Below are positions 1-64,000 of a DNA stretch of 64,000 bases, piece by piece (positions within the stretch are counted from its first letter, which is position 1; every line of letters starts with the position of its first letter). The notes under the pieces were generated by a model. That model searched no databases and was not told the DNA's origin. It saw only the letters and a program-made list of their open reading frames with translations. The stretch covers positions 6,821 through 70,820 of the forward strand of contig JBFYNQ010000076.1 in NCBI GenBank assembly GCA_041304265.1, given 5' to 3'. Origin of the DNA: Candidatus Bathyarchaeota archaeon. GTDB taxonomy: Archaea > Thermoproteota > Bathyarchaeia > TCS64. The translations under genes were made by a program, and so were the position numbers.

Positions 1-181
1 AGTAAGTTACATCGATATTTTCTTGATCCAGCATTTTTACAAGATTATATTCGATCACTAATCTAGTCTCTATGTTATATTTAATATCTTCATATTGTGA
101 CTGACAGTAAGTTATATAATACCTTTGAGATAGAACTAATATAATAAATAGAATTAAAAAAGAAGTTAATTTCTTATTCAT
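1..181 (-). CDS. hypothetical secreted/membrane-anchored protein, N-terminal 60 aa only (gene runs off window start)
   Basis: Own translation of the minus strand from ATG (181-179): MNKKLTSFLILFIILVLSQRYYITYCQSQYEDIKYNIETRLVIEYNLVKMLDQENIDVTY..., open to position 1. It is too short in-window for the ORF track. KK followed by a hydrophobic stretch resembles a signal or anchor. Confidence 0.3.
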   Translation of the reverse strand, partial: MNKKLTSFLILFIILVLSQRYYITYCQSQYEDIKYNIETRLVIEYNLVKMLDQENIDVTY

Positions 182-465
182 TTCTACCACCATTAGGCAT
201 ATATATTATCAGGATAAACCTGTTTAAAGACGATTTATACTTTTTGCATATTTCAGAAATGAGAATCTGAGCGAGTAATAAAACACGATTCTTTTATATC
301 TTTAAAAAATTGAAATCTTGCATAATAACGGGCATATAACAATATTAAATTAATTCAATTGCTTGATCAAATATTAAGAAAATTAGCCGAATTATTGATA
401 AAAATCACATAAAAAGTCATCTAGGAGTCCTTGCCCTTATAAAGGAAAGATTGATATTTTTTGAC

Positions 466-1905
466 ATGACTCATCGGGAAAATTCTGTTTCTTTGTTTTT
501 AAAATCGTTATTGATTTTAGTAGTAATAGGATCGGTTCTTGCTCCTCAACTAAGTGCACTTGGAGCTACAAGTACAATCACAATCACATCAAATGTGTTA
601 ACAACAAATGAATACTCCATCGGGTTCCAACTGACTGGAGCCGATGCATGGAAATGGCAGTCCAGTTCAACTCTCCAAGCCTTATCAAAGAATATGAATA
701 CTCAATATGTGCGTTTTTTTAACAATCTTTTCGAACCGTGTACCCAATGGTACGAAAGCACCAAGACGGGTAAATGGGACTGGACAGAGGTAGACAAACA
801 GGTAAAGGCAATTTTTGCGATTGGAGCTGAACCAATCATAGTATTAGGGTTTTACAGTTGGACATCAAAGTCGCTCCAAGTACCAAATGGGATGGTTAAG
901 CGTTCGGACACAGGGCTACCATCGCCTGAAAGTTGGGCGGCTTACTGTAAGGCCTGGGTGAGTCATTTTAAACAACTAAATCTTCCCGTGAGATACTATG
1001 AGGTTTTCAACGAACCCTTCAACTACTGGAAAGTTGACGGCTGGCCTGCTCCTCAACCAAAGCTTGGCTATTTCACCACATTGTTCGATGCTGCCGCACG
1101 CGCTATGCGTGCAGCGGATTCTAATGTCAAAGTTGGTAACGATGCATGCATAATGAAGGCGGTACTGGACTATCTCATTGTCAAAAATGTGAAAATCGAT
1201 TTCCTCAGCTATCATAACTACGCCACTAGCACAATATCGACATCAGACGCAGATGTTTTCAAATCAGCTGAGACGAAGTATCTGACGGATAGTGGTAGTT
1301 ACTATGGCGTAAGTAAGGCACGCAGCGTCTACAAGGCAGCAGTTGGAGTGAATTTACCCGTCCTGATCACTGAAGGTAATTTGAATTACACTTATACTAG
1401 TGGCACGGATCCTCGGATCCAGAAAATGGCCGGTGCGGTTTACCAAGCGTTGAGAATAAAAACCGCGGTGTTAAACAACTTCGTTACCGACATATACTTC
1501 CATTATGCCAGCAGTGCAAACGCAGAAAAAACGAAGTCTACGAAGGGATATGGCTTCGGAATGATTAACACCGACACTTCAAAGCCCTGGTATCCTTATT
1601 ATGTCATGCAACTGGTTGGCTCGAATCTATCTGTTGGCGATAAAGTATACGAAGTTCAAAGTGGGTTAAGCGGGATTACTGGTTTCTCATGGATCCACGG
1701 AGAGGTCAAGAATATCTTGCTAATTAACAAAGTCACAACCCAGAACACCATAACCATCAAAGGGGTATCTTCTCAGATGACTTATTTTAAACTCGATAAC
1801 TCAATCTCTTATACTTCCCCAAGTGTTCAAAAGGGCACGGTAAACCCCTCCACCCCAATTACTCTTAATGGTTACACAGTAATGCTGTTACAAGTTAAAG
1901 TATAA
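466..1905 (+). CDS. secreted clan GH-A (TIM-barrel) glycoside hydrolase, family not assignable by eye
   Basis: Track ORF 451..1905; the first ATG is at 466. It has an N-terminal signal-like segment (LFLKSLLILVVIGSVLAPQLSALGA). The acid/base-type motif YYEVFNEP and the nucleophile-type motif VLITEGN lie ~120 aa apart, as in GH5/GH30/GH39-type enzymes. Confidence 0.6.
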   Translation: MTHRENSVSLFLKSLLILVVIGSVLAPQLSALGATSTITITSNVLTTNEYSIGFQLTGADAWKWQSSSTLQALSKNMNTQYVRFFNNLFEPCTQWYESTKTGKWDWTEVDKQVKAIFAIGAEPIIVLGFYSWTSKSLQVPNGMVKRSDTGLPSPESWAAYCKAWVSHFKQLNLPVRYYEVFNEPFNYWKVDGWPAPQPKLGYFTTLFDAAARAMRAADSNVKVGNDACIMKAVLDYLIVKNVKIDFLSYHNYATSTISTSDADVFKSAETKYLTDSGSYYGVSKARSVYKAAVGVNLPVLITEGNLNYTYTSGTDPRIQKMAGAVYQALRIKTAVLNNFVTDIYFHYASSANAEKTKSTKGYGFGMINTDTSKPWYPYYVMQLVGSNLSVGDKVYEVQSGLSGITGFSWIHGEVKNILLINKVTTQNTITIKGVSSQMTYFKLDNSISYTSPSVQKGTVNPSTPITLNGYTVMLLQVKV

Positions 1906-2169
1906 CGCTTTAATCTCTAGGAAATAAATTATTACTTACGTGCTCCCCTTCAGTCGAAATTACATAGAACACTAAACAAGACAATTTACACGTAATAGTT
2001 ATTTGAATAAATAATAGGGGTAAATAAAATGTATGCATCTAAAGGTAAATAACATAAGTACTAAAACACTCACTCTACGATCGTGTAATACCAGTAGAAG
2101 AAGAAAACAATGCAAATCACTCCGATGTCTAACATGAGCTCATATAATACACGGAGGGTCAGCACACCC

Positions 2170-2627
2170 TTAACCAACAGCTTTCAGTTTTAGGGTTACA
2201 CGTGACTTTTGTGCCTGCCTTGCCAGCATAGCGAGCATGATGATGAATAGCCCCACCTCAACAATGGTCTCAGCCACCCCACTGAGCTTTAGAAAGGATG
2301 GCGCTGCGAAGCCAGCTGTCGTAAGTGGCCAGAATAGCTGTATTCTTTCGTAGTTGGCGACAAAGTAGTCTGCTATGAGATGTGAGAGTAAGACTGCGAA
2401 GTACAGGTATCCGCTGCGTAAGAGTAGAAACAACGGCACAAAAAGAGCGACAACGACAAGCAGACTGTGGGTTGGCCCCCTATGGATGATGACCCCCGGA
2501 AAAAGAAGTCAAAGTCCGGCGCCATTGAGATCAAGAGCGCAATTGGCACAATTAGCCTCTCACGCGAATATTTGCCCACAAAATAGGCTGAGAAGTACCC
2601 CAGGGCTAGATGGCCCAGTAGCCACAT
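2170..2627 (-). pseudogene. membrane-bound metal-dependent hydrolase (DUF457/YdjM-like), interrupted by a single frameshift
   Basis: Track ORFs 2373..2627 and 2170..2439 are two halves of one gene. Frame A reads MWLLGHLALGY...MAPDFDFFF. Shifting one base in the T5/G5 run (minus strand; plus coordinates ~2493-2504) continues PGVIIHRGPTHSLLVVVALFVPLFLLLRSGYLYFAVLLSHLIADYF..., which restores the family HRGxTHS and H..aD motifs. Confidence 0.7.
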
Positions 2628-2769
2628 GAGCCAACCTATACACTCCCGTCATATAAACCGGAAATGCCCCGATGTGTCACACCAATTATCGCGTACCTAC
2701 GAGAGACTGTGCACATCCGTGCGCTTATCTCCCTAAATCCCTAAGAAAAAGGGCATACGCATAAACTAA

Positions 2770-3708
2770 TTACAACTTTACTTCCCGACTAGTTTTCACC
2801 GATGTTAGTGCAGCCTCACATATCGTTAAGGCACTCAACCCATCAGAGCCAGTAACCTGCAACTCTTCATCTTTCTCTATAGCATTGATGAATGAAATCA
2901 ACTCGAGGCGCAACGGCTCCACAATTGGGAAATAAGGCCGAATCATCTGGGTCTCGTTCTCGATGGTAATCTCCTGATTCGTATACTCAACGTTGATTAT
3001 CCCTTGAGTCCCAGTTATCGTGAGCGTCCTTATCCGCCGAGGCGTCAACCAGTTGGTTTCAACGATGGCGTTCCTATTTCCCGGGTATGTGATGTTAATA
3101 TTCGCATAGTCCTCATACCTATGCTTAATATTACCAGCGATGGCAAAAACCGTCTTCGCCTTGTCCTTAAACAGGTGGTTAATTATATCGACGTCATGGA
3201 TGGCGAGATCCTTGATGACTCCAACGTCGCCAATGCGCGGTGGACGACGACTCACCCTGCGTGTATGCGCCAAGACGACATCCCCAATCTCCCCGTTGTT
3301 GACACACTTAATAGCCTCCTGGACTGCTGGGTTGAATCGTTCGACGAATCCAACCGTCAACTTAACGCCCTTCTTCTCAGCTGCTTCAATGAGGCTCCTC
3401 GCCTGTTCCGTAGTGTCAGTCATTGGCTTTTCCACGAGAACATGTTTCCCAGCCATAATAGCAGTCATCGCGAGATCATAATGGGTAACCGTGGGAGTAC
3501 AGATGTTGACGACTTGGATGTCAGGGTTCTCCAGCACTACCATCGGATCGCTATGCCACTCTGTGTGATGCTTCTGAGCAATCTCTCGAGCCCTCTTCTC
3601 GTCCGTGTCAACGACAGCTAATAGCTTAGTGTTAGGAAGCTCCGAATAGACCCTCGCATGGTTAGACCCCCAGACTCCACAACCAAACACGGCAACATTT
3701 GTCGTCAA
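2770..3708 (-). CDS. Gfo/Idh/MocA family NAD(P)-dependent oxidoreductase
   Basis: N-terminal Rossmann segment VAVFGCGVWGSNHARVY. Family EKP motif (HVLVEKPM). Length is 312 aa. Confidence 0.75.
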   Translation of the reverse strand: MTTNVAVFGCGVWGSNHARVYSELPNTKLLAVVDTDEKRAREIAQKHHTEWHSDPMVVLENPDIQVVNICTPTVTHYDLAMTAIMAGKHVLVEKPMTDTTEQARSLIEAAEKKGVKLTVGFVERFNPAVQEAIKCVNNGEIGDVVLAHTRRVSRRPPRIGDVGVIKDLAIHDVDIINHLFKDKAKTVFAIAGNIKHRYEDYANINITYPGNRNAIVETNWLTPRRIRTLTITGTQGIINVEYTNQEITIENETQMIRPYFPIVEPLRLELISFINAIEKDEELQVTGSDGLSALTICEAALTSVKTSREVKL

Positions 3709-4087
3709 AGACTATTCCTTAACGGCTCATACTCTCCCCATAATAAATGAATTATGAATCAAACATATTCCTATTTAGCTCAACACGCGCCTCGCGCGCA
3801 ATGTTACAGAACTATCATTACATTATCTCCTTTGAAGAGGTGAAACACATGTCCACATAATTATGGATGACTGATGCAAGCTCATTCACAAAATCGCGCG
3901 CGCTCAACACGATGTGTTAGGTCTATGAGCAATACTTTGATCTCCGTGCTCGACCCGTAAGCCAAGTTAAGTGCACACATCAAAATCCCCCCATAGGGCT
4001 ATAGAGTAGATAGATCGGGTGCGCGCCGAGACCTCCGTTTTCTATCATTAAATCTCAGAAAGTTCTTAATACCTGCTAAATATACGG

Positions 4088-4450
4088 TTAACGGTTTTCT
4101 CCGTTATTTTTACTAAGATATTTGCTTAAGGTCTTCGCCTTCTCAATTGTGGTTGCCATATGGTCAAGCTTGGGCTCCTTATGGATCTCAACTTCGCCTA
4201 TGCATTCAGGACAGAGGAGCAGGTCGTTGTAGCCAGAAGGAGTGGTCACCTGTAAGCCGTGGACGCTACATTTGAAAAGATAATTGTCGAGCTGACCCTT
4301 GCCCCGCGATATGGAGCCGAGTTTAACGTAGCCCTGTAGCTCGAAGCGGATTGATTCTAAAAAGCCGAGCTTGTAGATCTTGTAGTGGTTTTTAGGCTCA
4401 ATCTGCCTCTTGTCTTGGATTGACCTCAATATCTGTATCTCGGAGGCCAA
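4088..4450 (-). CDS. hypothetical protein with Cys/His cluster (possible zinc ribbon)
   Basis: 120-aa ORF with a TTG start. Contains CSVHG-x16-CPEC. No family recognised. Confidence 0.4.
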   Translation of the reverse strand: MASEIQILRSIQDKRQIEPKNHYKIYKLGFLESIRFELQGYVKLGSISRGKGQLDNYLFKCSVHGLQVTTPSGYNDLLLCPECIGEVEIHKEPKLDHMATTIEKAKTLSKYLSKNNGENR

Positions 4451-4656
4451 AGTAGGTTCAAGGTATTTTGGTTGTTCTGATTATAAACTTGTTATGGAGC
4501 ACTGATACCTATTAGTGGGACACACGCGACTACAAGGGCTTTACAAAACACGTTGCACCTGGCTCATCTGGAGGCTGCAAGTACCAAGTGACAAAGCGCG
4601 TATTAACGCGTGCGCTGCCACAGGAAGAACTCTATAAAACGTAACTATGTTAATAA

Positions 4657-4959
4657 TCATTTTTTAGAAAGCCGTAAAAGAAGAGATCGCACCTGAGATT
4701 CTAGTTCATCTACCTTATTCTTAAGAATTTTAATCTGTTCATCTGGAGATAATTCTATCAATCTCGCATCATCCGTAGCCGCGTATAACCCTGTTTCAAT
4801 ACGTTTAACATATCCCTTTGACTTTAACGCCATAAGTACACTGGCAACCTGATGATAAGTTAGATCGCTATTATTTGTAATCTCACGTATAGACATTGGT
4901 TTGTTATATTGGAGTAAAAGTTGGACAATAGCGTTTTGTTTAGGCGCAGATGACATCAT
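4657..4959 (-). CDS. small winged-helix DNA-binding protein with C-terminal coiled coil
   Basis: wHTH-like segment MSIREITNNSDLTYHQVASVLMALKSKGYVKRIETGLY, followed by the heptad-like EQIKILKNKVDELESQVRSLLLRL. Confidence 0.5.
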   Translation of the reverse strand: MMSSAPKQNAIVQLLLQYNKPMSIREITNNSDLTYHQVASVLMALKSKGYVKRIETGLYAATDDARLIELSPDEQIKILKNKVDELESQVRSLLLRLSKK

Positions 4960-5019
4960 CCTAGTAGTCCCCGGTATTCGTTCTTACCTTGATACCATGA
5001 GAAAATAAGCTTAACGCAA

Positions 5020-5709
5020 TTACTTTTCTTCCTCAATAACAATATTGCCGCATTTCGTGCATACGGTTGATCCCACATCAAGTAGTTTTCCACAGCTAGG
5101 ACAGTATTTAAACTCCTTCAACTGCAACCTTCTTTCTCTAATGGCCCCCTCTTGTGAAAGCTGAAAAATTGCCCCTAACATCAATGATAGTAAAACAAAG
5201 ATACCCAGCCCATTATAATTCCATATACCGGTAAAAATCCCTCCATAAGCAATGAAAATTGAACCTATTCCCGTTGAAAGCACAATATATCCAAGTTTAT
5301 AATAACGGTAACCCGCTAAGAAAGATACAAGGAAAGAAAGCAGCAACGCAGGATAATTATAAACTGTCTGAAAAACAGCATAGGTTAGCCTCCACTCCGT
5401 AATCATTTGATACGAGGTGAAACCAGAAACGATTAAAGCACCAATTATTCCACTGGTAAAAGCAATTGATACCCTCATATAGATAAAAAAAAGTAACAAA
5501 AAACTAAAACCAGTTATTAAAAGGATGACAACTCTAAACAAAAAATCAAGATGAAATAATTGAGAACCAACAAAATCCCCAACTACTAATCCAAAAACAA
5601 AACCCGAGATCCCAACAATCTGCTGATGAATCTTCCAACCCAACGCCTCGATTCCAAATCCTATCAGTATTAAGGTAATTCCATAAAAAAATTCAGCTCT
5701 AATCATCAT
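5020..5709 (-). CDS. polytopic membrane protein with C-terminal zinc ribbon
   Basis: About six hydrophobic helices, then CPSC-x10-CTKC at the C-terminus. Confidence 0.55.
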   Translation of the reverse strand: MMIRAEFFYGITLILIGFGIEALGWKIHQQIVGISGFVFGLVVGDFVGSQLFHLDFLFRVVILLITGFSFLLLFFIYMRVSIAFTSGIIGALIVSGFTSYQMITEWRLTYAVFQTVYNYPALLLSFLVSFLAGYRYYKLGYIVLSTGIGSIFIAYGGIFTGIWNYNGLGIFVLLSLMLGAIFQLSQEGAIRERRLQLKEFKYCPSCGKLLDVGSTVCTKCGNIVIEEEK

Positions 5710-6069
5710 AATACATGGTGGTTAGACTATCGGCGATTAAACCTTTTTATGAAAAAAGGGCATAAAATTAACGACCGGAAAGGGATTAAGACCAAGGCCC
5801 TATATGATTTACGCTCTTTCTTTCCTAGAGTATAATGAACAAGCAGGCCTCAAGTATCCGTGAACGCGAATTTTCTCTGTTTTGCAAGTAACTCACTGCT
5901 AACGTCACCAAAATTGATAGCTGTATGACCTGGCTTACGTCAAGAGAAAATAGGCCGAAGATGAGTAATTGATACCGATCTTAATTAATAAGTAATTGAG
6001 ACGAACACTCACAATTTCTAAATCTTATGCGAGTAAAATATCTAAAATAAATTGCCGGGGATTCAAGGG

Positions 6070-6178
6070 TGGTGCCGGGAATGGGAATTGAACCCATGGT
6101 CTCTATCCGGCTAAGGCACTGGTGCCTAAACCTCTGGATCATGAGTCCAGCGCATTAGCCAAGCTATGCTACCCCGGC
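6070..6178 (-). tRNA. tRNA with CAU anticodon (elongator Met or Ile2 type), carrying a ~31-nt insert 3' of the anticodon arm; CCA encoded
   Basis: Hand fold of the minus strand. Acceptor GCCGGGG/UCCCGGC (7 bp, one G-U). D arm GCAU-AGCUUGGCUA-AUGC. Anticodon arm CUGGA-CUCAUGA-UCCAG (anticodon CAU). T arm AUGGG-UUCAAUU-CCCAU. Discriminator A followed by CCA. There are 36 nt between the anticodon stem and the T stem, where 5 are expected. The anticodon stem lacks the three G-C pairs of initiator tRNAs. Confidence 0.85.
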
Positions 6179-6202
6179 CCTTCTGACAGGTACACGCTTC
6201 CC

Positions 6203-6212
6203 TAATTTAAAT
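6203..6212 (-). promoter_or_regulatory. TATA-box-like element upstream of the tRNA
   Basis: Minus strand reads ATTTAAATTA, centred ~30 nt upstream of tRNA position 1. Confidence 0.4.
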
Positions 6213-6231
6213 CCTGATGCCCTGGCTAAAC

Positions 6232-7422
6232 CTAGACAAGTTTAGGCTCACTGATGGCGACGGGCTTTCCGCCTCGATAGTAGACTCGGGGAGTGAGCGG
6301 GTTCAGCCCAACCATGAGGCTGTAGGTCATTATCCCCGCAAGCTCGGCGACCATATGTGGGTCGTTCGCGCCATCGCGGCCGATAGCCTCGACAATGCTA
6401 CCAACCTCAGCGTCCGTTCCATCCAAGTCGACAAGGAAGTGGTTTACCGAGACTGTGCCGAGGACCGGCTTCACGAATCCATCTACTTTCACGAGCCCCT
6501 TCTTCGTGAGGCCTCTTGGGAAGCCGTCCGAGTAGCCTATATGAACCGTCCCAATTTTCATCCTCTTCGGGGCCGTGAATCGCCTGCTGTATGTAAGCGA
6601 CTCGCCTTCTTCGACCCACTTCACCTGCTCTATCCTCGCCTTAAAGGTGAAAGCTAGCTGTAAGTCCAAGCCTGTGTCCCTGTCCTCAGGGTCAGGATAG
6701 AAGCCATAGAGCATGAAGCCGGGGCGCACAGCGTCGAGGAACGTGAAAGGCCGGTGGAAGACGGCGTTACCACTCGCCATACTCCGTGTCCCATAACGGA
6801 TGTTGAGCCGGTCGAGCTCGCCGCTAATTGTCTTCATGCGCTCAACCTGCACCTTATCCAGCTCATCACTCTCGGACATCGTGGAGAAGAGACCCGTTAT
6901 CTCAACGTTTGGCAGCTTTGAGACGTACTTGATCAGCTCGACTGCCTCACCCCAGCGGACGCCGACCCTGCCTAAGCCTGTGTCAATCTTCACCCATGCC
7001 GCTGCCTTCTTCCCCAGCTTAGACGCTGCCGCGTTGAGTGCGTCGGCCGTCGCCTTCTGGTAGATGGTGTGGGTGATTCCCCGCTTAACCAGCTTCTCGT
7101 ACAGCTCCTCTGCAAAGAGGGGGTCCATGGAGACGATTCCGCAGTCGAGGCCAGCGTCCCGCAGCTGCTCCGCCTCCCAGAGCTTCGCCACAAGCACCCT
7201 CTTGACCCCTTGAGCCATCATATGGGCGACGACGGGGACAATGCCGTGCCCGTAGGCGTTCGTCTTGACACAGGGGATGACCTCAACGCCCACACGCCTC
7301 CTAACGACCTCGAGGTTATGGGTGACGGCGTCAAGGTCAACCTCGATCCAGGAGGTAAAACCTTCAATACGCTTAGCTATCTCGTTGAGTGGGGGTTGAG
7401 AGGCGAAGAACTTCTCGTCCAA
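6232..7422 (-). CDS. alr: alanine racemase (PLP fold type III)
   Basis: PLP-lysine motif PCVKTNAYGHG near the N-terminus. C-terminal domain motif VHIGYSDGFPR. Length 396 aa. Confidence 0.8.
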   Translation of the reverse strand: MDEKFFASQPPLNEIAKRIEGFTSWIEVDLDAVTHNLEVVRRRVGVEVIPCVKTNAYGHGIVPVVAHMMAQGVKRVLVAKLWEAEQLRDAGLDCGIVSMDPLFAEELYEKLVKRGITHTIYQKATADALNAAASKLGKKAAAWVKIDTGLGRVGVRWGEAVELIKYVSKLPNVEITGLFSTMSESDELDKVQVERMKTISGELDRLNIRYGTRSMASGNAVFHRPFTFLDAVRPGFMLYGFYPDPEDRDTGLDLQLAFTFKARIEQVKWVEEGESLTYSRRFTAPKRMKIGTVHIGYSDGFPRGLTKKGLVKVDGFVKPVLGTVSVNHFLVDLDGTDAEVGSIVEAIGRDGANDPHMVAELAGIMTYSLMVGLNPLTPRVYYRGGKPVAISEPKLV

Positions 7423-7503
7423 TTGCTGTCGCAGAATAGGTGGCGCTTCCCCGTTTAACGCATTCGTCCAGAGGATAAACCAAGAAATGAAGATATAGAA
7501 GTT

Positions 7504-8769
7504 CTACTTCTTCACCGGGGCGGCCTCAGTCTTCCCCTTAACCGCGCCGTGTGGCTCTGGAACCCAGAGCTGCACGACGAACAGGGCTAGGGCAGCGAAT
7601 CCCGCAGCGGTTAGGAAGACCATGTTGAAGCCAAAGGCATCAATGATCAAGCCGCCAAAGATGGAGCCTATTGTCGAGCTTTCCTGGCTGATGGTCGAGT
7701 AGAGTCCCATACCGAACCCCCTCACCTGTGGGGCTAGGAGGTCAGCTGTATAGACCCTGATAGAGTTGAGTACGACTACCGTCGCGATGGCATCTAGCGC
7801 CCTGACTATGTAGATATCAAAGGAACCCTTCATCTGCGTGTAGGCAAAGAGCGAGATAACAGTCAGAACCATCCCAAGGAGAAACGTTGGCTTTCTGCCG
7901 TAGCGGTCCGCCATCCAACCCGCCACAGGAGCGAACATTAGCGTACAGATCGCCCTCAACGCGTAAACATAGCTCACAGACGACATGTCGAGTTTGAGCT
8001 CGGTCTTTAGGTAGATGCTCAAGAAGGGATCGAACATAGTATAACCCGTCCTGTAGAGGAGAATGGAAACGAGCAGTATCAGGAAGGCGGCGCCGAGAAG
8101 TTTCACCGAACTTAGAAAACCACCGACACTCAGAGCCTTCCCCTTCTCACGGACGACACGCTGCTCAACAGGCAATGTCTCCTTAACAAGGAATATCATG
8201 CTAACTACGCTAATTACAACAAAGGCTCCCGAGAAGAGGAAGTAGACAGTGTAGTCACTCCCCTGAATCATATACGGGGCAGACAGTGGCCCGATGAGCT
8301 GGCCTATCCCACCCGCCATAGAGAAGAGCGCCATCATTCTCCCACGCTGCTTAGTCGGGAAAATGTCGGCACACATAGCACCTACAAGGACAGGCATCAC
8401 GTAGAATCCTATACCCTCAAAGAAGCGGAGAGCGAAGAAGGTGTTAAAGTCCTTTCCGAGAAACGCGAATAGGAAGAAAACGACAGCGTAGACAGCGGTT
8501 CCACCAACGAGAAACCATTTGCGCCCATAATTGTCGCTGAACTTTCCGGCGATGAGTCCACTAAAGACCCCCGCCAGGGTGCCTATAGAGATGAGAATGC
8601 CGCTCTCCGAGTTACTCATGCCATACTCCGCGAAGAAAAGTGGCAAAACCATGTAGATCGTCGAGGCGGTGATCTGCATCGAGACCACTGAGAGGATGAT
8701 AAAGTAGTAGTTGCGACGCTGTTGCGGCGTGACCGTCTCATCCGGCGAATGGTCCACCCTTGTTGACAC
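7504..8769 (-). CDS. MFS transporter
   Basis: Roughly 12 hydrophobic segments. MFS loop motif GKFSDNYGRK. Clear paralog of the next gene. Confidence 0.8.
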   Translation of the reverse strand: MSTRVDHSPDETVTPQQRRNYYFIILSVVSMQITASTIYMVLPLFFAEYGMSNSESGILISIGTLAGVFSGLIAGKFSDNYGRKWFLVGGTAVYAVVFFLFAFLGKDFNTFFALRFFEGIGFYVMPVLVGAMCADIFPTKQRGRMMALFSMAGGIGQLIGPLSAPYMIQGSDYTVYFLFSGAFVVISVVSMIFLVKETLPVEQRVVREKGKALSVGGFLSSVKLLGAAFLILLVSILLYRTGYTMFDPFLSIYLKTELKLDMSSVSYVYALRAICTLMFAPVAGWMADRYGRKPTFLLGMVLTVISLFAYTQMKGSFDIYIVRALDAIATVVVLNSIRVYTADLLAPQVRGFGMGLYSTISQESSTIGSIFGGLIIDAFGFNMVFLTAAGFAALALFVVQLWVPEPHGAVKGKTEAAPVKK

Positions 8770-8894
8770 GACTCAGGTACGGGGCTACATTCCAGATATT
8801 AACATTTCGTCTAGCATATGTATGAACACTTACTCACTGAACGATGTAAGTATCCACAAGGGAAATAACAGGGAAAAACAGCGAATCGCGGAGC

Positions 8895-10157
8895 CTAATG
8901 CCGCCCAGCCGAGGTCTCACTCGGCTTCTTACCGATATTGTGCGGGAGATCCTTCGGCTCAGGAACTCGTAATCCGACAATTGCCATGCATATTGCGGCG
9001 GTCACTGCACCGATCGCGAAGACGGTGCCGAAACCGTAGAGGTCGTAAACCCATCCACCCGCTATGCTCCCCATAGTACTACTCTCATCCACAAGCGTGT
9101 TGTAAAGCCCGTTTCCGAACGCCCTATTCTCGGGCGTTAAAAGGTCAGTCACCATGGCACGCGTCGTAGGCATAAGCACAGCGTTGCTCACCGACTCCAA
9201 GGCCCTTATAACGAGCACCTGATCGAAGCTGGTCACCGCGCGATACCCAAGCATCGTGGCGACTAGAAGAGCCATACCACCGAGAAAAGGTATCTTCCTC
9301 CCCCACTTATCTGCCATCCACCCTGCGAGAGGCGCGAAAGTCAGCGTCATGAAGGCGCGGATAGCAAAGAACCACCCCGTGTCACCCATCGTGACGTGCA
9401 ACTCCTCCGTAAGGTAGATGCTCAGGAAGGGGTTGACCATCGTGTTCCCAGTACGATAAAACAGAACGGCTAGGAAAAAGAAGCCAACAGCAGCACCAAG
9501 GGCACGCGTATCACGCAGTATCCCCGAGAGGCTCCAAGTCTTCTTCGCCAGCCTGTCCTCATCCGACTTCTTTTTCACAGCTTCAGGTCTGGTCTCCCTG
9601 ACAAAGAAGACAACGACGAGCACACCTATTGTAACGAAGACTCCACAGAGTATGAAATACGTCGTGTACGTGGCAGCCTGGATAAAATAACCAGCACCAA
9701 GAGGACCCAAGAGCTGCCCAATTCCCGAGGCCATAGTGTATAGTGCCATCGCCTTCCCCCTCTGCCTCGCCGGGAAGATGTCACCAGCAATCGTCATCAC
9801 GGCAACGGGGGTGATATAGAAGCCAAGCCCCTCAATAAAGCGCAGAATGAAGAAGGTGTTAAAGTCCCTCCCCCCAAGGGCAAAGAGGTAGAAGACAGCA
9901 CTATACATCACCATACCCGCGATGAGCACTGGCTTACGCCCATGGGTGTCACTATACCTCCCAGCGAGGAAGCTGCTGATGATGCCCGCAAAGGTACCTA
10001 TGGCTATCAGCACACCGCTCTCAGTGTTTGATACGCCATTCAGCTTGAAGAAAACAGGGAGCACCATATAGATAGTGCTCGTCGTCACCTGCATCGAGAC
10101 CATTGCCGCGATGACCATGTAGTAGTTACGCTTCATTTCCGCCGAGGGCTCTAGCAC
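8895..10157 (-). CDS. MFS transporter (tandem paralog of 7504..8769)
   Basis: Loop motif GRYSDTHGRK. Long collinear similarity to the neighbour, for example STIYMVLP.FF, DFNTFF.LRF.EG.GFY, QRG..MAL..MA.GIGQL.GPL. Confidence 0.8.
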   Translation of the reverse strand: MLEPSAEMKRNYYMVIAAMVSMQVTTSTIYMVLPVFFKLNGVSNTESGVLIAIGTFAGIISSFLAGRYSDTHGRKPVLIAGMVMYSAVFYLFALGGRDFNTFFILRFIEGLGFYITPVAVMTIAGDIFPARQRGKAMALYTMASGIGQLLGPLGAGYFIQAATYTTYFILCGVFVTIGVLVVVFFVRETRPEAVKKKSDEDRLAKKTWSLSGILRDTRALGAAVGFFFLAVLFYRTGNTMVNPFLSIYLTEELHVTMGDTGWFFAIRAFMTLTFAPLAGWMADKWGRKIPFLGGMALLVATMLGYRAVTSFDQVLVIRALESVSNAVLMPTTRAMVTDLLTPENRAFGNGLYNTLVDESSTMGSIAGGWVYDLYGFGTVFAIGAVTAAICMAIVGLRVPEPKDLPHNIGKKPSETSAGRH

Positions 10158-10200
10158 ATTTGAAAACTCCGTGGAAATGAAGGGTTAGCGTCGAATCAGG

Positions 10201-10212
10201 ATATAATATTTT
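10201..10212 (+). promoter_or_regulatory. TATA-box-like element upstream of the SRP RNA
   Basis: ATATAATATTTT is the only AT-rich patch in a very GC-rich spacer. It lies ~40-50 nt upstream of the first SRP helix. Confidence 0.35.
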
Positions 10213-10249
10213 CCGAGTGCGCAACCCTTTTACCGGATCGCCGCGCTCC

Positions 10250-10583
10250 ATAAGTTGCAGTGGTGGGTAGGATCGGGGAGCCAGCCCTGCCCCGCACCCT
10301 TAACGGGCTACAAAGGGGATCAGTAACCTCTTAGGTGGCCGGGGGAAGCGTGGCGTAAGGCGCGGAGCCCCTCGTCGATGTCCTGCCCCGCGGGGCCGGC
10401 GGCTGCGTCGCACGCTCTCGTAGGGGGGCGCGCGTGCATTCGACGGGCGAACCTGGCCAGGCCCGGGAGGGAGCAACCTAAGTCTGAACGTTTGGCGCTC
10501 GCGGGAACTCGGGACGGAGGGGGGTGACGCGGACCTGCGCCACGCCATCCCGACTGCCCATAGGAGCCGCCACTGCACCTTCA
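10250..10583 (+). ncRNA. signal recognition particle RNA (archaeal 7S/SRP RNA); ends approximate
   Basis: Conserved helix-8 core at 10451-10477, ACCUGGCCAGGCCCGGGAGGGAGCAACC (compare E. coli 4.5S CCAGGUCAGGUCCGGAAGGAAGCAGCC). It is followed by GGUGACGCGGACCUGCGCCACGCC. The long helix-5 pairing GCGUGGCG (10348-10355) with CGCCACGC (10539-10546) is present. The 5'/3' closing helix is GCAGUGGUGG (10257-10266) with CCGCCACUGC (10567-10576). Total length ~330 nt. Confidence 0.85.
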
Positions 10584-10633
10584 CCCACCTCTCATCCATA
10601 TAAGCCGAAGAGAACAGTCTTCACTGACAGGGC

Positions 10634-11917
10634 TTGAGCGGAGTCAGGGACCTATTCTTCGATGAGTTCTACTCGGAGCTGGAGAGGGTCGCGGGTGAAA
10701 TAGCGGTGAGGAAAGACGAGGACCAAAAACCGTCGATACTCGCCGACGAAGTAAAGGCGAGGTGGATAACATACGCCGGCGACGACGAGCGCGAGGCTGC
10801 GCTCATCAGCGTCGACGGAGGCATTCAGCAAAGCGACTTCGCCTACGGTGACTTCGTCGCCGCCGGACGCGCAATAGCCCTCATACACAAGCCCAGTGAA
10901 GGACGCCGTATGGAGAGGCGAGTTAAGATATACGTGGGCCAGGTCTACGAGGAACGCGACAAGGGAATAATCCCAAGCTATGTGCGCACCATCTGCGAAT
11001 ACGAGGCCGCCTACGCCGCAGCGAGAAAGGTCCTCGACGAGGGCGGACAACCCGTAGTCCTCATGGACGGCAGTCTCTACCTCGGCAGGTTCCCCTACGC
11101 TATCCGTGAATACAGGCATCATCCTGAGCTAATCATAGATCTCCTCCTGTCGATAACCCGCATGCGCAACCTTGCACGCGACAAGGGTTTTCCGTTGGTC
11201 GGAGTCGCGAAGGACTCCTCGGTCTTCTTCCTCTACATGGAACTCCTCAAGACCGCGATCACAAAGGCGGGGCTTGGCAACCTCGTGAAGCAGCTGGACG
11301 AGGCGTCCTCACCACTCGACCTCAGAGGCAGGATGGAGAACTGGGGCGAGAAGGAGTGGAAGCAAATGGAGCCGTGGATAGAGGAGCGGCCACTATGCGA
11401 CCCACTACTCGTCAAGGACTCAACCACAACGCCAGGCTACACGGCGCCCCTCTATCTCTCACCCTCCATCTACTACTCCGACAACGATACGATGAGCCTC
11501 TACAGGATGGTCGACAAACACCTGGAGGGGGACACCGCGGTGCGTGTGAAGCGCGCCATCAGGGAATTCTTCTCTGCCCCTGGGGTGGCGGCGATCTACT
11601 GGAAGCCGTCCGCCAAGGCGCGCCCGTTCAGGGTGGACGTCCTCGCCAACCTACTCGGGCGACCCGAGGCGTGGAACAGCCACACGCGTAACATGTTCAC
11701 TGACCCAAACCCCAACCTTGAAAAGGTCTTGAACCACCTCAACCACTGGTTCTGCAACGAGGTCGAGTACAATATACCCCTCAAGCAGGCTGACACACTC
11801 GCACACTTTGACAGGGACCTCTACAGGAGGAAGTACGAGCCCTTCATAGTGCACCGCCTCGAGGAGGCGGGTTTAGACGTCGAGGGAAAACGCAGGGAGA
11901 AGAGGAATTTCGGATGA
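10634..11917 (+). CDS. nurA: NurA 5'-3' nuclease
   Basis: Motifs ALISVDGGIQ and VVLMDGSLY. TTG start. The stop overlaps the herA start (ATGA). The gene sits in a HerA/Mre11/Rad50 context. Confidence 0.8.
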   Translation: MSGVRDLFFDEFYSELERVAGEIAVRKDEDQKPSILADEVKARWITYAGDDEREAALISVDGGIQQSDFAYGDFVAAGRAIALIHKPSEGRRMERRVKIYVGQVYEERDKGIIPSYVRTICEYEAAYAAARKVLDEGGQPVVLMDGSLYLGRFPYAIREYRHHPELIIDLLLSITRMRNLARDKGFPLVGVAKDSSVFFLYMELLKTAITKAGLGNLVKQLDEASSPLDLRGRMENWGEKEWKQMEPWIEERPLCDPLLVKDSTTTPGYTAPLYLSPSIYYSDNDTMSLYRMVDKHLEGDTAVRVKRAIREFFSAPGVAAIYWKPSAKARPFRVDVLANLLGRPEAWNSHTRNMFTDPNPNLEKVLNHLNHWFCNEVEYNIPLKQADTLAHFDRDLYRRKYEPFIVHRLEEAGLDVEGKRREKRNFG

Positions 11918-13530
11918 AAGAGTACGGCAGCATCATAGGGCAGAGCGACCCCACGTGGTTCGAGTTCAACATAATGGATCCAAAAAATCGCCCAGTAAGC
12001 TACGAGTACGTCGAAGTTGAGGTAGAGGAGCCCCAGCAAGACGGCTCTATGAAGAGCATACGCGTCCTGGGGCAGGTGAAGAGAATAACGAGCCGCCACC
12101 CTTTCTACGATGAGAGGACGACGCCTGACGCCGCGAGGAAGATGGGGGAGCTGGGTATAGACGATGACCTAATCCAGGTATTCGCCCATGCGAAGGTGCT
12201 CGGCTACATCCACGACGAGGGAGGGAGAAGCGACGTCCGCAGACCCCGAAGTCCACCGATGCCTGGATCGCCAGTCTACCGCGCCTCAGACGAGATTCTG
12301 CAACGCCTATTCAACCTCGGCGAGGGCGAGATACCCCTAATGGTGGGCAACCTTCTACACAGAGAGGGGATACGTGTCCCAGTGAGCGGCAAGGAGCTCC
12401 ATAGGCACACAGCGATCCTAGCCATGACACGATACGGCAAGAGCTACTTCGCGGGGCGCATCATGGAACAGCTTGTCAGACAAGGCGCATCCATACTCGT
12501 CATCGACGCCCACGGCGACTACGCTAATATGACTCAGGACACCGACGGCGCCGAGCACGAGTACTTCCGCGACAAAGTCACCGTCTACCGCCCCGAGGCC
12601 GCCGAGGCATTCGACGCGCCTCATGTCAAGCCACTTCACATAGGCGTGAGCCAATGCTCAACCGGAGAACTATGCAGGCTAGCCCATGTCACAGGCAGCC
12701 TGCAGAGGATACTCCTCGCCAAGGCGGTAAAGGAGGCGAAGGCACGCAAAAAGCTCTACGGCCTCCAAGACATCATAGACGTCCTATACGAACAGCTCGA
12801 GGAGAACGACGAGGAGGAGGCGCTGGAAGCAAAGAAAAAGAAGAAGGGCAGATGGGACGCCTCACGCGTCGCACGCATCATCGAGCACCTCGAAGGCCTC
12901 GCCGAGAGGAACATCTTCAGTGAGGGCGAACTACCCGTCAAGGAGTTCTTCACCCCCATGCACATGAGCAGCGTCTTCCTCAGCGGCATATCCGACGACG
13001 AGCAGGACGTCCTCGTCGGCATGATACTGCGCCGCGTCTTCCAGATCAAGTACAGGCACGAGGAGAAGCTGCCACTCTTCATCTTCGTCGAGGAGGCACA
13101 CAGGTTCGCGGCGCCACCCGATGAAGGTGGAGGCAGGTTCAGCAGAGACATACTCGCACGCATAGCCGCAGAGGGAGCCAAGTTCGGCGTATTTCTCACA
13201 GTAATCAGCCAACGCCCACGCCGGATCGACCCTGACATACTCAGCAACTGCAGCAACCTCGCTATACTACGCGTCGTCAACAGCACCGACCAGAACACTA
13301 TACAAGCAGCATCTGAATCATTCAGCGAGGACCTGCTGGCTGACTTGCCAGCACTTGAGCAGGGTGAAGCAGTGCTGGTTGGCCCCTTCGTCCCCGTACC
13401 AGTCATGATAAAGACAGCCAAGCGCGAAACACGTCACGGCGGGCGCACCCCCGAGATTGCGGACCTCCTAAGACAAGCCCGCGAGGACGCCGAGATTAAG
13501 AGAAAGAGGGACGCGTTCCCACTCCACTAG
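11914..13530 (+). CDS. herA: HerA hexameric DNA helicase/translocase ATPase
   Basis: Walker A AMTRYGKS. Walker B-type LFIFVEEAHRF. FtsK/HerA-like C-terminal region (VISQRPRRIDPDILSNCSNL). Operon context supports the call. Confidence 0.85.
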   Translation: MKEYGSIIGQSDPTWFEFNIMDPKNRPVSYEYVEVEVEEPQQDGSMKSIRVLGQVKRITSRHPFYDERTTPDAARKMGELGIDDDLIQVFAHAKVLGYIHDEGGRSDVRRPRSPPMPGSPVYRASDEILQRLFNLGEGEIPLMVGNLLHREGIRVPVSGKELHRHTAILAMTRYGKSYFAGRIMEQLVRQGASILVIDAHGDYANMTQDTDGAEHEYFRDKVTVYRPEAAEAFDAPHVKPLHIGVSQCSTGELCRLAHVTGSLQRILLAKAVKEAKARKKLYGLQDIIDVLYEQLEENDEEEALEAKKKKKGRWDASRVARIIEHLEGLAERNIFSEGELPVKEFFTPMHMSSVFLSGISDDEQDVLVGMILRRVFQIKYRHEEKLPLFIFVEEAHRFAAPPDEGGGRFSRDILARIAAEGAKFGVFLTVISQRPRRIDPDILSNCSNLAILRVVNSTDQNTIQAASESFSEDLLADLPALEQGEAVLVGPFVPVPVMIKTAKRETRHGGRTPEIADLLRQAREDAEIKRKRDAFPLH

Positions 13531-13539
13531 GTGTCCCGC

Positions 13540-14775
13540 ATGCGCTTCGCTGTCCTCGCCGACCTCCACATCGGGAGGAGCATACCTCTCGCCATAGCGG
13601 AGCACCGGCGAGAGGCCTTCGAAAGGGCATTGACTAAGGCTGTTGACGCCATAGTCGCTTCCGGTGTGGACTATGTCTTCATCTGCGGAGACCTATTCGA
13701 GAGGCGTACCCTCCGTCCGCACATGGTGGAGTTCACCCAGAGAGAGTTATTCCGCCTCGTGAAGGAGACGGAGGCCAAGCATAAGCGCAGCATCCGCATC
13801 CTCGTAATAAGGGGCAACCACGACGGGCGCAGCCAAAGCGACGCCCTCGACTACATCAGACACCCACTCGCCAGATACCTTCACGTCTTCGGCGACGACG
13901 CCATCACCTACGACGACGACCGCATCCACGTCGTCGGCCTCAACTACTACGACCAGATAGACATCGCCTATGAGAGGCTGGCGAAGCCCGCCCTCGGGAA
14001 GGGAAAGGGCGTCAAGGTCCTCATGCTCCACGGCTTCGTCGCTAACTACAACGACGTACCCCCCGGAGACAGCAGCCTCAGCCTCGACCAGCTCGCCAAC
14101 TCTGGCGCCGACTACGTATTCACCGGCCACTACCACAAGAAATGCGAGCCAAAGAAGCTCAACGGCAACGGCTGGGTAGCCACACCCGGGAGCACCGAGG
14201 TCTACGACTTCGCAGAGGAGCCTGAGAAGGGCTTCTACATAGTAGACTCCGAAGGTCCCAAGTGGAGCTGGGTGCCCATCGAGCCCCTCCACGTGATGCG
14301 ACAGGCTAAGGTCAGCAACGGACGCGTCGCTGACCCAAAATGGTACGAGGCGGAGGCAATCAAGGTGCTCAAGGGCTTCACCGACGAGCTCCACGCCCAA
14401 CACAAACAGGGATACATCAGGATCAAGCTCGAGGGCACGCTAAGCGAGGGGTGGCCAACAGACGTGAGCGAGGACAGGATACGGGAAGCCGCCCCAGACC
14501 CCCTCCTACTCTGGGTCGACGTAGACACCCTTGAACTGAACCTCCCCCCCAGCGTAGCACGCCCAATGGCGGAGAACACCGATGTCGCCGAATACTTCCG
14601 CGACTTCAAGGACTTCGCCGAAGACATAAGAGAGGTCCACGGCCGCGTCCGCGAAGCACTTGAAGAGGAGGCGAGCACGAAGACCGGCCTCCTAACCGCG
14701 ACGCAGCGGGCGGAGTTCATCTCCGAGTGGGTGCGCAGACTCGAGGCAAAGACCTTCAGGGAGGCGACGCCATGA
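13540..14775 (+). CDS. mre11: Mre11 nuclease
   Basis: Calcineurin-like phosphoesterase motifs DLHIG, GDLFE, RGNHD and MLHG. ATG at 13540 (MRFAVLADLH). A GTG at 13531 is also possible. Confidence 0.85.
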   Translation: MRFAVLADLHIGRSIPLAIAEHRREAFERALTKAVDAIVASGVDYVFICGDLFERRTLRPHMVEFTQRELFRLVKETEAKHKRSIRILVIRGNHDGRSQSDALDYIRHPLARYLHVFGDDAITYDDDRIHVVGLNYYDQIDIAYERLAKPALGKGKGVKVLMLHGFVANYNDVPPGDSSLSLDQLANSGADYVFTGHYHKKCEPKKLNGNGWVATPGSTEVYDFAEEPEKGFYIVDSEGPKWSWVPIEPLHVMRQAKVSNGRVADPKWYEAEAIKVLKGFTDELHAQHKQGYIRIKLEGTLSEGWPTDVSEDRIREAAPDPLLLWVDVDTLELNLPPSVARPMAENTDVAEYFRDFKDFAEDIREVHGRVREALEEEASTKTGLLTATQRAEFISEWVRRLEAKTFREATP

Positions 14776-16832
14776 TCGAATCCCTCACACTCCGCGGCTT
14801 CAAGAGCTACCGAGGCCAGCAGACCATCCGCTTCACAAAAGGCGTAAACAAGATCAGCGGCAGGAACGCCTCGGGAAAGACGACGATACTCGAAGCGGTG
14901 CTCTTCGGCCTCTTCGGGGACGTCCCCGGCGTCGAGAAGAGAGATTTACTACCCGTCGGCGGAGGCGACCTCTTCATAGAGCTCGTCTTCAGGACCCCAA
15001 AGGGAACGAAAGTCACGATCCACAGAGAGGCCACACTCACAAAGAAGGGTACCGAAGAAGCCTTCAAGACAAAGGAATTCCTCATGCAGATCGAGGGCGA
15101 AAAAGCACCCATCACCCGCGAGCGAGACGCCCAGGACAGACTTAGAGAGCTCCTCGGCGTAAGCAGCGGCACATTCTTCAACGTCGTATACGCCCGCCAG
15201 AAGGAGTTCGTAGACATTCTCAACCCCGAAAAGGGGCGCATGAACGCCATCCTCGGCCTCACCGCCCCCAGTGAAATACGGGAGCAACTAAGAGAGGTAA
15301 GAAAGCAGCTGGAGCATAGAGGCGAACTCCCCCTCAAACCAGCTTTCGAGGAGAGGATAAGGAACGCCGAGAAGACACTCGCCGACGGCGGAGCGCAGCT
15401 AACCGAGATCACTGCTAAAAAGACCGCCCTCGTCACCGAGCTAAGCGTCAAACGTTACGAGCTACAGAACGCGAAGGACGCCGTCGAGCGCGTCGAGGGA
15501 TACGAAACCAACTTCCGGGAGCTCGACGCCATAAGGCAGGAATACGAGACGAACCGCAGGCTCCGAGAGGCAAAGGAAGGCGAACTCGAAGGTGTCGCCT
15601 CAGAGATGGGAGAGAGCCCAGACATCCGCGTCAAGGACCTAGAAAACAGAGCGAACACCGCCAAGGCGACAGAGGAGAGACTACGCCAACTCAGCGACGC
15701 CGAACCTGAGCAGCGCCGAAGAGCGGCAGCGGCGACAACAGATAGACTTACACACCAGATCAGGGAGCACAGGGAGCTATTCGAGAAAGGGGTCACTGTC
15801 TGTCCCAAGTGCGGGCAGCCAATAGACCCAGCCGACATAGAGAAAGATCTGACGACCTGGACGGCGGAGCTCGAAGCCGCGAAGAAGCAGATGGCAGCAG
15901 CAGCCTCCGAGATACAGGACCTCAAAACGCAGGCCAAAACCGCCACGGAGAAGCGCATCGACGCGGGTAGGGCGCTCGACAGGTTCCTCGACCTCAAAGC
16001 ACGCCTCGACGAGGGAAGGAGGGCCATGCTCAGGCTCGACGACTCTGGTGCCAAGCTCGCCGAGAGGCTCGAAGTCGGCACCGAGGGACTCACAGAGCTT
16101 GTCGAGAGGGAGTTCGGTTCCATCAAAGGAATCGAGGAAGCCCGGAGGCGAGTCGACGAGAAGCTAAGGGCTCTACGCATCACTGAAAGGGAGGCACACG
16201 CCTCCGTGAGGGAACGCGAGACGCGATTCCAGGAGGCTGACACCGCCGAGAAGAGGCTCAGAGCACAGCTCACCGGCGTCGAACAGACACTAAAGGATTC
16301 GCGAGAGAGGCTCGCGAAGGTGACCGAGTACGAGGCGAAGATCCGCGCCTTAGACGGCATCGTCGACCGCTACGGAATATACGAGAGAGACCTACGCGAC
16401 AACACACTCCGCCTACTTGAATACACTACTTTCGAATACTTCCGCCGCCTCACCGACCAGCAGCTCTACTCCGCCTGCAAGATCGACAGGGAGAGATACA
16501 CACTCGAAGTGCAGCCGAAAGGAAGCCCACGTTCGTTGCCAGCCTGGCGCGCCGGGGGCGGCCACCAGAGCCTCTTCGCACTAGCCGAGCGCCTCGCACT
16601 CCTGAGAGTCCGCAACTTCCCCTACCTCCTAATCCTAGACGAGCCCACCGACGCTGTCGACTCCGAGAACGTACCTCACCTACTAGAGTACATAGCGCGG
16701 AGCAGCAGGGAAATAGGTCAGGTTCTCCTCGTAACCCACCACGGGCAGGGAGAGGAGGAGGGCGTCAACCTCATCAAGGTGCAGAAGGTCGAAGGAGAGA
16801 GCAGAGTCACACAAGAGTTAGCCTACGGCTAA
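14772..16832 (+). CDS. rad50: Rad50 SMC-like ATPase (short coiled-coil version, 686 aa)
   Basis: The ATG at 14772 overlaps the mre11 stop (ATGA) and gives the canonical N-terminus MIESLTLRGFKSY. Walker A GRNASGKTT. Zinc hook CPKCGQP at mid-protein. Signature-like GGHQSLFALAERLAL. Walker B LLILDEPT. Confidence 0.85.
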   Translation: MIESLTLRGFKSYRGQQTIRFTKGVNKISGRNASGKTTILEAVLFGLFGDVPGVEKRDLLPVGGGDLFIELVFRTPKGTKVTIHREATLTKKGTEEAFKTKEFLMQIEGEKAPITRERDAQDRLRELLGVSSGTFFNVVYARQKEFVDILNPEKGRMNAILGLTAPSEIREQLREVRKQLEHRGELPLKPAFEERIRNAEKTLADGGAQLTEITAKKTALVTELSVKRYELQNAKDAVERVEGYETNFRELDAIRQEYETNRRLREAKEGELEGVASEMGESPDIRVKDLENRANTAKATEERLRQLSDAEPEQRRRAAAATTDRLTHQIREHRELFEKGVTVCPKCGQPIDPADIEKDLTTWTAELEAAKKQMAAAASEIQDLKTQAKTATEKRIDAGRALDRFLDLKARLDEGRRAMLRLDDSGAKLAERLEVGTEGLTELVEREFGSIKGIEEARRRVDEKLRALRITEREAHASVRERETRFQEADTAEKRLRAQLTGVEQTLKDSRERLAKVTEYEAKIRALDGIVDRYGIYERDLRDNTLRLLEYTTFEYFRRLTDQQLYSACKIDRERYTLEVQPKGSPRSLPAWRAGGGHQSLFALAERLALLRVRNFPYLLILDEPTDAVDSENVPHLLEYIARSSREIGQVLLVTHHGQGEEEGVNLIKVQKVEGESRVTQELAYG

Positions 16833-17032
16833 GGCACTTTTTTCGGCTTATATTTTCGCTCCGAGTACTTCCCCGTTATACGCACATGCGTCCCGCCCCT
16901 GAAGGCATCGGCCTCCAGCTGCTTCGTCATCACATCGCAGTCGGAGCGCCACTCGCACTCCTTGCACTCCTCATCCTCACTGAGCAAACCTATGCAGGTG
17001 GGGCGCGCTCCCTTAGACATACCGAGATTCAA
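16829..17032 (-). CDS. small Cys-rich basic protein, hypothetical
   Basis: 67-aa ORF with C-x9-C-x2-C-x5-C (CIGLLSEDEECKECEWRSDC) and a Lys-rich tail. Convergent with rad50, with a 4-nt overlap. Confidence 0.3.
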   Translation of the reverse strand: MNLGMSKGARPTCIGLLSEDEECKECEWRSDCDVMTKQLEADAFRGGTHVRITGKYSERKYKPKKVP

Positions 17033-17128
17033 CCCACGCGAACCCCTAAAAACGTTACCCAGAAGAAGGCCTTGGAATTACTAATCGTCTAGGAACCACC
17101 CATCTTGCAATCAAATTGAGAGCCTTGC

Positions 17129-17869
17129 TCACGCACGTCGTTGCCCCAACTTAGCCTTCTGCTGGCGCAGCCTCTCATAAAGAACAACTGCGGCTGAGAC
17201 GCCGACATTGAGGCTTGGGACCATGCCGTGCATCGGTATTTTGATGACGGAGTCGCACTTCTCCAGCAGGGTAGGGCTTATGCCCTCGCCCTCGCCGCCG
17301 AGCACGAGGGCTATCGCGCCGGACAGGTCCTCATCCCAGAGGTCATGATTCCCTGATGGGTCGACGGCAACGAGCTTGAAGTCCTCGTCCTTGAGGAGCT
17401 TGACGGCGGGGTAAATGTTCTCTCTGGCGACGGCGACGTGTGCGCCTCCTCCCATGCTGACACGTAGGACGGTGGGCGTAAGCCCCACGCTCTCCTTCTT
17501 AGGGATGAGGACCGCGTCTACGCTGGCCGCGTCTGCGGTGCGGAGTATGCTGCCAAGGTTCTGGGGATCCTCGATGCCGTCGAGGATGACTACACAGGGC
17601 GTCCTCCCTGCCTTCTTCACAACCACGCTGAGGGCGACGTAGCCGGGAGCTTCGACGAGGGCTATAACGCCCTGGTGACGGCGGGTCTCCGAGAGCCTAT
17701 CCAGCGCCTCCTTTTCGACGAACTCGACCGGTGAGCCACGCCGCTTCGCCATCTCGACTATCTCCTTGATCTTCGGGTCGGTCGTCGACCCCTTAACGAC
17801 AAGCACCTTACGAACCCCGCCCCGCTTCAGGGTCTCGACAACCGGGTTACGCCCCTCGACCTGTGACAT
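17129..17869 (-). CDS. SpoU/TrmH-family RNA 2'-O-methyltransferase (RlmB-like)
   Basis: Motifs DGIEDPQNLGSILRTADA, LVLGGEGEGIS and IPMHGMVPSLNVGVSAAVVLYE. The family-typical N-terminus starts at the internal ATG (MSQVEGRNPVVETLKRG). The upstream 40 codons of the track ORF are probably not translated. Confidence 0.8.
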   Translation of the reverse strand: MSQVEGRNPVVETLKRGGVRKVLVVKGSTTDPKIKEIVEMAKRRGSPVEFVEKEALDRLSETRRHQGVIALVEAPGYVALSVVVKKAGRTPCVVILDGIEDPQNLGSILRTADAASVDAVLIPKKESVGLTPTVLRVSMGGGAHVAVARENIYPAVKLLKDEDFKLVAVDPSGNHDLWDEDLSGAIALVLGGEGEGISPTLLEKCDSVIKIPMHGMVPSLNVGVSAAVVLYERLRQQKAKLGQRRA

Positions 17870-18107
17870 ACAAATATCAACCAAGAAGAAGAGGACACCC
17901 GCTAAAAGGATACCGCGTCCTACCCCAATCGCTCTCAAGGAATATGCTAGCAATCGGATATAGAGACCGAGAACCACGAGGCTGAGCATGAGAAGGTAAT
18001 GAAAAGGCTAACGAAGGCGAAGAGACAGAGGGAAAGAAACTGAGGACATATTAACGAAGAGCCAAATAGAGAAGAAAACTTAACGATTACAGGAATTGAC
18101 CCATCAA

Positions 18108-18392
18108 CTAATTGAGGCGCGTCAGAGGTATGCTCCAGTGGCTGAACCCGGAGCCCCTGACCCATATCCCGCCCATCTTCTTCACGCTCCGGTCAAGCCG
18201 GTACCAATCCGCCCTAGCCAACTTTATCGGCCTAATCGTAACATAGCCAGTATCCTGAAGCAGAATCGTGATGTCCGTCAGGAGGTCGCCCGGCAGATAG
18301 CTGAGCACCTGGGAGAAAACTGACTGGGAGTCGGGTCTCCCATCCAGGCGCCTCTCATTGAAGGAAATACGCCCAACCGACTCGATCCTCAT
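18108..18392 (-). CDS. hypothetical 94-aa protein
   Basis: Last gene of a three-gene minus-strand cluster. The C-terminal segment VKKMGGIWVRGSGFSHWSIP loosely resembles the small AK.lGArWd...k.WyvP module seen on mobile-element primases/topoisomerases. This is a weak resemblance from memory only. Confidence 0.4.
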   Translation of the reverse strand: MRIESVGRISFNERRLDGRPDSQSVFSQVLSYLPGDLLTDITILLQDTGYVTIRPIKLARADWYRLDRSVKKMGGIWVRGSGFSHWSIPLTRLN

Positions 18393-18403
18393 ATCAGATT
18401 CAC

Positions 18404-18865
18404 CTATGAATGATAGAGGTAGTCCCGCGCCTTATCGGTGAGCTTAATCCTACCCCTGTGCCCAATGATGATATCGTTACGCTTCAGCGTCTTCCGGATA
18501 TCCGTGGAAAGATGAGTGATGGCAGTGTACTCATCCCTCGACTTGTAGATGAGCTGCAGCTCCGCCTGGTAGTAGTTTATCATGTTCTGGAAGTTCTTCT
18601 CCTGGAACGTCAACCCAGTCATGACTAAGAACTTCGCATCCCTAAGATTCGTCACCGACACACTATTCGCGTGCAAGCGCGTCTCCTTGTCTACATATGC
18701 CTGTTTGAGCTCTGGGTCCCCGTTGCGGCTCATCGCCTTAATGTCGTTGAGCACCGTCCACTTACCAACACCCATTTCCGCAGCAATCTGAATATTTGTG
18801 TGGTCCTTCCTTATGCCTCTGAGTATCATCAAGCGGCGCTCCTCTGGGCTAATTGTGTTTGCCAT
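18404..18865 (-). CDS. HTH DNA-binding protein (N-terminal LuxR/sigma-r4-like HTH, unknown C-terminal domain)
   Basis: Start at the internal ATG (MANTISPEERRLMILRGIRKDHTNIQIAAEMGVGKWTVLNDIKAM). The remaining ~100 aa are unassigned. Confidence 0.55.
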   Translation of the reverse strand: MANTISPEERRLMILRGIRKDHTNIQIAAEMGVGKWTVLNDIKAMSRNGDPELKQAYVDKETRLHANSVSVTNLRDAKFLVMTGLTFQEKNFQNMINYYQAELQLIYKSRDEYTAITHLSTDIRKTLKRNDIIIGHRGRIKLTDKARDYLYHS

Positions 18866-18996
18866 TGTCTTGTTCTCCTCTTTCACGACTCCTACGCAAG
18901 AAACCGGGTGCATCAACCTTCCTCCGCGCGCGGTGCATTATCCGCAGCGCGTGCGGAGGGGACCGACCGATTAATTCGGGGCTACTGTTCCATCTA

Positions 18997-19146
18997 CTAC
19001 GCATTCTGATCTGAGGCGACCCACTTCTTCACGGCCTCCTCTATCGCCTTCGTAAGGTCACCCTTTTTCCCGCCGAACTTCTCTATTGTTTTAAATCTGA
19101 GCTTTTTCTCTAGCTCATCTGAAAGTTCCACGTTTATTCGGCCCAT
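18997..19146 (-). CDS. ribbon-helix-helix (CopG/Arc-like) small DNA-binding protein, 49 aa
   Basis: Own translation; too short for the ORF track: MGRINVELSDELEKKLRFKTIEKFGGKKGDLTKAIEEAVKKWVASDQNA*. It shows the classic beta-strand (RINVEL) plus two helices. Confidence 0.6.
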   Translation of the reverse strand: MGRINVELSDELEKKLRFKTIEKFGGKKGDLTKAIEEAVKKWVASDQNA

Positions 19147-19350
19147 CTCTTCAGCTTTCCTGTTCTTCGGGTAAGCAGTAAGCGCCGGCTACTCGGCACT
19201 ACGCTCATCCGCATACACACATATGTGCATAACTGCTTATAAGGACATGTATTTACGTGTGTAAGTGTTTATGCGTGGATTTATAATCCCGTGCACCCTC
19301 TGGCTAAACCCGAAAAAAACCTTTGTTATTAGGGGTAGTACATCACAAGA

Positions 19351-20235
19351 TTACCCGGCGAAGTGTTTGTAGACAGCCATGCTCACCCTGGCGATCGCCT
19401 CCTCCGCTGCGTAGACGTCCACCGCCCCCTTCGTGAAGCAGCTAATGCAGTATCTCTCCCCCGTGGCGAGTATCATAATTACGCCTACGTCGTTCCTCAC
19501 CCCCGGCAGGCTTCCAGTCTTTCTCTGCATCCTCACCTTCTCCGTGGGGAGGTATTTTGGCACCCTGTACTCCCCAGTTTGGCATTTGCCCATAGTCTCG
19601 AGGATAGCGTCACAGCCCTCTCTGCTCGCCGCCGTCCCATCCACGATAAACTCAAGAAGCCTATTCATCTCCAGCGGCGTGGTGATGTTGTTCCTCTCCG
19701 TTCCCAGGCTCCATGACCCCTTGTCCGTCCCGCTCTTCGCAAGCCTCAGGTAGGTTTCAAGGGTCTTCTCTTCATCCGACAGGTTGTTCCCGCCGACGAG
19801 GTCGAATAGAAGATCACGGCAGTCCCCCACCACGACGGTGTTCTTCAACCCGAGGCGCTTCATCCTCGTGTTGACGTTCTCCTTCCCAACCCTATCCACA
19901 AGCATATCCGTCGCCGTGTTGTCACTCAGGATCATCATCAGCCTGCTCAGGTCGCGGACGGTGACCTCAAGCCCCTCGCTGAGCTCTTTCAGAATGCCTG
20001 AGCCCGGCACCTTGATGGAATCCTTCAGGATGAGCCTGTCGTCGAGGTTGAGCCTTCCCGCCTCCACCTGCCCGTACAGCTCGACTATGACGGGCACCTT
20101 GAAGACACTAGCAGTCGGGAACACCTCACTCCCGTTTATGCTCGCCTCCTCCCCCGTCCCGAGGTGCTTGACTGCGACCCCGAGAACCTTCTCGAAGCCC
20201 TTCGCCTCCTTCACAATATCCCCGTGAAGAGTCAT
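19351..20235 (-). CDS. class A beta-lactamase-like serine hydrolase
   Basis: SxxK (ASVFKVPV), SDN (LSDNTATD) and KTG (RKTGSLPG) motifs occur in the canonical order and spacing. No obvious signal peptide. Confidence 0.7.
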   Translation of the reverse strand: MTLHGDIVKEAKGFEKVLGVAVKHLGTGEEASINGSEVFPTASVFKVPVIVELYGQVEAGRLNLDDRLILKDSIKVPGSGILKELSEGLEVTVRDLSRLMMILSDNTATDMLVDRVGKENVNTRMKRLGLKNTVVVGDCRDLLFDLVGGNNLSDEEKTLETYLRLAKSGTDKGSWSLGTERNNITTPLEMNRLLEFIVDGTAASREGCDAILETMGKCQTGEYRVPKYLPTEKVRMQRKTGSLPGVRNDVGVIMILATGERYCISCFTKGAVDVYAAEEAIARVSMAVYKHFAG

Positions 20236-20309
20236 AGGAATACATACAACACACCGTGGCTAAAACACATCCCCCCGAACGCTTTAGTACACCAACAACC
20301 GAGGAAACC

Positions 20310-20579
20310 ATGATCAACATGTCCGAAGAACCAGTCTACGTCGCTGAAGTAACCCACGTAGGTAAGTCCTGCAGCGCCGGCCACAAGGTGGGGGACAAGT
20401 TCGAGGTCAACACCCACAAGACAGGAGGCATCTGCGGGTACTGCTACCACGACCTCTTCCCCACCCTTATGAACTGCTGCTACGGCGGCAAGATACCCTG
20501 GATCGACCCGAAGGAGTTCAACTACGAGTGCCCAGACAGATGGAACGACGTCAAGTTCCGCGTCTACAGGAAGAAGTGA
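20310..20579 (+). CDS. TIGR04076-like small Cys-rich protein
   Basis: Pattern CSAGHKVGDKFEV...GGICGYCYHDLFP...CP. ATG at 20310 is preferred over the track start at 20256. Confidence 0.55.
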   Translation: MINMSEEPVYVAEVTHVGKSCSAGHKVGDKFEVNTHKTGGICGYCYHDLFPTLMNCCYGGKIPWIDPKEFNYECPDRWNDVKFRVYRKK

Positions 20580-20584
20580 CCCCG

Positions 20585-21547
20585 ATGAAACCAAGGGTGC
20601 TCGTCAGTTACAAGGCGGATAACTTCCCCGAGGATGTCGCCGATAAGTTACTCCCACTCGCCGAAGTGATACGAGTCTCCGGCGACTACTCGGAGCAACT
20701 GCGCGAAGCCGAGGTGCTGCTCGCCTCGGGTGAGAGGGTGAACGACGACTTCCTCAGAAAGGCGCCCAAGCTCAAACTCGTCAGCCGATTCGGCGTGGGC
20801 TACGACGCCGTCGACGTCGACGCATGCACCCGCCGAAGAGTCTACGTCTGCCACACCCCTGACGTCCTCAGCGGCGCAGTCGCCGACCTCACCTGGGCAT
20901 TCATACTCGGCTGGATGCGCCGCATCCCCGAGGCCGACGAATATGCACGTAACGAGTGGGGGAAGAAGCAGAAAGGATTCCCATTCGGCTGGGATATGGA
21001 GGGCAAGACCCTTGGACTCCTCGGCTTCGGCCGCATAGGCGCCGAAGTGGCGAAGAGGGGCAGAGGCTTCGGCGTAAAAATGATCTACTATGACGTCATC
21101 CGCCGACAGGACCTAGAAGAGCTATACGGGATAACATACGTCGCCTTCGAGGAACTGCTGAAAACCTCCGACATAATCAGCGTCCACGTCCCACTGATAC
21201 CCACCACCAAGGGAATACTAAGTACACCCCAGTTCAAGGCGATGAAGAAAACAGCCATCGTCGTCAACACTAGCCGCGGACCCGTCATCGACCAGAAGGC
21301 ACTCACCGAAGCGCTAAAAGAGAAGACCATAGCTGGCGCCTGCCTCGACGTATTCGAGGTCGAGCCCGCCCCCCTCACCGAGGAACTTTTCAAGCTCGAC
21401 AACGTCATCGTCGCCCCCCACATGGCGTCAGGCACATGGGAGACACGGCGCAAGATGGCGGAGCGATGCGCCGAGAGCATCAAAGCCCACTTAGAAGGAA
21501 AGAGGCCGCCTTACACGGTGCCTGAACAGAAGAATGTAAACTTCTGA
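20585..21547 (+). CDS. D-isomer-specific 2-hydroxyacid dehydrogenase (glyoxylate/hydroxypyruvate reductase-like)
   Basis: NAD site LGLLGFGRIGAEVAKRG. Catalytic-region motifs VNTSRGPVID and APHMAS. ATG at 20585 (MKPRVLV). Confidence 0.8.
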   Translation: MKPRVLVSYKADNFPEDVADKLLPLAEVIRVSGDYSEQLREAEVLLASGERVNDDFLRKAPKLKLVSRFGVGYDAVDVDACTRRRVYVCHTPDVLSGAVADLTWAFILGWMRRIPEADEYARNEWGKKQKGFPFGWDMEGKTLGLLGFGRIGAEVAKRGRGFGVKMIYYDVIRRQDLEELYGITYVAFEELLKTSDIISVHVPLIPTTKGILSTPQFKAMKKTAIVVNTSRGPVIDQKALTEALKEKTIAGACLDVFEVEPAPLTEELFKLDNVIVAPHMASGTWETRRKMAERCAESIKAHLEGKRPPYTVPEQKNVNF

Positions 21548-21548
21548 G

Positions 21549-22229
21549 TCACCAGAAACCAGGTACCAGCCGGCGCCTCACCCTCGCCACATACTCCTTG
21601 TACCCTTCAAGGTTATTATACAGGAAACGATCCTCAAGGGACGTCCTAATTACTATAGCAACGCATCCAGCGAGCGCCGGGATGAGCGCGTATATTGAGC
21701 CTAGAATGAGTGCCACCGCTGGGAAGGCTAGGAAAGCGCCGAGGTAGGAAGGATGCCTGACAAAACGGTACGGTCCACTCGACACCACCTTATGCCCCCT
21801 GTCCGTCTGCAGCCGTACGATGGCGGAGAACCACCTGTTCACAGCGAGAGCCCAAACGCCTACAACGGCGCCTACGACGAACAGGACCACCCCCCCAGCA
21901 AACACTAATTCACCGAGAGGCGGGGACCAGCCAAACCTATGATCCAACGCAGCGACTAGAAGCGTCGATAAAGATCCGACAATCACCATGAACCTCGCGA
22001 GTATCTGGTCCCACGCTGCACCTCCCTTCGGGGGATTCGTCCTCTCCTCGAATAACCCTTCTTCGCCTAATACAATCCACATATCCGCGACCTGAACAAT
22101 CGCTGAGACAAAAAAATAGAACCAGCCCTGAACCCAGACGAGGTCACCCGAGACAAGAAACGTCCCAACTAGTAATAGGATCAGGAGAAACAGCAGCCGA
22201 GGCACCCACTTACTCGCTCGAACAGCCAT
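21549..22229 (-). CDS. isoprenylcysteine carboxyl methyltransferase (ICMT/PEMT) family membrane methyltransferase
   Basis: Polytopic profile. Family motif GPYRFVRHPSYLG. Confidence 0.65.
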   Translation of the reverse strand: MAVRASKWVPRLLFLLILLLVGTFLVSGDLVWVQGWFYFFVSAIVQVADMWIVLGEEGLFEERTNPPKGGAAWDQILARFMVIVGSLSTLLVAALDHRFGWSPPLGELVFAGGVVLFVVGAVVGVWALAVNRWFSAIVRLQTDRGHKVVSSGPYRFVRHPSYLGAFLAFPAVALILGSIYALIPALAGCVAIVIRTSLEDRFLYNNLEGYKEYVARVRRRLVPGFW

Positions 22230-22278
22230 CGAGATCGAGGTGCCCCGATGCGGTAATAGGGTTTAGGATAGCGGGATG

Positions 22279-22878
22279 CTATATAGCCTTGAAACGCTTC
22301 TCGACAGCAGCCCAGTCGGTAATGCCCCAGAGGGCATCGACGTAGGCAGCGCGGTTGTTCTGGTACTTTAGATAGTAGGCGTGCTCCCAGACATCGATAA
22401 CGAGGAGCGGCACAACCCCCCAAATTGTGAGCTTCTGGTGATTCTCAGCTTGGAGGACAAGCAGCTGCTTGGAGACCGGCTCCCAGACGAGCACAGCCCA
22501 CCCCGAACCCTCGACAGCCTTAGCCGCCGCACCCATCTCCGCTTTGAGCTTTACGAGGTCGCCAAAATCCATCTTAACCTGGTCGAGGAAGGCGCCAGAC
22601 GTTGGCTCCTTGCTCTCAGCCTTTGGACAGAGATTCTCCCAATACATGTTATGCAGGACAACGCCACTCCCATGGAATGCAAGGTCCTTATCAAGAGCCT
22701 TGATCGCTGCATAGTCTCCCTTCTCGCGCGCCTCTACGATCTTCTTCAGCGTCCCATTGAACCCCGCCACGTAGGCGTTGTGGTGTTTATCGTGGTGAAG
22801 GGTGACCGTCGCCGCGTCGATGACGGGCTCAAGGGCCTCGTAGGCGTAAGGTAGCTTCGGTAGAACGTACTCTTTCAT
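22279..22878 (-). CDS. sod: Fe/Mn superoxide dismutase
   Basis: LPYAYEALEP..D..T...HHDKHH at the N-terminus and DVWEHAYYL at the C-terminus. Confidence 0.9.
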   Translation of the reverse strand: MKEYVLPKLPYAYEALEPVIDAATVTLHHDKHHNAYVAGFNGTLKKIVEAREKGDYAAIKALDKDLAFHGSGVVLHNMYWENLCPKAESKEPTSGAFLDQVKMDFGDLVKLKAEMGAAAKAVEGSGWAVLVWEPVSKQLLVLQAENHQKLTIWGVVPLLVIDVWEHAYYLKYQNNRAAYVDALWGITDWAAVEKRFKAI

Positions 22879-22966
22879 CTCATTCTCACTCCATAAACAA
22901 ATGATTGTTGACTTTCCGATTTAATATACCTTGAGCAAAGGATCCCCAGAACACTGATAAACGCTG

Positions 22967-23695
22967 ATGGCTGAGTGGTATCGATCGGTGGCGGGTTTGG
23001 ATGATCTGCTGTGGAACCTGACAGTGATGGCAGGGTGCTATGCCTACATCGTGGCACTCATCCTCGTTTCACCCCGCCTGAAACTGCCCGGGAAAGTGAA
23101 CAGAAAGGTCCTACATGCGATGATCGGAAACCTCCCCCTTATAATGCCATTCTTCACATCGAACATCTACCCCTTCCTCGTGGCTAGTCCGTTCATCCTA
23201 GTCACTGTCCTCGCCACGCCGAGCAGCCCCCTAAAGCTGGGGGAGAAGATGAAGGGACTCAGCAGCCTGACCGACGAGGGCCACCAGTGGGGCCTCGTCC
23301 TCTACGCCATCAGCTACACGGCGCTCGCCTACCTCTTCGGGACACAGTCATACGTCGTCGCCGCCGGCATATTCCCGATGGCCTATGGTGACAGTCTTGC
23401 CGCCCTATTCGGAGAGAGGTGGGGGAGGCACAAGTACCGCGTCTTCGAGACGAAGAGCTTAGAGGGAAGCCTCGGCATGTTCCTCGGCAGCAGCGTCAGC
23501 CTGACACTCGCCTTCCTATACTTCGGGCTCCTATTTCCCCTTACATTCAACCCACTCGTCCCCGCCATCGCCATAGCCTCCCTCGCAACAGTTGTCGAAG
23601 GCGTCTGCCCGAGGGGCCTCGACAACATCGCCGTCCCGCTCGTGGGAGCAGCCACATTCCTGTTAATGACAGGAGGAATGACGTGGGCAAACTAG
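22967..23695 (+). CDS. CTP-dependent polyprenol (dolichol/phytol) kinase-like membrane protein (CdsA-related family)
   Basis: Polytopic profile. Motif YGDSLAALFGERWGRHKY...KSLEGSLG. Confidence 0.5.
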   Translation: MAEWYRSVAGLDDLLWNLTVMAGCYAYIVALILVSPRLKLPGKVNRKVLHAMIGNLPLIMPFFTSNIYPFLVASPFILVTVLATPSSPLKLGEKMKGLSSLTDEGHQWGLVLYAISYTALAYLFGTQSYVVAAGIFPMAYGDSLAALFGERWGRHKYRVFETKSLEGSLGMFLGSSVSLTLAFLYFGLLFPLTFNPLVPAIAIASLATVVEGVCPRGLDNIAVPLVGAATFLLMTGGMTWAN

Positions 23696-24273
23696 TCGTC
23701 ATCGATGGGCTCGACGCCTCTGGGAAGAGCACACAGGCGGAGATGCTCGCCGAACACATCAGGGCATCCGGGAAGACATGCATTATCCGCAGCCACCCCG
23801 GCGACGACAACTTCTTCGGCATCAAGGGGCGAGAGTACCTCTTCCGCGAGGGAAAAGCGGCTCACCTAGCCGCGAGCCTCTTCTACCTCGCTGACGTGAT
23901 CCGCAGCATCACCTTCTATCACTGGAGAAGCGTCGACTACATCATCTTCGTAAGGTACCTCATGGGCACTGCCTACCTGCCAGCCCCCCTCCATAAGTAC
24001 GCCTACAGCTTCTTCTCTCACGTCGTCCCCACTAAGGGCGACCTCATCTTCATAGAGGTCTCCCCAGATGAGGCGTATCGCCGCGTCGCAGAAAACAGAG
24101 TAAAGATCGAGCGGTTCGAGACGATTGATGAACTCGCAAAGACCTCGGAGAAGGCACTTAAACTCGCCTCTGATGGCAAGTGGATAATAATCGACGGAAA
24201 CCGCTCAATTCCGGAGATACACGAAGATATTCTGAAGATGGTTGGCCTCAAGTCACAGCCTTCGGCCTTGTGA
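23683..24273 (+). CDS. thymidylate kinase-like P-loop kinase
   Basis: The GTG at 23683 is preceded by AGGAGG. The N-terminus reads KLVVIDGLDASGKSTQ (Tmk-type P-loop). The upstream part of track ORF 23419..24273 is an out-of-frame read-through of the previous gene. Confidence 0.6.
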   Translation: MGKLVVIDGLDASGKSTQAEMLAEHIRASGKTCIIRSHPGDDNFFGIKGREYLFREGKAAHLAASLFYLADVIRSITFYHWRSVDYIIFVRYLMGTAYLPAPLHKYAYSFFSHVVPTKGDLIFIEVSPDEAYRRVAENRVKIERFETIDELAKTSEKALKLASDGKWIIIDGNRSIPEIHEDILKMVGLKSQPSAL

Positions 24274-25441
24274 TGACGACCACCATATAGCCCCAGATGA
24301 ATATGCATGCGAGATGGACGAGCAAAGGCGCCGTGAAACCGTACGCAGCGTAGATGAGCCCCCCGAGGTACGGCGCAGGTATCATCGCGAACCTGTTGTA
24401 AGCATCCATCTTACCAAGGATGGAGGATCGGACCCCAACAGGCACACGCTCGGCGATTATGCTCATCCAATTCGGTATCCATAAGCAAGGGTCAAGACCG
24501 TTAAAGACGCTGAAGACTAGGAAGGCGGGGAAACTACGGAACAGAATGAAGCCAACGGTAGCGATCATAGCGGAGGCCGTTGACAACAATACTCCGAGGC
24601 GCGCACCGAACCGCTCAGAGAGCTTCCCCCCAGGGATCGAGCCCAGAGCCCACGCGAGACTCGAAGCAGTGGCCATCAGCCCCAGCTCCAGAGTTGTAAA
24701 ACCATAGCTATCCGTCAGCGCGCCATAGAATAGGGAGTAGCCCACACCGTAGCCGATGCCCATAACAACCATCATCACATACATGGGAATCAGCTCCTTC
24801 TCCGGCTTCAGGTTCGCGATTATCCTCGAGCCGATGTCCTTCCCATTTGCGCCAGTGGTAACGTGAGTCTCCGTAACGAAAACCGCCATGAGCGCAATAC
24901 CAATAGACTCACCTACTATCGTGAGAGCGAATATCGGCCAATACCCGGTCACAATGGCAAGATAGCCACCAACCGAAGCCATAATGACGCTGGTTCCCTG
25001 GCTTATCGTCATCAGCGTCGCCAGAGCCGTCGCCCTCCTCGCGCCTCCCACAGACTCGGCTATAAGCGCCGTCCTCGCCGGATTCATCTGCTGCCAGAGG
25101 CAACTGAATCCGATGAAGAAGGCAAAAACGTAAAGGAAGACGACGTTCCCCGAGAATAGCAGGGCAAGGACAGCGGCGACCCTCGACACGTGCCCTAAAA
25201 GCATGACCTTCTTCCTCCCAAACATATCTGAGATGGGACCCCAGACGAATAGCCCCGCAGCGGTGCTGAAGTTGATAACGCTCTGGACCACGCCGAGGTC
25301 GACCACAGCCAACCCGAGGCTAAGTATGTAAGGCTGCCAGACTACTACGAGCATGCCGAAGCCCAGTTGAGAGACAAGGGTTTGCAACGCGAGAACCCGA
25401 ATATTTCCCTCTAGGGCGAGGTACTTACTGAGCGAAGACAT
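24248..25441 (-). CDS. MFS transporter
   Basis: Roughly 12 hydrophobic segments. Motif GPISDMFGRKK. Confidence 0.75.
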   Translation of the reverse strand: MSSLSKYLALEGNIRVLALQTLVSQLGFGMLVVVWQPYILSLGLAVVDLGVVQSVINFSTAAGLFVWGPISDMFGRKKVMLLGHVSRVAAVLALLFSGNVVFLYVFAFFIGFSCLWQQMNPARTALIAESVGGARRATALATLMTISQGTSVIMASVGGYLAIVTGYWPIFALTIVGESIGIALMAVFVTETHVTTGANGKDIGSRIIANLKPEKELIPMYVMMVVMGIGYGVGYSLFYGALTDSYGFTTLELGLMATASSLAWALGSIPGGKLSERFGARLGVLLSTASAMIATVGFILFRSFPAFLVFSVFNGLDPCLWIPNWMSIIAERVPVGVRSSILGKMDAYNRFAMIPAPYLGGLIYAAYGFTAPLLVHLACIFIWGYMVVVITRPKAVT

Positions 25442-25497
25442 GCCGACCTAACCGTAATGTAGAGGAAAACGAGTCGAATAGATAAACAGGGCGCCAA

Positions 25498-26307
25498 CTA
25501 ACGCAGGATGTCGGCGAACAAAGCTATGTTATGCCTAACTTGAGGGATGTCGTACATACCGATGTTCCAGGCGTCTATGAAATCGCGAAACCCGAGAGCA
25601 TACCTGATACAGTCATCGCCCTGGGCCCTATAACGCCCCGCGGCTAGTATCTTAATCACATAAACACCCTTCCCAGCATCGTGGCACGCCCTCAGCGCGT
25701 CGAGACGCATCTGCTGCGTACCATCGTCGACGTATGTACCCTTCATGTTGAGAGGCGCGCAGACGATATCGATCTCCGGCTCGTCCACTACCTGGCGCAG
25801 GGTATCGGTACTATGGGTTGATAGCGCGATCTTCTTGATCCTGCCCGCATCCCTAGCCTCCAAATACGCCTCGAGCGTCCCCTTGCGCCCCTTAAAGTCC
25901 TGACTAATGTAGGCGCGATCATGGGCGTCCTTCCTCTCTACCGGCCTCGGCGGCACAATGTGGAGGAACATAATGTCGATGTACTCGGTGCCAAGATCAT
26001 TACAGGCGAAGTCAACCGCTTTGACGCCCTCCTCGTAAGTGGCAGCATTCGACTTATCCGCGACGACTACACTACTCCTCTTAACCAGCTTTAGTGCCTC
26101 GCGAACATGGGGATGCGTCCCATAGTCATCCGAGGTGTCCCACATGTAAACGCCGAGCCTCGCCGCCTCCGCGAGTATCTCACCACCTTGCACGGGTGTC
26201 TTATCGCCCTGCTTCATATCGTCATCCGGCCCCTTCTTGAAGTTGAAGGGCTCCGTGCCATAGCAGAGCCTGCTCACCGTCAAACCGCCCAGATTAGCCG
26301 TCTGCAT
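25498..26307 (-). CDS. aldo/keto reductase
   Basis: AKR-like N-terminus from the internal ATG (MQTANLGGLTVSRLCYGT). DTSDDYG and TIM-barrel-like periodicity. The start is uncertain (26307 or 26325). Confidence 0.65.
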   Translation of the reverse strand: MQTANLGGLTVSRLCYGTEPFNFKKGPDDDMKQGDKTPVQGGEILAEAARLGVYMWDTSDDYGTHPHVREALKLVKRSSVVVADKSNAATYEEGVKAVDFACNDLGTEYIDIMFLHIVPPRPVERKDAHDRAYISQDFKGRKGTLEAYLEARDAGRIKKIALSTHSTDTLRQVVDEPEIDIVCAPLNMKGTYVDDGTQQMRLDALRACHDAGKGVYVIKILAAGRYRAQGDDCIRYALGFRDFIDAWNIGMYDIPQVRHNIALFADILR

Positions 26308-26401
26308 CCGAATCGGGGACAGCATGCACCCCACCCCTAGATAAGCAATGCCATGTGAAAACAGGGCAAGGCTTGATACCCCAGACGACACTAATTCAAC
26401 C

Positions 26402-26971
26402 ATGAAGAAGTCTATCGGAATCGGGACCTATGCACTGCCCTCCCCCGTCTGGGTCGTCGGTACATACGACTCAGCCGGCAAACCAAACCTCATGACAGCT
26501 GCATGGGGCGGCATATGCAACAGCCGCCCGCCCTGCGTCTACGTCAGCCTCCGCAAGGCTACCTACAGCCACGGCAACATCATGACGAGGAAAGCATACA
26601 CCATCAACATCCCCTCTGAGAAGCACCTAAGAGAAGCCGACTGGCTTGGAATAGCCTCAGGGCGCGACTTTGACAAGTTCGCAACAGCCAAACTAACTCC
26701 CATCAAGAGCACAAACGTCGACGCACCCTACATCAATGAGTTCCCAGTCGCCATAGAATGCCGTGTCAAAGAGATCGTAGAGCTCGGCCTCCACACCCAG
26801 TTCGTCGGCGAGATACTCGACGTGAAGGCTGATCCCGCAGTCCTTAACGACGGAGGAATGATAGACATAGAGAAGGTGAAACCCGTCATCTTCACAGCCG
26901 GCTCCAGCACTTACCACTCCGTAGGGAAAAAGCTGAGGGATGCCTTCACCGTCAAAGAAATGAAGGATTAA
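26402..26971 (+). CDS. flavin reductase-like FMN-binding (split-barrel) protein
   Basis: From ATG 26402: MKKSIGIGTYALPSPVWVVGTYDSAGKPNLMTAAWGG..., typical of the flavin reductase domain family. Confidence 0.7.
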   Translation: MKKSIGIGTYALPSPVWVVGTYDSAGKPNLMTAAWGGICNSRPPCVYVSLRKATYSHGNIMTRKAYTINIPSEKHLREADWLGIASGRDFDKFATAKLTPIKSTNVDAPYINEFPVAIECRVKEIVELGLHTQFVGEILDVKADPAVLNDGGMIDIEKVKPVIFTAGSSTYHSVGKKLRDAFTVKEMKD

Positions 26972-27322
26972 CACTTCAGAGAATCCAACCTCCGGCGGAA
27001 AAGATTGTGGAAACATGAATGGATAAATATAAGATCCAAAATGCTAACAATATGAGAATGATTAAGGGATAACGAACGCTGAAACGTAATTACTATATAG
27101 GATCACCGGCGAATAGGAAAAGGCCTAATAACTCAACATTTGCAGAGGAAAAACTGCCTTTTTCTAGGGAAGTATTAAATATTGATCTATATCACCACTC
27201 TATCTAGCCGGAAAAAGGGAACACGTGCTCCTCTGCACGAGTTTGGATCGGCGTGAGGCTAACCTCACGGGGGTGCGTGACACTCTTTACGGTGAATTAA
27301 AAACGAATGGTGAAAAAAGCGA

Positions 27323-28120
27323 ATGGGAGTATGGATAGTTCAAGACACCAAGTTCGTTGCGCTCCTGTTGCTCATAGCCTCCTTCGTTCTATTCTACGCA
27401 TACATGGCCCTAGCTAAGGGCGGGATGAAGATCAAAGCCCGCACCTTCCCAGCCGTAGCCGCTATTCCAGAGGCTATAGGCAGGGCGGCCGAGATGGGTA
27501 GACCCGTCTATTATTCGACGGGGATGGGACAAGGAACGCTAAACAACCAGCTTAACGGACCCCAGACACTGGCCGGAATAAGCATACTCGGCTACACGAC
27601 CCGCCTCTGCGCGAAGAGCGGGGTCAAGCTCACCTACTTCACTCCGATTGCGGACTCGCTTCCCCTAGTTGAGGAGACTATGAGGACTAGCTATATGGCG
27701 GAGGGTAAGCCCGAGGAGTTTGACGCGGCGACGATGATCAACTTCCAGAACGAGCAGAGCCCCTACCTCACCGCCTCCCTCGGCTGGATACAGAGGGAGA
27801 AGCCCGCATCGAGCTTCCTACTCGGAGGCTTCTACTACGAGGCGGTAGTCATCGGCGAGGCAGGCAATACAATCGGCGCGATGCAGATCGGTGGCTCAGC
27901 GAACACACACCAGTTGCCCTTCCTCGTGGCGACCTGCGACTACACCCTCATCATGGAGGAGCTATACGCAGCCTCCGCCGAGATATCGGGTAACCCCGAT
28001 GTCCTCGGCAGTCTGAAGGGGGAGGACCTGCTAAAGTTCTTCGTACTGATACTACTGGGAATCGGATTCGTTCTAGCGCTGGTCAACAACAAGGCGCTGA
28101 TAAACTTACTGAAGGTGTAA
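27323..28120 (+). CDS. uncharacterised bitopic membrane protein (operon gene 1 of 4)
   Basis: 265 aa. N-terminal TM (FVALLLLIASFVLFYAYMAL) and C-terminal TM (LLKFFVLILLGIGFVLALV) flank a ~190-aa soluble domain. No recognisable motif. Confidence 0.7.
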   Translation: MGVWIVQDTKFVALLLLIASFVLFYAYMALAKGGMKIKARTFPAVAAIPEAIGRAAEMGRPVYYSTGMGQGTLNNQLNGPQTLAGISILGYTTRLCAKSGVKLTYFTPIADSLPLVEETMRTSYMAEGKPEEFDAATMINFQNEQSPYLTASLGWIQREKPASSFLLGGFYYEAVVIGEAGNTIGAMQIGGSANTHQLPFLVATCDYTLIMEELYAASAEISGNPDVLGSLKGEDLLKFFVLILLGIGFVLALVNNKALINLLKV

Positions 28121-28126
28121 TGAAAG

Positions 28127-28783
28127 ATGTCACAGGTATACAAGCGTGAACTGGTCTTCATCACAACAGGCATAGTCGCCTTGGTTATGATGCTGGACTA
28201 TTTCTTTGGAAAGAACATTCCCGGCATCAGCGGCGCCGGAAACCTATCTTCGACGCTGCAGACATGGGCGCTGGTCATTCAGCTGATGGCTATCGGACTA
28301 GGCGCCATAAACCTCATCCAGGTTCACTATAGGCAGATTAGTAGGAAGACGCCCATGATGGTGTACAGTGCAGTATTCATGGTGTTCTTCGCCTTCCTGC
28401 TCATCCTCGGCCTATACAAGCTAGCCACCGGAGTCGAGCTTTATCCCTACACATGGATCTTCGCCAATGTCTACACTAGCCTCGGAGCAACGCTCTACGC
28501 CATCACTGGCTTCTACATCTTCTCAGCAGCCTACCGCGCCTTCAGGGCAAGGAACATCGACGCAGCCATCCTCCTCATTGGAGGCATATTCGTACTGCTC
28601 GCAAACGCCCCCATCGGCGAGGTCATCTGGGGAGGATTCCCACTCATCGGCAACTGGTTCAACAACGTCGGTCAGGTCCCCGGAATGAGGACCTTCACTG
28701 TTGTGGGTGCATTGGGACTACTGGCCTACGGATTCAGGGCCCTGATCGGTAAGGAGAGGGGCTTCTACTCGGAGGTTCAGTAA
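28127..28783 (+). CDS. uncharacterised polytopic membrane protein (~6 TM; operon gene 2 of 4)
   Basis: 218 aa. Starts 6 nt after gene 1. Six hydrophobic segments. No transporter signature recognised. Confidence 0.7.
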   Translation: MSQVYKRELVFITTGIVALVMMLDYFFGKNIPGISGAGNLSSTLQTWALVIQLMAIGLGAINLIQVHYRQISRKTPMMVYSAVFMVFFAFLLILGLYKLATGVELYPYTWIFANVYTSLGATLYAITGFYIFSAAYRAFRARNIDAAILLIGGIFVLLANAPIGEVIWGGFPLIGNWFNNVGQVPGMRTFTVVGALGLLAYGFRALIGKERGFYSEVQ

Positions 28784-28784
28784 G

Positions 28785-29645
28785 ATGAGCGGACAATCTA
28801 TCTGGGATAAGCTGCAGAATGTAGATAGGAGAGTATTCTACTGGATACTCTTCATCGCTCTGACGATTCCCTTCCTCACCCCAATTGGGCTCCCCATCGC
28901 GATCACGCCCTCGACGCAAGCCTACTACGACGGCCTCGCGTCGATTCAGCCCGGCGAGTACGTCGTGCTGAGCATCAACTCGGGCGTAAGCGCCTGGGGT
29001 GACTGCCTACCGGCAATGGTCGCCTCTGTGCACCAGGTACACGAACAGGGTGGAAAGCTCATCGTTTGGAGCATTGGCTACAACGACGTTGACATCACTT
29101 GGGCGAAGATCAAGGAGAAGAACCCTGGGACATTTGCCGACTGGGTTGAGGGCGAAGATTATGCGTACTTTGGCTACTGCCCGCCACAGGAGACTAACGT
29201 CGCTCTCTTAAGGGACGACATCAGGGCGGTCTACCCTAAGGACGTCAGGGGAGTCGCCACGGATGACATACCCATGATGCAGGGAGTAAATGGGGCGAAC
29301 AAGATCAAGTTCGTTCTGTCGAGCGACACGGGCGACGCGCAGATGTACTACATCAGGCAGTGGAAGAACGGCCAAGTCAACTATGAGGGGACCGGTATGC
29401 CTCCGCTCGTCGCCGAGATGGGCATCGCCATGAACAAATCGGGCGATATGGCCTACTTCCTCTCCGGTGACGAGTTCGGCCTAGTGGCCGGCTCGAGGGG
29501 CGCGGCCGAGCTCGAAGCCCTAACCGACTTCAAGGGCGACGCCACAATCACGATGGACTCTATCAGTGTCAGCCATGTACTACTCGTACTAGCCATCATA
29601 CTGACTAACATTGGTATGTTCGCTACCAGGGGGAACAAGAAATGA
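28785..29645 (+). CDS. uncharacterised bitopic membrane protein (operon gene 3 of 4)
   Basis: 286 aa. Starts 1 nt after the gene 2 stop. N-terminal TM (VFYWILFIALTIPFLTPIGLPI) and C-terminal TM (VSHVLLVLAIILTNIGMFA) flank a ~220-aa domain. Same architecture as gene 1. Confidence 0.7.
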   Translation: MSGQSIWDKLQNVDRRVFYWILFIALTIPFLTPIGLPIAITPSTQAYYDGLASIQPGEYVVLSINSGVSAWGDCLPAMVASVHQVHEQGGKLIVWSIGYNDVDITWAKIKEKNPGTFADWVEGEDYAYFGYCPPQETNVALLRDDIRAVYPKDVRGVATDDIPMMQGVNGANKIKFVLSSDTGDAQMYYIRQWKNGQVNYEGTGMPPLVAEMGIAMNKSGDMAYFLSGDEFGLVAGSRGAAELEALTDFKGDATITMDSISVSHVLLVLAIILTNIGMFATRGNKK

Positions 29646-30325
29646 TTGAGAACATAGCCGCACCATACCCAACCGACCCTCTCGCCATACTAGGCGTCTG
29701 GGTAGCGCTAGCGCTGATGCTTGCCATTTACAGCTACCCGCTATGGAAGGAGAACCCAGTGTACAGGTTCGCAGAGCACATGTTTGTCGCGACCGCTTTA
29801 GCAATCGGCATCATCGTCAACCTAACGAGCCTGAGAAACACTGCTATCACACCTCTCTTGGGCGGAAACTATCTGATGATAATCCCGATCATATTGGGCG
29901 CTCTCATGTACTTCCTGCTCATCCCGAAGCAGAGGTGGCTCAGCAGGTACCCGATCGCGGTACTGGTAGGCTCCTCGCTGGGCCTTGGCCTAGCGAGCAA
30001 CCCGCTGCCTAGCATAGTCAACCAGATCATAAGCACGGTCACGGCGCCCGCCGCCGGTGCCCCAGTCTGGGGCTGGTTCCCAACATCACCGACGGGCGAC
30101 TGGTTCAGCTTCGTCTTTGTCGCGGTCGGTTGTATAGCGTCGACGATGTACTTCCTGTTGACCTACGAGCACACAGGGCCTGTAAAGCCGGTAACCATCG
30201 CGGGCAGATACTTCATCATGCTCGCCCTGGGCGCCTACTTCGGCAACACAGTGCTCTTCAGATTCAGCATGCTCGCGGAGCGCGGACAATACATCCTGAA
30301 GGTACTCGGGCTCGTACCGTTCTAG
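29642..30325 (+). CDS. uncharacterised polytopic membrane protein (~6 TM; operon gene 4 of 4)
   Basis: 227 aa. ATGA overlap with gene 3. Same architecture class as gene 2. Confidence 0.7.
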   Translation: MIENIAAPYPTDPLAILGVWVALALMLAIYSYPLWKENPVYRFAEHMFVATALAIGIIVNLTSLRNTAITPLLGGNYLMIIPIILGALMYFLLIPKQRWLSRYPIAVLVGSSLGLGLASNPLPSIVNQIISTVTAPAAGAPVWGWFPTSPTGDWFSFVFVAVGCIASTMYFLLTYEHTGPVKPVTIAGRYFIMLALGAYFGNTVLFRFSMLAERGQYILKVLGLVPF

Positions 30326-30424
30326 GAACAGCGCAACTCAATACTGTTTTTTCCATTTTATACAACCTAGCGAAAGCTGGGATCAACCTGAATGTTATTA
30401 ACGACGGGAACCGAATAGTCAACG

Positions 30425-31285
30425 TTGAACCCCTCCGACCTCAAGGAGCTCCTCGGCGAACCCCTAATACCCAAGCGAGTCTCTGTCGAGAACCTCATGC
30501 TCGTTGCCCTTGAACTCAGACCGTGCAGCCAGACAACAATCCCTGCGGAGCTACCCAGCGGCCAAAACATGGGGGAGAGAATTGACGCCCGATTCAAGCC
30601 GAGGCTCGAGCGGCTCCGCCTCATGCACGACCAGAAGGACAAGCTCAGGGAGATAGCGGAGATCAGGAAAGACATGGCGCAAGCCTTCGACGAGGTCGTT
30701 GAGGGCTCACAGGAGTATAGGGGGCTCTCCTCGTGGGCGAAGTGCCTAGGGCTCAAAGTCGACCAGGTAGAGATACGCCCCACACTCCACGAGTACTACC
30801 TCTACAGGGATAGGGAGACACTAAAGGAGCTGCAGAGGCTCATGCAGGAGAGAGGTAAACTACGCGTCGAGGCCATGAAGAAGCCCGACCCGTCTCGCGG
30901 ACAGCTCCAGTTTGCCTATCCCGAGGAGTTCAATGGAGCATGGATACGCCAGATGGGACGGCTACTCGGCTACCCCGACTGCTGTGTAGAACAATACGCA
31001 TCCGACAGGGAGCAGGGAGTCAACGCCGAGGCACGCGCCGCGTCGCAGCTCAAGGAGCTAGGCTCGGACCCCGACCCACACACCTACCTCGCGAGCTACT
31101 TCTTCCCTTGCAACCCAACGTGCCAGAAAGCGAGGGAGAAGGGAAAGTTATACCACGGAAAACTCTCGGAAGCACTACCAGAAGCCGGGGAGGCATACGA
31201 GTCGATAATAAGGGAGAACCTAGAACGCGTCCGCAGGCAGCCCGAGATAATCAGCGAGTACCTGAGTAGACTGAAGGGCTTCTAA
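30425..31285 (+). CDS. DUF483-like archaeal protein (GYPDCC motif)
   Basis: TTG start. C-terminal half contains LLGYPDCCVEQY and FFPCNPTCQKA, as I recall for the archaeal DUF483 family. Same strand, 100 nt downstream of the four-gene operon. Confidence 0.5.
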   Translation: MNPSDLKELLGEPLIPKRVSVENLMLVALELRPCSQTTIPAELPSGQNMGERIDARFKPRLERLRLMHDQKDKLREIAEIRKDMAQAFDEVVEGSQEYRGLSSWAKCLGLKVDQVEIRPTLHEYYLYRDRETLKELQRLMQERGKLRVEAMKKPDPSRGQLQFAYPEEFNGAWIRQMGRLLGYPDCCVEQYASDREQGVNAEARAASQLKELGSDPDPHTYLASYFFPCNPTCQKAREKGKLYHGKLSEALPEAGEAYESIIRENLERVRRQPEIISEYLSRLKGF

Positions 31286-31626
31286 CTTTTCCTGAGTGGA
31301 ATCTCACCCTGCTTGACGGGGATGCGCTCAACCTTGAATGTGACGGGGCGCTCCGAGTCGGGGCAGCTGAAGTACTTTATCTTGTCTATGTAGTCCCAGG
31401 GCTCGGTGACGTTCCTCTCCATCGCTGAAGTGAGGGGTAGTATGGCGCTGAAGGCGGCGAGGCAGACACTGTCCGTCTCCTCGAGCACGAGCCTACCGGG
31501 GTTGCTCGTGATTGTGATCTTGTCGCCTACTTTGTATATCTTGCAGGGACCCTTGACGTGTGGAGGAGCACCATCTAGGCTCCTCGGCGCCTGAACATCA
31601 ACAACGGTGAAGACTACCTTGTACAT
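31282..31626 (-). CDS. TIGR04076-like small protein (second copy in window)
   Basis: GPCKIYKVGDKITI...CLAAFSAILP...FSCPD pattern, similar to 20310..20579. Confidence 0.45.
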   Translation of the reverse strand: MYKVVFTVVDVQAPRSLDGAPPHVKGPCKIYKVGDKITITSNPGRLVLEETDSVCLAAFSAILPLTSAMERNVTEPWDYIDKIKYFSCPDSERPVTFKVERIPVKQGEIPLRKS

Positions 31627-31668
31627 ACTTGCTTCTTAACTATCGAATGTATAAAACGATATGCAAAG

Positions 31669-32133
31669 TTAGGGCTCAGAGTAGACTAGCCTGAAACGCT
31701 CGAGGATGACCTCCATTTCGTCGCTGAATGTGAATCCCAACCTCTCCCCGGAGCGTCGCCAGTACTTCCTATGTTCCCGCATAAATGAGGCGAGGCTCCT
31801 ATCGTCCTCACCCTCGCTGAAGGCGTGATCTGCGTCTACCTCATCGAAGTGGCATCGGCGAACGCTCAGCGTCTGGATCACAGCGCGCGGGCGATCCCTT
31901 CCGTCGATGATGACGTTGTAGTCTCCAACCTTGTTAATAGGCCACCCCTCTAGCTCATTCTCCTTCACGAGGCTTGCAGTGCCCGTCTTCTTCCCCTCGA
32001 GAACGAGTGCGAGAAGCTCGTCCTTTAACCCGGGACTGTCTCCAAATCCCCAGGCATCGACGAAGTCATCACTAATGCCCATTGCCTTCTTGGCGCGTTC
32101 CCAGAAGCTTATGACCTCCTCACTGTGCCTCAT
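31669..32133 (-). CDS. ASCH domain protein
   Basis: Motifs WGFGDSPGLKDELLALVLEGKKTGTAS... and F.DV..D.A..EGE. The ATG at 32133 overlaps the upstream stop (TAATG), so it is coupled to the phosphodiesterase-like gene. Confidence 0.6.
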   Translation of the reverse strand: MRHSEEVISFWERAKKAMGISDDFVDAWGFGDSPGLKDELLALVLEGKKTGTASLVKENELEGWPINKVGDYNVIIDGRDRPRAVIQTLSVRRCHFDEVDADHAFSEGEDDRSLASFMREHRKYWRRSGERLGFTFSDEMEVILERFRLVYSEP

Positions 32134-32933
32134 TAGGCTTGACCTCGGTTGATTCCCCAAAAGTGGCGAACCTCCATGTCATCGGGGATGTCCGTGCCAT
32201 GTGTGCCTTTACCGGTCACCGGGTCTATGTGGGTCCCGTGGTCGGGCGTGAAGGCGACCGCCCGGTTCACGTGAGCATATCTCTTATTGAAGGCCGAGGT
32301 GATCACCTCGAAGCTCTTCAAATGCCTCCTGAACGCCTCAAGTGCCTTAGGGTCTCTCGGCGTCGAACCATGCATCAGATCATCGTACTCCTGATGGTAG
32401 ACGAGAATTAGGTCGTAGTCCTTCACATTCAGGATGTCGAGGACACGCGCCTCGACCTGCGGGTCATACTCCTCGGTATAGTAGTCGATCTTCCGGTTCC
32501 TGAAGACGAGGTCGATGCTACTCCCCTTAACAGCGACTATGGCGATCCTCTTCCCCGATCTAACCAGTGCGTCGAAGAGGGTGTCGACTGCGAGGACGGG
32601 TTTCTCGTACTTTTTAATGCCGTGGACAGTAGGCGGGGCACCTGTGAACATGCTACTGAAGCATACGGGCGTCCAAGTGGGGTCAACCGACCTCATTTTA
32701 ACCTCAAGAGACGCCGCCTTCCTAACGCCCGAGAACTGGCTCCGATAATCCTGGTATAGCCCCTCTCCTATGGCGTCCGGTGCATAAATTAGCGCCTTAC
32801 TGATCATCTCTCCCCTTAGCTTCCTTGCAGCTTCGGCTAATACCAAGTCAATCGGTTTCTCACCCGAATCCCTCGGCGGCTCCAGGCCGAAGAGGGCGCA
32901 AATGGTGGGAGTAACTGAGGCGATGCTAGACAT
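32133..32933 (-). CDS. alkaline-phosphatase-superfamily protein (nucleotide pyrophosphatase/phosphodiesterase-like)
   Basis: Motifs SSMFTGAPPTVHGI, TPDHGTH and GTHGTD. Short (266 aa). Confidence 0.55.
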   Translation of the reverse strand: MSSIASVTPTICALFGLEPPRDSGEKPIDLVLAEAARKLRGEMISKALIYAPDAIGEGLYQDYRSQFSGVRKAASLEVKMRSVDPTWTPVCFSSMFTGAPPTVHGIKKYEKPVLAVDTLFDALVRSGKRIAIVAVKGSSIDLVFRNRKIDYYTEEYDPQVEARVLDILNVKDYDLILVYHQEYDDLMHGSTPRDPKALEAFRRHLKSFEVITSAFNKRYAHVNRAVAFTPDHGTHIDPVTGKGTHGTDIPDDMEVRHFWGINRGQA

Positions 32934-32992
32934 GGGTCATAAAATACCCATGAGGTAAAAACGGTTACTTAAAAAAACGAAAGCCTTAGGGT

Positions 32993-33796
32993 TTACTCTA
33001 TGAGGTAGACGATACTCAGCGTTACCGTGACACTGAGGTTGCCCTGTAAGACAGGGGTCGATGCTTTGCCCTCAGCGGAAATGCCTACGTCGTAGCTCCT
33101 GTATGAGCTGTACGGGACATAGTAGCTCTCGGAGATACTCTGGACGCCCGTGACAGTCACACTAAGGCCGCGGGTGATGACGTCACTCTTCGCCTTAGCA
33201 TCGTTGATGGCGAGGGTATATGCCTGGAGTTTTATCGCCTGGGCTGTCGCATCGGAGATGCCGAAACTGATAGAGTCGACCCTGTTAGCGCCTGCAGCTG
33301 AAGCTGCGTCGATCGCCGGACCAACCTTGGAGAGGTCGCTAACCGTTAGCTCGATGAGGTTCGTAACCTGGTATCCGACGACGGATTGTATCTCCCAGTT
33401 GTAAGTTGGGGAGACGCTGAAGCTTGTGGTCTGCATGTTCTCGTCCTTGAAACCCATCGCCTTGAGGGCTGCAATGACCTGGGTCATAAGGGCGGCGTTC
33501 TCATCGATCGCCACGCCCGCGGACTTGCCCTCGGTGTAGACGCCGAGGATGATCTTCGCCTGGTCACTCTTCACGTTGACGACGCCGGTGCCCGAGATGC
33601 TCATCGTCTTGGGCGTCGCCGACGTGTCAAGGGCGGTCACCGTCGAGTAGGTGTTAGGCGCCGCGGAGACACCGGTTGGAAACCTGAACTCGGTAAACTC
33701 GGCGACAATGCCGGGCTTGTAGGTCATTATCATCCCCGCGAGTAGGATGGAAGCACAAATTGCTACAACTGATACTACCTGCTGTGTTTTCTCCAT
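32993..33796 (-). CDS. SIMPL/DUF541 domain protein with N-terminal anchor
   Basis: N-terminal TM, then a SIMPL-like pattern (ILGVYTEGKSAG...ALKAMGF...NMQTTSFSVSPTY). Confidence 0.6.
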   Translation of the reverse strand: MEKTQQVVSVVAICASILLAGMIMTYKPGIVAEFTEFRFPTGVSAAPNTYSTVTALDTSATPKTMSISGTGVVNVKSDQAKIILGVYTEGKSAGVAIDENAALMTQVIAALKAMGFKDENMQTTSFSVSPTYNWEIQSVVGYQVTNLIELTVSDLSKVGPAIDAASAAGANRVDSISFGISDATAQAIKLQAYTLAINDAKAKSDVITRGLSVTVTGVQSISESYYVPYSSYRSYDVGISAEGKASTPVLQGNLSVTVTLSIVYLIE

Positions 33797-33881
33797 TGAT
33801 ATTACCGAAACAGATGGGGGTGCTTGGGGCTATTAACCCCACACTTTAGAACATCTGTACGAATGAGTAGAACAGCCCTGG

Positions 33882-35405
33882 TTATACCTTGAAGGGTGGG
33901 ATATGCCACTCTCTGCCCCTAGGCGTAGTGACGTACTCGGGCCAGGGCAGATCCACAGGCGGCTCCATATCCGGTGGTAGTAGAGGCTTCTCAATGTACT
34001 TGCTAGTTCGCTCCCTCCACTCATCCTTGCACACCTTGAGACGGTCGGGCTCGGTGATCAGGTCCATCATGGTGCCACTTATCGCCTTGCCCGCGGTGTA
34101 GATGCTCTTATCGATGACGCCCTTCATGCCGCAGAGCGAGTACCGCGTCCACGCAGGTAGCCTTACCCCGGGAACGCTGACGCTGGGCACGTAGACTTGT
34201 ATCCAGACCGTGGGGCAGTGCCACGTGAATTCGACGTAGTCGTCGCTGCCATGATGGGTCTGGTGGTTGGGGATGGGCTTTCTCCACATCACCTCCCACT
34301 CGTCGGGTAGCGTGAGTTTCTCATTGTACGGCTCCTGCGGTGCCTTGTACCCTAGCTTATTCACTATCTCACGCGCTTTCTCCTTGTCCTCCTCCGCGAA
34401 CTTAGGAGCACCCGTGATCTCCAGATTCTCATATGCGAGATCCGCAAGCGCTTTGTTGAAGAGGCCAGTGCGAGTTTTCGCCACCCACTTGATACCGAGC
34501 TTACAGCCAGTCATCTTAGCCACCGCCTCCGCGTTGTTTAGCAACACCTTGTAAATCTGCTCCTGCTGTACGAGACTCGGGCTCCTGAAGGCGTAAGTGA
34601 TCACGCCTATGCGTGGCGGCAGGTTATCCGCCGTCGCCTGACCCGCGACGAGTATAGCCTCATTGATCGTCCACAATCCAGTCCTCGGAAGCATCGACTC
34701 CTTCGTATACTTAGTTGTCGTATACATTAAGCAGACCGCATCGAGCGCCCCGGGGGCGCGCGTCTGCACGGGGAGGTCTGGGGCGTAGCTCATCCACTTC
34801 TCCGGCTTGTCGCAGTCGAAGATGAAGGCGACGCACCAATAACTCCCCCACTGCGTCTCGTACATGACGGATGTCTGGGCACGTGGATGCCACGCGACAC
34901 AGGCATCGAGGCCATCATAGTAGCCCCTCGCCGCCTCATAGGGCTTGGAGATGCATATCTTCTCACCGGGAGCACCGAATATCTTGATCGTACCTTTGAG
35001 CCCGTGCTTCTCCATAGCGTGCTTAACAGCGTGTGCGCCAGCCGCGGCGGCTACACCTAACGCGCTGTGGGGGTCAGTATGCCCTGCCTGCCAGGGGTTC
35101 TCAGCCTCCCTATGAGTCACAGGCTCCTGAGCCGTCTCGGGCACCGCGTCGTACTCTGTATACGTCGAGATAATGGGCTTGCCCTTACCCCACTTCGCCA
35201 TATAGGCGGTAGGCATCCCCGCGATGCCATCTTCCACCTCGAAACCCTCCTCCCTGTGCCAGGCCACGAGGGCATCGTAACTTTTGTACTCACGCAGAGC
35301 CGTCTCAGCGTAGCGCCAGATCAACTGATGCAGATCGCTGATCTTCTCCCGGTTCTCATCGATGTAGTCGAAGGCCGTCTGCTTTTCCTGAGTCAACTTT
35401 GCCAT
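33882..35405 (-). CDS. M20 family amidohydrolase (AbgB-like)
   Basis: N-terminus (from ATG 35405) ...ISDLHQLIWRYAETALREYKSYDALVAWHREEGFEVE... is typical of AbgB-type M20 peptidases. About 507 aa. Confidence 0.65.
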   Translation of the reverse strand: MAKLTQEKQTAFDYIDENREKISDLHQLIWRYAETALREYKSYDALVAWHREEGFEVEDGIAGMPTAYMAKWGKGKPIISTYTEYDAVPETAQEPVTHREAENPWQAGHTDPHSALGVAAAAGAHAVKHAMEKHGLKGTIKIFGAPGEKICISKPYEAARGYYDGLDACVAWHPRAQTSVMYETQWGSYWCVAFIFDCDKPEKWMSYAPDLPVQTRAPGALDAVCLMYTTTKYTKESMLPRTGLWTINEAILVAGQATADNLPPRIGVITYAFRSPSLVQQEQIYKVLLNNAEAVAKMTGCKLGIKWVAKTRTGLFNKALADLAYENLEITGAPKFAEEDKEKAREIVNKLGYKAPQEPYNEKLTLPDEWEVMWRKPIPNHQTHHGSDDYVEFTWHCPTVWIQVYVPSVSVPGVRLPAWTRYSLCGMKGVIDKSIYTAGKAISGTMMDLITEPDRLKVCKDEWRERTSKYIEKPLLPPDMEPPVDLPWPEYVTTPRGREWHIPPFKV

Positions 35406-35503
35406 AATAATTCGAAGATTATACTCCACATGACCTTATAACACCTAGGCGCGGGGAACCCTCTACTCTCTGGGTTTCTGAAATGAAAAGAAAGAGGGAG
35501 AGA

Positions 35504-35905
35504 CTACTTTACCTTCTTAATGGCTTCCTTCGTCTCGGCTGGGAAGTCGCGCATTAGGTTCCGTAGCACAACCTCGGCTACATACTGCTTGAACTGGGCC
35601 TCGTTGAGCTTCGTCGAGTAGATACGGCGATGTCCGCCTTTACCCGTGATCTCAGTGTAGTTGAGAACTCCCTCGTCCACCATTGCGTTGAGGAAGTTGA
35701 TGATAGAGGCCCTGCTTATAGTACGCGTCTTCAAAGTCTTATTGACCTGGCTCCAGACGTCCCGGGAACTAGCACCGTCCCCTTTCTTCTCCCAAATATA
35801 GTGGAGTGCCTCCTCCTGGTAGTCCTTGAGCACCATGGCCAGACCGTGTCCTGCAGTGTCAATCGTTAGTGTCAATGCTTCTTCACTCGTGGACGTTAAA
35901 GCCAC
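35504..35905 (-). CDS. winged-helix transcriptional regulator-like protein
   Basis: ASSRDVWSQVNKTLKTRTISRASIINFLNAMVDEGVLNYTEITGKGGHRRIY matches a wHTH topology. Divergent from the ArsR-hcp unit. Confidence 0.45.
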   Translation of the reverse strand: MALTSTSEEALTLTIDTAGHGLAMVLKDYQEEALHYIWEKKGDGASSRDVWSQVNKTLKTRTISRASIINFLNAMVDEGVLNYTEITGKGGHRRIYSTKLNEAQFKQYVAEVVLRNLMRDFPAETKEAIKKVK

Positions 35906-35968
35906 CTTGTCCTATAATATAAAGGTTAACTTTTTATTAAGCCATTATCACGGGTAGCACTCGGCAGG

Positions 35969-36000
35969 TTTATATAAACATGAATTATCTTTCATATGAA
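35969..36000 (+). promoter_or_regulatory. TATA box plus overlapping inverted repeats (candidate operator) upstream of the arsR-like/hcp unit
   Basis: TTTATATAAA at 35969-35978. Then ATGAA-n6-TTCAT (35980-35995), overlapping the perfect palindrome TTCATATGAA (35991-36000). This sits about where transcription should start, 24 nt before the TTG at 36024. Confidence 0.4.
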
Positions 36001-36023
36001 GAAAACTTCAGACGTGGGCAGGC

Positions 36024-36341
36024 TTGAAAAGAGGACTGAGTGACATTTGTTATGGATTCTTCTCCACCCTGGCCAACCCTACACGTCTCGCTATACTCGA
36101 GAAACTCAGGGGTACGCAAATGAGCGTCACTGATATTGCAGAGGCCCTCGGTCAGGAGCAAAGCATGGTGAGTCACAACCTCCACACATTAGAAAGGTGT
36201 AATTTGGTCAGTTCCGAACGGAGGGGTAAGGAGAAGATGTACTCCGTGAACAGTGAGACCGTCGAGGGTATATTTAGGGTCGTAGAGAACCACTCCGACA
36301 AGCACTGCCCCTTCCACGGCGCCTGTTCAGAGTCAAGGTAA
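36024..36341 (+). CDS. ArsR/SmtB family transcriptional regulator
   Basis: FSTLANPTRLAILEKLRGTQMSVTDIAEALGQEQSMVSHNLHTLERCNLV is a canonical ArsR wHTH. Confidence 0.8.
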   Translation: MKRGLSDICYGFFSTLANPTRLAILEKLRGTQMSVTDIAEALGQEQSMVSHNLHTLERCNLVSSERRGKEKMYSVNSETVEGIFRVVENHSDKHCPFHGACSESR

Positions 36342-36345
36342 AAAG

Positions 36346-38016
36346 GTGAATGATGACATGCACGAGACAAAGATAGAAATTCAAAATGCACCGGAGTTCC
36401 CGATGTTCTGCTTCCAGTGTGAGCAGACGGCACAGGGCAAGGGATGCACACAGATGGGCGTCTGTGGGAAGAACCCCGAGGTCGCAGCACTCCAGGACCT
36501 ACTGATCTACGCCCTCAAGGGGCTGTCGGTAGTAGCCGTCGAGGGTAGGAAGAGGGGAATATACGAGAGGGAGATCGACCGTTTCGTCTGCGAGGCGAGC
36601 TTCGCTACGCTCACGAACGTCAACTTCGACCCCGAGCGCTTAGTCCCAATGATAAAGAAAGCAGTCGATTACAGGGACAGGCTCAACAAGCTGGTTAAGC
36701 TTAAGCTGCCCGAGGACATAGCGGCGTTCAAGCCGTCCGACGACGTGGCCGAACTTGTGAAGATGGGTGAGAGGGTCGGCATAAAGGCGGAGGCCGACGC
36801 AGGGGGTGACGTTCATAGTCTCCGCTGGACACTCATTTATGGGATAAAGGGGATCGCCGCTTACGCCGACCACGCCGCGATACTCGGGAAGGAGGATGAA
36901 GGGCTCTACGCCTTTGTCGAGAGAGGGCTCGCCGCCTCGGCTGACCCAGAGCTTGGGCTGAACGAGTACCTCGGCCTCGTCATGGAGGCGGGAAAGATGA
37001 ATCTACGCGCCATGGAACTGCTAGACCAGGCGAATACGGGCACATACGGTGACCCCACGCCGACGAGGGTACCGCTCGGCCACAAGAAGGGCAAGGCTAT
37101 ACTCGTCTCTGGGCACGATCTTAAGGACCTCGACCTGCTCCTCAAACAGACGGAGGGAAAGGGTATTTACGTCTACACCCACGGTGAGATGCTGCCAACG
37201 CACGGTTACCCGAAGCTCAAGGAGTACTCCCACTTCTACGGCCACTACGGCACAGCGTGGCAGAACCAGATCAGAGAGTTCTATACCTTCCCCGGAGCCA
37301 TACTTATGACGACCAACTGCATACAGCGACCAGCGCCTAGCTACATCAGTAACATATTCACCACAGGCCTCGTCGGTTGGCCCGGTGCACAGCACATCGC
37401 CGAGAAGGACTTCGCACCCGTCATCAAGAAGGCGCTAGAACTGCCCGGATTCACCGACGACAAGGAGGCGGGCTCAGTAATGGTGGGCTTCGGCCACAGC
37501 GCCGTCCTCAACGTGGCGCCAAAAGTCATTGAGCTCATAAAGGAGAAAAGGATAAGGCACTTCTTCTTGGTCGCGGGCTGCGACGGGGCAAAACCGGGGC
37601 GCAACTATTACACGGAGTTCGTAGAGAAGGTGCCAAAAGACTGCGTTGTGCTTACCCTCGCCTGCGGAAAGTTCAGGTTCTTCGACAAGGACCTCGGCGA
37701 TATCGGTGGGTTGCCTCGCCTGCTTGATATAGGGCAGTGCAACGACGCCTACTCAGCGATCCAGATCGCCGTCGCACTGAGCAAGGCGTTCGGCGTCGGC
37801 GTCAACGAGCTGCCGCTCAGCATGATACTGAGCTGGTATGAGCAGAAGGCGGTGGCGATACTGCTGACGCTGCTTAGCCTAGGCATCAAGAACATCCGCT
37901 TAGGCCCAAGCCTCCCCGCCTTCCTCACGCCCAACGTACTCAAGGTGCTCGTCGACAACTATAACATAATGCCGATTACGACGCCCGACGCAGACCTCAA
38001 GGCGATCCTCGGGTGA
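36346..38016 (+). CDS. hcp: hybrid cluster protein / hydroxylamine reductase
   Basis: N-terminal Cys cluster MFCFQCEQTAQGKGCT..GVCGK. Length ~540-556 aa. The start is uncertain (36346 GTG, 36358 ATG or 36403 ATG). Confidence 0.85.
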   Translation: MNDDMHETKIEIQNAPEFPMFCFQCEQTAQGKGCTQMGVCGKNPEVAALQDLLIYALKGLSVVAVEGRKRGIYEREIDRFVCEASFATLTNVNFDPERLVPMIKKAVDYRDRLNKLVKLKLPEDIAAFKPSDDVAELVKMGERVGIKAEADAGGDVHSLRWTLIYGIKGIAAYADHAAILGKEDEGLYAFVERGLAASADPELGLNEYLGLVMEAGKMNLRAMELLDQANTGTYGDPTPTRVPLGHKKGKAILVSGHDLKDLDLLLKQTEGKGIYVYTHGEMLPTHGYPKLKEYSHFYGHYGTAWQNQIREFYTFPGAILMTTNCIQRPAPSYISNIFTTGLVGWPGAQHIAEKDFAPVIKKALELPGFTDDKEAGSVMVGFGHSAVLNVAPKVIELIKEKRIRHFFLVAGCDGAKPGRNYYTEFVEKVPKDCVVLTLACGKFRFFDKDLGDIGGLPRLLDIGQCNDAYSAIQIAVALSKAFGVGVNELPLSMILSWYEQKAVAILLTLLSLGIKNIRLGPSLPAFLTPNVLKVLVDNYNIMPITTPDADLKAILG

Positions 38017-38360
38017 GCGCGTTGAAGATCGTCGAGGTGAAGGTAGCACAGACGGGGCAGAACCCCCACGGCGTAGAGTCCAAAAGTCTCTACAACACGG
38101 AGCACGCTACTGTCACACACTTGTCTCTAAAGCCGGGTGAGCAGTTGAAGAGGCATATCACCCCGACGGACGTCTTCTTCTACGTCCTCGAGGGTAAGGG
38201 CTTCGTTGAGGTCGGGGATGAGACCAAGGAGGTTGGCCCCGATACACTCATCGAGAGCCCGAAGGGTATTCCCCACTGCTGGTACAACAGGGGTAGTAAC
38301 CTCCTACGCTTCCTCGTCGTCAAAGTGCCACGTCAAGTGGAGCCGACGAAGCTTCTCTAA
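38013..38360 (+). CDS. cupin domain protein
   Basis: GTG start overlapping the hcp stop. Cupin motifs (H.TPTDVFFYVLEGKG...G...P.G.PH). Confidence 0.65.
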   Translation: MSALKIVEVKVAQTGQNPHGVESKSLYNTEHATVTHLSLKPGEQLKRHITPTDVFFYVLEGKGFVEVGDETKEVGPDTLIESPKGIPHCWYNRGSNLLRFLVVKVPRQVEPTKLL

Positions 38361-38412
38361 TTAGTTAAGTCCCACTCCCGCCATAAACACGATAAACACG
38401 GTTGATATTGCG

Positions 38413-38776
38413 GTGAGTAAGGTATCGCCTGACTTCACTCTCCTAGATCAGGACGGAAAACCGTTCACAATATCCGAGCAAAAGGGCAGGGTCGCCAGGA
38501 AACGAGCCATTATAGAGAAGCCTATAAGGACTTCACCGAGGCGGGCGCCGTTATTGTCGGAGTGAGCACCGATAGCCAAGTGGTTTATACAAAGTACAGT
38601 AATGCATACCTGCTCACCTTCAGCCTGCTCAGCGACAAGGGCGCGAGGTTAAGACCTACGGCATAGGTAGAGGCATCATCCCAGGGCATGTGACATTCGC
38701 CACTGATAGGGGAGGCGTGGTCCGCAATGCCTTCAGTTCACGGATCTACATGAATGCATATTTCGAATCGGCGTGA
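38413..38776 (+). pseudogene. Bcp-type peroxiredoxin pseudogene (internal deletion plus at least 2 frameshifts)
   Basis: Three-frame reading gives three pieces. VSPDFTLLDQDGKPFTISEQKGRV is in one frame. EAYKDFTEAGAVIVGVSTDSQ...FSLLSDKG is in a second. EVKTYGIGRGIIPGHVTFATDRGGVVRNAF is in a third. The VLYFYP..TPGCT segment carrying the peroxidatic Cys is missing. No ORF of 60 aa or more exists here. Confidence 0.7.
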
Positions 38777-38819
38777 TAAATCGTAAAGTCGGTGGAACAC
38801 TAAAAAAGGTAGGATAAGT

Positions 38820-39170
38820 TTAGAATCCGCCTAAGCTGACCCCTAGGATTGTACCGAGTACTATCGCGATTACGATGAAGATCACGACGGTGACGATCGC
38901 GACGGCAGCGGCCTTCCCCCAACCACACTCGTAATAGTGCTTGATCAGGTAGAGCGTGACCAGTAGCTGGGCAATTGAGCCCAGGATGCCTCCTAGGAAC
39001 ATCCCGATGACGCCGTTAACTACGCTGGAGATCACGACGATCATAATGGCATCTGTGAACTTAGCGTTGGTTGAACCAACGAGCATCCTGCCCGCAATCC
39101 AGAGGACGGGTGCCATGATGATAGCACCGGCGACTATACTTATCAGAAGCGATACTATGTCGAACTCCAA
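38820..39170 (-). CDS. small membrane protein (3-4 TM), hypothetical
   Basis: 116 aa, almost entirely hydrophobic helices. Confidence 0.5.
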   Translation of the reverse strand: MEFDIVSLLISIVAGAIIMAPVLWIAGRMLVGSTNAKFTDAIMIVVISSVVNGVIGMFLGGILGSIAQLLVTLYLIKHYYECGWGKAAAVAIVTVVIFIVIAIVLGTILGVSLGGF

Positions 39171-39231
39171 TCAGAACACCTGTTTTTAGTTTCGTCTCCA
39201 GTAATAAAAGCCATTACCTGTTTAACCGATT

Positions 39232-39669
39232 CTAAGTGTCGAAAACCACATTGACCTTGTATCCCTCGGAGGTTTTCTCCACTTTCATCATGTGGTATGT
39301 AACCGCCTTGACGGCGATGCCAACTTTGTGGGTCGCGGCGTTAAAGCGCTCGCCTCGCCCAGTCGCCTTGGCCTTTAGATTCTCCTCATCGATGTCAACA
39401 GCTAAGATCCGTGCCGTGAGACCCTCAGCGTCGTTTAGAAAGAGTATCTCGTCGAGAAGGTTGAGTATGAGTGACTGGAGGTCTGTGCCCTCGGCTTTAG
39501 CTGTGTATGTCTCCTTCTCGGCTATGCCCTCGAGTGGTGTAATGGAGTTGAGCATTCCTAGAGCGACATTTGCCACTGCCTCCCCTATGGTGTGACCTGT
39601 GCCCTCAACCAACAGGTCTGCGGGCGGCCCCCCAGGTGGATAGCTGTAACCAGGCATTTTTATTCCCAC
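39232..39669 (-). CDS. archease-like protein
   Basis: ADLLVEGTGHTIGEAVANVALGM corresponds to the HTADi..a.G.tleelf..aa.a region. The C-terminal VKAVTYHMMKVEK....YKVNVVFDT matches the archease C-terminus. The start may be the ATG at 39657. Confidence 0.6.
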   Translation of the reverse strand: MGIKMPGYSYPPGGPPADLLVEGTGHTIGEAVANVALGMLNSITPLEGIAEKETYTAKAEGTDLQSLILNLLDEILFLNDAEGLTARILAVDIDEENLKAKATGRGERFNAATHKVGIAVKAVTYHMMKVEKTSEGYKVNVVFDT

Positions 39670-41216
39670 TCTATTGTACTCGGAGGTTTATTTGTGACAT
39701 CATAGACGACCCTCGTTACCTCTGGAATGCCGTTTGTGATCCTTGTGCTTATACGTTCTAACAGGTCCCACGGGACGCGCGTGAAGTTGGCAGTCATAGC
39801 GTCCACGCTCTCGACTATGCGTATCGCTACCGTCCACCCGTAGGCGCGCTCATCGCCTTTGACGCCCGTGCTCTTCGTGTCTGTGAGTACGGCGAAGTAC
39901 TGCCACGGGACGCCGGCTATCTCCGACTTTTCGACTTCCTCAATTACGACGGCGTCAGCCTGTCTGAGGGCGTCGAGCTTCTCCTCGGTGACCTCGCCGA
40001 CTATTCTTACGGCGAGGCCTGGGCCAGGGAAGGGCTGACGCCAGACGAGTTCCTTGGGTAGTCCCAGCCTCTCACCCAAGGCGCGGACCTCGTCCTTGTA
40101 GAGGTCTTTGAGTGGCTCGACGACTCCCTTGAATTCCATGTGAAGGGGGAGGCCACCGACGTTGTGGTGAGTCTTTATAGTGTCGGCGTGGCGAGTGATG
40201 CCTGACTCTATCCTGTCGGGGTAGATTGTTCCCTGAACAAGGTAATCCGCACCGAAGCGGCGGGCTTCATCCTCGAAGACCCTGATGAACTCCTCTCCGA
40301 TGATCTTCCTTTTTATCTCCGGGTCGGTGATGCTCTTAAGGCGCTTTAAGAACCGCTCCTTGGCGTCGACAACCTTGACGTTGACGCCGGTGCGTTCCAT
40401 CGCCTCTTTGACCTGATGAGATTCGTTCATTCTCATGAGCCCGTGGTCAACGTGGACCGCGATGATCTTGTCACCGAGCGCCTTTCCAACGATGGCAGCT
40501 GCCACGCTCGAGTCCACACCTCCGCTGAGGGCGATGACGGCCTTACCATCTCCGACCTGCTTCTTGACGACCTCTATTCCCTCCTCAACGGCATCGACTG
40601 GGCGCCAGTTGGGTTTGCAATTGCAGATCTCGAAGACGAAGTTGCGGAGCATCAGGTCGCCGTGGGTGGTATGTTTGACCTCGGGGTGCCATTGTAGACC
40701 GTAGACGCCTCTCTCGGGGTAGGCGAAGGCTGCGACTGGGGAGGAGTCAGTATGGGCGAGGACGTTGAAGCAACTGGGTAGACTGAAGACCGTGTCACCG
40801 TGGCTCATCCAGACTGGCTCCTTGACCTCCATGCCTTTGAGTATGCCCTCAGCCCTGTCGATGTAGGCAGTGCGCGAGCCATACTCCTTGACCGTGCCCT
40901 TCTTGACATCTCCCTTGTTTATCTGAGCTAGGAGTTGGTGGCCATAACAGAGCCCAAGGACGGGGACACCGAGATTTAGAATCTTCTCGTCGAGTCTCAG
41001 AGCGTTCTGGGCATTAACACTGCTCGGGCTCCCCGAGAGTATAACACCCCTCAGCCTCATGACCTTGCTCAGCACTTTAACTTCATCCACGGAGGCGTCG
41101 CTGGGTAGAATCTCGGAGTAGACCTTCATCTCACGCACGCGGCGGGCGATGAGGTGGCAGTATTGGCCTCCGAAGTCGAGGATTACGATCCCATCGGGAA
41201 GCTGATCCTTGGGCAT
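39660..41216 (-). CDS. guaA: GMP synthase (glutamine-hydrolysing), fused GATase + ATP-PPase
   Basis: GATase region ILDFGGQYCHLIARRVRE, LGLCYGHQL, HPE. PP-loop SGGVDSSV. C-terminal IEWE. The ATG at 41216 is preferred. Confidence 0.9.
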   Translation of the reverse strand: MPKDQLPDGIVILDFGGQYCHLIARRVREMKVYSEILPSDASVDEVKVLSKVMRLRGVILSGSPSSVNAQNALRLDEKILNLGVPVLGLCYGHQLLAQINKGDVKKGTVKEYGSRTAYIDRAEGILKGMEVKEPVWMSHGDTVFSLPSCFNVLAHTDSSPVAAFAYPERGVYGLQWHPEVKHTTHGDLMLRNFVFEICNCKPNWRPVDAVEEGIEVVKKQVGDGKAVIALSGGVDSSVAAAIVGKALGDKIIAVHVDHGLMRMNESHQVKEAMERTGVNVKVVDAKERFLKRLKSITDPEIKRKIIGEEFIRVFEDEARRFGADYLVQGTIYPDRIESGITRHADTIKTHHNVGGLPLHMEFKGVVEPLKDLYKDEVRALGERLGLPKELVWRQPFPGPGLAVRIVGEVTEEKLDALRQADAVVIEEVEKSEIAGVPWQYFAVLTDTKSTGVKGDERAYGWTVAIRIVESVDAMTANFTRVPWDLLERISTRITNGIPEVTRVVYDVTNKPPSTIEWE

Positions 41217-41274
41217 TGATAGAGACAACTCGAATCTCTCTATATGGGTTTTGTTGCTCGGATATGCAACACGA

Positions 41275-42108
41275 CTATTTTGCGTATGCCTCAACAAGGT
41301 CGCGCGCCGTGATTATACCAACTAGCTCCTCTTCCTCGACCAAAGGTAGACGCCTGACGTGCTTGTCAGCCATGATGTAGGCGGCCTCGTAGACGCTTAT
41401 CCAGGCGGGGGCAACTATGAGCGGCGTTGAGGCATGATCCTTCACTGGACAATCTATGGATTTTCCCTCTGTGAGGAAGGTTGTGAGCAGGTCTCGCTCA
41501 GTGAATATGCCCTTCGGCTTGCCATTTGCGGTGACAATAACGCTCCCTATTCGCGCCTTTCCCATGATGACAGCGATGTCTGAGACCGATGTGCCCTCGT
41601 CAACGGACACGACCTCGGTAGTCATGTAGTCCTCAACCTTGACAACGGTCTCGGGGACGTCAGGGAGGCTTCTAATGAAGTCGGAGGCGGAGACAACACC
41701 CACTAGTTGTTCATTCTCCATGACGGCGAGGCGCCCCTTCCTCTTCATCATAATCCGAGCCGCTTCCTTTATGGGTGCCTCCATTGATATCGTGACGAGG
41801 GGCCACGACATCGCGGAGCCTACAGAGGTCTTCGCTGGGTCACGCTTTATGGCGAGTATCCCGCTGAGAAGGTCGCGTTCAGTCACTATACCTTTCGGCT
41901 TGGCGTCGGCCACGACGATGAGGCTGCCGATGTGCTTTTTCCCCATTAGCTTGGCAGCGTCTGCCATGGTCTTGTCGTCTGCAATTGTGACGACCTTGCG
42001 CGTCATGATATCCGCAACTTGCTTGAACTGGCGCATCTGCTCATACGCGCGGTCGAATACCTTGGGGAACTCCCTTCTCAGGTCTTTCACAAACTCCAAG
42101 GAACACAC
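41275..42108 (-). CDS. protein with four CBS domains
   Basis: Repeated CBS pattern, for example IMTRKVVTI...A..M....IGSL.V and TERDLL (x2). Confidence 0.7.
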   Translation of the reverse strand: MCSLEFVKDLRREFPKVFDRAYEQMRQFKQVADIMTRKVVTIADDKTMADAAKLMGKKHIGSLIVVADAKPKGIVTERDLLSGILAIKRDPAKTSVGSAMSWPLVTISMEAPIKEAARIMMKRKGRLAVMENEQLVGVVSASDFIRSLPDVPETVVKVEDYMTTEVVSVDEGTSVSDIAVIMGKARIGSVIVTANGKPKGIFTERDLLTTFLTEGKSIDCPVKDHASTPLIVAPAWISVYEAAYIMADKHVRRLPLVEEEELVGIITARDLVEAYAK

Positions 42109-42201
42109 CCATGAAATGACTGCTGAATCTACGTTGATATTTGTAGCGGTTACTAGCCCTCATATATTACGATTTAAGGGCGGGTAGAGCACGTTATACA
42201 C

Positions 42202-43434
42202 ATGAAGTCCATCAGCGTACCAGCCTGGGAGTGGTATCACTGGAAGCCCGAGACCATCACGTTCCCCGACCCATGGGACGTCCACGTCCAGAAGATGAAG
42301 GGGCACAACGCCAAGGCGCTGAAGCCAAGAGAGATCGATGATAAGGTACAGCACCCTATCGGCACCAAACAGCTCAGCGAGATCGCTAAAGGGCGGAGGA
42401 AATGCGTCATCATCTTTGACGATATGACCCGGCCCACCAAGACGACCCAGCTCATACCCGCCATAATGGGTGAGCTACACAAGGGAGGCATAAGGGATGA
42501 CCAGATAGTCTTCATGATGGCATCTGGCGCACACACGGGCAGGATGCTCTTCGACTTCCAGAAGAAGCTCGGTGAGGACATCTGCGAAAAGTACAACGTC
42601 TTCAACCACAACCCGTACGAGAGCTTCGTCGACCTCGGCAAGACCAGCCGCGGCACCCCGATACTCATCAATAAGGAGGTCATGAGCTGCGACCTCAAGG
42701 TCACAGTAAGCAGCATTATGCCCCATTTCGGTTACGGCTTCGGCGGGGGCAGCAAGATGATCCTCCCCGGAGTAGCTGCCGTCGAGTCGATAAGCTCCAA
42801 CCACGCCATACGTAAAGGAACAGACCCGGGAAAGGTAACCACGAACGAGCGCCGCCTCGACTCCGAGGAGGCGACGGAGAGAGTCGGAGTCGACTTCGTC
42901 GCACATGCTCTACTCAACGAGGCTTCTGACCCCTGCGATCTCGTCGCCGGCGACTTCATCGCAGCGCATCGCGAGGGGGTTAAGAGGGCGCGCGCCCACT
43001 ACGTCACAAAGGTCATTCCCGACGCTGACATCAGTATAGGCAACACCTACCCAATGGCAAATGAGGGCTACAAGAGCTACCACATAATGCTCGAATCCGT
43101 CCGCAAGGGCGGCGACATGGTCTATCTCATCTACACACCCGAGGGGTGCCGCGTCCACTTCTACAATGGCCGCTTTGGAACCGACTACGGAGGCGAGGGC
43201 TGGAAGCCCGATGTATACACTAAGAAGCCTTGGAAGATGAGACGCGTCATCTGTGTAAGCCCGACCGGCCTCATGAAAGCGGATGAGCATTACTACGGCG
43301 AGGGCTCGACGTGGGTAAAGAAGTGGGATGATGCTCTCAAACTCCTCGAAGAGGCCCACAGTTCCAATGCCAAGGTCGCCATTTATCCTTGTGCCTCAAT
43401 GCAAATTAGCGAAACCAACGCCGCCAACGAGTAA
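42202..43434 (+). CDS. LarA-like (DUF2088) nickel-pincer-dependent racemase/epimerase family protein
   Basis: Motifs IIFDDMTRPTKT, MMASGAHTG and MPHFGYGFGGGSKMILPGVA, characteristic of the LarA N-terminal domain family. Confidence 0.65.
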   Translation: MKSISVPAWEWYHWKPETITFPDPWDVHVQKMKGHNAKALKPREIDDKVQHPIGTKQLSEIAKGRRKCVIIFDDMTRPTKTTQLIPAIMGELHKGGIRDDQIVFMMASGAHTGRMLFDFQKKLGEDICEKYNVFNHNPYESFVDLGKTSRGTPILINKEVMSCDLKVTVSSIMPHFGYGFGGGSKMILPGVAAVESISSNHAIRKGTDPGKVTTNERRLDSEEATERVGVDFVAHALLNEASDPCDLVAGDFIAAHREGVKRARAHYVTKVIPDADISIGNTYPMANEGYKSYHIMLESVRKGGDMVYLIYTPEGCRVHFYNGRFGTDYGGEGWKPDVYTKKPWKMRRVICVSPTGLMKADEHYYGEGSTWVKKWDDALKLLEEAHSSNAKVAIYPCASMQISETNAANE

Positions 43435-43514
43435 CTCGCAAGGGAGTGCCCATCCAGCGGCTCAAACTTCAAATCCCACCGAAACAAGATCAACCTGCCC
43501 CTATAGGTGATTCT

Positions 43515-43934
43515 ATGAGCGGAATTATTCTCGTCCGAGACATCATGGCGAAAAACGTCAAAACGGTCCGCACCGACGACAGCGCACTCGACGCTGTCGT
43601 AAAAATGAACAAGTTCGACGTGGGAAGCGTCCTCGTCGTAAACGGAAACCGCCCAGTCGGCATCATCACTAGCAAAAACATACTAAGCCGTGTTGTAGAA
43701 CCGCGTCTCGACGCCGGCACAGTCCGGGCAAAGGACATTATGAGCGCCCCTTTAATCACAGTCGAGTCCGACACGTCGATCGAAGAAGCGGCAAAGGTCA
43801 TGGCTAAGAAGAGAATTAAGCAGCTCGTTATAATGGATAGGGAGAAGATACACGGGATACTCAGCACGAGTGACCTAGTCAAGGCGAACCCAACACAGCT
43901 CGGGATACTACAAGAACTCCTCAAGATCAGTTAG
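43515..43934 (+). CDS. CBS domain pair protein
   Basis: From ATG 43515: MSGIILVRDIMAKNVKTV...; two CBS repeats. Confidence 0.7.
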   Translation: MSGIILVRDIMAKNVKTVRTDDSALDAVVKMNKFDVGSVLVVNGNRPVGIITSKNILSRVVEPRLDAGTVRAKDIMSAPLITVESDTSIEEAAKVMAKKRIKQLVIMDREKIHGILSTSDLVKANPTQLGILQELLKIS

Positions 43935-44061
43935 CCCGATCGCGCTTCCTTCATAACTGATGACAAGAACGAAACCATCCTAATCCTCAGCATATTGATC
44001 CCCACCCACTAACCGTCCAAAGTTTTAACAATGCAACAGCCCAAGTTATAGACTGGTGTTT

Positions 44062-44604
44062 ATGGTAAGGACAAAGGATCTGTGGGAACGCCCAGCAACG
44101 AAGCCGACTGAGTACCACTGTGTAGAGGCGCACAGAGGACGCGAGTTCATAATCAGGATGACGACCGGAACCGACGTCTTCAAGGCGATCCAGCAGTTTG
44201 CCAAGGACAAGAAGATACGCTTCGGGAAGATACACGCAGCCTTCATGGGTGGCTTCAGCCCAGCTAAGATGTTTATGTGGACGCCCGACACCCGTGACCG
44301 CGCCAACTGGCACAACGAGACCGCCGCCAGCTTCGAGAACCTCAGCATGCTAATCAGCATGAGCGGCATGATACATACACGTATTGTCGACGGTAAGCCA
44401 GAGCCCTTCCCCGCCATCCACTACGCGATAGGCGGCGCCTGGGATGTCCCCACTGTTGGCGGGCACCTCGCCGAGGGCACCATAGTCAGGGGCGTCGTGG
44501 AGGTCTTCGTCACCGAGATACTCGGGATCGACGAGCTCCTACCCTCGAACTACGACCCCGCAAAGGACGGAGCCCCCGAGGAATGGTATAAGGAAACAAA
44601 GTAA
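44062..44604 (+). CDS. PPC/DUF296 domain protein
   Basis: REFIIRMTTGTDVFKAIQQFAKDKKIRFGKIHAAFMGGFS resembles the PPC (DUF296) fold signature. Confidence 0.5.
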   Translation: MVRTKDLWERPATKPTEYHCVEAHRGREFIIRMTTGTDVFKAIQQFAKDKKIRFGKIHAAFMGGFSPAKMFMWTPDTRDRANWHNETAASFENLSMLISMSGMIHTRIVDGKPEPFPAIHYAIGGAWDVPTVGGHLAEGTIVRGVVEVFVTEILGIDELLPSNYDPAKDGAPEEWYKETK

Positions 44605-44847
44605 CTCCCATTTTATTACGTAAAACAGCTATTTTATATGAAGGTTATATGCGATTAATTGACATTAATTTGGTAATGTTTTAAATACTTTATCAATAAT
44701 ATTCGCATATTAAGCTCTTTAAATATAAGGGTTAATTAGCCTCAGGTTATCATGTAAAATTTACGTGGATAAATTTAGGAATGCCATTTCTCTAGGTGGT
44801 ATATCGGTTTCAGTGCACGAGGAGAACCCTCGAAAAAAGGTGGAAAA

Positions 44848-45042
44848 ATGCCCGAATGCGAGATATGCGGTGAAGAATCTGACAAGCTCATAAAGTGCAA
44901 GTCATGCGGCGCTAAGTTCTGCGAGGACTGTGGCTCCCCCATTGAGAAGCTCTGCGAGTTCTGTGCCGAGGAGGACGAAGTCGACACGGAGGACCTTGAA
45001 GACGTTGATGAGGCAGTCGAGGAAGAGCCCGACGACGAGTAG
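44848..45042 (+). CDS. small zinc-ribbon protein with acidic tail
   Basis: CEIC-x11-CKSC-x5-CEDC-x9-CEFC, followed by a poly-D/E tail. 64 aa. Confidence 0.5.
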   Translation: MPECEICGEESDKLIKCKSCGAKFCEDCGSPIEKLCEFCAEEDEVDTEDLEDVDEAVEEEPDDE

Positions 45043-45116
45043 AACTCTCCTTCTCAGCCTCACTTTTAACGCTAATCCAAAAGCCTATTCGATGGGACTC
45101 ACGCCTTTTCTACAGC

Positions 45117-45473
45117 ATGTCCGATGATAAGACGAAGTACTGCCCCTACTGCGGGGCGCAAATAGAGAAAAAGTACTCCGTCTGCCCGAGCTGTGGAAAG
45201 CTACAACCAGACATACAAGGCACTGAACGACCGCGCATTCCCGGACGGAAAAACCCGATGCTCGCCACCTTCCTATCACTGATAATCACGGGCGCCGGCC
45301 AGATATACTTAGGGAAAATCGCGAGGGGAGTAGTCTACCTCGGAGTCGTCCTGCTCATCAGCATAACACTCGAGGGTATACTGACATTAGACGAGATGAT
45401 GCTCCTAGGCATAGCTATCTCAATAATCTCCGCGTGGGACGCCAACCGCCTCGCGAAGGCGATGAACGAGTAG
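45117..45473 (+). CDS. zinc-ribbon plus TM2-like membrane protein
   Basis: N-terminal CPYC-x12-CPSC. Then two TM helices with ITGAGQIYLGKIARG. Confidence 0.55.
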   Translation: MSDDKTKYCPYCGAQIEKKYSVCPSCGKLQPDIQGTERPRIPGRKNPMLATFLSLIITGAGQIYLGKIARGVVYLGVVLLISITLEGILTLDEMMLLGIAISIISAWDANRLAKAMNE

Positions 45474-45525
45474 TCCCCCGAACAGAGTTTTAAGACAGCA
45501 GCGCAGGATACAAGGGATACCGACA

Positions 45526-46650
45526 TTGGATAGGGTCGACGCCGTAGTCATAGGGGCGGGCGCCGTCGGGCTCGCCATCGCATCGGAGATCGCGCGTAGG
45601 GACAGGGACACCTTCATACTAGAGAAAGAGTCCGCTATCGGACAGGGTGCCAGCAGCAGGAACAGCGAGGTCATACATGCGGGCATCTACTACGCGACGG
45701 GTACCCTCAAGGCGAAGGTCTGCGTCAAGGCGAACCCCATGATCTACAAGATCTGCGCCGAGAACAAGGTCCCTCATAAGCGCCTCGGCAAGATCATAGT
45801 CGGAAACGGCGAAGCCGAGATCAAGCAGCTCGAGGGACTCATGAGGCAGGGCAAGGCGAACGGCGTCGACGACCTCACACTCATCGACTCCGACCAGATC
45901 CATAAACTCGAGCCACTCGTCAAGGGCGACGCCGCTGTCCTCAGCCCAAGCACAGGCATCATGGACGCCCACGGGCTAATGGACTGCTACCTACGCAAGG
46001 CACGCAAGCAAAGCGGCTCAGACCCCCTCGTCCTAGACACAGAGGTCAAGGCGATAAAGAAGATACGGGATGGTTACGAGGTACACACCGTCAGTGGCGG
46101 CGAGCCCTTCAGCGTCGAGTCGCGCGTCGTCGTCAACGCGGCGGGGCTCTTCTGCGATAGAGTATCTGGAATGGTTGGCATTAATGTAAACGGGGCGAAG
46201 TACCGACTCCACTGGTGCAAGGGTGACTACTACAGCATGAGTGGGAAGCCACCTGCTACGATGCTCGTCTACCCGCCGCCGCTCAAGGACACACTCGGGC
46301 TCGGAATTCACACCGTCCCCGACCTCACGGGGCGCCTCAAGTTCGGTCCCAACGCCTACTATGTAGACAGCCTAGACTACAAGGTCGAGTCCTCCGTTGA
46401 GCCATTCTGGAGCGACATCGTCACATACCTCCCAAGCGTCAGGAAGGAAGACCTCCGCCCGGACATGGCGGGGATACGTGCCAAGCTGCAGGGACCCGGT
46501 GAGAAGGCACGCGACTTCGTGATCGAGCACGAGGAGAAGCGTGGTTACCCCGGCTTCATCGACCTAATAGGGATTGAATCCCCCGGGTTAACGTCGTCTC
46601 CGGCAATAGCCGAGATGGTTGCGGGGATAGTTAACGAGATCCTGGACTAG
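45526..46650 (+). CDS. FAD-dependent oxidoreductase (L-2-hydroxyglutarate oxidase / DAO family-like)
   Basis: TTG start. Dinucleotide fold DAVVIGAGAVGLAIA ... LEKE. Length 374 aa. Confidence 0.65.
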   Translation: MDRVDAVVIGAGAVGLAIASEIARRDRDTFILEKESAIGQGASSRNSEVIHAGIYYATGTLKAKVCVKANPMIYKICAENKVPHKRLGKIIVGNGEAEIKQLEGLMRQGKANGVDDLTLIDSDQIHKLEPLVKGDAAVLSPSTGIMDAHGLMDCYLRKARKQSGSDPLVLDTEVKAIKKIRDGYEVHTVSGGEPFSVESRVVVNAAGLFCDRVSGMVGINVNGAKYRLHWCKGDYYSMSGKPPATMLVYPPPLKDTLGLGIHTVPDLTGRLKFGPNAYYVDSLDYKVESSVEPFWSDIVTYLPSVRKEDLRPDMAGIRAKLQGPGEKARDFVIEHEEKRGYPGFIDLIGIESPGLTSSPAIAEMVAGIVNEILD

Positions 46651-46791
46651 CTCACCTACCGAAGTACACGCATTTAGAAGCGGCAGTCCTTCACCAGGTC
46701 TCCTGGTAGACCCCCAATCCTTTAATATCCACGGTTAGATAATCCTAAATGCACAGGTTCCATCCTTCAACGCCTCCCTAGGTGCTACACT

Positions 46792-47103
46792 ATGAAGTTT
46801 TGCGACAAATGCGGCTCCTTCATGGAGAATACACCCAGGGGATACAGGTGCCAGAAGTGCGGCTTTGAGTTTAACCCCGGCATAGTCGAGGTCTCGAGGG
46901 AGGAGGAGCCGAAGGCGGAGCCCGTCTACGTCATAAAGGCGGACGAGTCTACGAAGGTCAACCAGATATGCCCACAGTGCGGGCATAGCGAGGCCTACCA
47001 CCAGGTCAGGGTAGCCCTCGGGGAGCACGCCGGCGTCAACAGCGACAGGTATGTCGAGAGGTTCAGGTGCGTAGCCTGCGGCTACACCTGGGTCACGAAC
47101 TAG
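46792..47103 (+). CDS. TFS/RpoM-like double zinc-ribbon protein lacking the canonical acidic (DE) loop
   Basis: N-ribbon MKFCDKCGSFM...YRCQKCG. C-ribbon CPQCGHSEAYHQVRVALGEHAGVNSDRYVERFRCVACGYTW. The canonical QTRSADEP hairpin is replaced and the inter-Cys spacer is ~5 aa longer. Confidence 0.6.
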   Translation: MKFCDKCGSFMENTPRGYRCQKCGFEFNPGIVEVSREEEPKAEPVYVIKADESTKVNQICPQCGHSEAYHQVRVALGEHAGVNSDRYVERFRCVACGYTWVTN

Positions 47104-47530
47104 GCCAGTTTACCTTCACGTCGAACGGGATGCCCTGTTCCACGCTCTTTGATACCGTGCAGTAGTCCTCGTAGAGGGGGAGACATCTGTTTACCTGGTT
47201 CGTGTATTCGGGGTCAATGTCGGGGACTATCTCTACCGAGATGCTAGTGATCCTCAGCCGCCCCTTTTCGTTTCTCGATGTCTTAGCTTGGACCCTCGTC
47301 CTCATGCCATTGACAGGAGTTCTCGTCTTCTGTAGACAGAAGAGGAGGCTCGCGCTGAGGCAGTTCCCCATCGCAGCGGCGAGCAGCATCGAGGCGTTCG
47401 GTCCTCTTCCCCCGCCGACGGGCGCGGGCTCGTCCGTTAAAAGCCTCTCGATGTCTTCCCCGAAGCTGATCTTAAAGGAATAGTCATCGAGTTTCTCCAG
47501 CTCTACCCTCAGAGTCATCTCTTCGCTCAA
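47093..47530 (-). CDS. OsmC/Ohr family protein
   Basis: GGGRGPNASMLLAAAMGNCLSASLLFCLQK is a typical OsmC core with the reactive Cys region. Confidence 0.7.
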   Translation of the reverse strand: MSEEMTLRVELEKLDDYSFKISFGEDIERLLTDEPAPVGGGRGPNASMLLAAAMGNCLSASLLFCLQKTRTPVNGMRTRVQAKTSRNEKGRLRITSISVEIVPDIDPEYTNQVNRCLPLYEDYCTVSKSVEQGIPFDVKVNWPSS

Positions 47531-47562
47531 ATTGTATCAGTATGGTTTGCGGTGACCTAGAA

Positions 47563-47808
47563 TTAAACCGCTTTCGCTCCGCCGGCACCCGTGGGTGTTT
47601 CCCCGTCCTCTGGCCGCTTGCTCCTTCCTTCGTATACGAAGCCGAAGCCGAAAAGGCAGAAGCCGACAACGACCGTCGCCCAGACGATCCACTCGTCTGA
47701 GGTGTCGCCGGTCGTCGTTATCTTGTAAACGATGGCGATGCAGATGAGGGCGCAGAGGATGGCTCCGACGTACATGAGCTTCCACGTCATAGCCTTATAA
47801 TCCGGCAT
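47563..47808 (-). CDS. small 2-TM membrane protein, hypothetical
   Basis: 81 aa with two hydrophobic helices. Confidence 0.4.
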   Translation of the reverse strand: MPDYKAMTWKLMYVGAILCALICIAIVYKITTTGDTSDEWIVWATVVVGFCLFGFGFVYEGRSKRPEDGETPTGAGGAKAV

Positions 47809-47889
47809 CGGGGTCGAATAGTATCCCCAGGGCAGGAATTTAATCTCTTCCCGATATCGTTAAAGACACTCCCCCCATACTCTTGAGCC

Positions 47890-48375
47890 ATGTCAGGTAT
47901 GCGCAGAAAGGAGAAGGAGATCACTGAGAAGGCGGTCATAGAGGAGGTTCTCATGGAGAACCAGGTCGGTAGGCTCGCGACGGCCGTTGACAATGAGCCT
48001 TACGTCGTACCTCTCAACTACGTCTACTACGATGGCAAGGTCATCTTCCATAGCCACAAGGACGGCACGAAGATGAGGAACATCGCCGAGAATCCGCGGG
48101 TCTGCTTCGAGGTCGACTCCGGGGAGATCGTGACGGGTGAGAAGCCCTGCGACTTCACATGGAAGTACAGGAGCGTCATTGTCAAGGGGAAGGCGAGCAT
48201 AATCGCTGATCCAGAGAAGAGGCTCACAGCTTTAAAGAGACTGAGCGACAAATACTCGCCCGGGAAGGGTAAAATGCTCACGGCAAAGGACATGGAGAAG
48301 AACCCGCAGCTCCTCCTAGTCGAGATCATCATCGACCAGATGACTGGAAAGAAGAGCCCCGTCAAACCCGCGTAA
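47890..48375 (+). CDS. pyridoxamine 5'-phosphate oxidase-family FMN-binding protein
   Basis: RRKEKEI...VGRLATAVDNEPYVVPLNYVYYDGKVIFHS is a typical PNPOx/NimA-like N-terminus. Confidence 0.7.
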   Translation: MSGMRRKEKEITEKAVIEEVLMENQVGRLATAVDNEPYVVPLNYVYYDGKVIFHSHKDGTKMRNIAENPRVCFEVDSGEIVTGEKPCDFTWKYRSVIVKGKASIIADPEKRLTALKRLSDKYSPGKGKMLTAKDMEKNPQLLLVEIIIDQMTGKKSPVKPA

Positions 48376-48431
48376 ACCGTTCTGACACTTTCAGGAACCT
48401 TTTTCAGGGCGCCCATGTGCAAGGTTCCCTA

Positions 48432-49538
48432 ATGGGTATACCCGAGAAGATCAAGCAGATCGAGGAGGAGATGGCCCGTACCCAGATCAACAAGGCCACT
48501 GAGAGGCACCTCGGGTTACTCAGGGCGAAAAAGGCGAAGCTCCAGAGGGAGCTCGAGGAGCAGACGCTGAAGGCGGCTGGGAAGGCGAGTGGCGACGACG
48601 GGTATGCGGTCAAGAAGACGGGGGACGCCACAGTCGTCTTAATCGGGCTCCCAAGTGTCGGGAAATCCACCATCCTCAACCAGATCACAAACGCCAAGTC
48701 GAAGACGGGCGCCTACGACTTCACGACACTGACCGTTGTTCCTGGGTTAATGGAGTATCGAGGTGCTAAAATCCAGGTTCTGGACCTCCCCGGCATCATC
48801 GCTGGCGCTGCTCAGGGAAAGGGACTCGGGAAACGTGTCCTCAGCGTCGCGAGGGCGGCGGATCTAGTTCTGATCACTCTCGACGTTTTCCAGCCTGGTG
48901 TCAAGCCGCTACTCTTCAAGGAGCTCCGCGAGATCGGTATCCGCCCCGACGAGAAGCCGCCGAATATCTTAATCGAGAAGACGCACACGGGTGGGCTCTC
49001 TGTAATCTGCCAGGTTCCCTTGACGAGGATTAAGAAGGAGACGATAAAGGACATACTCGCCGTCTATGGCATCCACAACGCCAGGGTTATGATCCGCGAG
49101 GATATAAACGACGAGCAGCTCCTCGACGTGATACTCGGCAATAGGCACTATGTGTCGACATTCGCCGTCCTCAACAAGATAGACATGATAGACAAGGAGA
49201 GCCTCCGTAAGGTCAGGGAAGGCCTTGACTACTACGTCCTCCCCATAGCCGCCGAGTCGGGGATAAACATCGACGAGTTCAGGGAGCAGCTCTATCAGAA
49301 GCTCCAGTTCATCAGGATATACATGCGTCCGAAGGGCGGCGAGACCGACTACAAGGAGCCGCTGATCGCGCGTGTGGGGTACACTGTCGGGGACGTCTGT
49401 GACATGCTCCATAAGGCGCTGCGGTCCGACTTCAAGTACGCGCAGGTCTGGGGAAAGAGCGTCAGATTCGGCGGCCAGAAGGTAAGCCTCGCCCATAAGC
49501 TCGTCGACGAGGACGTGCTCACCTTCGTCACGAAGTGA
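48432..49538 (+). CDS. drg: developmentally regulated GTP-binding protein (DRG/Obg-like, with TGS domain)
   Basis: MGIPEKIKQIEEEMARTQINKATERHLGLLRAKKAKL. G1 GLPSVGKST, G3 DLPG, G4 NKID. C-terminal TGS-like region. Confidence 0.85.
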   Translation: MGIPEKIKQIEEEMARTQINKATERHLGLLRAKKAKLQRELEEQTLKAAGKASGDDGYAVKKTGDATVVLIGLPSVGKSTILNQITNAKSKTGAYDFTTLTVVPGLMEYRGAKIQVLDLPGIIAGAAQGKGLGKRVLSVARAADLVLITLDVFQPGVKPLLFKELREIGIRPDEKPPNILIEKTHTGGLSVICQVPLTRIKKETIKDILAVYGIHNARVMIREDINDEQLLDVILGNRHYVSTFAVLNKIDMIDKESLRKVREGLDYYVLPIAAESGINIDEFREQLYQKLQFIRIYMRPKGGETDYKEPLIARVGYTVGDVCDMLHKALRSDFKYAQVWGKSVRFGGQKVSLAHKLVDEDVLTFVTK

Positions 49539-49591
49539 TATGATTCTGTCTATACACCAACTTTGGCTACCATAGATAAGAGAAGAAAAAT

Positions 49592-49798
49592 TTAGACCTT
49601 TACCAGCTGCATCTCGGTCAAGCGCCGGTATAGCTCGTTCTTCTTGACTAGCTGGTTGTGTGTCCCCTCGGTCTTTACCTCGCCGTTGTACAGTACGATT
49701 ATACGGTCGGCGCGCGCGTCGGTGAGGGCGCCCTCCGGCGTGGTATGGACAGGTGGGGCACTATGATGGGGTATATCGAGGAATACGGCGAGCGTCAT
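49592..49798 (-). pseudogene. C-terminal stub of an ABC exporter-type ATPase
   Basis: ...TDARADRIIVLYNGEVKTEGTHNQLVKKNELYRRLTEMQLVKV* matches only the last ~45 aa of MsbA-type ABC proteins (aDrIiVl.nG.i.E.GtH..Ll...g.Y..l...Q). No Walker A/B or signature motif lies upstream. Confidence 0.6.
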
Positions 49799-50003
49799 CG
49801 CGCCATACGGAAGGGGAGCCAGGGGGCCTACTTGTTAACTTCGGAGAATCCCTCAAGAGGGGCGAGGTTGAGGTATCCGAGCACCTCACCGAGATGATGT
49901 TCGAGAAGATTAGGTTCCCCGAGCGCCTTGTTTACAAGTTCCTCTACGCCTATATCGAGGGTGGGCGCGAGATAGAGATCGAGATAGAGTGGGCACAGAA
50001 CGA

Positions 50004-50702
50004 CTAGCCCCTCTTCAGGACCCGCTTTTCCATCGGTAGCTTCTCCGAGGCATAGTGGAGGATCAAGGCGGAGGTCCTCGGCCTCCACTTTATGAGATAT
50101 GCACGGACCTCGTCAGGGTGTCTCTTCGACACTTCCTTGAGGAGCCAGCCGACGCCCTTCTGTACCATATCGTCGCGGTCCTCCATGAGCTTATCCGCGA
50201 CCCTGAAGGCGTCTTCTAGCAAGTCTCCCCTCCTCGCGATCGGGACGAGGGACACCGCGGCGGCTCGGCGCCTCCACCTGTTCTCCGAGCCCGTCCACTC
50301 GATGAGCCTTTCGACCAGGCGGGGGTCCTTCCTCACCGTCTCGTAGATGATGCCGGTGCAGAGGGTATCGGTTGTAGCCCAGTTCGTCAGGAAGTCGATC
50401 CAGGTATCAAAGGTGTCGAGGTGCTCGGGCGTTAGGCGTCCCTTCATCCGCTTAAGCATATTGTCGCCTATTATGGGCAACTCGATTACGCGCTGAGTAT
50501 GCAGCTCCCCCGCGACCTCGATAGCCAGCGGGAGGTTTCCCTTGACTCTCGGGTAGAACCTGTCGGTGATCTCCTTGCATGTGGGCATAGGGAGACCCCA
50601 GGCCTCGATTGGTTCCCTGAAGTAGCGCTTCGATGCCTCGGCCCTCTTGGGGTCGTAGTGGCGGCGCGTCTCCGCGACGATCTCCGCGGTGAGGGTGTTC
50701 AT
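50004..50702 (-). CDS. DNA alkylation repair protein (AlkD-like HEAT-repeat family)
   Basis: ...RAEASKRYFREPIEAWGL..., WRRRAAAVSLVP, VQKGVGWLLKEVSKRHP are typical of the family. Confidence 0.7.
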   Translation of the reverse strand: MNTLTAEIVAETRRHYDPKRAEASKRYFREPIEAWGLPMPTCKEITDRFYPRVKGNLPLAIEVAGELHTQRVIELPIIGDNMLKRMKGRLTPEHLDTFDTWIDFLTNWATTDTLCTGIIYETVRKDPRLVERLIEWTGSENRWRRRAAAVSLVPIARRGDLLEDAFRVADKLMEDRDDMVQKGVGWLLKEVSKRHPDEVRAYLIKWRPRTSALILHYASEKLPMEKRVLKRG

Positions 50703-50706
50703 GGGG

Positions 50707-52290
50707 TCACGCCTTGAACCTGAGAGCGCCGGTCTTCGAGAGGCTCACGACGATCGGTTTGAGCCATGAGGGATCTTCGCGCGGGTAGTCCGTTCTGTAG
50801 TGGGCTCCGCGGCTCTCCTTTCTTTCCATGGCTGCGCGTATTATCATCTCGGCGACCTCAAGCGCCATAGGCACCTCGAGTGCGACGAGCATGTCCCGCC
50901 CGTTCTTCGCAGTCATCCTATCCGCCATGAGCTTGAGGTCGAAGACCTCCTCGAAGGCCTCGGAAAGGCTCGCACTATCACGGATGATGCCCGCCTTCGC
51001 CCACATGGTCTCCTTGAGCCTGACCATGATCTCGTAGGCGCCGTAGCCTTGATCCCTCCCGAGCAGGGTCTCGTATCGTTCTAACTCGGGTCTGGCGAGG
51101 TCCGTGACCTTCTCTTTCCTGGGGGCGAATCCGGCTGAGGCTGCGCCTGCCCTCAGCCCGAAGACGAGTATGTCGGTGAGCGCGTTTCCACCGTGCCTGT
51201 TGGCGCCGTGTACGCCGCCGACGACCTCACCTGCGGCGTAGAGGCCGGGGACGCCGGTGTATCCCTGTTCGTCGATTATGACCCCGCCCATGTTGAAGTG
51301 GCAGATTGGGGCGACCCTGAATGGCTTCTCTGCCGCCTTGAGCTTGTCGACGAGGAGCTGATGCACGCCTTCGCCGGTGATCTGCCTATCGCTTCGATTC
51401 TTGAAGACCTCGCGGGCGTCAATCAGGACGGAGCCGTCGACGCGTCCGCTCTGTGTAATCTCGGTCATGAGGGCCCTGCTCAGGAGGTCCCTACTCTTAA
51501 GGACAAGTGGGCGCGCCGTGAGCCCGTACTTCTTGGGAATGTCCTCCCCGAGGCTGTTCATTATCTTCCCCTCCTCCGTGAGGGGTCCGCCGAGCAGGTA
51601 GGGTGGTTGACCCGGCTCAGCGAGTGCGAGCGGGAAGAACTGGACAAACTCCATATCGCGCAGGCTCACCCCCGCGTGGAGCCCAAGGCTGTAGCCGTCC
51701 CCAGTCGTGCGTACCGGGCAGTCAGTCCTCTTGTATAGAGCACCTGCCCCACCGGATGCGAGAACGACCGCCCGAGCGGAGAAGACGACGGGCATCTCAT
51801 TCTTCACGTCGTAGCCAACAGCGCCGACCACCACCTCACTCCTCTTGAGGAGTCTCGTCGTGACGATGTTGTCTAAGAACTCGACACCCTTGGACTGAGC
51901 ATACTCGACCATGGGCTTCGTCATGCCGAGCCCCATAAGGTTGGGTATCGAGCCGACGGCTGCACCGTTCTTGTGGACGCGTACCTCGACGCCATAGTCC
52001 CTCATCTCGAGGATACGCTCAGGGCCCTCCCTTGTGAAGACCTCTACGAGGCGTCTGTCGTTCAGCCCCTTCCCCACCTCCATGGTGTCTCTCGCATGCT
52101 CTTCGGGGGTCATGCCCTCGAGGGCTGCGCGGAAGCCGCCGCCAGCGACTACAGTACAGTTGTTCATCCCGGCGGGTGCCTTTGAGACGACTATCGCCTT
52201 CTTCCTGAGCCTGTTGACCTCGATGGCGGCTCGCAGCCCGGCCCCACCGGAGCCGATTACGAGTACATCCGCGTCCACGGCGCTGACCAT
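50707..52290 (-). CDS. succinate dehydrogenase/fumarate reductase-type FAD flavoprotein (L-aspartate oxidase-like); no partner Fe-S subunit adjacent
   Basis: DVLVIGSGGAGLRAA, HFNMGGV, GLYAAGEVVGGVHGANRHGGNALTDILVFG and ESRGAHYRTDYP. Confidence 0.7.
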   Translation of the reverse strand: MVSAVDADVLVIGSGGAGLRAAIEVNRLRKKAIVVSKAPAGMNNCTVVAGGGFRAALEGMTPEEHARDTMEVGKGLNDRRLVEVFTREGPERILEMRDYGVEVRVHKNGAAVGSIPNLMGLGMTKPMVEYAQSKGVEFLDNIVTTRLLKRSEVVVGAVGYDVKNEMPVVFSARAVVLASGGAGALYKRTDCPVRTTGDGYSLGLHAGVSLRDMEFVQFFPLALAEPGQPPYLLGGPLTEEGKIMNSLGEDIPKKYGLTARPLVLKSRDLLSRALMTEITQSGRVDGSVLIDAREVFKNRSDRQITGEGVHQLLVDKLKAAEKPFRVAPICHFNMGGVIIDEQGYTGVPGLYAAGEVVGGVHGANRHGGNALTDILVFGLRAGAASAGFAPRKEKVTDLARPELERYETLLGRDQGYGAYEIMVRLKETMWAKAGIIRDSASLSEAFEEVFDLKLMADRMTAKNGRDMLVALEVPMALEVAEMIIRAAMERKESRGAHYRTDYPREDPSWLKPIVVSLSKTGALRFKA

Positions 52291-52323
52291 GGGATAGACG
52301 AGGCGCGAGGTTGGATAAAACGA

Positions 52324-52797
52324 CTACCCGGCGATGGTGACGCGCTCTAGGCAGACCTCCTCAGCCGACTGACGCGCTATAACGTTCTCGACTCCTAGAC
52401 GGGTGTCAAACTCCTTTAACGTCGCCTGTATGGCTGGCAGGGTGAGGTGGCTGCATAGACCCTTGAGAAAGATATCACAATCGACGCCGACCTCGAGGAA
52501 GGCTTCGTGGAAGGGACACCTGCGGACGACGAAGGTTACGCTCCTGTCGTCCCTCTTGTGGATAACGACATCCGCCCCGGCGTCCCTCATGAAGCGCATG
52601 TAGACCTCTGTCCCAGTCTCTAGTGGGGTGAGACCCACGGTCATCTGCCTTCTCATCTCCTTAGCAATGAGGGGACCCTGCTTCTCCGCCGCTTCCATCA
52701 GCTTGTCGAGGCTCGGCTGTGTGCCGAGGTCCTTGATGACCTCAATGATGTAGAGCGTCAATAACGTATACCCGCGGCGGACCCCCTCGGCAGACAT
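52324..52797 (-). CDS. hypothetical protein (possibly ATC-hydrolase-like Cys-containing domain)
   Basis: 157 aa with RRCPFHEAFLEVGVDCDIFLKGLC. The family assignment comes from memory of the motif pattern only. Confidence 0.35.
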   Translation of the reverse strand: MSAEGVRRGYTLLTLYIIEVIKDLGTQPSLDKLMEAAEKQGPLIAKEMRRQMTVGLTPLETGTEVYMRFMRDAGADVVIHKRDDRSVTFVVRRCPFHEAFLEVGVDCDIFLKGLCSHLTLPAIQATLKEFDTRLGVENVIARQSAEEVCLERVTIAG

Positions 52798-52844
52798 ACG
52801 GGTGGGCTTCTATGCCGCCACGGGATAAATGTTAACCCGCGTGA

Positions 52845-53021
52845 CTAGAGGGGAACCGGGTCGCAGAGGTTTTTCGCCTCTCCTGCGGCTCGCCCGCATA
52901 TCCGGCAGAGGAACTTAGGGTTCCTCACGAGCTCCTTGTACTCGGGGAGCTCCATCCCCTCAGCGACGAGGCTGCAGAGGTGCTGGTCGTGTCCGATGTG
53001 TGGCTTCTCGTAGAGAGGCAT
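52845..53021 (-). CDS. small Cys-containing protein, 58 aa, hypothetical
   Basis: Own translation; below the track cut-off: MPLYEKPHIGHDQHLCSLVAEGMELPEYKELVRNPKFLCRICGRAAGEAKNLCDPVPL*. Confidence 0.4.
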   Translation of the reverse strand: MPLYEKPHIGHDQHLCSLVAEGMELPEYKELVRNPKFLCRICGRAAGEAKNLCDPVPL

Positions 53022-53066
53022 CCGTTCACCGGGTCGAGGTGTGGAATGGTGGCGGATAAACGTTGA

Positions 53067-53290
53067 TCAGCTTAGCCTTCGCCACGTGGCGGTGGCGAGG
53101 AAGAAGGCGACGAGCGTGAAGACGATGACGCCACTAGTCGCCACGTTGAAGAGGGCGGAGGCGAAGACGCCGACGAGGACGCTTGTAACCCCGAGCAGTA
53201 TCGCCGTTATCGAAGTGTCCCTGAAGTTCATGCCTAACTGGAGCGCAGTGAGCCCGGGTATGACGAGGAGCGCGCACAATACCAGGACAT
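53067..53290 (-). pseudogene. C-terminal stub of an ABC-3 (ZnuB/MntB-type) metal transporter permease
   Basis: VLVLCALLVIPGLTALQLGMNFRDTSITAILLGVTSVLVGVFASALFNVATSGVIVFTLVAFFLATA matches only the last two TM helices of ZnuB-like permeases (LLv..LLiiPaa.A.l.......m......g.......G...S...d.p.G). The ~190 N-terminal residues are absent. Confidence 0.55.
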
Positions 53291-53438
53291 CATAAACATG
53301 CAGCTCCACAACAGGTTCCACGAGGGTAAGTGCATGGAGTTATTCCTCCTAGAGGGGGACGCGGCAAGGGTTAGAGAGCTCTCGGCGCAGCTGCAGAGGA
53401 ACGAGGAGAACGAGTACGTCAAGCTGCTCATAATCTGA
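53238..53438 (+). pseudogene. C-terminal stub of NikR (nickel-responsive regulator); RHH domain missing
   Basis: Own translation: ...ERAQYQDIINMQLHNRFHEGKCMELFLLEGDAARVRELSAQLQRNEENEYVKLLII*. It aligns to the NikR C-terminal metal-binding domain (compare P. horikoshii [40 protein letters not shown]). An in-frame stop lies at 53235-53237 and no RHH-coding sequence is upstream. Confidence 0.55.
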
Positions 53439-53489
53439 TTACCGGGACAAGCACGTTTTAACTAGTCCCGTGGCGCGTCTTCCCCTGTT

Positions 53490-53849
53490 ATGATCGAGAA
53501 GGTCAATTTTGGCGACGTGCCTAAAAAGGCGTTGAACGAGATTCATGGGGAGAAGGTTCTCTACCAAATTGTGTGGCGTTTCACGCCAAAGGCTGAGGTT
53601 CTCAAGGTGTTCAGGGGTGTCGCGCGGCTCACCGTGCCGCCAGGGGAAACAAACCTGATGCACAACCACGCGAAGGAAGAGCAGATCTACATAGTCCTGA
53701 GCGGGTCCGGGGAGATACAGGTCGGCGAGGAGAGAGCACCTGCTACCCCAGGTGATGTGATCTACCTCCCCGCGAACGTGTCACACGGCTTCTTCAACAC
53801 TGGCGACAAGCCCGCTGTGATCCTTAACATCGGCGCCGGCGTCGCCTAG
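53490..53849 (+). CDS. cupin domain protein
   Basis: HNHAKEEQIYIVLSGSGEIQVG....A.PGDVIYLPANVSHGF contains cupin motifs 1 and 2. Confidence 0.7.
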   Translation: MIEKVNFGDVPKKALNEIHGEKVLYQIVWRFTPKAEVLKVFRGVARLTVPPGETNLMHNHAKEEQIYIVLSGSGEIQVGEERAPATPGDVIYLPANVSHGFFNTGDKPAVILNIGAGVA

Positions 53850-53886
53850 CGTCTTCTTTAAATCGGCTCCCCCGCTGGTTCAAGGC

Positions 53887-54498
53887 ATGAGATTCCTCGA
53901 GGCAAACGACGAGGCGATAAAGGCGGCGGGTTATATGATGAGGGAGGGTGGGGTCGTCGTCTACCCCACCGAGACGGTCTACGGCATCGGCTGTCTACCC
54001 TCTGATCCCGACGCGACGCAGAGGATATGCGAGATCAAGCAGAGGGCGGACAAGCCATTACCCCTGATCTGCGCCGACGTCGATGCGGCGAGGAAGATAG
54101 TCGAGATGACCCCTGAGGCGGAGAAACTCGCGGCAAAATTCTGGCCTGGGCCGCTTACCCTCGTGCTGAAATCGAAGGTGAAGTACGGCATGTGGGTGAC
54201 CCACGGCGCGTCGACTCTCGGCGTGCGTGTCTCGCCCCACACCGTCGCCCAGAAACTTGCGAAGGCAGCTGGAGGAGTAATCGTCAGCACGAGTGCTAAC
54301 GTATCGGGAGACCCACCGGCAAAGTCGGCGGAGGAGGCGAGAAAGATATTCGACAGTAAGGTAGACATTATCCTCGACGGCGGTCCCTCGCAGGGGGGCG
54401 AGTCATCGACTGTTGTGGACCTGAGCAGCGAGGAGATATGGCTCCTGCGAAGGGGCCCGGTGACCGGCGAGGAGATAATGGCTGCTCTAAGAGGCTAG
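53887..54498 (+). CDS. L-threonylcarbamoyladenylate synthase (YrdC/Sua5 family, short form)
   Basis: VVVYPTETVYGIGC, KPLPLI, GPLTLVL, SANVSG. At 203 aa it has no Sua5 C-terminal domain. Confidence 0.8.
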   Translation: MRFLEANDEAIKAAGYMMREGGVVVYPTETVYGIGCLPSDPDATQRICEIKQRADKPLPLICADVDAARKIVEMTPEAEKLAAKFWPGPLTLVLKSKVKYGMWVTHGASTLGVRVSPHTVAQKLAKAAGGVIVSTSANVSGDPPAKSAEEARKIFDSKVDIILDGGPSQGGESSTVVDLSSEEIWLLRRGPVTGEEIMAALRG

Positions 54499-55379
54499 AG
54501 CTTCCAGCCTTTTGGCACAAGCTTCGCGATGTTGACGTTGAGCGGAGCCGCCACCGTGCGTGCAACGGGCTCGCATTTCGTGCGGAAGATGTACATGAGT
54601 GGACAGGGGGCGGGGATTTCGGTGAGGGTCTCCCAGTTCGCCATCCCCTTGGCGATGATGATGTCCGAGCCGTAGAAGCGCGAGTTGAACTCGCCACTCG
54701 TCTCCTCGAGGTTGACGCCTATCGCGTCAGCGCCCGTCGTGATGACCTCGTTGGCTTCCTTCGTCATGCCCACGGCTTCTGCATCCTCCATGAGTGCGTC
54801 ATTAAGGCTCGGCCCCGCCTTGACGGCAACAGTCACGACTGCGCCAAGTCTGCGCAGCTCACGGACGATGAGCGTGTCGAAGGCGATCTCCCCCGCATTG
54901 TCGGTGAGGAGCAGGACATTCGCGCCCCTCTTGATGAGCTTTCTGAGCTTCTCGGAGTCGTCGATAGCGAAGCCCTCCTCGAGGCCCTTTAGTGCCTCCT
55001 GTATGTCGGCGTTGTGCCCGGGGACATCGAACTCGATGACATTTCCGATGCAGGCGACCATAAGCGCCGCGTAGAGGCGCTTTGCAGGTGGGTGTTTGTC
55101 GACGTACTCCCTCATCTTGGGGAGTATCTCAACGGCGAGGGTATTGGACTTCGTCTTGAGGTCGGCGTATGGGTCCGTGCATCCGGTGATGGTCTTGATG
55201 ACCCTGCAGCGCTCGGCGCCAATGTAGCTTGGCACGGCGTCTGGGTGATAGCGCTTACCGAGCATCTCTAATAAGGCGGACATGGCTTTGACTCGCCTCT
55301 TCTCGTCCTTTGTGCTGCGCTGAATGATCTTGTGTCCGCGATGTAATATGCAGTAGCCGCACTCTGAGCCGACCTTCAT
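54495..55379 (-). CDS. DUF89 family protein (damage-control phosphatase, ARMT1-like)
   Basis: From ATG 55379: MKVGSECGYCILHRG. Motifs GNVIEFD, LLTDNAGEIAFD and AKGMANWETL. Confidence 0.7.
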   Translation of the reverse strand: MKVGSECGYCILHRGHKIIQRSTKDEKRRVKAMSALLEMLGKRYHPDAVPSYIGAERCRVIKTITGCTDPYADLKTKSNTLAVEILPKMREYVDKHPPAKRLYAALMVACIGNVIEFDVPGHNADIQEALKGLEEGFAIDDSEKLRKLIKRGANVLLLTDNAGEIAFDTLIVRELRRLGAVVTVAVKAGPSLNDALMEDAEAVGMTKEANEVITTGADAIGVNLEETSGEFNSRFYGSDIIIAKGMANWETLTEIPAPCPLMYIFRTKCEPVARTVAAPLNVNIAKLVPKGWKL

Positions 55380-56106
55380 CTGGATCACGAGGGTGGGTGT
55401 GCGGGGGGATTTATGGTTTGGGTGTATAGCGGATACTTTCGGTGTTCGATGCCCGCCCCTCAATCAACCTTCTTCTCTAAGAGATGTTCTGAGGTTTTCC
55501 TCTAAAAGGGGGGGACCCGAAGCGACCTCTTTTCGGGTTTATGTCTTCGTCATGAAGTTGTAGAGGACCTTCATCACGAGTCCGAAAACGGCCCACTCGA
55601 CAATGACTATTACTGGGGTCCACATGGTGTAAATGTTTTCCAGCACTTGTTCACCATATACTTTCACCGACCGGGGTATATAGGTCATCCTACGAGTTTA
55701 TGTAAATTTATGCGGATATGAATATATTTTTTAACATGAACATTGAAAAAATGAGGGTTTCGGATCGACCGCGGATTGATAAATCATAGGAAAATAGGTA
55801 AACACCATGGCTTCTGCTCTTCGTCTATGTCATTAATTCTTTCTAAAGGCTTAGACTCCGGATAGGTTCATGCGATTTTTCAAAGACCACCTACCCGAGT
55901 CGTATACACTGATCCTGAAGGCGGACTGAAGGGCTCAAACCGTGACCTTGGTACGCTCTACTGCGTGGTCAACGCGGCGAGTGGGGAGGGTGATCGTCCT
56001 GGAGTGCACATCCATCTATGTGACTGGTTCCCCACGACCGTCAACAAGACGTGAGACTGTTTCAGGGATATACTTTTCAGCGTCGCCCCGTGTAACCTCC
56101 CCAGCG

Positions 56107-56688
56107 GTGTGGTGTTTGGCGAGGCAGTACAACATCCTAGCGACAACTGAGAGGATAAACGAGGACAGGGCGGGTAGCGAACTCTGGATGCTTCTGCGCG
56201 CCGCGGGCGACGATACGCCCAAGGTGGAGCGGATGGGTATCTGGGGCATACTAGTCGCCAAGACTAACCTCGACCCCCCTGAGGCTGTCGCCAAGATCCG
56301 CGAGGAGTTCATAAAGAAGCCAGACGGGGTGCAAGCGCTTTTCCGCGTCATCCCAATTCAGCGCCTCGTTCCCACGACGCTTGACGAAATAGTCAAAGCT
56401 GCTACTGAGCTCGGCACCGTAATCCCCTCCGACGCGAGCTATCGCATAACCGTGGGGAAGCGCCGCGTTAAACTCGGCAGCCATGAGATAATCGACGCCG
56501 TCGCCGACAAGTTCACCCAGAAAGTTAACCTCGATAACCCAGACTGGGTCATACTCATCGAAACGGCGGGCAAGCAGACGGGCGTCTCAGTCGTCCGCCC
56601 ATCCAGCACTTTGAACGTCCAAAAGGAGCGTGTCCGACTAGCGGCGGAGGCTAAGAAGCGCACCGCGCTCGACGATAAGACCGCCTAA
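56107..56688 (+). CDS. THUMP domain protein
   Basis: NILATTE...ELWMLL... N-terminal ferredoxin-like part. THUMP core RVIPIQRLVPTTLDEI...SYRITVGKRRVKL...NLDNPDWVILIE. The start is uncertain (in-frame GTG 56107 or TTG 56116); the track start at 55942 is probably too far upstream. Confidence 0.6.
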   Translation: MWCLARQYNILATTERINEDRAGSELWMLLRAAGDDTPKVERMGIWGILVAKTNLDPPEAVAKIREEFIKKPDGVQALFRVIPIQRLVPTTLDEIVKAATELGTVIPSDASYRITVGKRRVKLGSHEIIDAVADKFTQKVNLDNPDWVILIETAGKQTGVSVVRPSSTLNVQKERVRLAAEAKKRTALDDKTA

Positions 56689-57198
56689 GGCCTTATCTCC
56701 ACCCGCGGCGTCCAACTCGGCGTCGGATATCCCGTATGCCTTCTTTAGTATGGTTGCCTTTTCGTCATTCAGTTCAAGAACGCCATCGTCCTCCTCCCCT
56801 AGAAGCTTCGACACCTTCCTATAGGCGCTCTTTACCTCTGCCTGGCTCGGGGAAAACACCATCAGTGCGATCACCTTTGTCTTCGCCGAGACGCCGAGCA
56901 TGTCAAGCGCCTTCGTGATCTGGTCCTGCGCCGACGCGTATAGGAGCGCCTCGATGGTGATGTTCTTCGACAAAGCTAGCCCAGTCTCGGTGGAACGTGC
57001 TGCGTTGACCGCCGCCAGCCAGAGGTGGTCTCTTCCGGCGACGCGTCCGGCATCCACTATTTGCGCCGCGTGGGGAGAAGCGATTTCACCCACCAGCTTA
57101 ACGAGCGTTTTCGGGTCAGAAACCTGTAACCTGAATCCGCCTATGGCGACGAAGAAACGCGAATCCTTGACACCCGAAATCCACATGACTGAACCCAA
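56638..57198 (-). CDS. cgi121: KEOPS complex subunit Cgi121
   Basis: Collinear with M. jannaschii Cgi121 from memory: QIVDAGRVAGRDHLWLAAVNA...IEALLYASAQDQITKALDMLGV...DDGVLELNDEK. Confidence 0.65.
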   Translation of the reverse strand: MGSVMWISGVKDSRFFVAIGGFRLQVSDPKTLVKLVGEIASPHAAQIVDAGRVAGRDHLWLAAVNAARSTETGLALSKNITIEALLYASAQDQITKALDMLGVSAKTKVIALMVFSPSQAEVKSAYRKVSKLLGEEDDGVLELNDEKATILKKAYGISDAELDAAGGDKALGGLIVERGALLSLRR

Positions 57199-57228
57199 GC
57201 AGACAAACAGTAGACCGGGTTATAGCCG

Positions 57229-58332
57229 TTATTCCCGAGAGAGGACGGAGAGGAGTCTATCCACCTCCTCCTCTGTGTTGTAGAAGTCGACGGCACAGCG
57301 TATCCCAGTGGGGCGCAGGCTCAGGTAGAAGTTATCAGCTCTTAGCTTCTTGAAGGTAGTATCAGTGTCCTTGGTCGAGAAGCTGACGACACCTGAACGC
57401 ATCTCCTTCTCCTTCGGCGAGGCGATGCTAACGCCGAGGTGGTCGAGACCGTCATAGAGGCGCTGCGCCAGCTTCAGCACGCGCCCCTCGATCGCCGTCG
57501 GCCCGATGTCCAGAATCATCTTCACCGCAGCCATCGTGCCCACGGTGCTCAGGTAGCTCGGCTCACCAAGCTCGTACTTCTTGGCGCTCGCCTTGAGCCG
57601 GGGCCGTTCCATGTCGTGCTCCTCCACCGAGCGGTACCCGATCTGCACCGGCTCCAACTCGTTGATCAGATCCTTCTTGACGTAGAGGAAGCCTGCGCCG
57701 CTGCAGCCGACGAGCCACTTGTAGCCCCCGCAAGCGTAAAAGTCGACGCCGAGCCTCTTCACGTCCACCTTGACGGCACCCGCCGCCTGTATCCCGTCGA
57801 CGACGAAGTACGCCCCGTGCGCGTGCGCCACCTCTGCGAATGCTCGGAGGTCATGGCGGGCACCCGTAAGCCATTCCACGTGGCTCATCGAGATTGCCTT
57901 CGTCTTATCGTCCACAGCCTTCTCGAGGTCGTCTAGGCGCACGGCTCCCCCCCGACCCTTGACGACGCGCACCTCGACCCCCCTCTGCCTCTGCGATATC
58001 CATGGGTAGAGGTTCGCCGGGTTCTCGAGGTCGTTGACGACGACGTTGTCCCCCTCCTTGAAGCGAAGCGCCTCGGCGACTGTCGCGAGCCCCTGCGAGG
58101 TGTTGGGCTGGCTGCACGCCTCCTCCGGCGTCGCACCGACGAGCTTTGCCCAAGTCGCCACCGCCTCCTCCGTCCGGGCGTCCCCTCTCCTGTCCAGCCT
58201 GTCCCAGTCGAGGAGGTAACCCCTGATCGCCTCCTGCACGGGCACGCAGGGGGGGCTGTGGTTCGCAATATCGAAGAAGGTTGTATTCTTCGTCACGGGG
58301 AAGAGATTTTCCCTGATCTTCTGGACGTTCAT
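57229..58332 (-). CDS. class V aminotransferase-fold PLP enzyme (cysteine desulfurase/SepCysS-like family member, function open)
   Basis: Fold-type I pattern with the putative PLP lysine in ACGGYKWLVG. 367 aa. Confidence 0.6.
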   Translation of the reverse strand: MNVQKIRENLFPVTKNTTFFDIANHSPPCVPVQEAIRGYLLDWDRLDRRGDARTEEAVATWAKLVGATPEEACSQPNTSQGLATVAEALRFKEGDNVVVNDLENPANLYPWISQRQRGVEVRVVKGRGGAVRLDDLEKAVDDKTKAISMSHVEWLTGARHDLRAFAEVAHAHGAYFVVDGIQAAGAVKVDVKRLGVDFYACGGYKWLVGCSGAGFLYVKKDLINELEPVQIGYRSVEEHDMERPRLKASAKKYELGEPSYLSTVGTMAAVKMILDIGPTAIEGRVLKLAQRLYDGLDHLGVSIASPKEKEMRSGVVSFSTKDTDTTFKKLRADNFYLSLRPTGIRCAVDFYNTEEEVDRLLSVLSRE

Positions 58333-58365
58333 GGTGCTAAGAGAGGGTCATGCCTGGTTAAAGGG

Positions 58366-59217
58366 TTAGCCCGCGACAAGCGCCGTGTACTCGGCGACGC
58401 GGTTGAGGCAAAGCCTCTCCGCAGTCTCGACTGAGGGCAAGTTGTCCGCCCAGCAGTGCCAGCCGACGCGCCTGATTCCCACACCCGCGGCGTGTCTGAA
58501 CATCGCCGAGGCGACAAGTGTCGCCAGTCCCCTACGCCTGTACTCAGGCGCAGTCTCTATACCAACCTCACATCTGTCCCCGAGGTTGTACTCGCTCATG
58601 CACCAGCAGGCAAATCCCCCGTCGTGGATCGTGGCGAAGCCGAATCCCTTAGCGAGGAACTCCTCTACAGAGGTCCTCTCGGAGCATATCTCCTCCCTAA
58701 CCCAGTCGGTGTGCACGAGATCCCTGCCGAGTAGCTCTTCCGTTATGCGCTCCACGACGTACCCGTCGGGGGGGTTGATGACATAGCTACGCGTCGTCGG
58801 GTCGTCCTCGTAGTAGAGCCTCCCCCTATGCTTCACCCCGTAACCGGAGAGTAGTTTTTCTGCTCCCTCGAGCGCTTCGGGGCTCGGGTAGGTAACGAAT
58901 CGTTTGTGTGTCTTTGTGAACTCAGCGAGTGGCTCAGCGAAGCCTCTGCCGATATCCCCAGCGAGGTAGAGCCTGTGTCCCGCCCACGTCATGGCGGCTC
59001 GTCGCTCCTCGGAGTCGACAAACATCCTCGCCGCCGTGGCGCCTGCGAGTATCGACTCAACGGCGAGATGTATGCCCATGCCATCCCAGAGGCGCCCAGC
59101 GCGCCGGGGCTCTATCTCGTTCAACGTGGACAGAACTGGACCGGCCCCGGATTTAAGTGGGTCACCCACTCCCAGCCCCCGCGATACCCTTTTACAGGGC
59201 GCCACCCCAAAAGCCAA
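58366..59217 (-). CDS. GNAT family acetyltransferase (C-terminal GNAT domain); start uncertain
   Basis: C-terminal EYRRRGLATLVASAMFRHAAGVGIRRVGWHCWADNLPSVETAERL carries the acetyl-CoA motif R/Q-x-x-G-x-A. The track start leaves only 12 nt to the divergent SSB gene, so an internal Met (for example 59079) is plausible. Confidence 0.6.
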   Translation of the reverse strand: MAFGVAPCKRVSRGLGVGDPLKSGAGPVLSTLNEIEPRRAGRLWDGMGIHLAVESILAGATAARMFVDSEERRAAMTWAGHRLYLAGDIGRGFAEPLAEFTKTHKRFVTYPSPEALEGAEKLLSGYGVKHRGRLYYEDDPTTRSYVINPPDGYVVERITEELLGRDLVHTDWVREEICSERTSVEEFLAKGFGFATIHDGGFACWCMSEYNLGDRCEVGIETAPEYRRRGLATLVASAMFRHAAGVGIRRVGWHCWADNLPSVETAERLCLNRVAEYTALVAG

Positions 59218-59229
59218 GGGAGTGAGAGA

Positions 59230-59652
59230 ATGTCAGCATTCGATGTAGACGAGGAGGCCGGCCCAATGAAGATCGCCGACCTCAACCAGTACAGCAGAGA
59301 GATCAACGTAGTAGTCAAGGTCATCAGCAAGACGGATATACGCGCCGTCACAACGAAGATGGACGAGACCCAGCACAGGGTCTGCGAGGCGCTAGTAGCC
59401 GATGACACTGGCGCCATCTACCTCACCCTCTGGGACGAGGCAATCGACAAGATACAGGAGGACATGGTCATCGCAATAAATAACGCATACATGAACACCT
59501 TTAAGGGCAGCATGAGGCTCAACATCGGCAGGTACGGCAGCTACGAGCCCGTTGAGACGCCGTGGCCCGACGTCAACCTTGACAACAACCTGTCCGCGAA
59601 GCGCGTCGAGTCGGACGCACCCCCGCGCGGCTTTGGCAGGGGCAGGTACTGA
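59230..59652 (+). CDS. ssb: single OB-fold ssDNA-binding protein (crenarchaeal-type SSB) with RG-rich tail
   Basis: From ATG 59230: MSAFDVDEEAGPMKIADLNQYSREINVVVKVIS...VCEALVADDTGAIYLTLWDE... (OB fold), ending in the tail PPRGFGRGRY. The upstream part of track ORF 58906..59652 is antisense to the GNAT gene. Confidence 0.65.
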   Translation: MSAFDVDEEAGPMKIADLNQYSREINVVVKVISKTDIRAVTTKMDETQHRVCEALVADDTGAIYLTLWDEAIDKIQEDMVIAINNAYMNTFKGSMRLNIGRYGSYEPVETPWPDVNLDNNLSAKRVESDAPPRGFGRGRY

Positions 59653-59682
59653 TTTTAACCCCCCGCAACAACTAATCAGTCT

Positions 59683-60180
59683 ATGTCCGAGATAACAGTA
59701 CTCGAAACAAGCAAGGGCAGCTTTGAGATCACTCTCGACAGGGCTAAGGCCCCCGTCACGGTGGACAACTTCGTGAAGTACGTCAAGGAGGGCTTCTTCG
59801 ACGGCACGATCTTCCATCGCGTCATCCCCGGATTCATGATACAGGGAGGCGGCTTCACCCCCGATGGTAACCAGAAGAGGACCCGCCAGGCGATACGCCT
59901 CGAGTCAAAGAACGAGCTAAAGAACGCGAAGGGCACTATCGCCATGGCTAGGACGAACGACCCCGACTCCGCCACAAGCCAGTTCTTCATAAACCTCATA
60001 GACAATAGTTTCCTCAATGCGTCCCCGGGCAACCAGGGCTACGCTGTCTTCGGCAAGGTCACAGCCGGCATGGAGGTCGTGGATGAGATAGCAAAGGTGC
60101 GCACAGGCCCTCACCCGCCTCACAGTGACTGGCCCCGCGAGGACGTCGTCATAAAGCGTGCCTCGATGAAGGCCGCGTAA
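59683..60180 (+). CDS. cyclophilin-type peptidyl-prolyl cis-trans isomerase
   Basis: FHRVIPGFMIQGGGF, MARTNDPDSATSQFFI, FGKV..GMEVVD. Confidence 0.9.
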   Translation: MSEITVLETSKGSFEITLDRAKAPVTVDNFVKYVKEGFFDGTIFHRVIPGFMIQGGGFTPDGNQKRTRQAIRLESKNELKNAKGTIAMARTNDPDSATSQFFINLIDNSFLNASPGNQGYAVFGKVTAGMEVVDEIAKVRTGPHPPHSDWPREDVVIKRASMKAA

Positions 60181-60224
60181 ACCATTTTTTAAGCACACCC
60201 CGACACCCTTCTACCCGATACAAG

Positions 60225-61130
60225 TTGGTCGAGAACCTACGAGTCGCCCTTGACAAGTTCCCATACAGCGGCCAATACGGCCTCAAAGAGGTAGGCATAC
60301 AGGCCGACGCCCTCGAACAGGGCGGACTACCCGAACTACTCAAGAAGAATAACTGCACCGTCGAGGAGGTATTCGCGACAAAGCTCACCGCTGACGAGGA
60401 GAAGCAGTACGGAGAGATCAACCACCTCGGCCTCGCCAACAGGCACCTCGCTGACGCCGTCTCCGCCCAGCTCAAGAAGGGCGTCTTCCCCCTCGGACTC
60501 CTCCAGAACTGCAACGGCCTTATGGGTATGCTCGCCGGCGTCCAGCGCAGCGGTGGCTGGAAGCCCCTCAAGGTGGGGCTCGTCTGGATAGACGCCCACG
60601 GCGACTTCAACACCCCTGAGACGACGTACAGCGGCATGCTCGGCGGGATGCCAGTGGCGATAAGCTGCGGTTTCTGCTACGATCGCCTCCGCCGCCAATG
60701 CGGCCTTGACCCCGCGCTGCCCCCCAAGTACGTCACCATGGTCGCCGTCAGGGACACGGACCCCTACGAGCAGGACACCATCGACCGCTACGACATCGCC
60801 CAGATCACCGTCGACGACCTCAAGGGCGACAGCCCTGCAGTCGATATGGAGATGGAGCGCCTCAGCACCCTCTGCGACAAGATATATGTCCACGTTGATG
60901 CCGACGTCCTTGACCCGGCGGACATACCCGGCGCGGGGCTGCCTGTCGCTAACGGGCCGACCGCCAAGGAACTCGCTGACGCCATCCAGGTCATGTTCGA
61001 GTACCCCAAGGCAGCCGCCTTCGGCGTCGCCAGCTACCCAGCAGCACGTGACCCAGACAAGAAGGCGCTTAAATCTGTCTACATGCTATACGAGGCGGCG
61101 GTAAAAGGGGCGCAGAGTCGGGTAGATTAG
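60225..61130 (+). CDS. arginase/agmatinase/formimidoylglutamase (ureohydrolase) family protein
   Basis: Mn-binding motifs WIDAHGDFNTPETT, VRDTDPYE and VHVDADVLDP. TTG start. Confidence 0.7.
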   Translation: MVENLRVALDKFPYSGQYGLKEVGIQADALEQGGLPELLKKNNCTVEEVFATKLTADEEKQYGEINHLGLANRHLADAVSAQLKKGVFPLGLLQNCNGLMGMLAGVQRSGGWKPLKVGLVWIDAHGDFNTPETTYSGMLGGMPVAISCGFCYDRLRRQCGLDPALPPKYVTMVAVRDTDPYEQDTIDRYDIAQITVDDLKGDSPAVDMEMERLSTLCDKIYVHVDADVLDPADIPGAGLPVANGPTAKELADAIQVMFEYPKAAAFGVASYPAARDPDKKALKSVYMLYEAAVKGAQSRVD

Positions 61131-62548
61131 ACGACCAGCGTCTCTCGCTCGACCCGCCTCTTGGCAACGCTCAGGTCGCTGCACTTGAAGCCACGGCCTC
61201 CGTAGAGCGTTGCGTACTCCTTATCCTCGTTGACCGCGTCAACTATGCGGCCCAACGCGTCACTCTTCATGATGCCGCTCCCACTCGCGGCGCCGACGTA
61301 GATGATGCCGGACCCCGCCTCGACTACGGGCGTCTGGTCGAAGCCGTTTATGGCGTACTGGCCAGCCCAGCTGTTCGCGGGGCGGACATCTTCGAAGCAG
61401 GGTAGATACTGGACGAGGGCGTGGTAGATGTTGTTTGAGTAGTAGTCGTCTTCTGGCTGCGGGTCATCCTCAAGCTCGAACTTGCGCCCAAGGTTGTCGG
61501 CGCAGGCGAGCCAGATGCTCTCCTCGCTCACCTCCCCCTTGAGGAGTATGCCCGCCGTGGGGAGGATGGTGACTGGTAGCTTGTTGTCGTCGTTGAAGTC
61601 CTTCGTGTTGAGTAGCCTGCCAAGCTTGGGGTCCTTAAAGGCGAATATCTGCCTCTTTTTCGGCCTCATGAGACAGTCAAAGCCTATGGGGTCGAGGACC
61701 TTGCCCGCCCAGACTCCGCATGCGACGACGGTCGTCTCCGCGAGTATGCGCCCCTTCGACGTGTCGGCGCCGGCTATGCGGCTCTCCTGCCAGACGAAGG
61801 GCTCACCGGGGATGCCCAGCGGCTCCACGGGATCGTGGAGGAGTTTCGTCGCCTCCGTGTTGTAGTGTATCTCACCCCCGATCTTCAAGAACTCCGCTTC
61901 GTACGCCTTGACGAGCCTGTCGACGTCGACGCTACCGCACTTGGGGCCAAAGACTCCCATCTCGACATCCTCAAGCGCCATCATTTGGGACTCCTCGCTA
62001 TCGTCGAACTCGGTTACGAGGTCGGGCATCATCACCTTCAGCTCCTCGCTGCTGTACTCGAGGATACGTGCCCCCCTCCTCTTGGCGACGTCGAAGGGGG
62101 CGCGGCGCTCCCTGTACTCGTCCTCGGGGAGGAGCCAGAGGTAGCCGAGCTCGTGCAGCCCCACGTCGTACTCCATGTCCTCCTTCAGGTGGTGGAACCA
62201 GTCTATCGTCGAGTCCGCGAGGAGGTAATTTGTCTCGCTCGCGAAGAGGTTTCTGTACCCCCCCTCGCTCTTTGCGCTGTTACCCTGCCCGGGGCCGCTC
62301 AGCTTCTCGACCACGACTACCTTCCTTGAGGGGTCGCGCTTCTTCAGGTAATACGCAGAGCTGAGCCCGAGGACTCCTGCGCCGACGACGAGGACGTCAG
62401 TCTCCAAAGTTGCAGTCGATATGCGTGTCGGTATCTTGGTTAATAGATTATCTCCCACGACGCGGGGCAGATTCGTTGATTGCCGTTTCACCTGGCACGA
62501 TAGTATAATATCTTGCTCCTGTGGAGTACACCCCGACATGTTCGCCAA
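61127..62548 (-). CDS. FAD-dependent oxidoreductase (DAO family)
   Basis: DVLVVGAGVLGLSSAYYL...VVVEK dinucleotide fold ~50 aa from the track start. The start is uncertain because it overlaps the divergent MBL gene start. Confidence 0.6.
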   Translation of the reverse strand: MANMSGCTPQEQDIILSCQVKRQSTNLPRVVGDNLLTKIPTRISTATLETDVLVVGAGVLGLSSAYYLKKRDPSRKVVVVEKLSGPGQGNSAKSEGGYRNLFASETNYLLADSTIDWFHHLKEDMEYDVGLHELGYLWLLPEDEYRERRAPFDVAKRRGARILEYSSEELKVMMPDLVTEFDDSEESQMMALEDVEMGVFGPKCGSVDVDRLVKAYEAEFLKIGGEIHYNTEATKLLHDPVEPLGIPGEPFVWQESRIAGADTSKGRILAETTVVACGVWAGKVLDPIGFDCLMRPKKRQIFAFKDPKLGRLLNTKDFNDDNKLPVTILPTAGILLKGEVSEESIWLACADNLGRKFELEDDPQPEDDYYSNNIYHALVQYLPCFEDVRPANSWAGQYAINGFDQTPVVEAGSGIIYVGAASGSGIMKSDALGRIVDAVNEDKEYATLYGGRGFKCSDLSVAKRRVERETLVV

Positions 62549-63461
62549 GGCATCAAAAGAAGAGAATGTGATAGTCCCGAAGGGTTGGTGGGAGAGCCTC
62601 CCCCGAAAAGTCTACTCGACGCTTGAGCGCGTCAAGACGAGCCAGCCATGGTTCGAGGTCTATAAGCTGAATGAGAAGACGTGGGCTATATACGAACCCT
62701 TCCAGTTCGAGGAGACCCTGAGCTACCTCGTCGAGGGAGATAAGAAGGCGATACTCATCGACACAGGCGATGGCATCGGCGACATAAAAAAGCTCTGCGA
62801 AGAGCTGACGAAGCTACCCTTCTGGGTCGTGAACACGCACACTCACGTCGACCATGTAGCGCAGAACTATATGTTCAAGGATGTCTGGTGCTACGACGGT
62901 CCCATGGCCCACGAGGTCGCGGAGACGGGGTACCCGAACAGCAAGACGGCGCCGATGGTCGGCCCCGGTATGACTTGGAAGTCGCTCCCAAAGGGCTTCG
63001 ATGTCAAGAAGTGGGTCGTGCCCCCATACAAGGTGACTCACTGGATGAAGGACGGCGAGGTCATCGACTTAGGTGGTAGGAAGCTCGAGGTCATCTACAC
63101 GCCGGGCCATAGCAATGACCATGCCTGCCTACTTGACAGAAAGAACAGGTGGCTCTGGACGGGAGACATCTTCTACACGGGAGGCGTCTACACGTACCTC
63201 CCCGGCGGCGACCTTGACCAGTTCATCGAGAGCTACGAGAAGATGGTCAAACTCATGCCCGAGTTCGACTACCTAATGCCCAGCCATAACGAGCCGATGG
63301 TGCCAAAGGCGGTGCTCAAGACCGTACTCGAAAAGGCGAAGCTCATCCGCGCTGGGAAGGAGAAGAAGTACACGGAGGGCGTCGACGGCGGCGAGAAGAT
63401 AAGGCGCCACCAATATGAGAACTTCGCCATCATCACCTTCGAGAAGCAGATTAAGAAATAA
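62538..63461 (+). CDS. MBL-fold metallo-hydrolase
   Basis: From ATG 62538 (MFAKASKEEN...). HxHxDH motif NTHTHVDHV and a later TPGHS. Confidence 0.75.
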   Translation: MFAKASKEENVIVPKGWWESLPRKVYSTLERVKTSQPWFEVYKLNEKTWAIYEPFQFEETLSYLVEGDKKAILIDTGDGIGDIKKLCEELTKLPFWVVNTHTHVDHVAQNYMFKDVWCYDGPMAHEVAETGYPNSKTAPMVGPGMTWKSLPKGFDVKKWVVPPYKVTHWMKDGEVIDLGGRKLEVIYTPGHSNDHACLLDRKNRWLWTGDIFYTGGVYTYLPGGDLDQFIESYEKMVKLMPEFDYLMPSHNEPMVPKAVLKTVLEKAKLIRAGKEKKYTEGVDGGEKIRRHQYENFAIITFEKQIKK

Positions 63462-63473
63462 ACCCACAACTTC

Positions 63474-64000
63474 TCACGGTTTTATTCTCGTTGCCTTCAC
63501 AGTGCTCCCTATAAGTAGCCCGTTGAGGTTACCAGGCGTCATCATGGAGATTATCGTCACTTTTAGTCCTGCCTCCATCTCGGGGGCCAGTTCAGCGATC
63601 GCCGCGACCTTTCCCTTCATAGCACCGCTGGCGTCCCCGCTCGTGCCGCTCGCCGAAGCCAGTCCCTTGCTTAGGTTAACTTCAGGTATCAGGCACGCCG
63701 CTGGGTTCTTCTTCGGGTCGGAGTCGTAGACGCCGTCAACGTCCGTGGCGAAGACTAGGTCTGTCGCCTTAAGCTCGCGGGTGAGAATCGCAGCGACCTG
63801 GTCACCGCTGCCGACGCTGAATCCCATCTCAGTATCCGCGATAACGTCTCCGCCTAGGACGGGGACCATACCGATGGCAAGATAGCCCTTGACTGCGTCG
63901 AGGTTCATTGAGGTAATTCTCCCCTTTTCAGCAGTGGAGATGGAGGAGGTGTGGAAGAGGTTGACGGGGATGTCCTCGTCCTGCAGGGCTGTTGTGACGG
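63474..64000 (-). CDS. isopentenyl phosphate kinase-like amino-acid-kinase family protein (N-terminus beyond window end)
   Basis: The frame stays open from 63908 to 64000 (…VTTALQDEDIPVNLFHTSSISTAEKGRITSMNLDAV…). Motifs VPVLGGDVIAD, GSGDQVAA, ATDVDGVYDSDP and GDASGAMKGK resemble IPK. Confidence 0.55.
   Translation of the reverse strand, partial: VTTALQDEDIPVNLFHTSSISTAEKGRITSMNLDAVKGYLAIGMVPVLGGDVIADTEMGFSVGSGDQVAAILTRELKATDLVFATDVDGVYDSDPKKNPAACLIPEVNLSKGLASASGTSGDASGAMKGKVAAIAELAPEMEAGLKVTIISMMTPGNLNGLLIGSTVKATRIKP

Follow-up and report, generated by a model that had tools for sequence, protein, structure and literature searches.

A Conserved Four-Gene Membrane Cassette of Archaea and Bacteria Linked to a GlmL-Family ATPase

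Introduction

The ion-translocating Rnf and Na+-NQR complexes contain RnfA and RnfE, two homologous proteins with six transmembrane (TM) helices each that form an antiparallel pair and whose intramembrane cysteines are Fe-S ligands. RnfG/NqrC is periplasmic and RnfB cytoplasmic, both being TM-anchored, and RnfC/NqrA is a peripheral subunit with a barrel-sandwich domain. A different arrangement is found in PilM–PilN–PilO and GspL–GspM, which clamp a cytoplasmic protein of the actin fold to bitopic membrane proteins bearing periplasmic domains.

The 64-kb stretch of bathyarchaeal DNA analyzed here (the window) contains a four-gene cassette, g1–g4. The g1 protein belongs to Pfam DUF6754, a family without recorded function, structure, or partners, whereas g2, g3, and g4 belong to no named family. 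As gene linkage in other genomes shows, this cassette forms the membrane part of a larger system. No characterized transporter, respiratory, or defense system matches it, so it probably represents a type of membrane machine not yet described.

Organization of the Operon and Its Surroundings

The four ORFs lie on the forward strand: g1 (27323..28120, 265 aa), g2 (28127..28783, 218 aa), g3 (28785..29645, 286 aa), and g4 (29642..30325, 227 aa). The junctions are a 6-nt gap (g1/g2), a 1-nt gap (g2/g3), and an ATGA overlap (g3/g4); rechecking of the sequence reproduced exactly the layout, coordinates, and junctions given in an earlier note on this DNA. That note had also proposed translational coupling, which is supported by the tight junctions and by an SD-like motif at every internal start (GAAGGTG, GGAGGT, and AGGGGGA, 8–14 nt upstream of the ATGs of g2, g3, and g4). 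All four families recur in fixed order elsewhere, and g1–g4 are therefore real genes rather than chance ORFs, constituting a genuine, translationally coupled operon.

The spacer upstream of g1 (26972–27322) is AT-rich, as had been noted, with a GC content of 0.40–0.42 vs ~0.55 in the surroundings. A promoter-like block on the forward strand (27170..27211; AAGTATTAAATAT...TCTATCTAGCCGG) is conserved in an alignment of eight relatives from Bathyarchaeia, including those with a different upstream gene, and is a putative archaeal TATA-like box and transcription start region. A structured 5′ leader RNA (27210..27292, forward strand) consists of two stems, the outer P1 and the 10-bp P2, and two internal hairpins. 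Independent folding of six sequence-diverged relatives gave the same architecture (z -1.8 to -4.3). With a trimmed alignment and a hand-specified structure, stems P1/P2 are 80.6% paired vs 38–65% in slid controls and include three pairs in which both sides have changed; RNAalifold on the raw MAFFT alignment gave no structure. A covariance model of the leader matches upstream of g1 in the window's clade only. The window's leader has no match in Rfam, and an Rfam scan of this leader and 11 bacterial loci found no riboswitch naming a substrate.

Downstream of the operon, after a gap of 99 nt, lies g5 (30425..31285, forward strand), for which the earlier suggestion of a DUF483-like protein is confirmed by Pfam PF04467 (E 1.4e-8; 35.2 bits vs a cutoff of 25). 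It is a distant member, because the match covers only model positions 37–101 of 122; the protein has an N-terminal extension of 175 aa and a conserved four-Cys motif (GYPxCC...FFPCxPxC). A search of PDB sequences with the g5 profile gave nothing significant, and nothing relevant on DUF483 was found in the literature. The convergent gene g6r (31282..31626, reverse strand) overlaps g5 by 4 nt and encodes a small Cys-containing protein of NCBIfam TIGR04076 (E 1.4e-17; 64 bits vs a cutoff of 33).

Conservation of the Cassette

Conservation of the four-gene order and of the DUF483 neighbor across genomes had been raised in the earlier note as a matter for checking, and both are found. Among ~165 loci examined, in Archaea and Bacteria alike, practically all that are long enough preserve the order g1–g2–g3–g4: in the reference-genome set (85 related loci) practically all complete loci show it, and in a further metagenome set all four families stand in the same order in ~21 of 80 loci. 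Carriers include Bathyarchaeia (the window's lineage), other archaeal groups, Zixibacteria, Marinimicrobia, Ignavibacteria, and a cultured Firmicute. Every cassette contains each of the four genes just once. This, the fixed order across two domains of life, and the coupling of the genes argue that g1–g4 encode the four components of a single conserved heteromeric membrane complex, as had been proposed.

Conservation of g5 is confined to Bathyarchaeia; in 41 of the 85 loci of the first set it lies after the cassette, and in loci L090, L091, L093, and L157 it stands directly downstream of the ATPase pair described below. The g6r gene occupies the same position in 24 Bathyarchaeia loci. Both proteins are lineage-specific (Bathyarchaeia) accessories, and only these two genes and the cassette make up the window's share of the system.

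The Linked ATPase and Its Partner

The system extends beyond the four genes. In many genomes the cassette is flanked by genes for a GlmL-family ASKHA ATPase, for a ~375-aa protein of high conservation, and for two small proteins, one with 4 TM helices and one of ~100–130 aa. The ATPase and its ~375-aa partner (the ATPase pair) adjoin the cassette in Bathyarchaeia, Marinimicrobia/Fidelibacterota, Desulfurococcales, and Zixibacteria; the cultured Anaerobranca gottschalkii has cassette and pair together in a six-gene cluster. An ATPase pair can be accompanied by one to three tandem cassettes in other genomes, and their copies are 36–58% identical, g1 being the most conserved subunit (53%) and g3 the least (43%). 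Although frequent, the linkage is incomplete, and in many long loci no cassette lies within 10 kb of the ATPase pair. All four linked proteins are absent from the window, and in sister genomes with the same gene lengths as the window the ATPase pair lies 3 kb upstream.

The ATPase (~600 aa) has the actin fold of the ASKHA superfamily and matches Pfam PF13941 of the GlmL/MutL family (E ~1e-120, 408 bits). It falls below every NCBIfam cutoff of the GlmL and Or-4 models (234 vs 475, 216 vs 600, and 172 vs 204) and has an extra C-terminal region of ~140 aa; as judged from its sequence, it is a separate subfamily of the GlmL/MutL family. The ~375-aa partner is strongly conserved and contains a barrel-sandwich-hybrid domain and a KOW-like domain, with weak matches to RnfC_N (E 0.0015) and TIGR01945 rnfC (E 0.0078). 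A sequence-profile search of the PDB gave nothing significant for either protein, and the literature on PF13941, GlmL, and glutamate mutase plus MutL offered nothing relevant.

That the ~375-aa partner might carry biotin or a lipoyl group was considered and rejected on the alignment, which shows no conservation of the hairpin Lys; for this reason the JGI names "biotin carboxyl carrier protein" and "NusG" look over-annotated.

The Double-Anchored Subunits g1 and g3

The earlier note had described g1 and g3 as soluble domains between N- and C-terminal TM helices, and AlphaFold models and hydropathy bear this out, predicting an alpha/beta domain between the two helices in each. Its statement that no known DUF signature occurs in any of the four proteins is wrong for g1, because this is a full-length member of DUF6754 (PF20539; E 3.5e-66, 223.4 bits vs a gathering threshold of 27; model positions 9–255 of 257). 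The g1 proteins of bacterial cassettes match at E 1e-106 to 1e-113, and their TM1 is preceded by a signal peptide and an FN3-like domain. Many Glu, Arg, and Gln residues of the g1 alpha/beta domain are invariant, and the protein has a motif EMGxP. K+R bias and the bacterial signal peptides suggest that the g1 N-terminus lies outside and the domain in the cytoplasm. Foldseek with the AlphaFold model (pLDDT 74) found no significant neighbor in the PDB (best E 0.47). A search for DUF6754 on plasmids gave no match, and no mention of the family was found in the literature searched.

The alpha/beta domain of g3 (AlphaFold pLDDT 87, pTM 0.84; at least 476 matches in species-representative genomes) has six strands and the motifs SSDTGD and GSRGGAELE; an invariant DRR lies at the N-terminal side, and the C-terminal TM helix has a conserved His and Asn. 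Charge bias suggests an N-in protein whose alpha/beta domain is extracytoplasmic. Foldseek against the PDB returned only generic Rossmann-like matches (best E 2.5e-3, TM ≤ 0.33). These include halves of GT-B glycosyltransferases (OtsA, glycogen synthase, VldE), and the polar motifs SSDTGD and GSRGGAELE are invariant; moreover, the bacterial ATPase partner gene often adjoins lipid or envelope genes (CdsA, LpxB, AccA, and Lgt). Such features could suit an enzyme embedded in the membrane and acting on lipids or glycans of the envelope, in which the Rossmann-like g3 would catalyze outside the membrane while g2/g4 present a lipid-linked substrate. However, the structural matches are not significant, the envelope genes are bacterial housekeeping genes within heterogeneous neighborhoods, the cassette also occurs in Archaea, which have different lipids and envelopes, and the ATPase pair and tandem cassettes are left unexplained; an enzyme of this kind is quite unlikely.

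The Six-TM Subunits and the Question of Duplication

Family-averaged hydropathy shows six hydrophobic segments each in g2 and g4, in agreement with the earlier count of about six TM helices. From the family hydropathy and charge profile, g2 is predicted to be N-in and C-in, with the invariant loop SAAYRAFRARN on the cytoplasmic side. For g4, charge bias predicts an N-out protein oriented oppositely to g2, with the conserved loops YKENPxYRFAEH and WxSRYP in the cytoplasm. Conserved cysteines are absent from the family alignments of both. Some g4 homologs have a coiled-coil-like insertion of 260–290 aa, and the inserted domains of these long forms have no Pfam match.

A two-fold duplicated module had been proposed. 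For g1 and g3 this is weakly supported: BLASTP gives no match, and hhalign gives a weak one over TM1 and a beta-alpha-beta-alpha segment (E 0.0044 to 8.1e-5, probability 8–61%), the best (E 8.1e-5, probability 61%) extending over 99 columns, with E 0.0076 in the reverse direction. Independent AlphaFold models and the hhalign register give both proteins the element order TM-alpha-beta-alpha-beta-alpha. For g2 and g4 the proposal is not supported: the hhalign score (E 0.19–0.28) is the same as that of unrelated pairs, the sole match is a short BLASTP motif (E 0.015), and, in the absence of detectable sequence similarity, common ancestry of this pair is therefore unsupported. Nor would the halves be parallel. 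The adjacent g2 and g4 match in approximate size and TM number and are opposite in K+R bias, and this bias, with the signal-peptide-bearing bacterial g1 proteins, suggests that g1+g2 and g3+g4 are halves of opposite membrane orientation.

Searches Against Known Families

The earlier note had recognized no Walker, transporter, or redox signature, and wider searches agree: no characterized transporter, respiratory, redox, or defense family is matched in Pfam, NCBIfam, PADLOC, or the PDB, and the profile searches that it had recommended and Foldseek comparisons of the g1 and g3 models lead to no characterized transporter or respiratory family. Curated scans (Pfam and NCBIfam; archaeal and bacterial members) return DUF6754, DUF483, and TIGR04076 alone, and g2, g3, and g4 have no Pfam, NCBIfam, PADLOC, or PDB family. 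PADLOC defense models match none of g1–g5, the ATPase, or its partner. The profiles of g1, g2, g3, and g4 gave 0 matches to PDB sequences at E ≤ 10 (hmmsearch), and no substrate-, ion-, or nucleotide-binding motif was identified in these four proteins. ABC_tran, BPD_transp, ECF, and CbiQ (Pfam, NCBIfam) do not match g1–g4; ABC ATPases occur near some bacterial loci, with inconsistent linkage.

Membrane proteins evolve fast, and the cassette might be an ordinary member of a characterized transporter family that is too divergent for these searches. This is very unlikely: profiles that each drew on 22–114 diverse sequences matched nothing in Pfam, NCBIfam, or the PDB at thresholds of E ≤ 1–10, and a four-subunit composition with two double-anchored alpha/beta proteins fits no transporter class known to us.

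A Proposed Mode of Action

The best reading, a tentative one, is that the cassette provides the membrane core for a modular ATP-coupled translocation system of a new type. The g1 protein, with its cytoplasmic DUF6754 domain, would pair with g2 (6 TM, N-in), and g3, with its extracytoplasmic alpha/beta domain, would pair with g4 (6 TM, N-out). The antiparallel g2/g4 pair would form the translocation path. The outward-facing domain of g3, the least conserved subunit between tandem cassettes, would pick the substrate, and the inward-facing domain of g1 would be the docking site for the ATPase pair, which may drive or gate transfer or release cargo. In the window's genome, a rearrangement may have parted the ATPase pair from the cassette. 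It is possible, but more doubtful, that this is an ancient translocation machine of Bacteria and Archaea, with a Rossmann-like domain on each side of the membrane and interchangeable specificity cassettes, powered or gated by the GlmL-family ATPase and its barrel-sandwich partner; the actin-fold ATPase may then stand in for a P-loop ATPase or an ion gradient.

Several observations count against translocation. No structural or sequence relative of g1–g4 is a transporter; linkage to the ATPase is not universal, and the window has a cassette without the pair; no riboswitch hints at a substrate, and the neighbor genes are heterogeneous, without a functional or metabolic theme. We know of no precedent for an ASKHA ATPase energizing a small-molecule transporter.

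An ASKHA partner recalls instead PilM–PilN–PilO or GspL–GspM, and the cassette might be an assembly platform or a transmembrane coupling or signaling device that ties the ATPase cycle in the cytoplasm to a structure or event outside it. The anchoring of g1 and g3 in the membrane with predicted domains on opposite sides would fit such a device, as would the extracellular FN3-like domain of bacterial g1 and the coiled-coil-like insertion of some g4 homologs. However, pilin, secretin, secretion-ATPase, or surface-structure genes do not recur nearby, two conserved 6-TM subunits with invariant loop motifs would be atypical, and Pfam scans show no relation to PilM, PilN, PilO, or GspL. We consider this unlikely.

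If ATP-coupled translocation by the cassette is correct, it would add a new class to the few ways in which cells couple ATP to transmembrane events and would, for the first time, assign a function to the GlmL-like ATPase subfamily, DUF6754, and three nameless families. These are large families (at least 2,378 clusters of g1/DUF6754 homologs, 1,277 g4 clusters at 50% identity and E ≤ 0.001, and at least 7,995 clusters of ATPase-partner homologs), concentrated in abundant, mostly uncultured sediment and marine lineages such as Bathyarchaeia, Zixibacteria, and Marinimicrobia. What is said of the physiology of these lineages comes mostly from annotation, so a multi-gene system that is conserved but has no assigned role is a real gap. 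Anaerobranca gottschalkii, a cultured carrier, opens the question to experiment.

Comparison with Known Systems

In predicted topology the cassette parallels Rnf/Na+-NQR subunit by subunit: both combine two oppositely oriented 6-TM subunits of ~200–230 aa with two anchored subunits, one bearing its domain outside and the other inside, and with a peripheral cytoplasmic barrel-sandwich-hybrid protein, here the ~375-aa partner with its weak RnfC-type matches. A cofactor-free relative or analogue of these ion-translocating complexes is nevertheless extremely unlikely, and as a claim of membership it is largely refuted. Archaeal and bacterial g2/g4 have no Pfam Rnf-Nqr match at E ≤ 1, and their profiles align with E. 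coli RsxA/RsxE at E 0.24–0.8 only (hhalign), on which grounds membership was rejected. FMN_bind, Fer4 (Fe-S), and RnfD models match neither the cassette nor its neighbors. Unlike Rnf/Na+-NQR, the cassette has no detectable homology, cofactor motifs, conserved g2/g4 cysteines, or RnfD/NqrB-like subunit; g1 and g3 have two TM anchors each, and the energy partner is an ASKHA ATPase rather than an oxidoreductase or redox modules.

The adjacent g2 and g4 genes, with opposite K+R bias, resemble paired SMR proteins (EbrAB) as well as RnfA/RnfE, but in contrast to such antiparallel pairs they have no detectable mutual similarity. The presence of one soluble ATPase set beside one to three diverged membrane cassettes resembles group II ECF transporters and ATPase-sharing ABC importers, and, as in modular primary transporters, the predicted outward-facing subunit (g3) is the most variable of the cassette. 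Unlike ECF and ABC systems, the cassette lacks ABC, Walker, and ECF-T/S signatures and is a four-subunit membrane module, and its partner ATPase has the actin fold of the GlmL family rather than a P-loop. This ATPase resembles ASKHA proteins of the GlmL/MutL, EutA, and DdrA type, matching the Pfam MutL and the NCBIfam GlmL and Or-4 models. Proteins of these types go with B12-dependent mutases and lyases, whereas the partner ATPase is linked instead to membrane proteins.

Organization of the Operon

The cassette consists of four forward-strand genes for membrane proteins: g1 (27323–28120; 265 amino acids), g2 (28127–28783; 218 amino acids), g3 (28785–29645; 286 amino acids), and g4 (29642–30325; 227 amino acids). 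g1 and g2 are separated by a 6-nt gap and g2 and g3 by a 1-nt gap, and g3 and g4 share an ATGA overlap; SD-like motifs (GAAGGTG, GGAGGT, AGGGGGA) are located at −8 to −14 of the three internal ATGs, within the preceding gene. The 351-bp upstream spacer is AT-rich (GC 0.40–0.42 vs. ~0.55 in the surroundings), and a DUF483-like gene starts 99 nt after g4. Re-checking of coordinates and composition confirmed the earlier note on these ORFs, their junctions, the AT-rich spacer, and the DUF483 neighbor.

Conservation and Spread of g1–g4

g1–g4 encode one membrane complex whose four subunits are conserved and stoichiometrically coupled. A homology search yielded 124 g3 homologs, and scanning a single genome for each species gave at least 476 g3-matching stretches. 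When ORFs were called in 85 related loci and classified by iterated HMM searches, the g1-g2-g3-g4 order was present in essentially all loci of sufficient length. The nearest relative is a Bathyarchaeota MAG (98% identity), which places the window in Bathyarchaeia; remoter archaeal loci are found in Culexarchaeia, Methanomethylicia, Nitrososphaerota, and Desulfurococcales, and bacterial loci (26–33% identity) in Zixibacteria, Marinimicrobia/Fidelibacterota, Ignavibacteria, Eisenbacteria, Armatimonadota, Aquificota, and Clostridia. Among cultured organisms, the cluster is also present in the Firmicute Anaerobranca gottschalkii. The DUF6754 family, which includes g1, comprises at least 2,378 clusters and the g4 family 1,277 clusters at 50% identity.

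Families and Structures of the Subunits

g1 belongs over its full length to Pfam DUF6754 (E 3.5e-66), which corrects the earlier claim that none of the four proteins has a known DUF signature. For g2, g3, and g4 the absence of a recognizable family was borne out: Pfam and NCBIfam scans with archaeal or bacterial members were empty, and PADLOC gave no match. Searching PDB sequences with profiles of all four proteins gave no match at E ≤ 10. The AlphaFold model of g3 (pLDDT 87, pTM 0.84) has a TM helix (residues 15–31), a six-stranded α/β domain (42–246), and a second TM helix (252–283); that of g1 (pLDDT 74, pTM 0.70) has the same order of elements, with low confidence at residues 150–210, the most conserved stretch of g1, perhaps because partners are missing in the model. 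In Foldseek searches of PDB, the matches of both models were of a generic Rossmann-like kind and none was significant (g3, best E 2.5e-3, TM ≤ 0.33; g1, best E 0.47). That the system belongs to a known transporter family and has merely diverged very far is improbable. Some g4 homologs (P0484, 475 amino acids; P0499, 500 amino acids) carry a Lys/Glu/Leu-rich, coiled-coil-like insertion of 260–290 residues between TM4 and TM5, for which no Pfam match was found.

Of the proposed two-fold duplication, the g1/g3 half is weakly supported and the g2/g4 half is not, as the g2–g4 profile comparison gave E 0.19–0.28, the background of unrelated pairs. BLASTP found nothing between g1 and g3; profile–profile comparison gave E 0.012 with small alignments, 0.0044 with ~80 sequences per family, and 8.1e-5 (probability 61%, 99 columns) with 103–114 sequences per family, and E 0.0076 in the reverse direction. 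The register (g1 8–123/g3 14–113) matches TM1, helix, strand, helix, strand, and helix in both proteins and agrees with the elements predicted independently by AlphaFold. Distant homology of g1 and g3 is probable but unproven.

Predicted Membrane Topology

The soluble domain of g1 is predicted to be cytoplasmic because of its K+R bias (family averages of 5.1 positive residues flanking the domain vs. 1.5 and 0.9 at the termini), and long bacterial g1 proteins bear out this prediction: they start with a signal peptide that is cleavable, and an FN3-like domain of ~90 residues then precedes TM1 and the DUF6754 domain. The signal peptide and extracellular FN3-like domain, with a YYYKV motif, are present in long-form g1 at L076 (4256–4660), L087 (2186–2600), and L122 (4042–4440). 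In g3, an invariant DRR ahead of TM1 and a basic C-terminal tail suggest that the domain faces outward. Conserved basic residues at the N-terminus, L2-3, L4-5 (SAAYRAFRARN), and C-terminus of g2 point to an N-in protein with six TM helices, and those in L1-2, L3-4, and L5-6 of g4 to an N-out protein. From these predicted orientations, the g1+g2 and g3+g4 halves would be inverted relative to each other.

Linked ATPase, Partner, and Accessory Genes

Clustering of neighboring ORFs into families demonstrated recurrent linkage of the cassette to an ASKHA ATPase set in Bacteria and Archaea: two families, an ATPase and its partner, adjoin it in Bathyarchaeia, Marinimicrobia/Fidelibacterota, and Desulfurococcales. 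The ATPase (~605 amino acids) matches Pfam MutL (PF13941, E ~1e-120; GlmL family, actin-fold ATPases), scores under all NCBIfam GlmL and Or-4 cutoffs, and has an additional C-terminal region of ~140 residues. The partner is a soluble protein of ~375 residues with weak barrel-sandwich-hybrid and KOW matches, an invariant N-terminus (AYTPGL), and the motifs QGIFGIGGE, GVAITG, TEGFG, and NGATQIRAGVxRPE; it is 48–55% identical among Firmicutes, Marinimicrobia, and Archaea, and its family has at least 7,995 clusters (e.g., L086 5548–6663, L057 2817–3944, P0241–P0360). The names "biotin carboxyl carrier protein" and "NusG" given to it in the sources are probably over-annotation, as there is no conserved Lys at the site where biotin would be attached. 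The partner frequently occurs with neither ATPase nor cassette nearby.

A. gottschalkii has a single tight cluster (g1-g2-g3-g4-ATPase-partner), and in a contig from Zixibacteria three tandem cassettes come after the ATPase and partner. Among 80 metagenome loci, the usual partner-side operon is [small 4-TM protein]-[~100–130-residue protein]-ATPase-partner; one to three cassettes follow it in ~21, and many other long loci lack a cassette within 10 kb. Two to three tandem diverged cassettes beside a single ATPase pair occur at L087 (2186–13250), L062, L071, L075, L081, L105, L125, L135, L141, and L160, the hosts being Zixibacteria, Eisenbacteria, Ignavibacteria, and related metagenome contigs. 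Such cassettes are 36–58% identical within a genome (g1 most conserved, 53%; g3 least, 43%). A less likely alternative to translocation is that the complex serves as a PilMNO/GspLM-type platform for assembly or coupling.

In Archaea, the DUF483 gene (30425–31285, + strand, in the window) comes directly after the cassette or, in other loci, directly after the ATPase pair, and therefore belongs to the system. A TIGR04076-family gene (31282–31626, − strand; 114 amino acids, conserved cysteines) is convergent with it, overlapping by 4 nt, and occupies the same position in 24 Bathyarchaeia loci.

Neither ATPase nor partner is found within the window's 64 kb, and its upstream region is rearranged relative to sister genomes. 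In two close relatives whose gene lengths are identical to the window's, the ATPase pair lies 3 kb upstream, with an M14 peptidase gene between pair and cassette; in the sister genomes (L168, 5277–11365; L169, 6131–12218), g1 is preceded by a MutL-like ATPase, a 393-residue partner, and the M14 peptidase. The window (25498–27322) and its 98%-identical relative L006 have aldo/keto reductase and flavin reductase genes instead, and L007 falls between the two states, with partner, flavin reductase, and peptidase. In the window, the aldo/keto reductase (25498–26403, −) and flavin reductase (26348–26971, +) genes are divergent; because their longest ORFs overlap by 56 nt at the 5′ ends, the true start codon of one or both is probably further in.

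Promoter-Like Block and Leader RNA

A block at 27170–27211 (+), AAGTATTAAATAT...TCTATCTAGCCGG, is conserved in eight relatives even with a different upstream gene, and looks like the archaeal TATA box and transcription start region of the operon. The leader RNA at 27210–27292 (+; ~83 nt) comprises an outer stem (P1), a 10-bp inner stem (P2), and two hairpins, a fold that recurs in six diverged relatives (z −1.8 to −4.3). P1/P2 are 80.6% paired vs. 38–65% in slid controls, with three pairs changed on both sides. The leader has no Rfam match, and hits of its covariance model are confined to the region ahead of g1 in the window's own clade of Bathyarchaeia. This RNA is a candidate cis-regulatory element.

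Possible Mechanism and Comparison With Known Systems

On the most economical reading, which we infer tentatively, the genes would encode a new kind of translocation system that is modular and coupled to ATP. g2 and g4 would form an antiparallel core, with g3 contributing an outward-facing, more variable α/β domain; invariant acidic residues of the inward-facing, conserved g1 domain could contact the invariant Arg loop of g2, this domain could dock the ATPase pair, and the cassettes would be exchangeable specificity modules. That the complex is instead an envelope lipid or glycan enzyme is doubtful, slightly more so than a PilMNO/GspLM-type platform.

Compared with known systems, the translocation system proposed here parallels Rnf/Nqr in architecture, subunit by subunit, but kinship is very improbable: there are no Pfam matches, hhalign against E. 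coli RsxA/RsxE gave E 0.24–0.8, and conserved cysteines and cofactor modules are missing. A distant link to a known family might still emerge; since the searched family libraries and literature hold no record beyond one subunit's DUF number, and none of the tested defining features of known systems is present, we rate it as new as a system.
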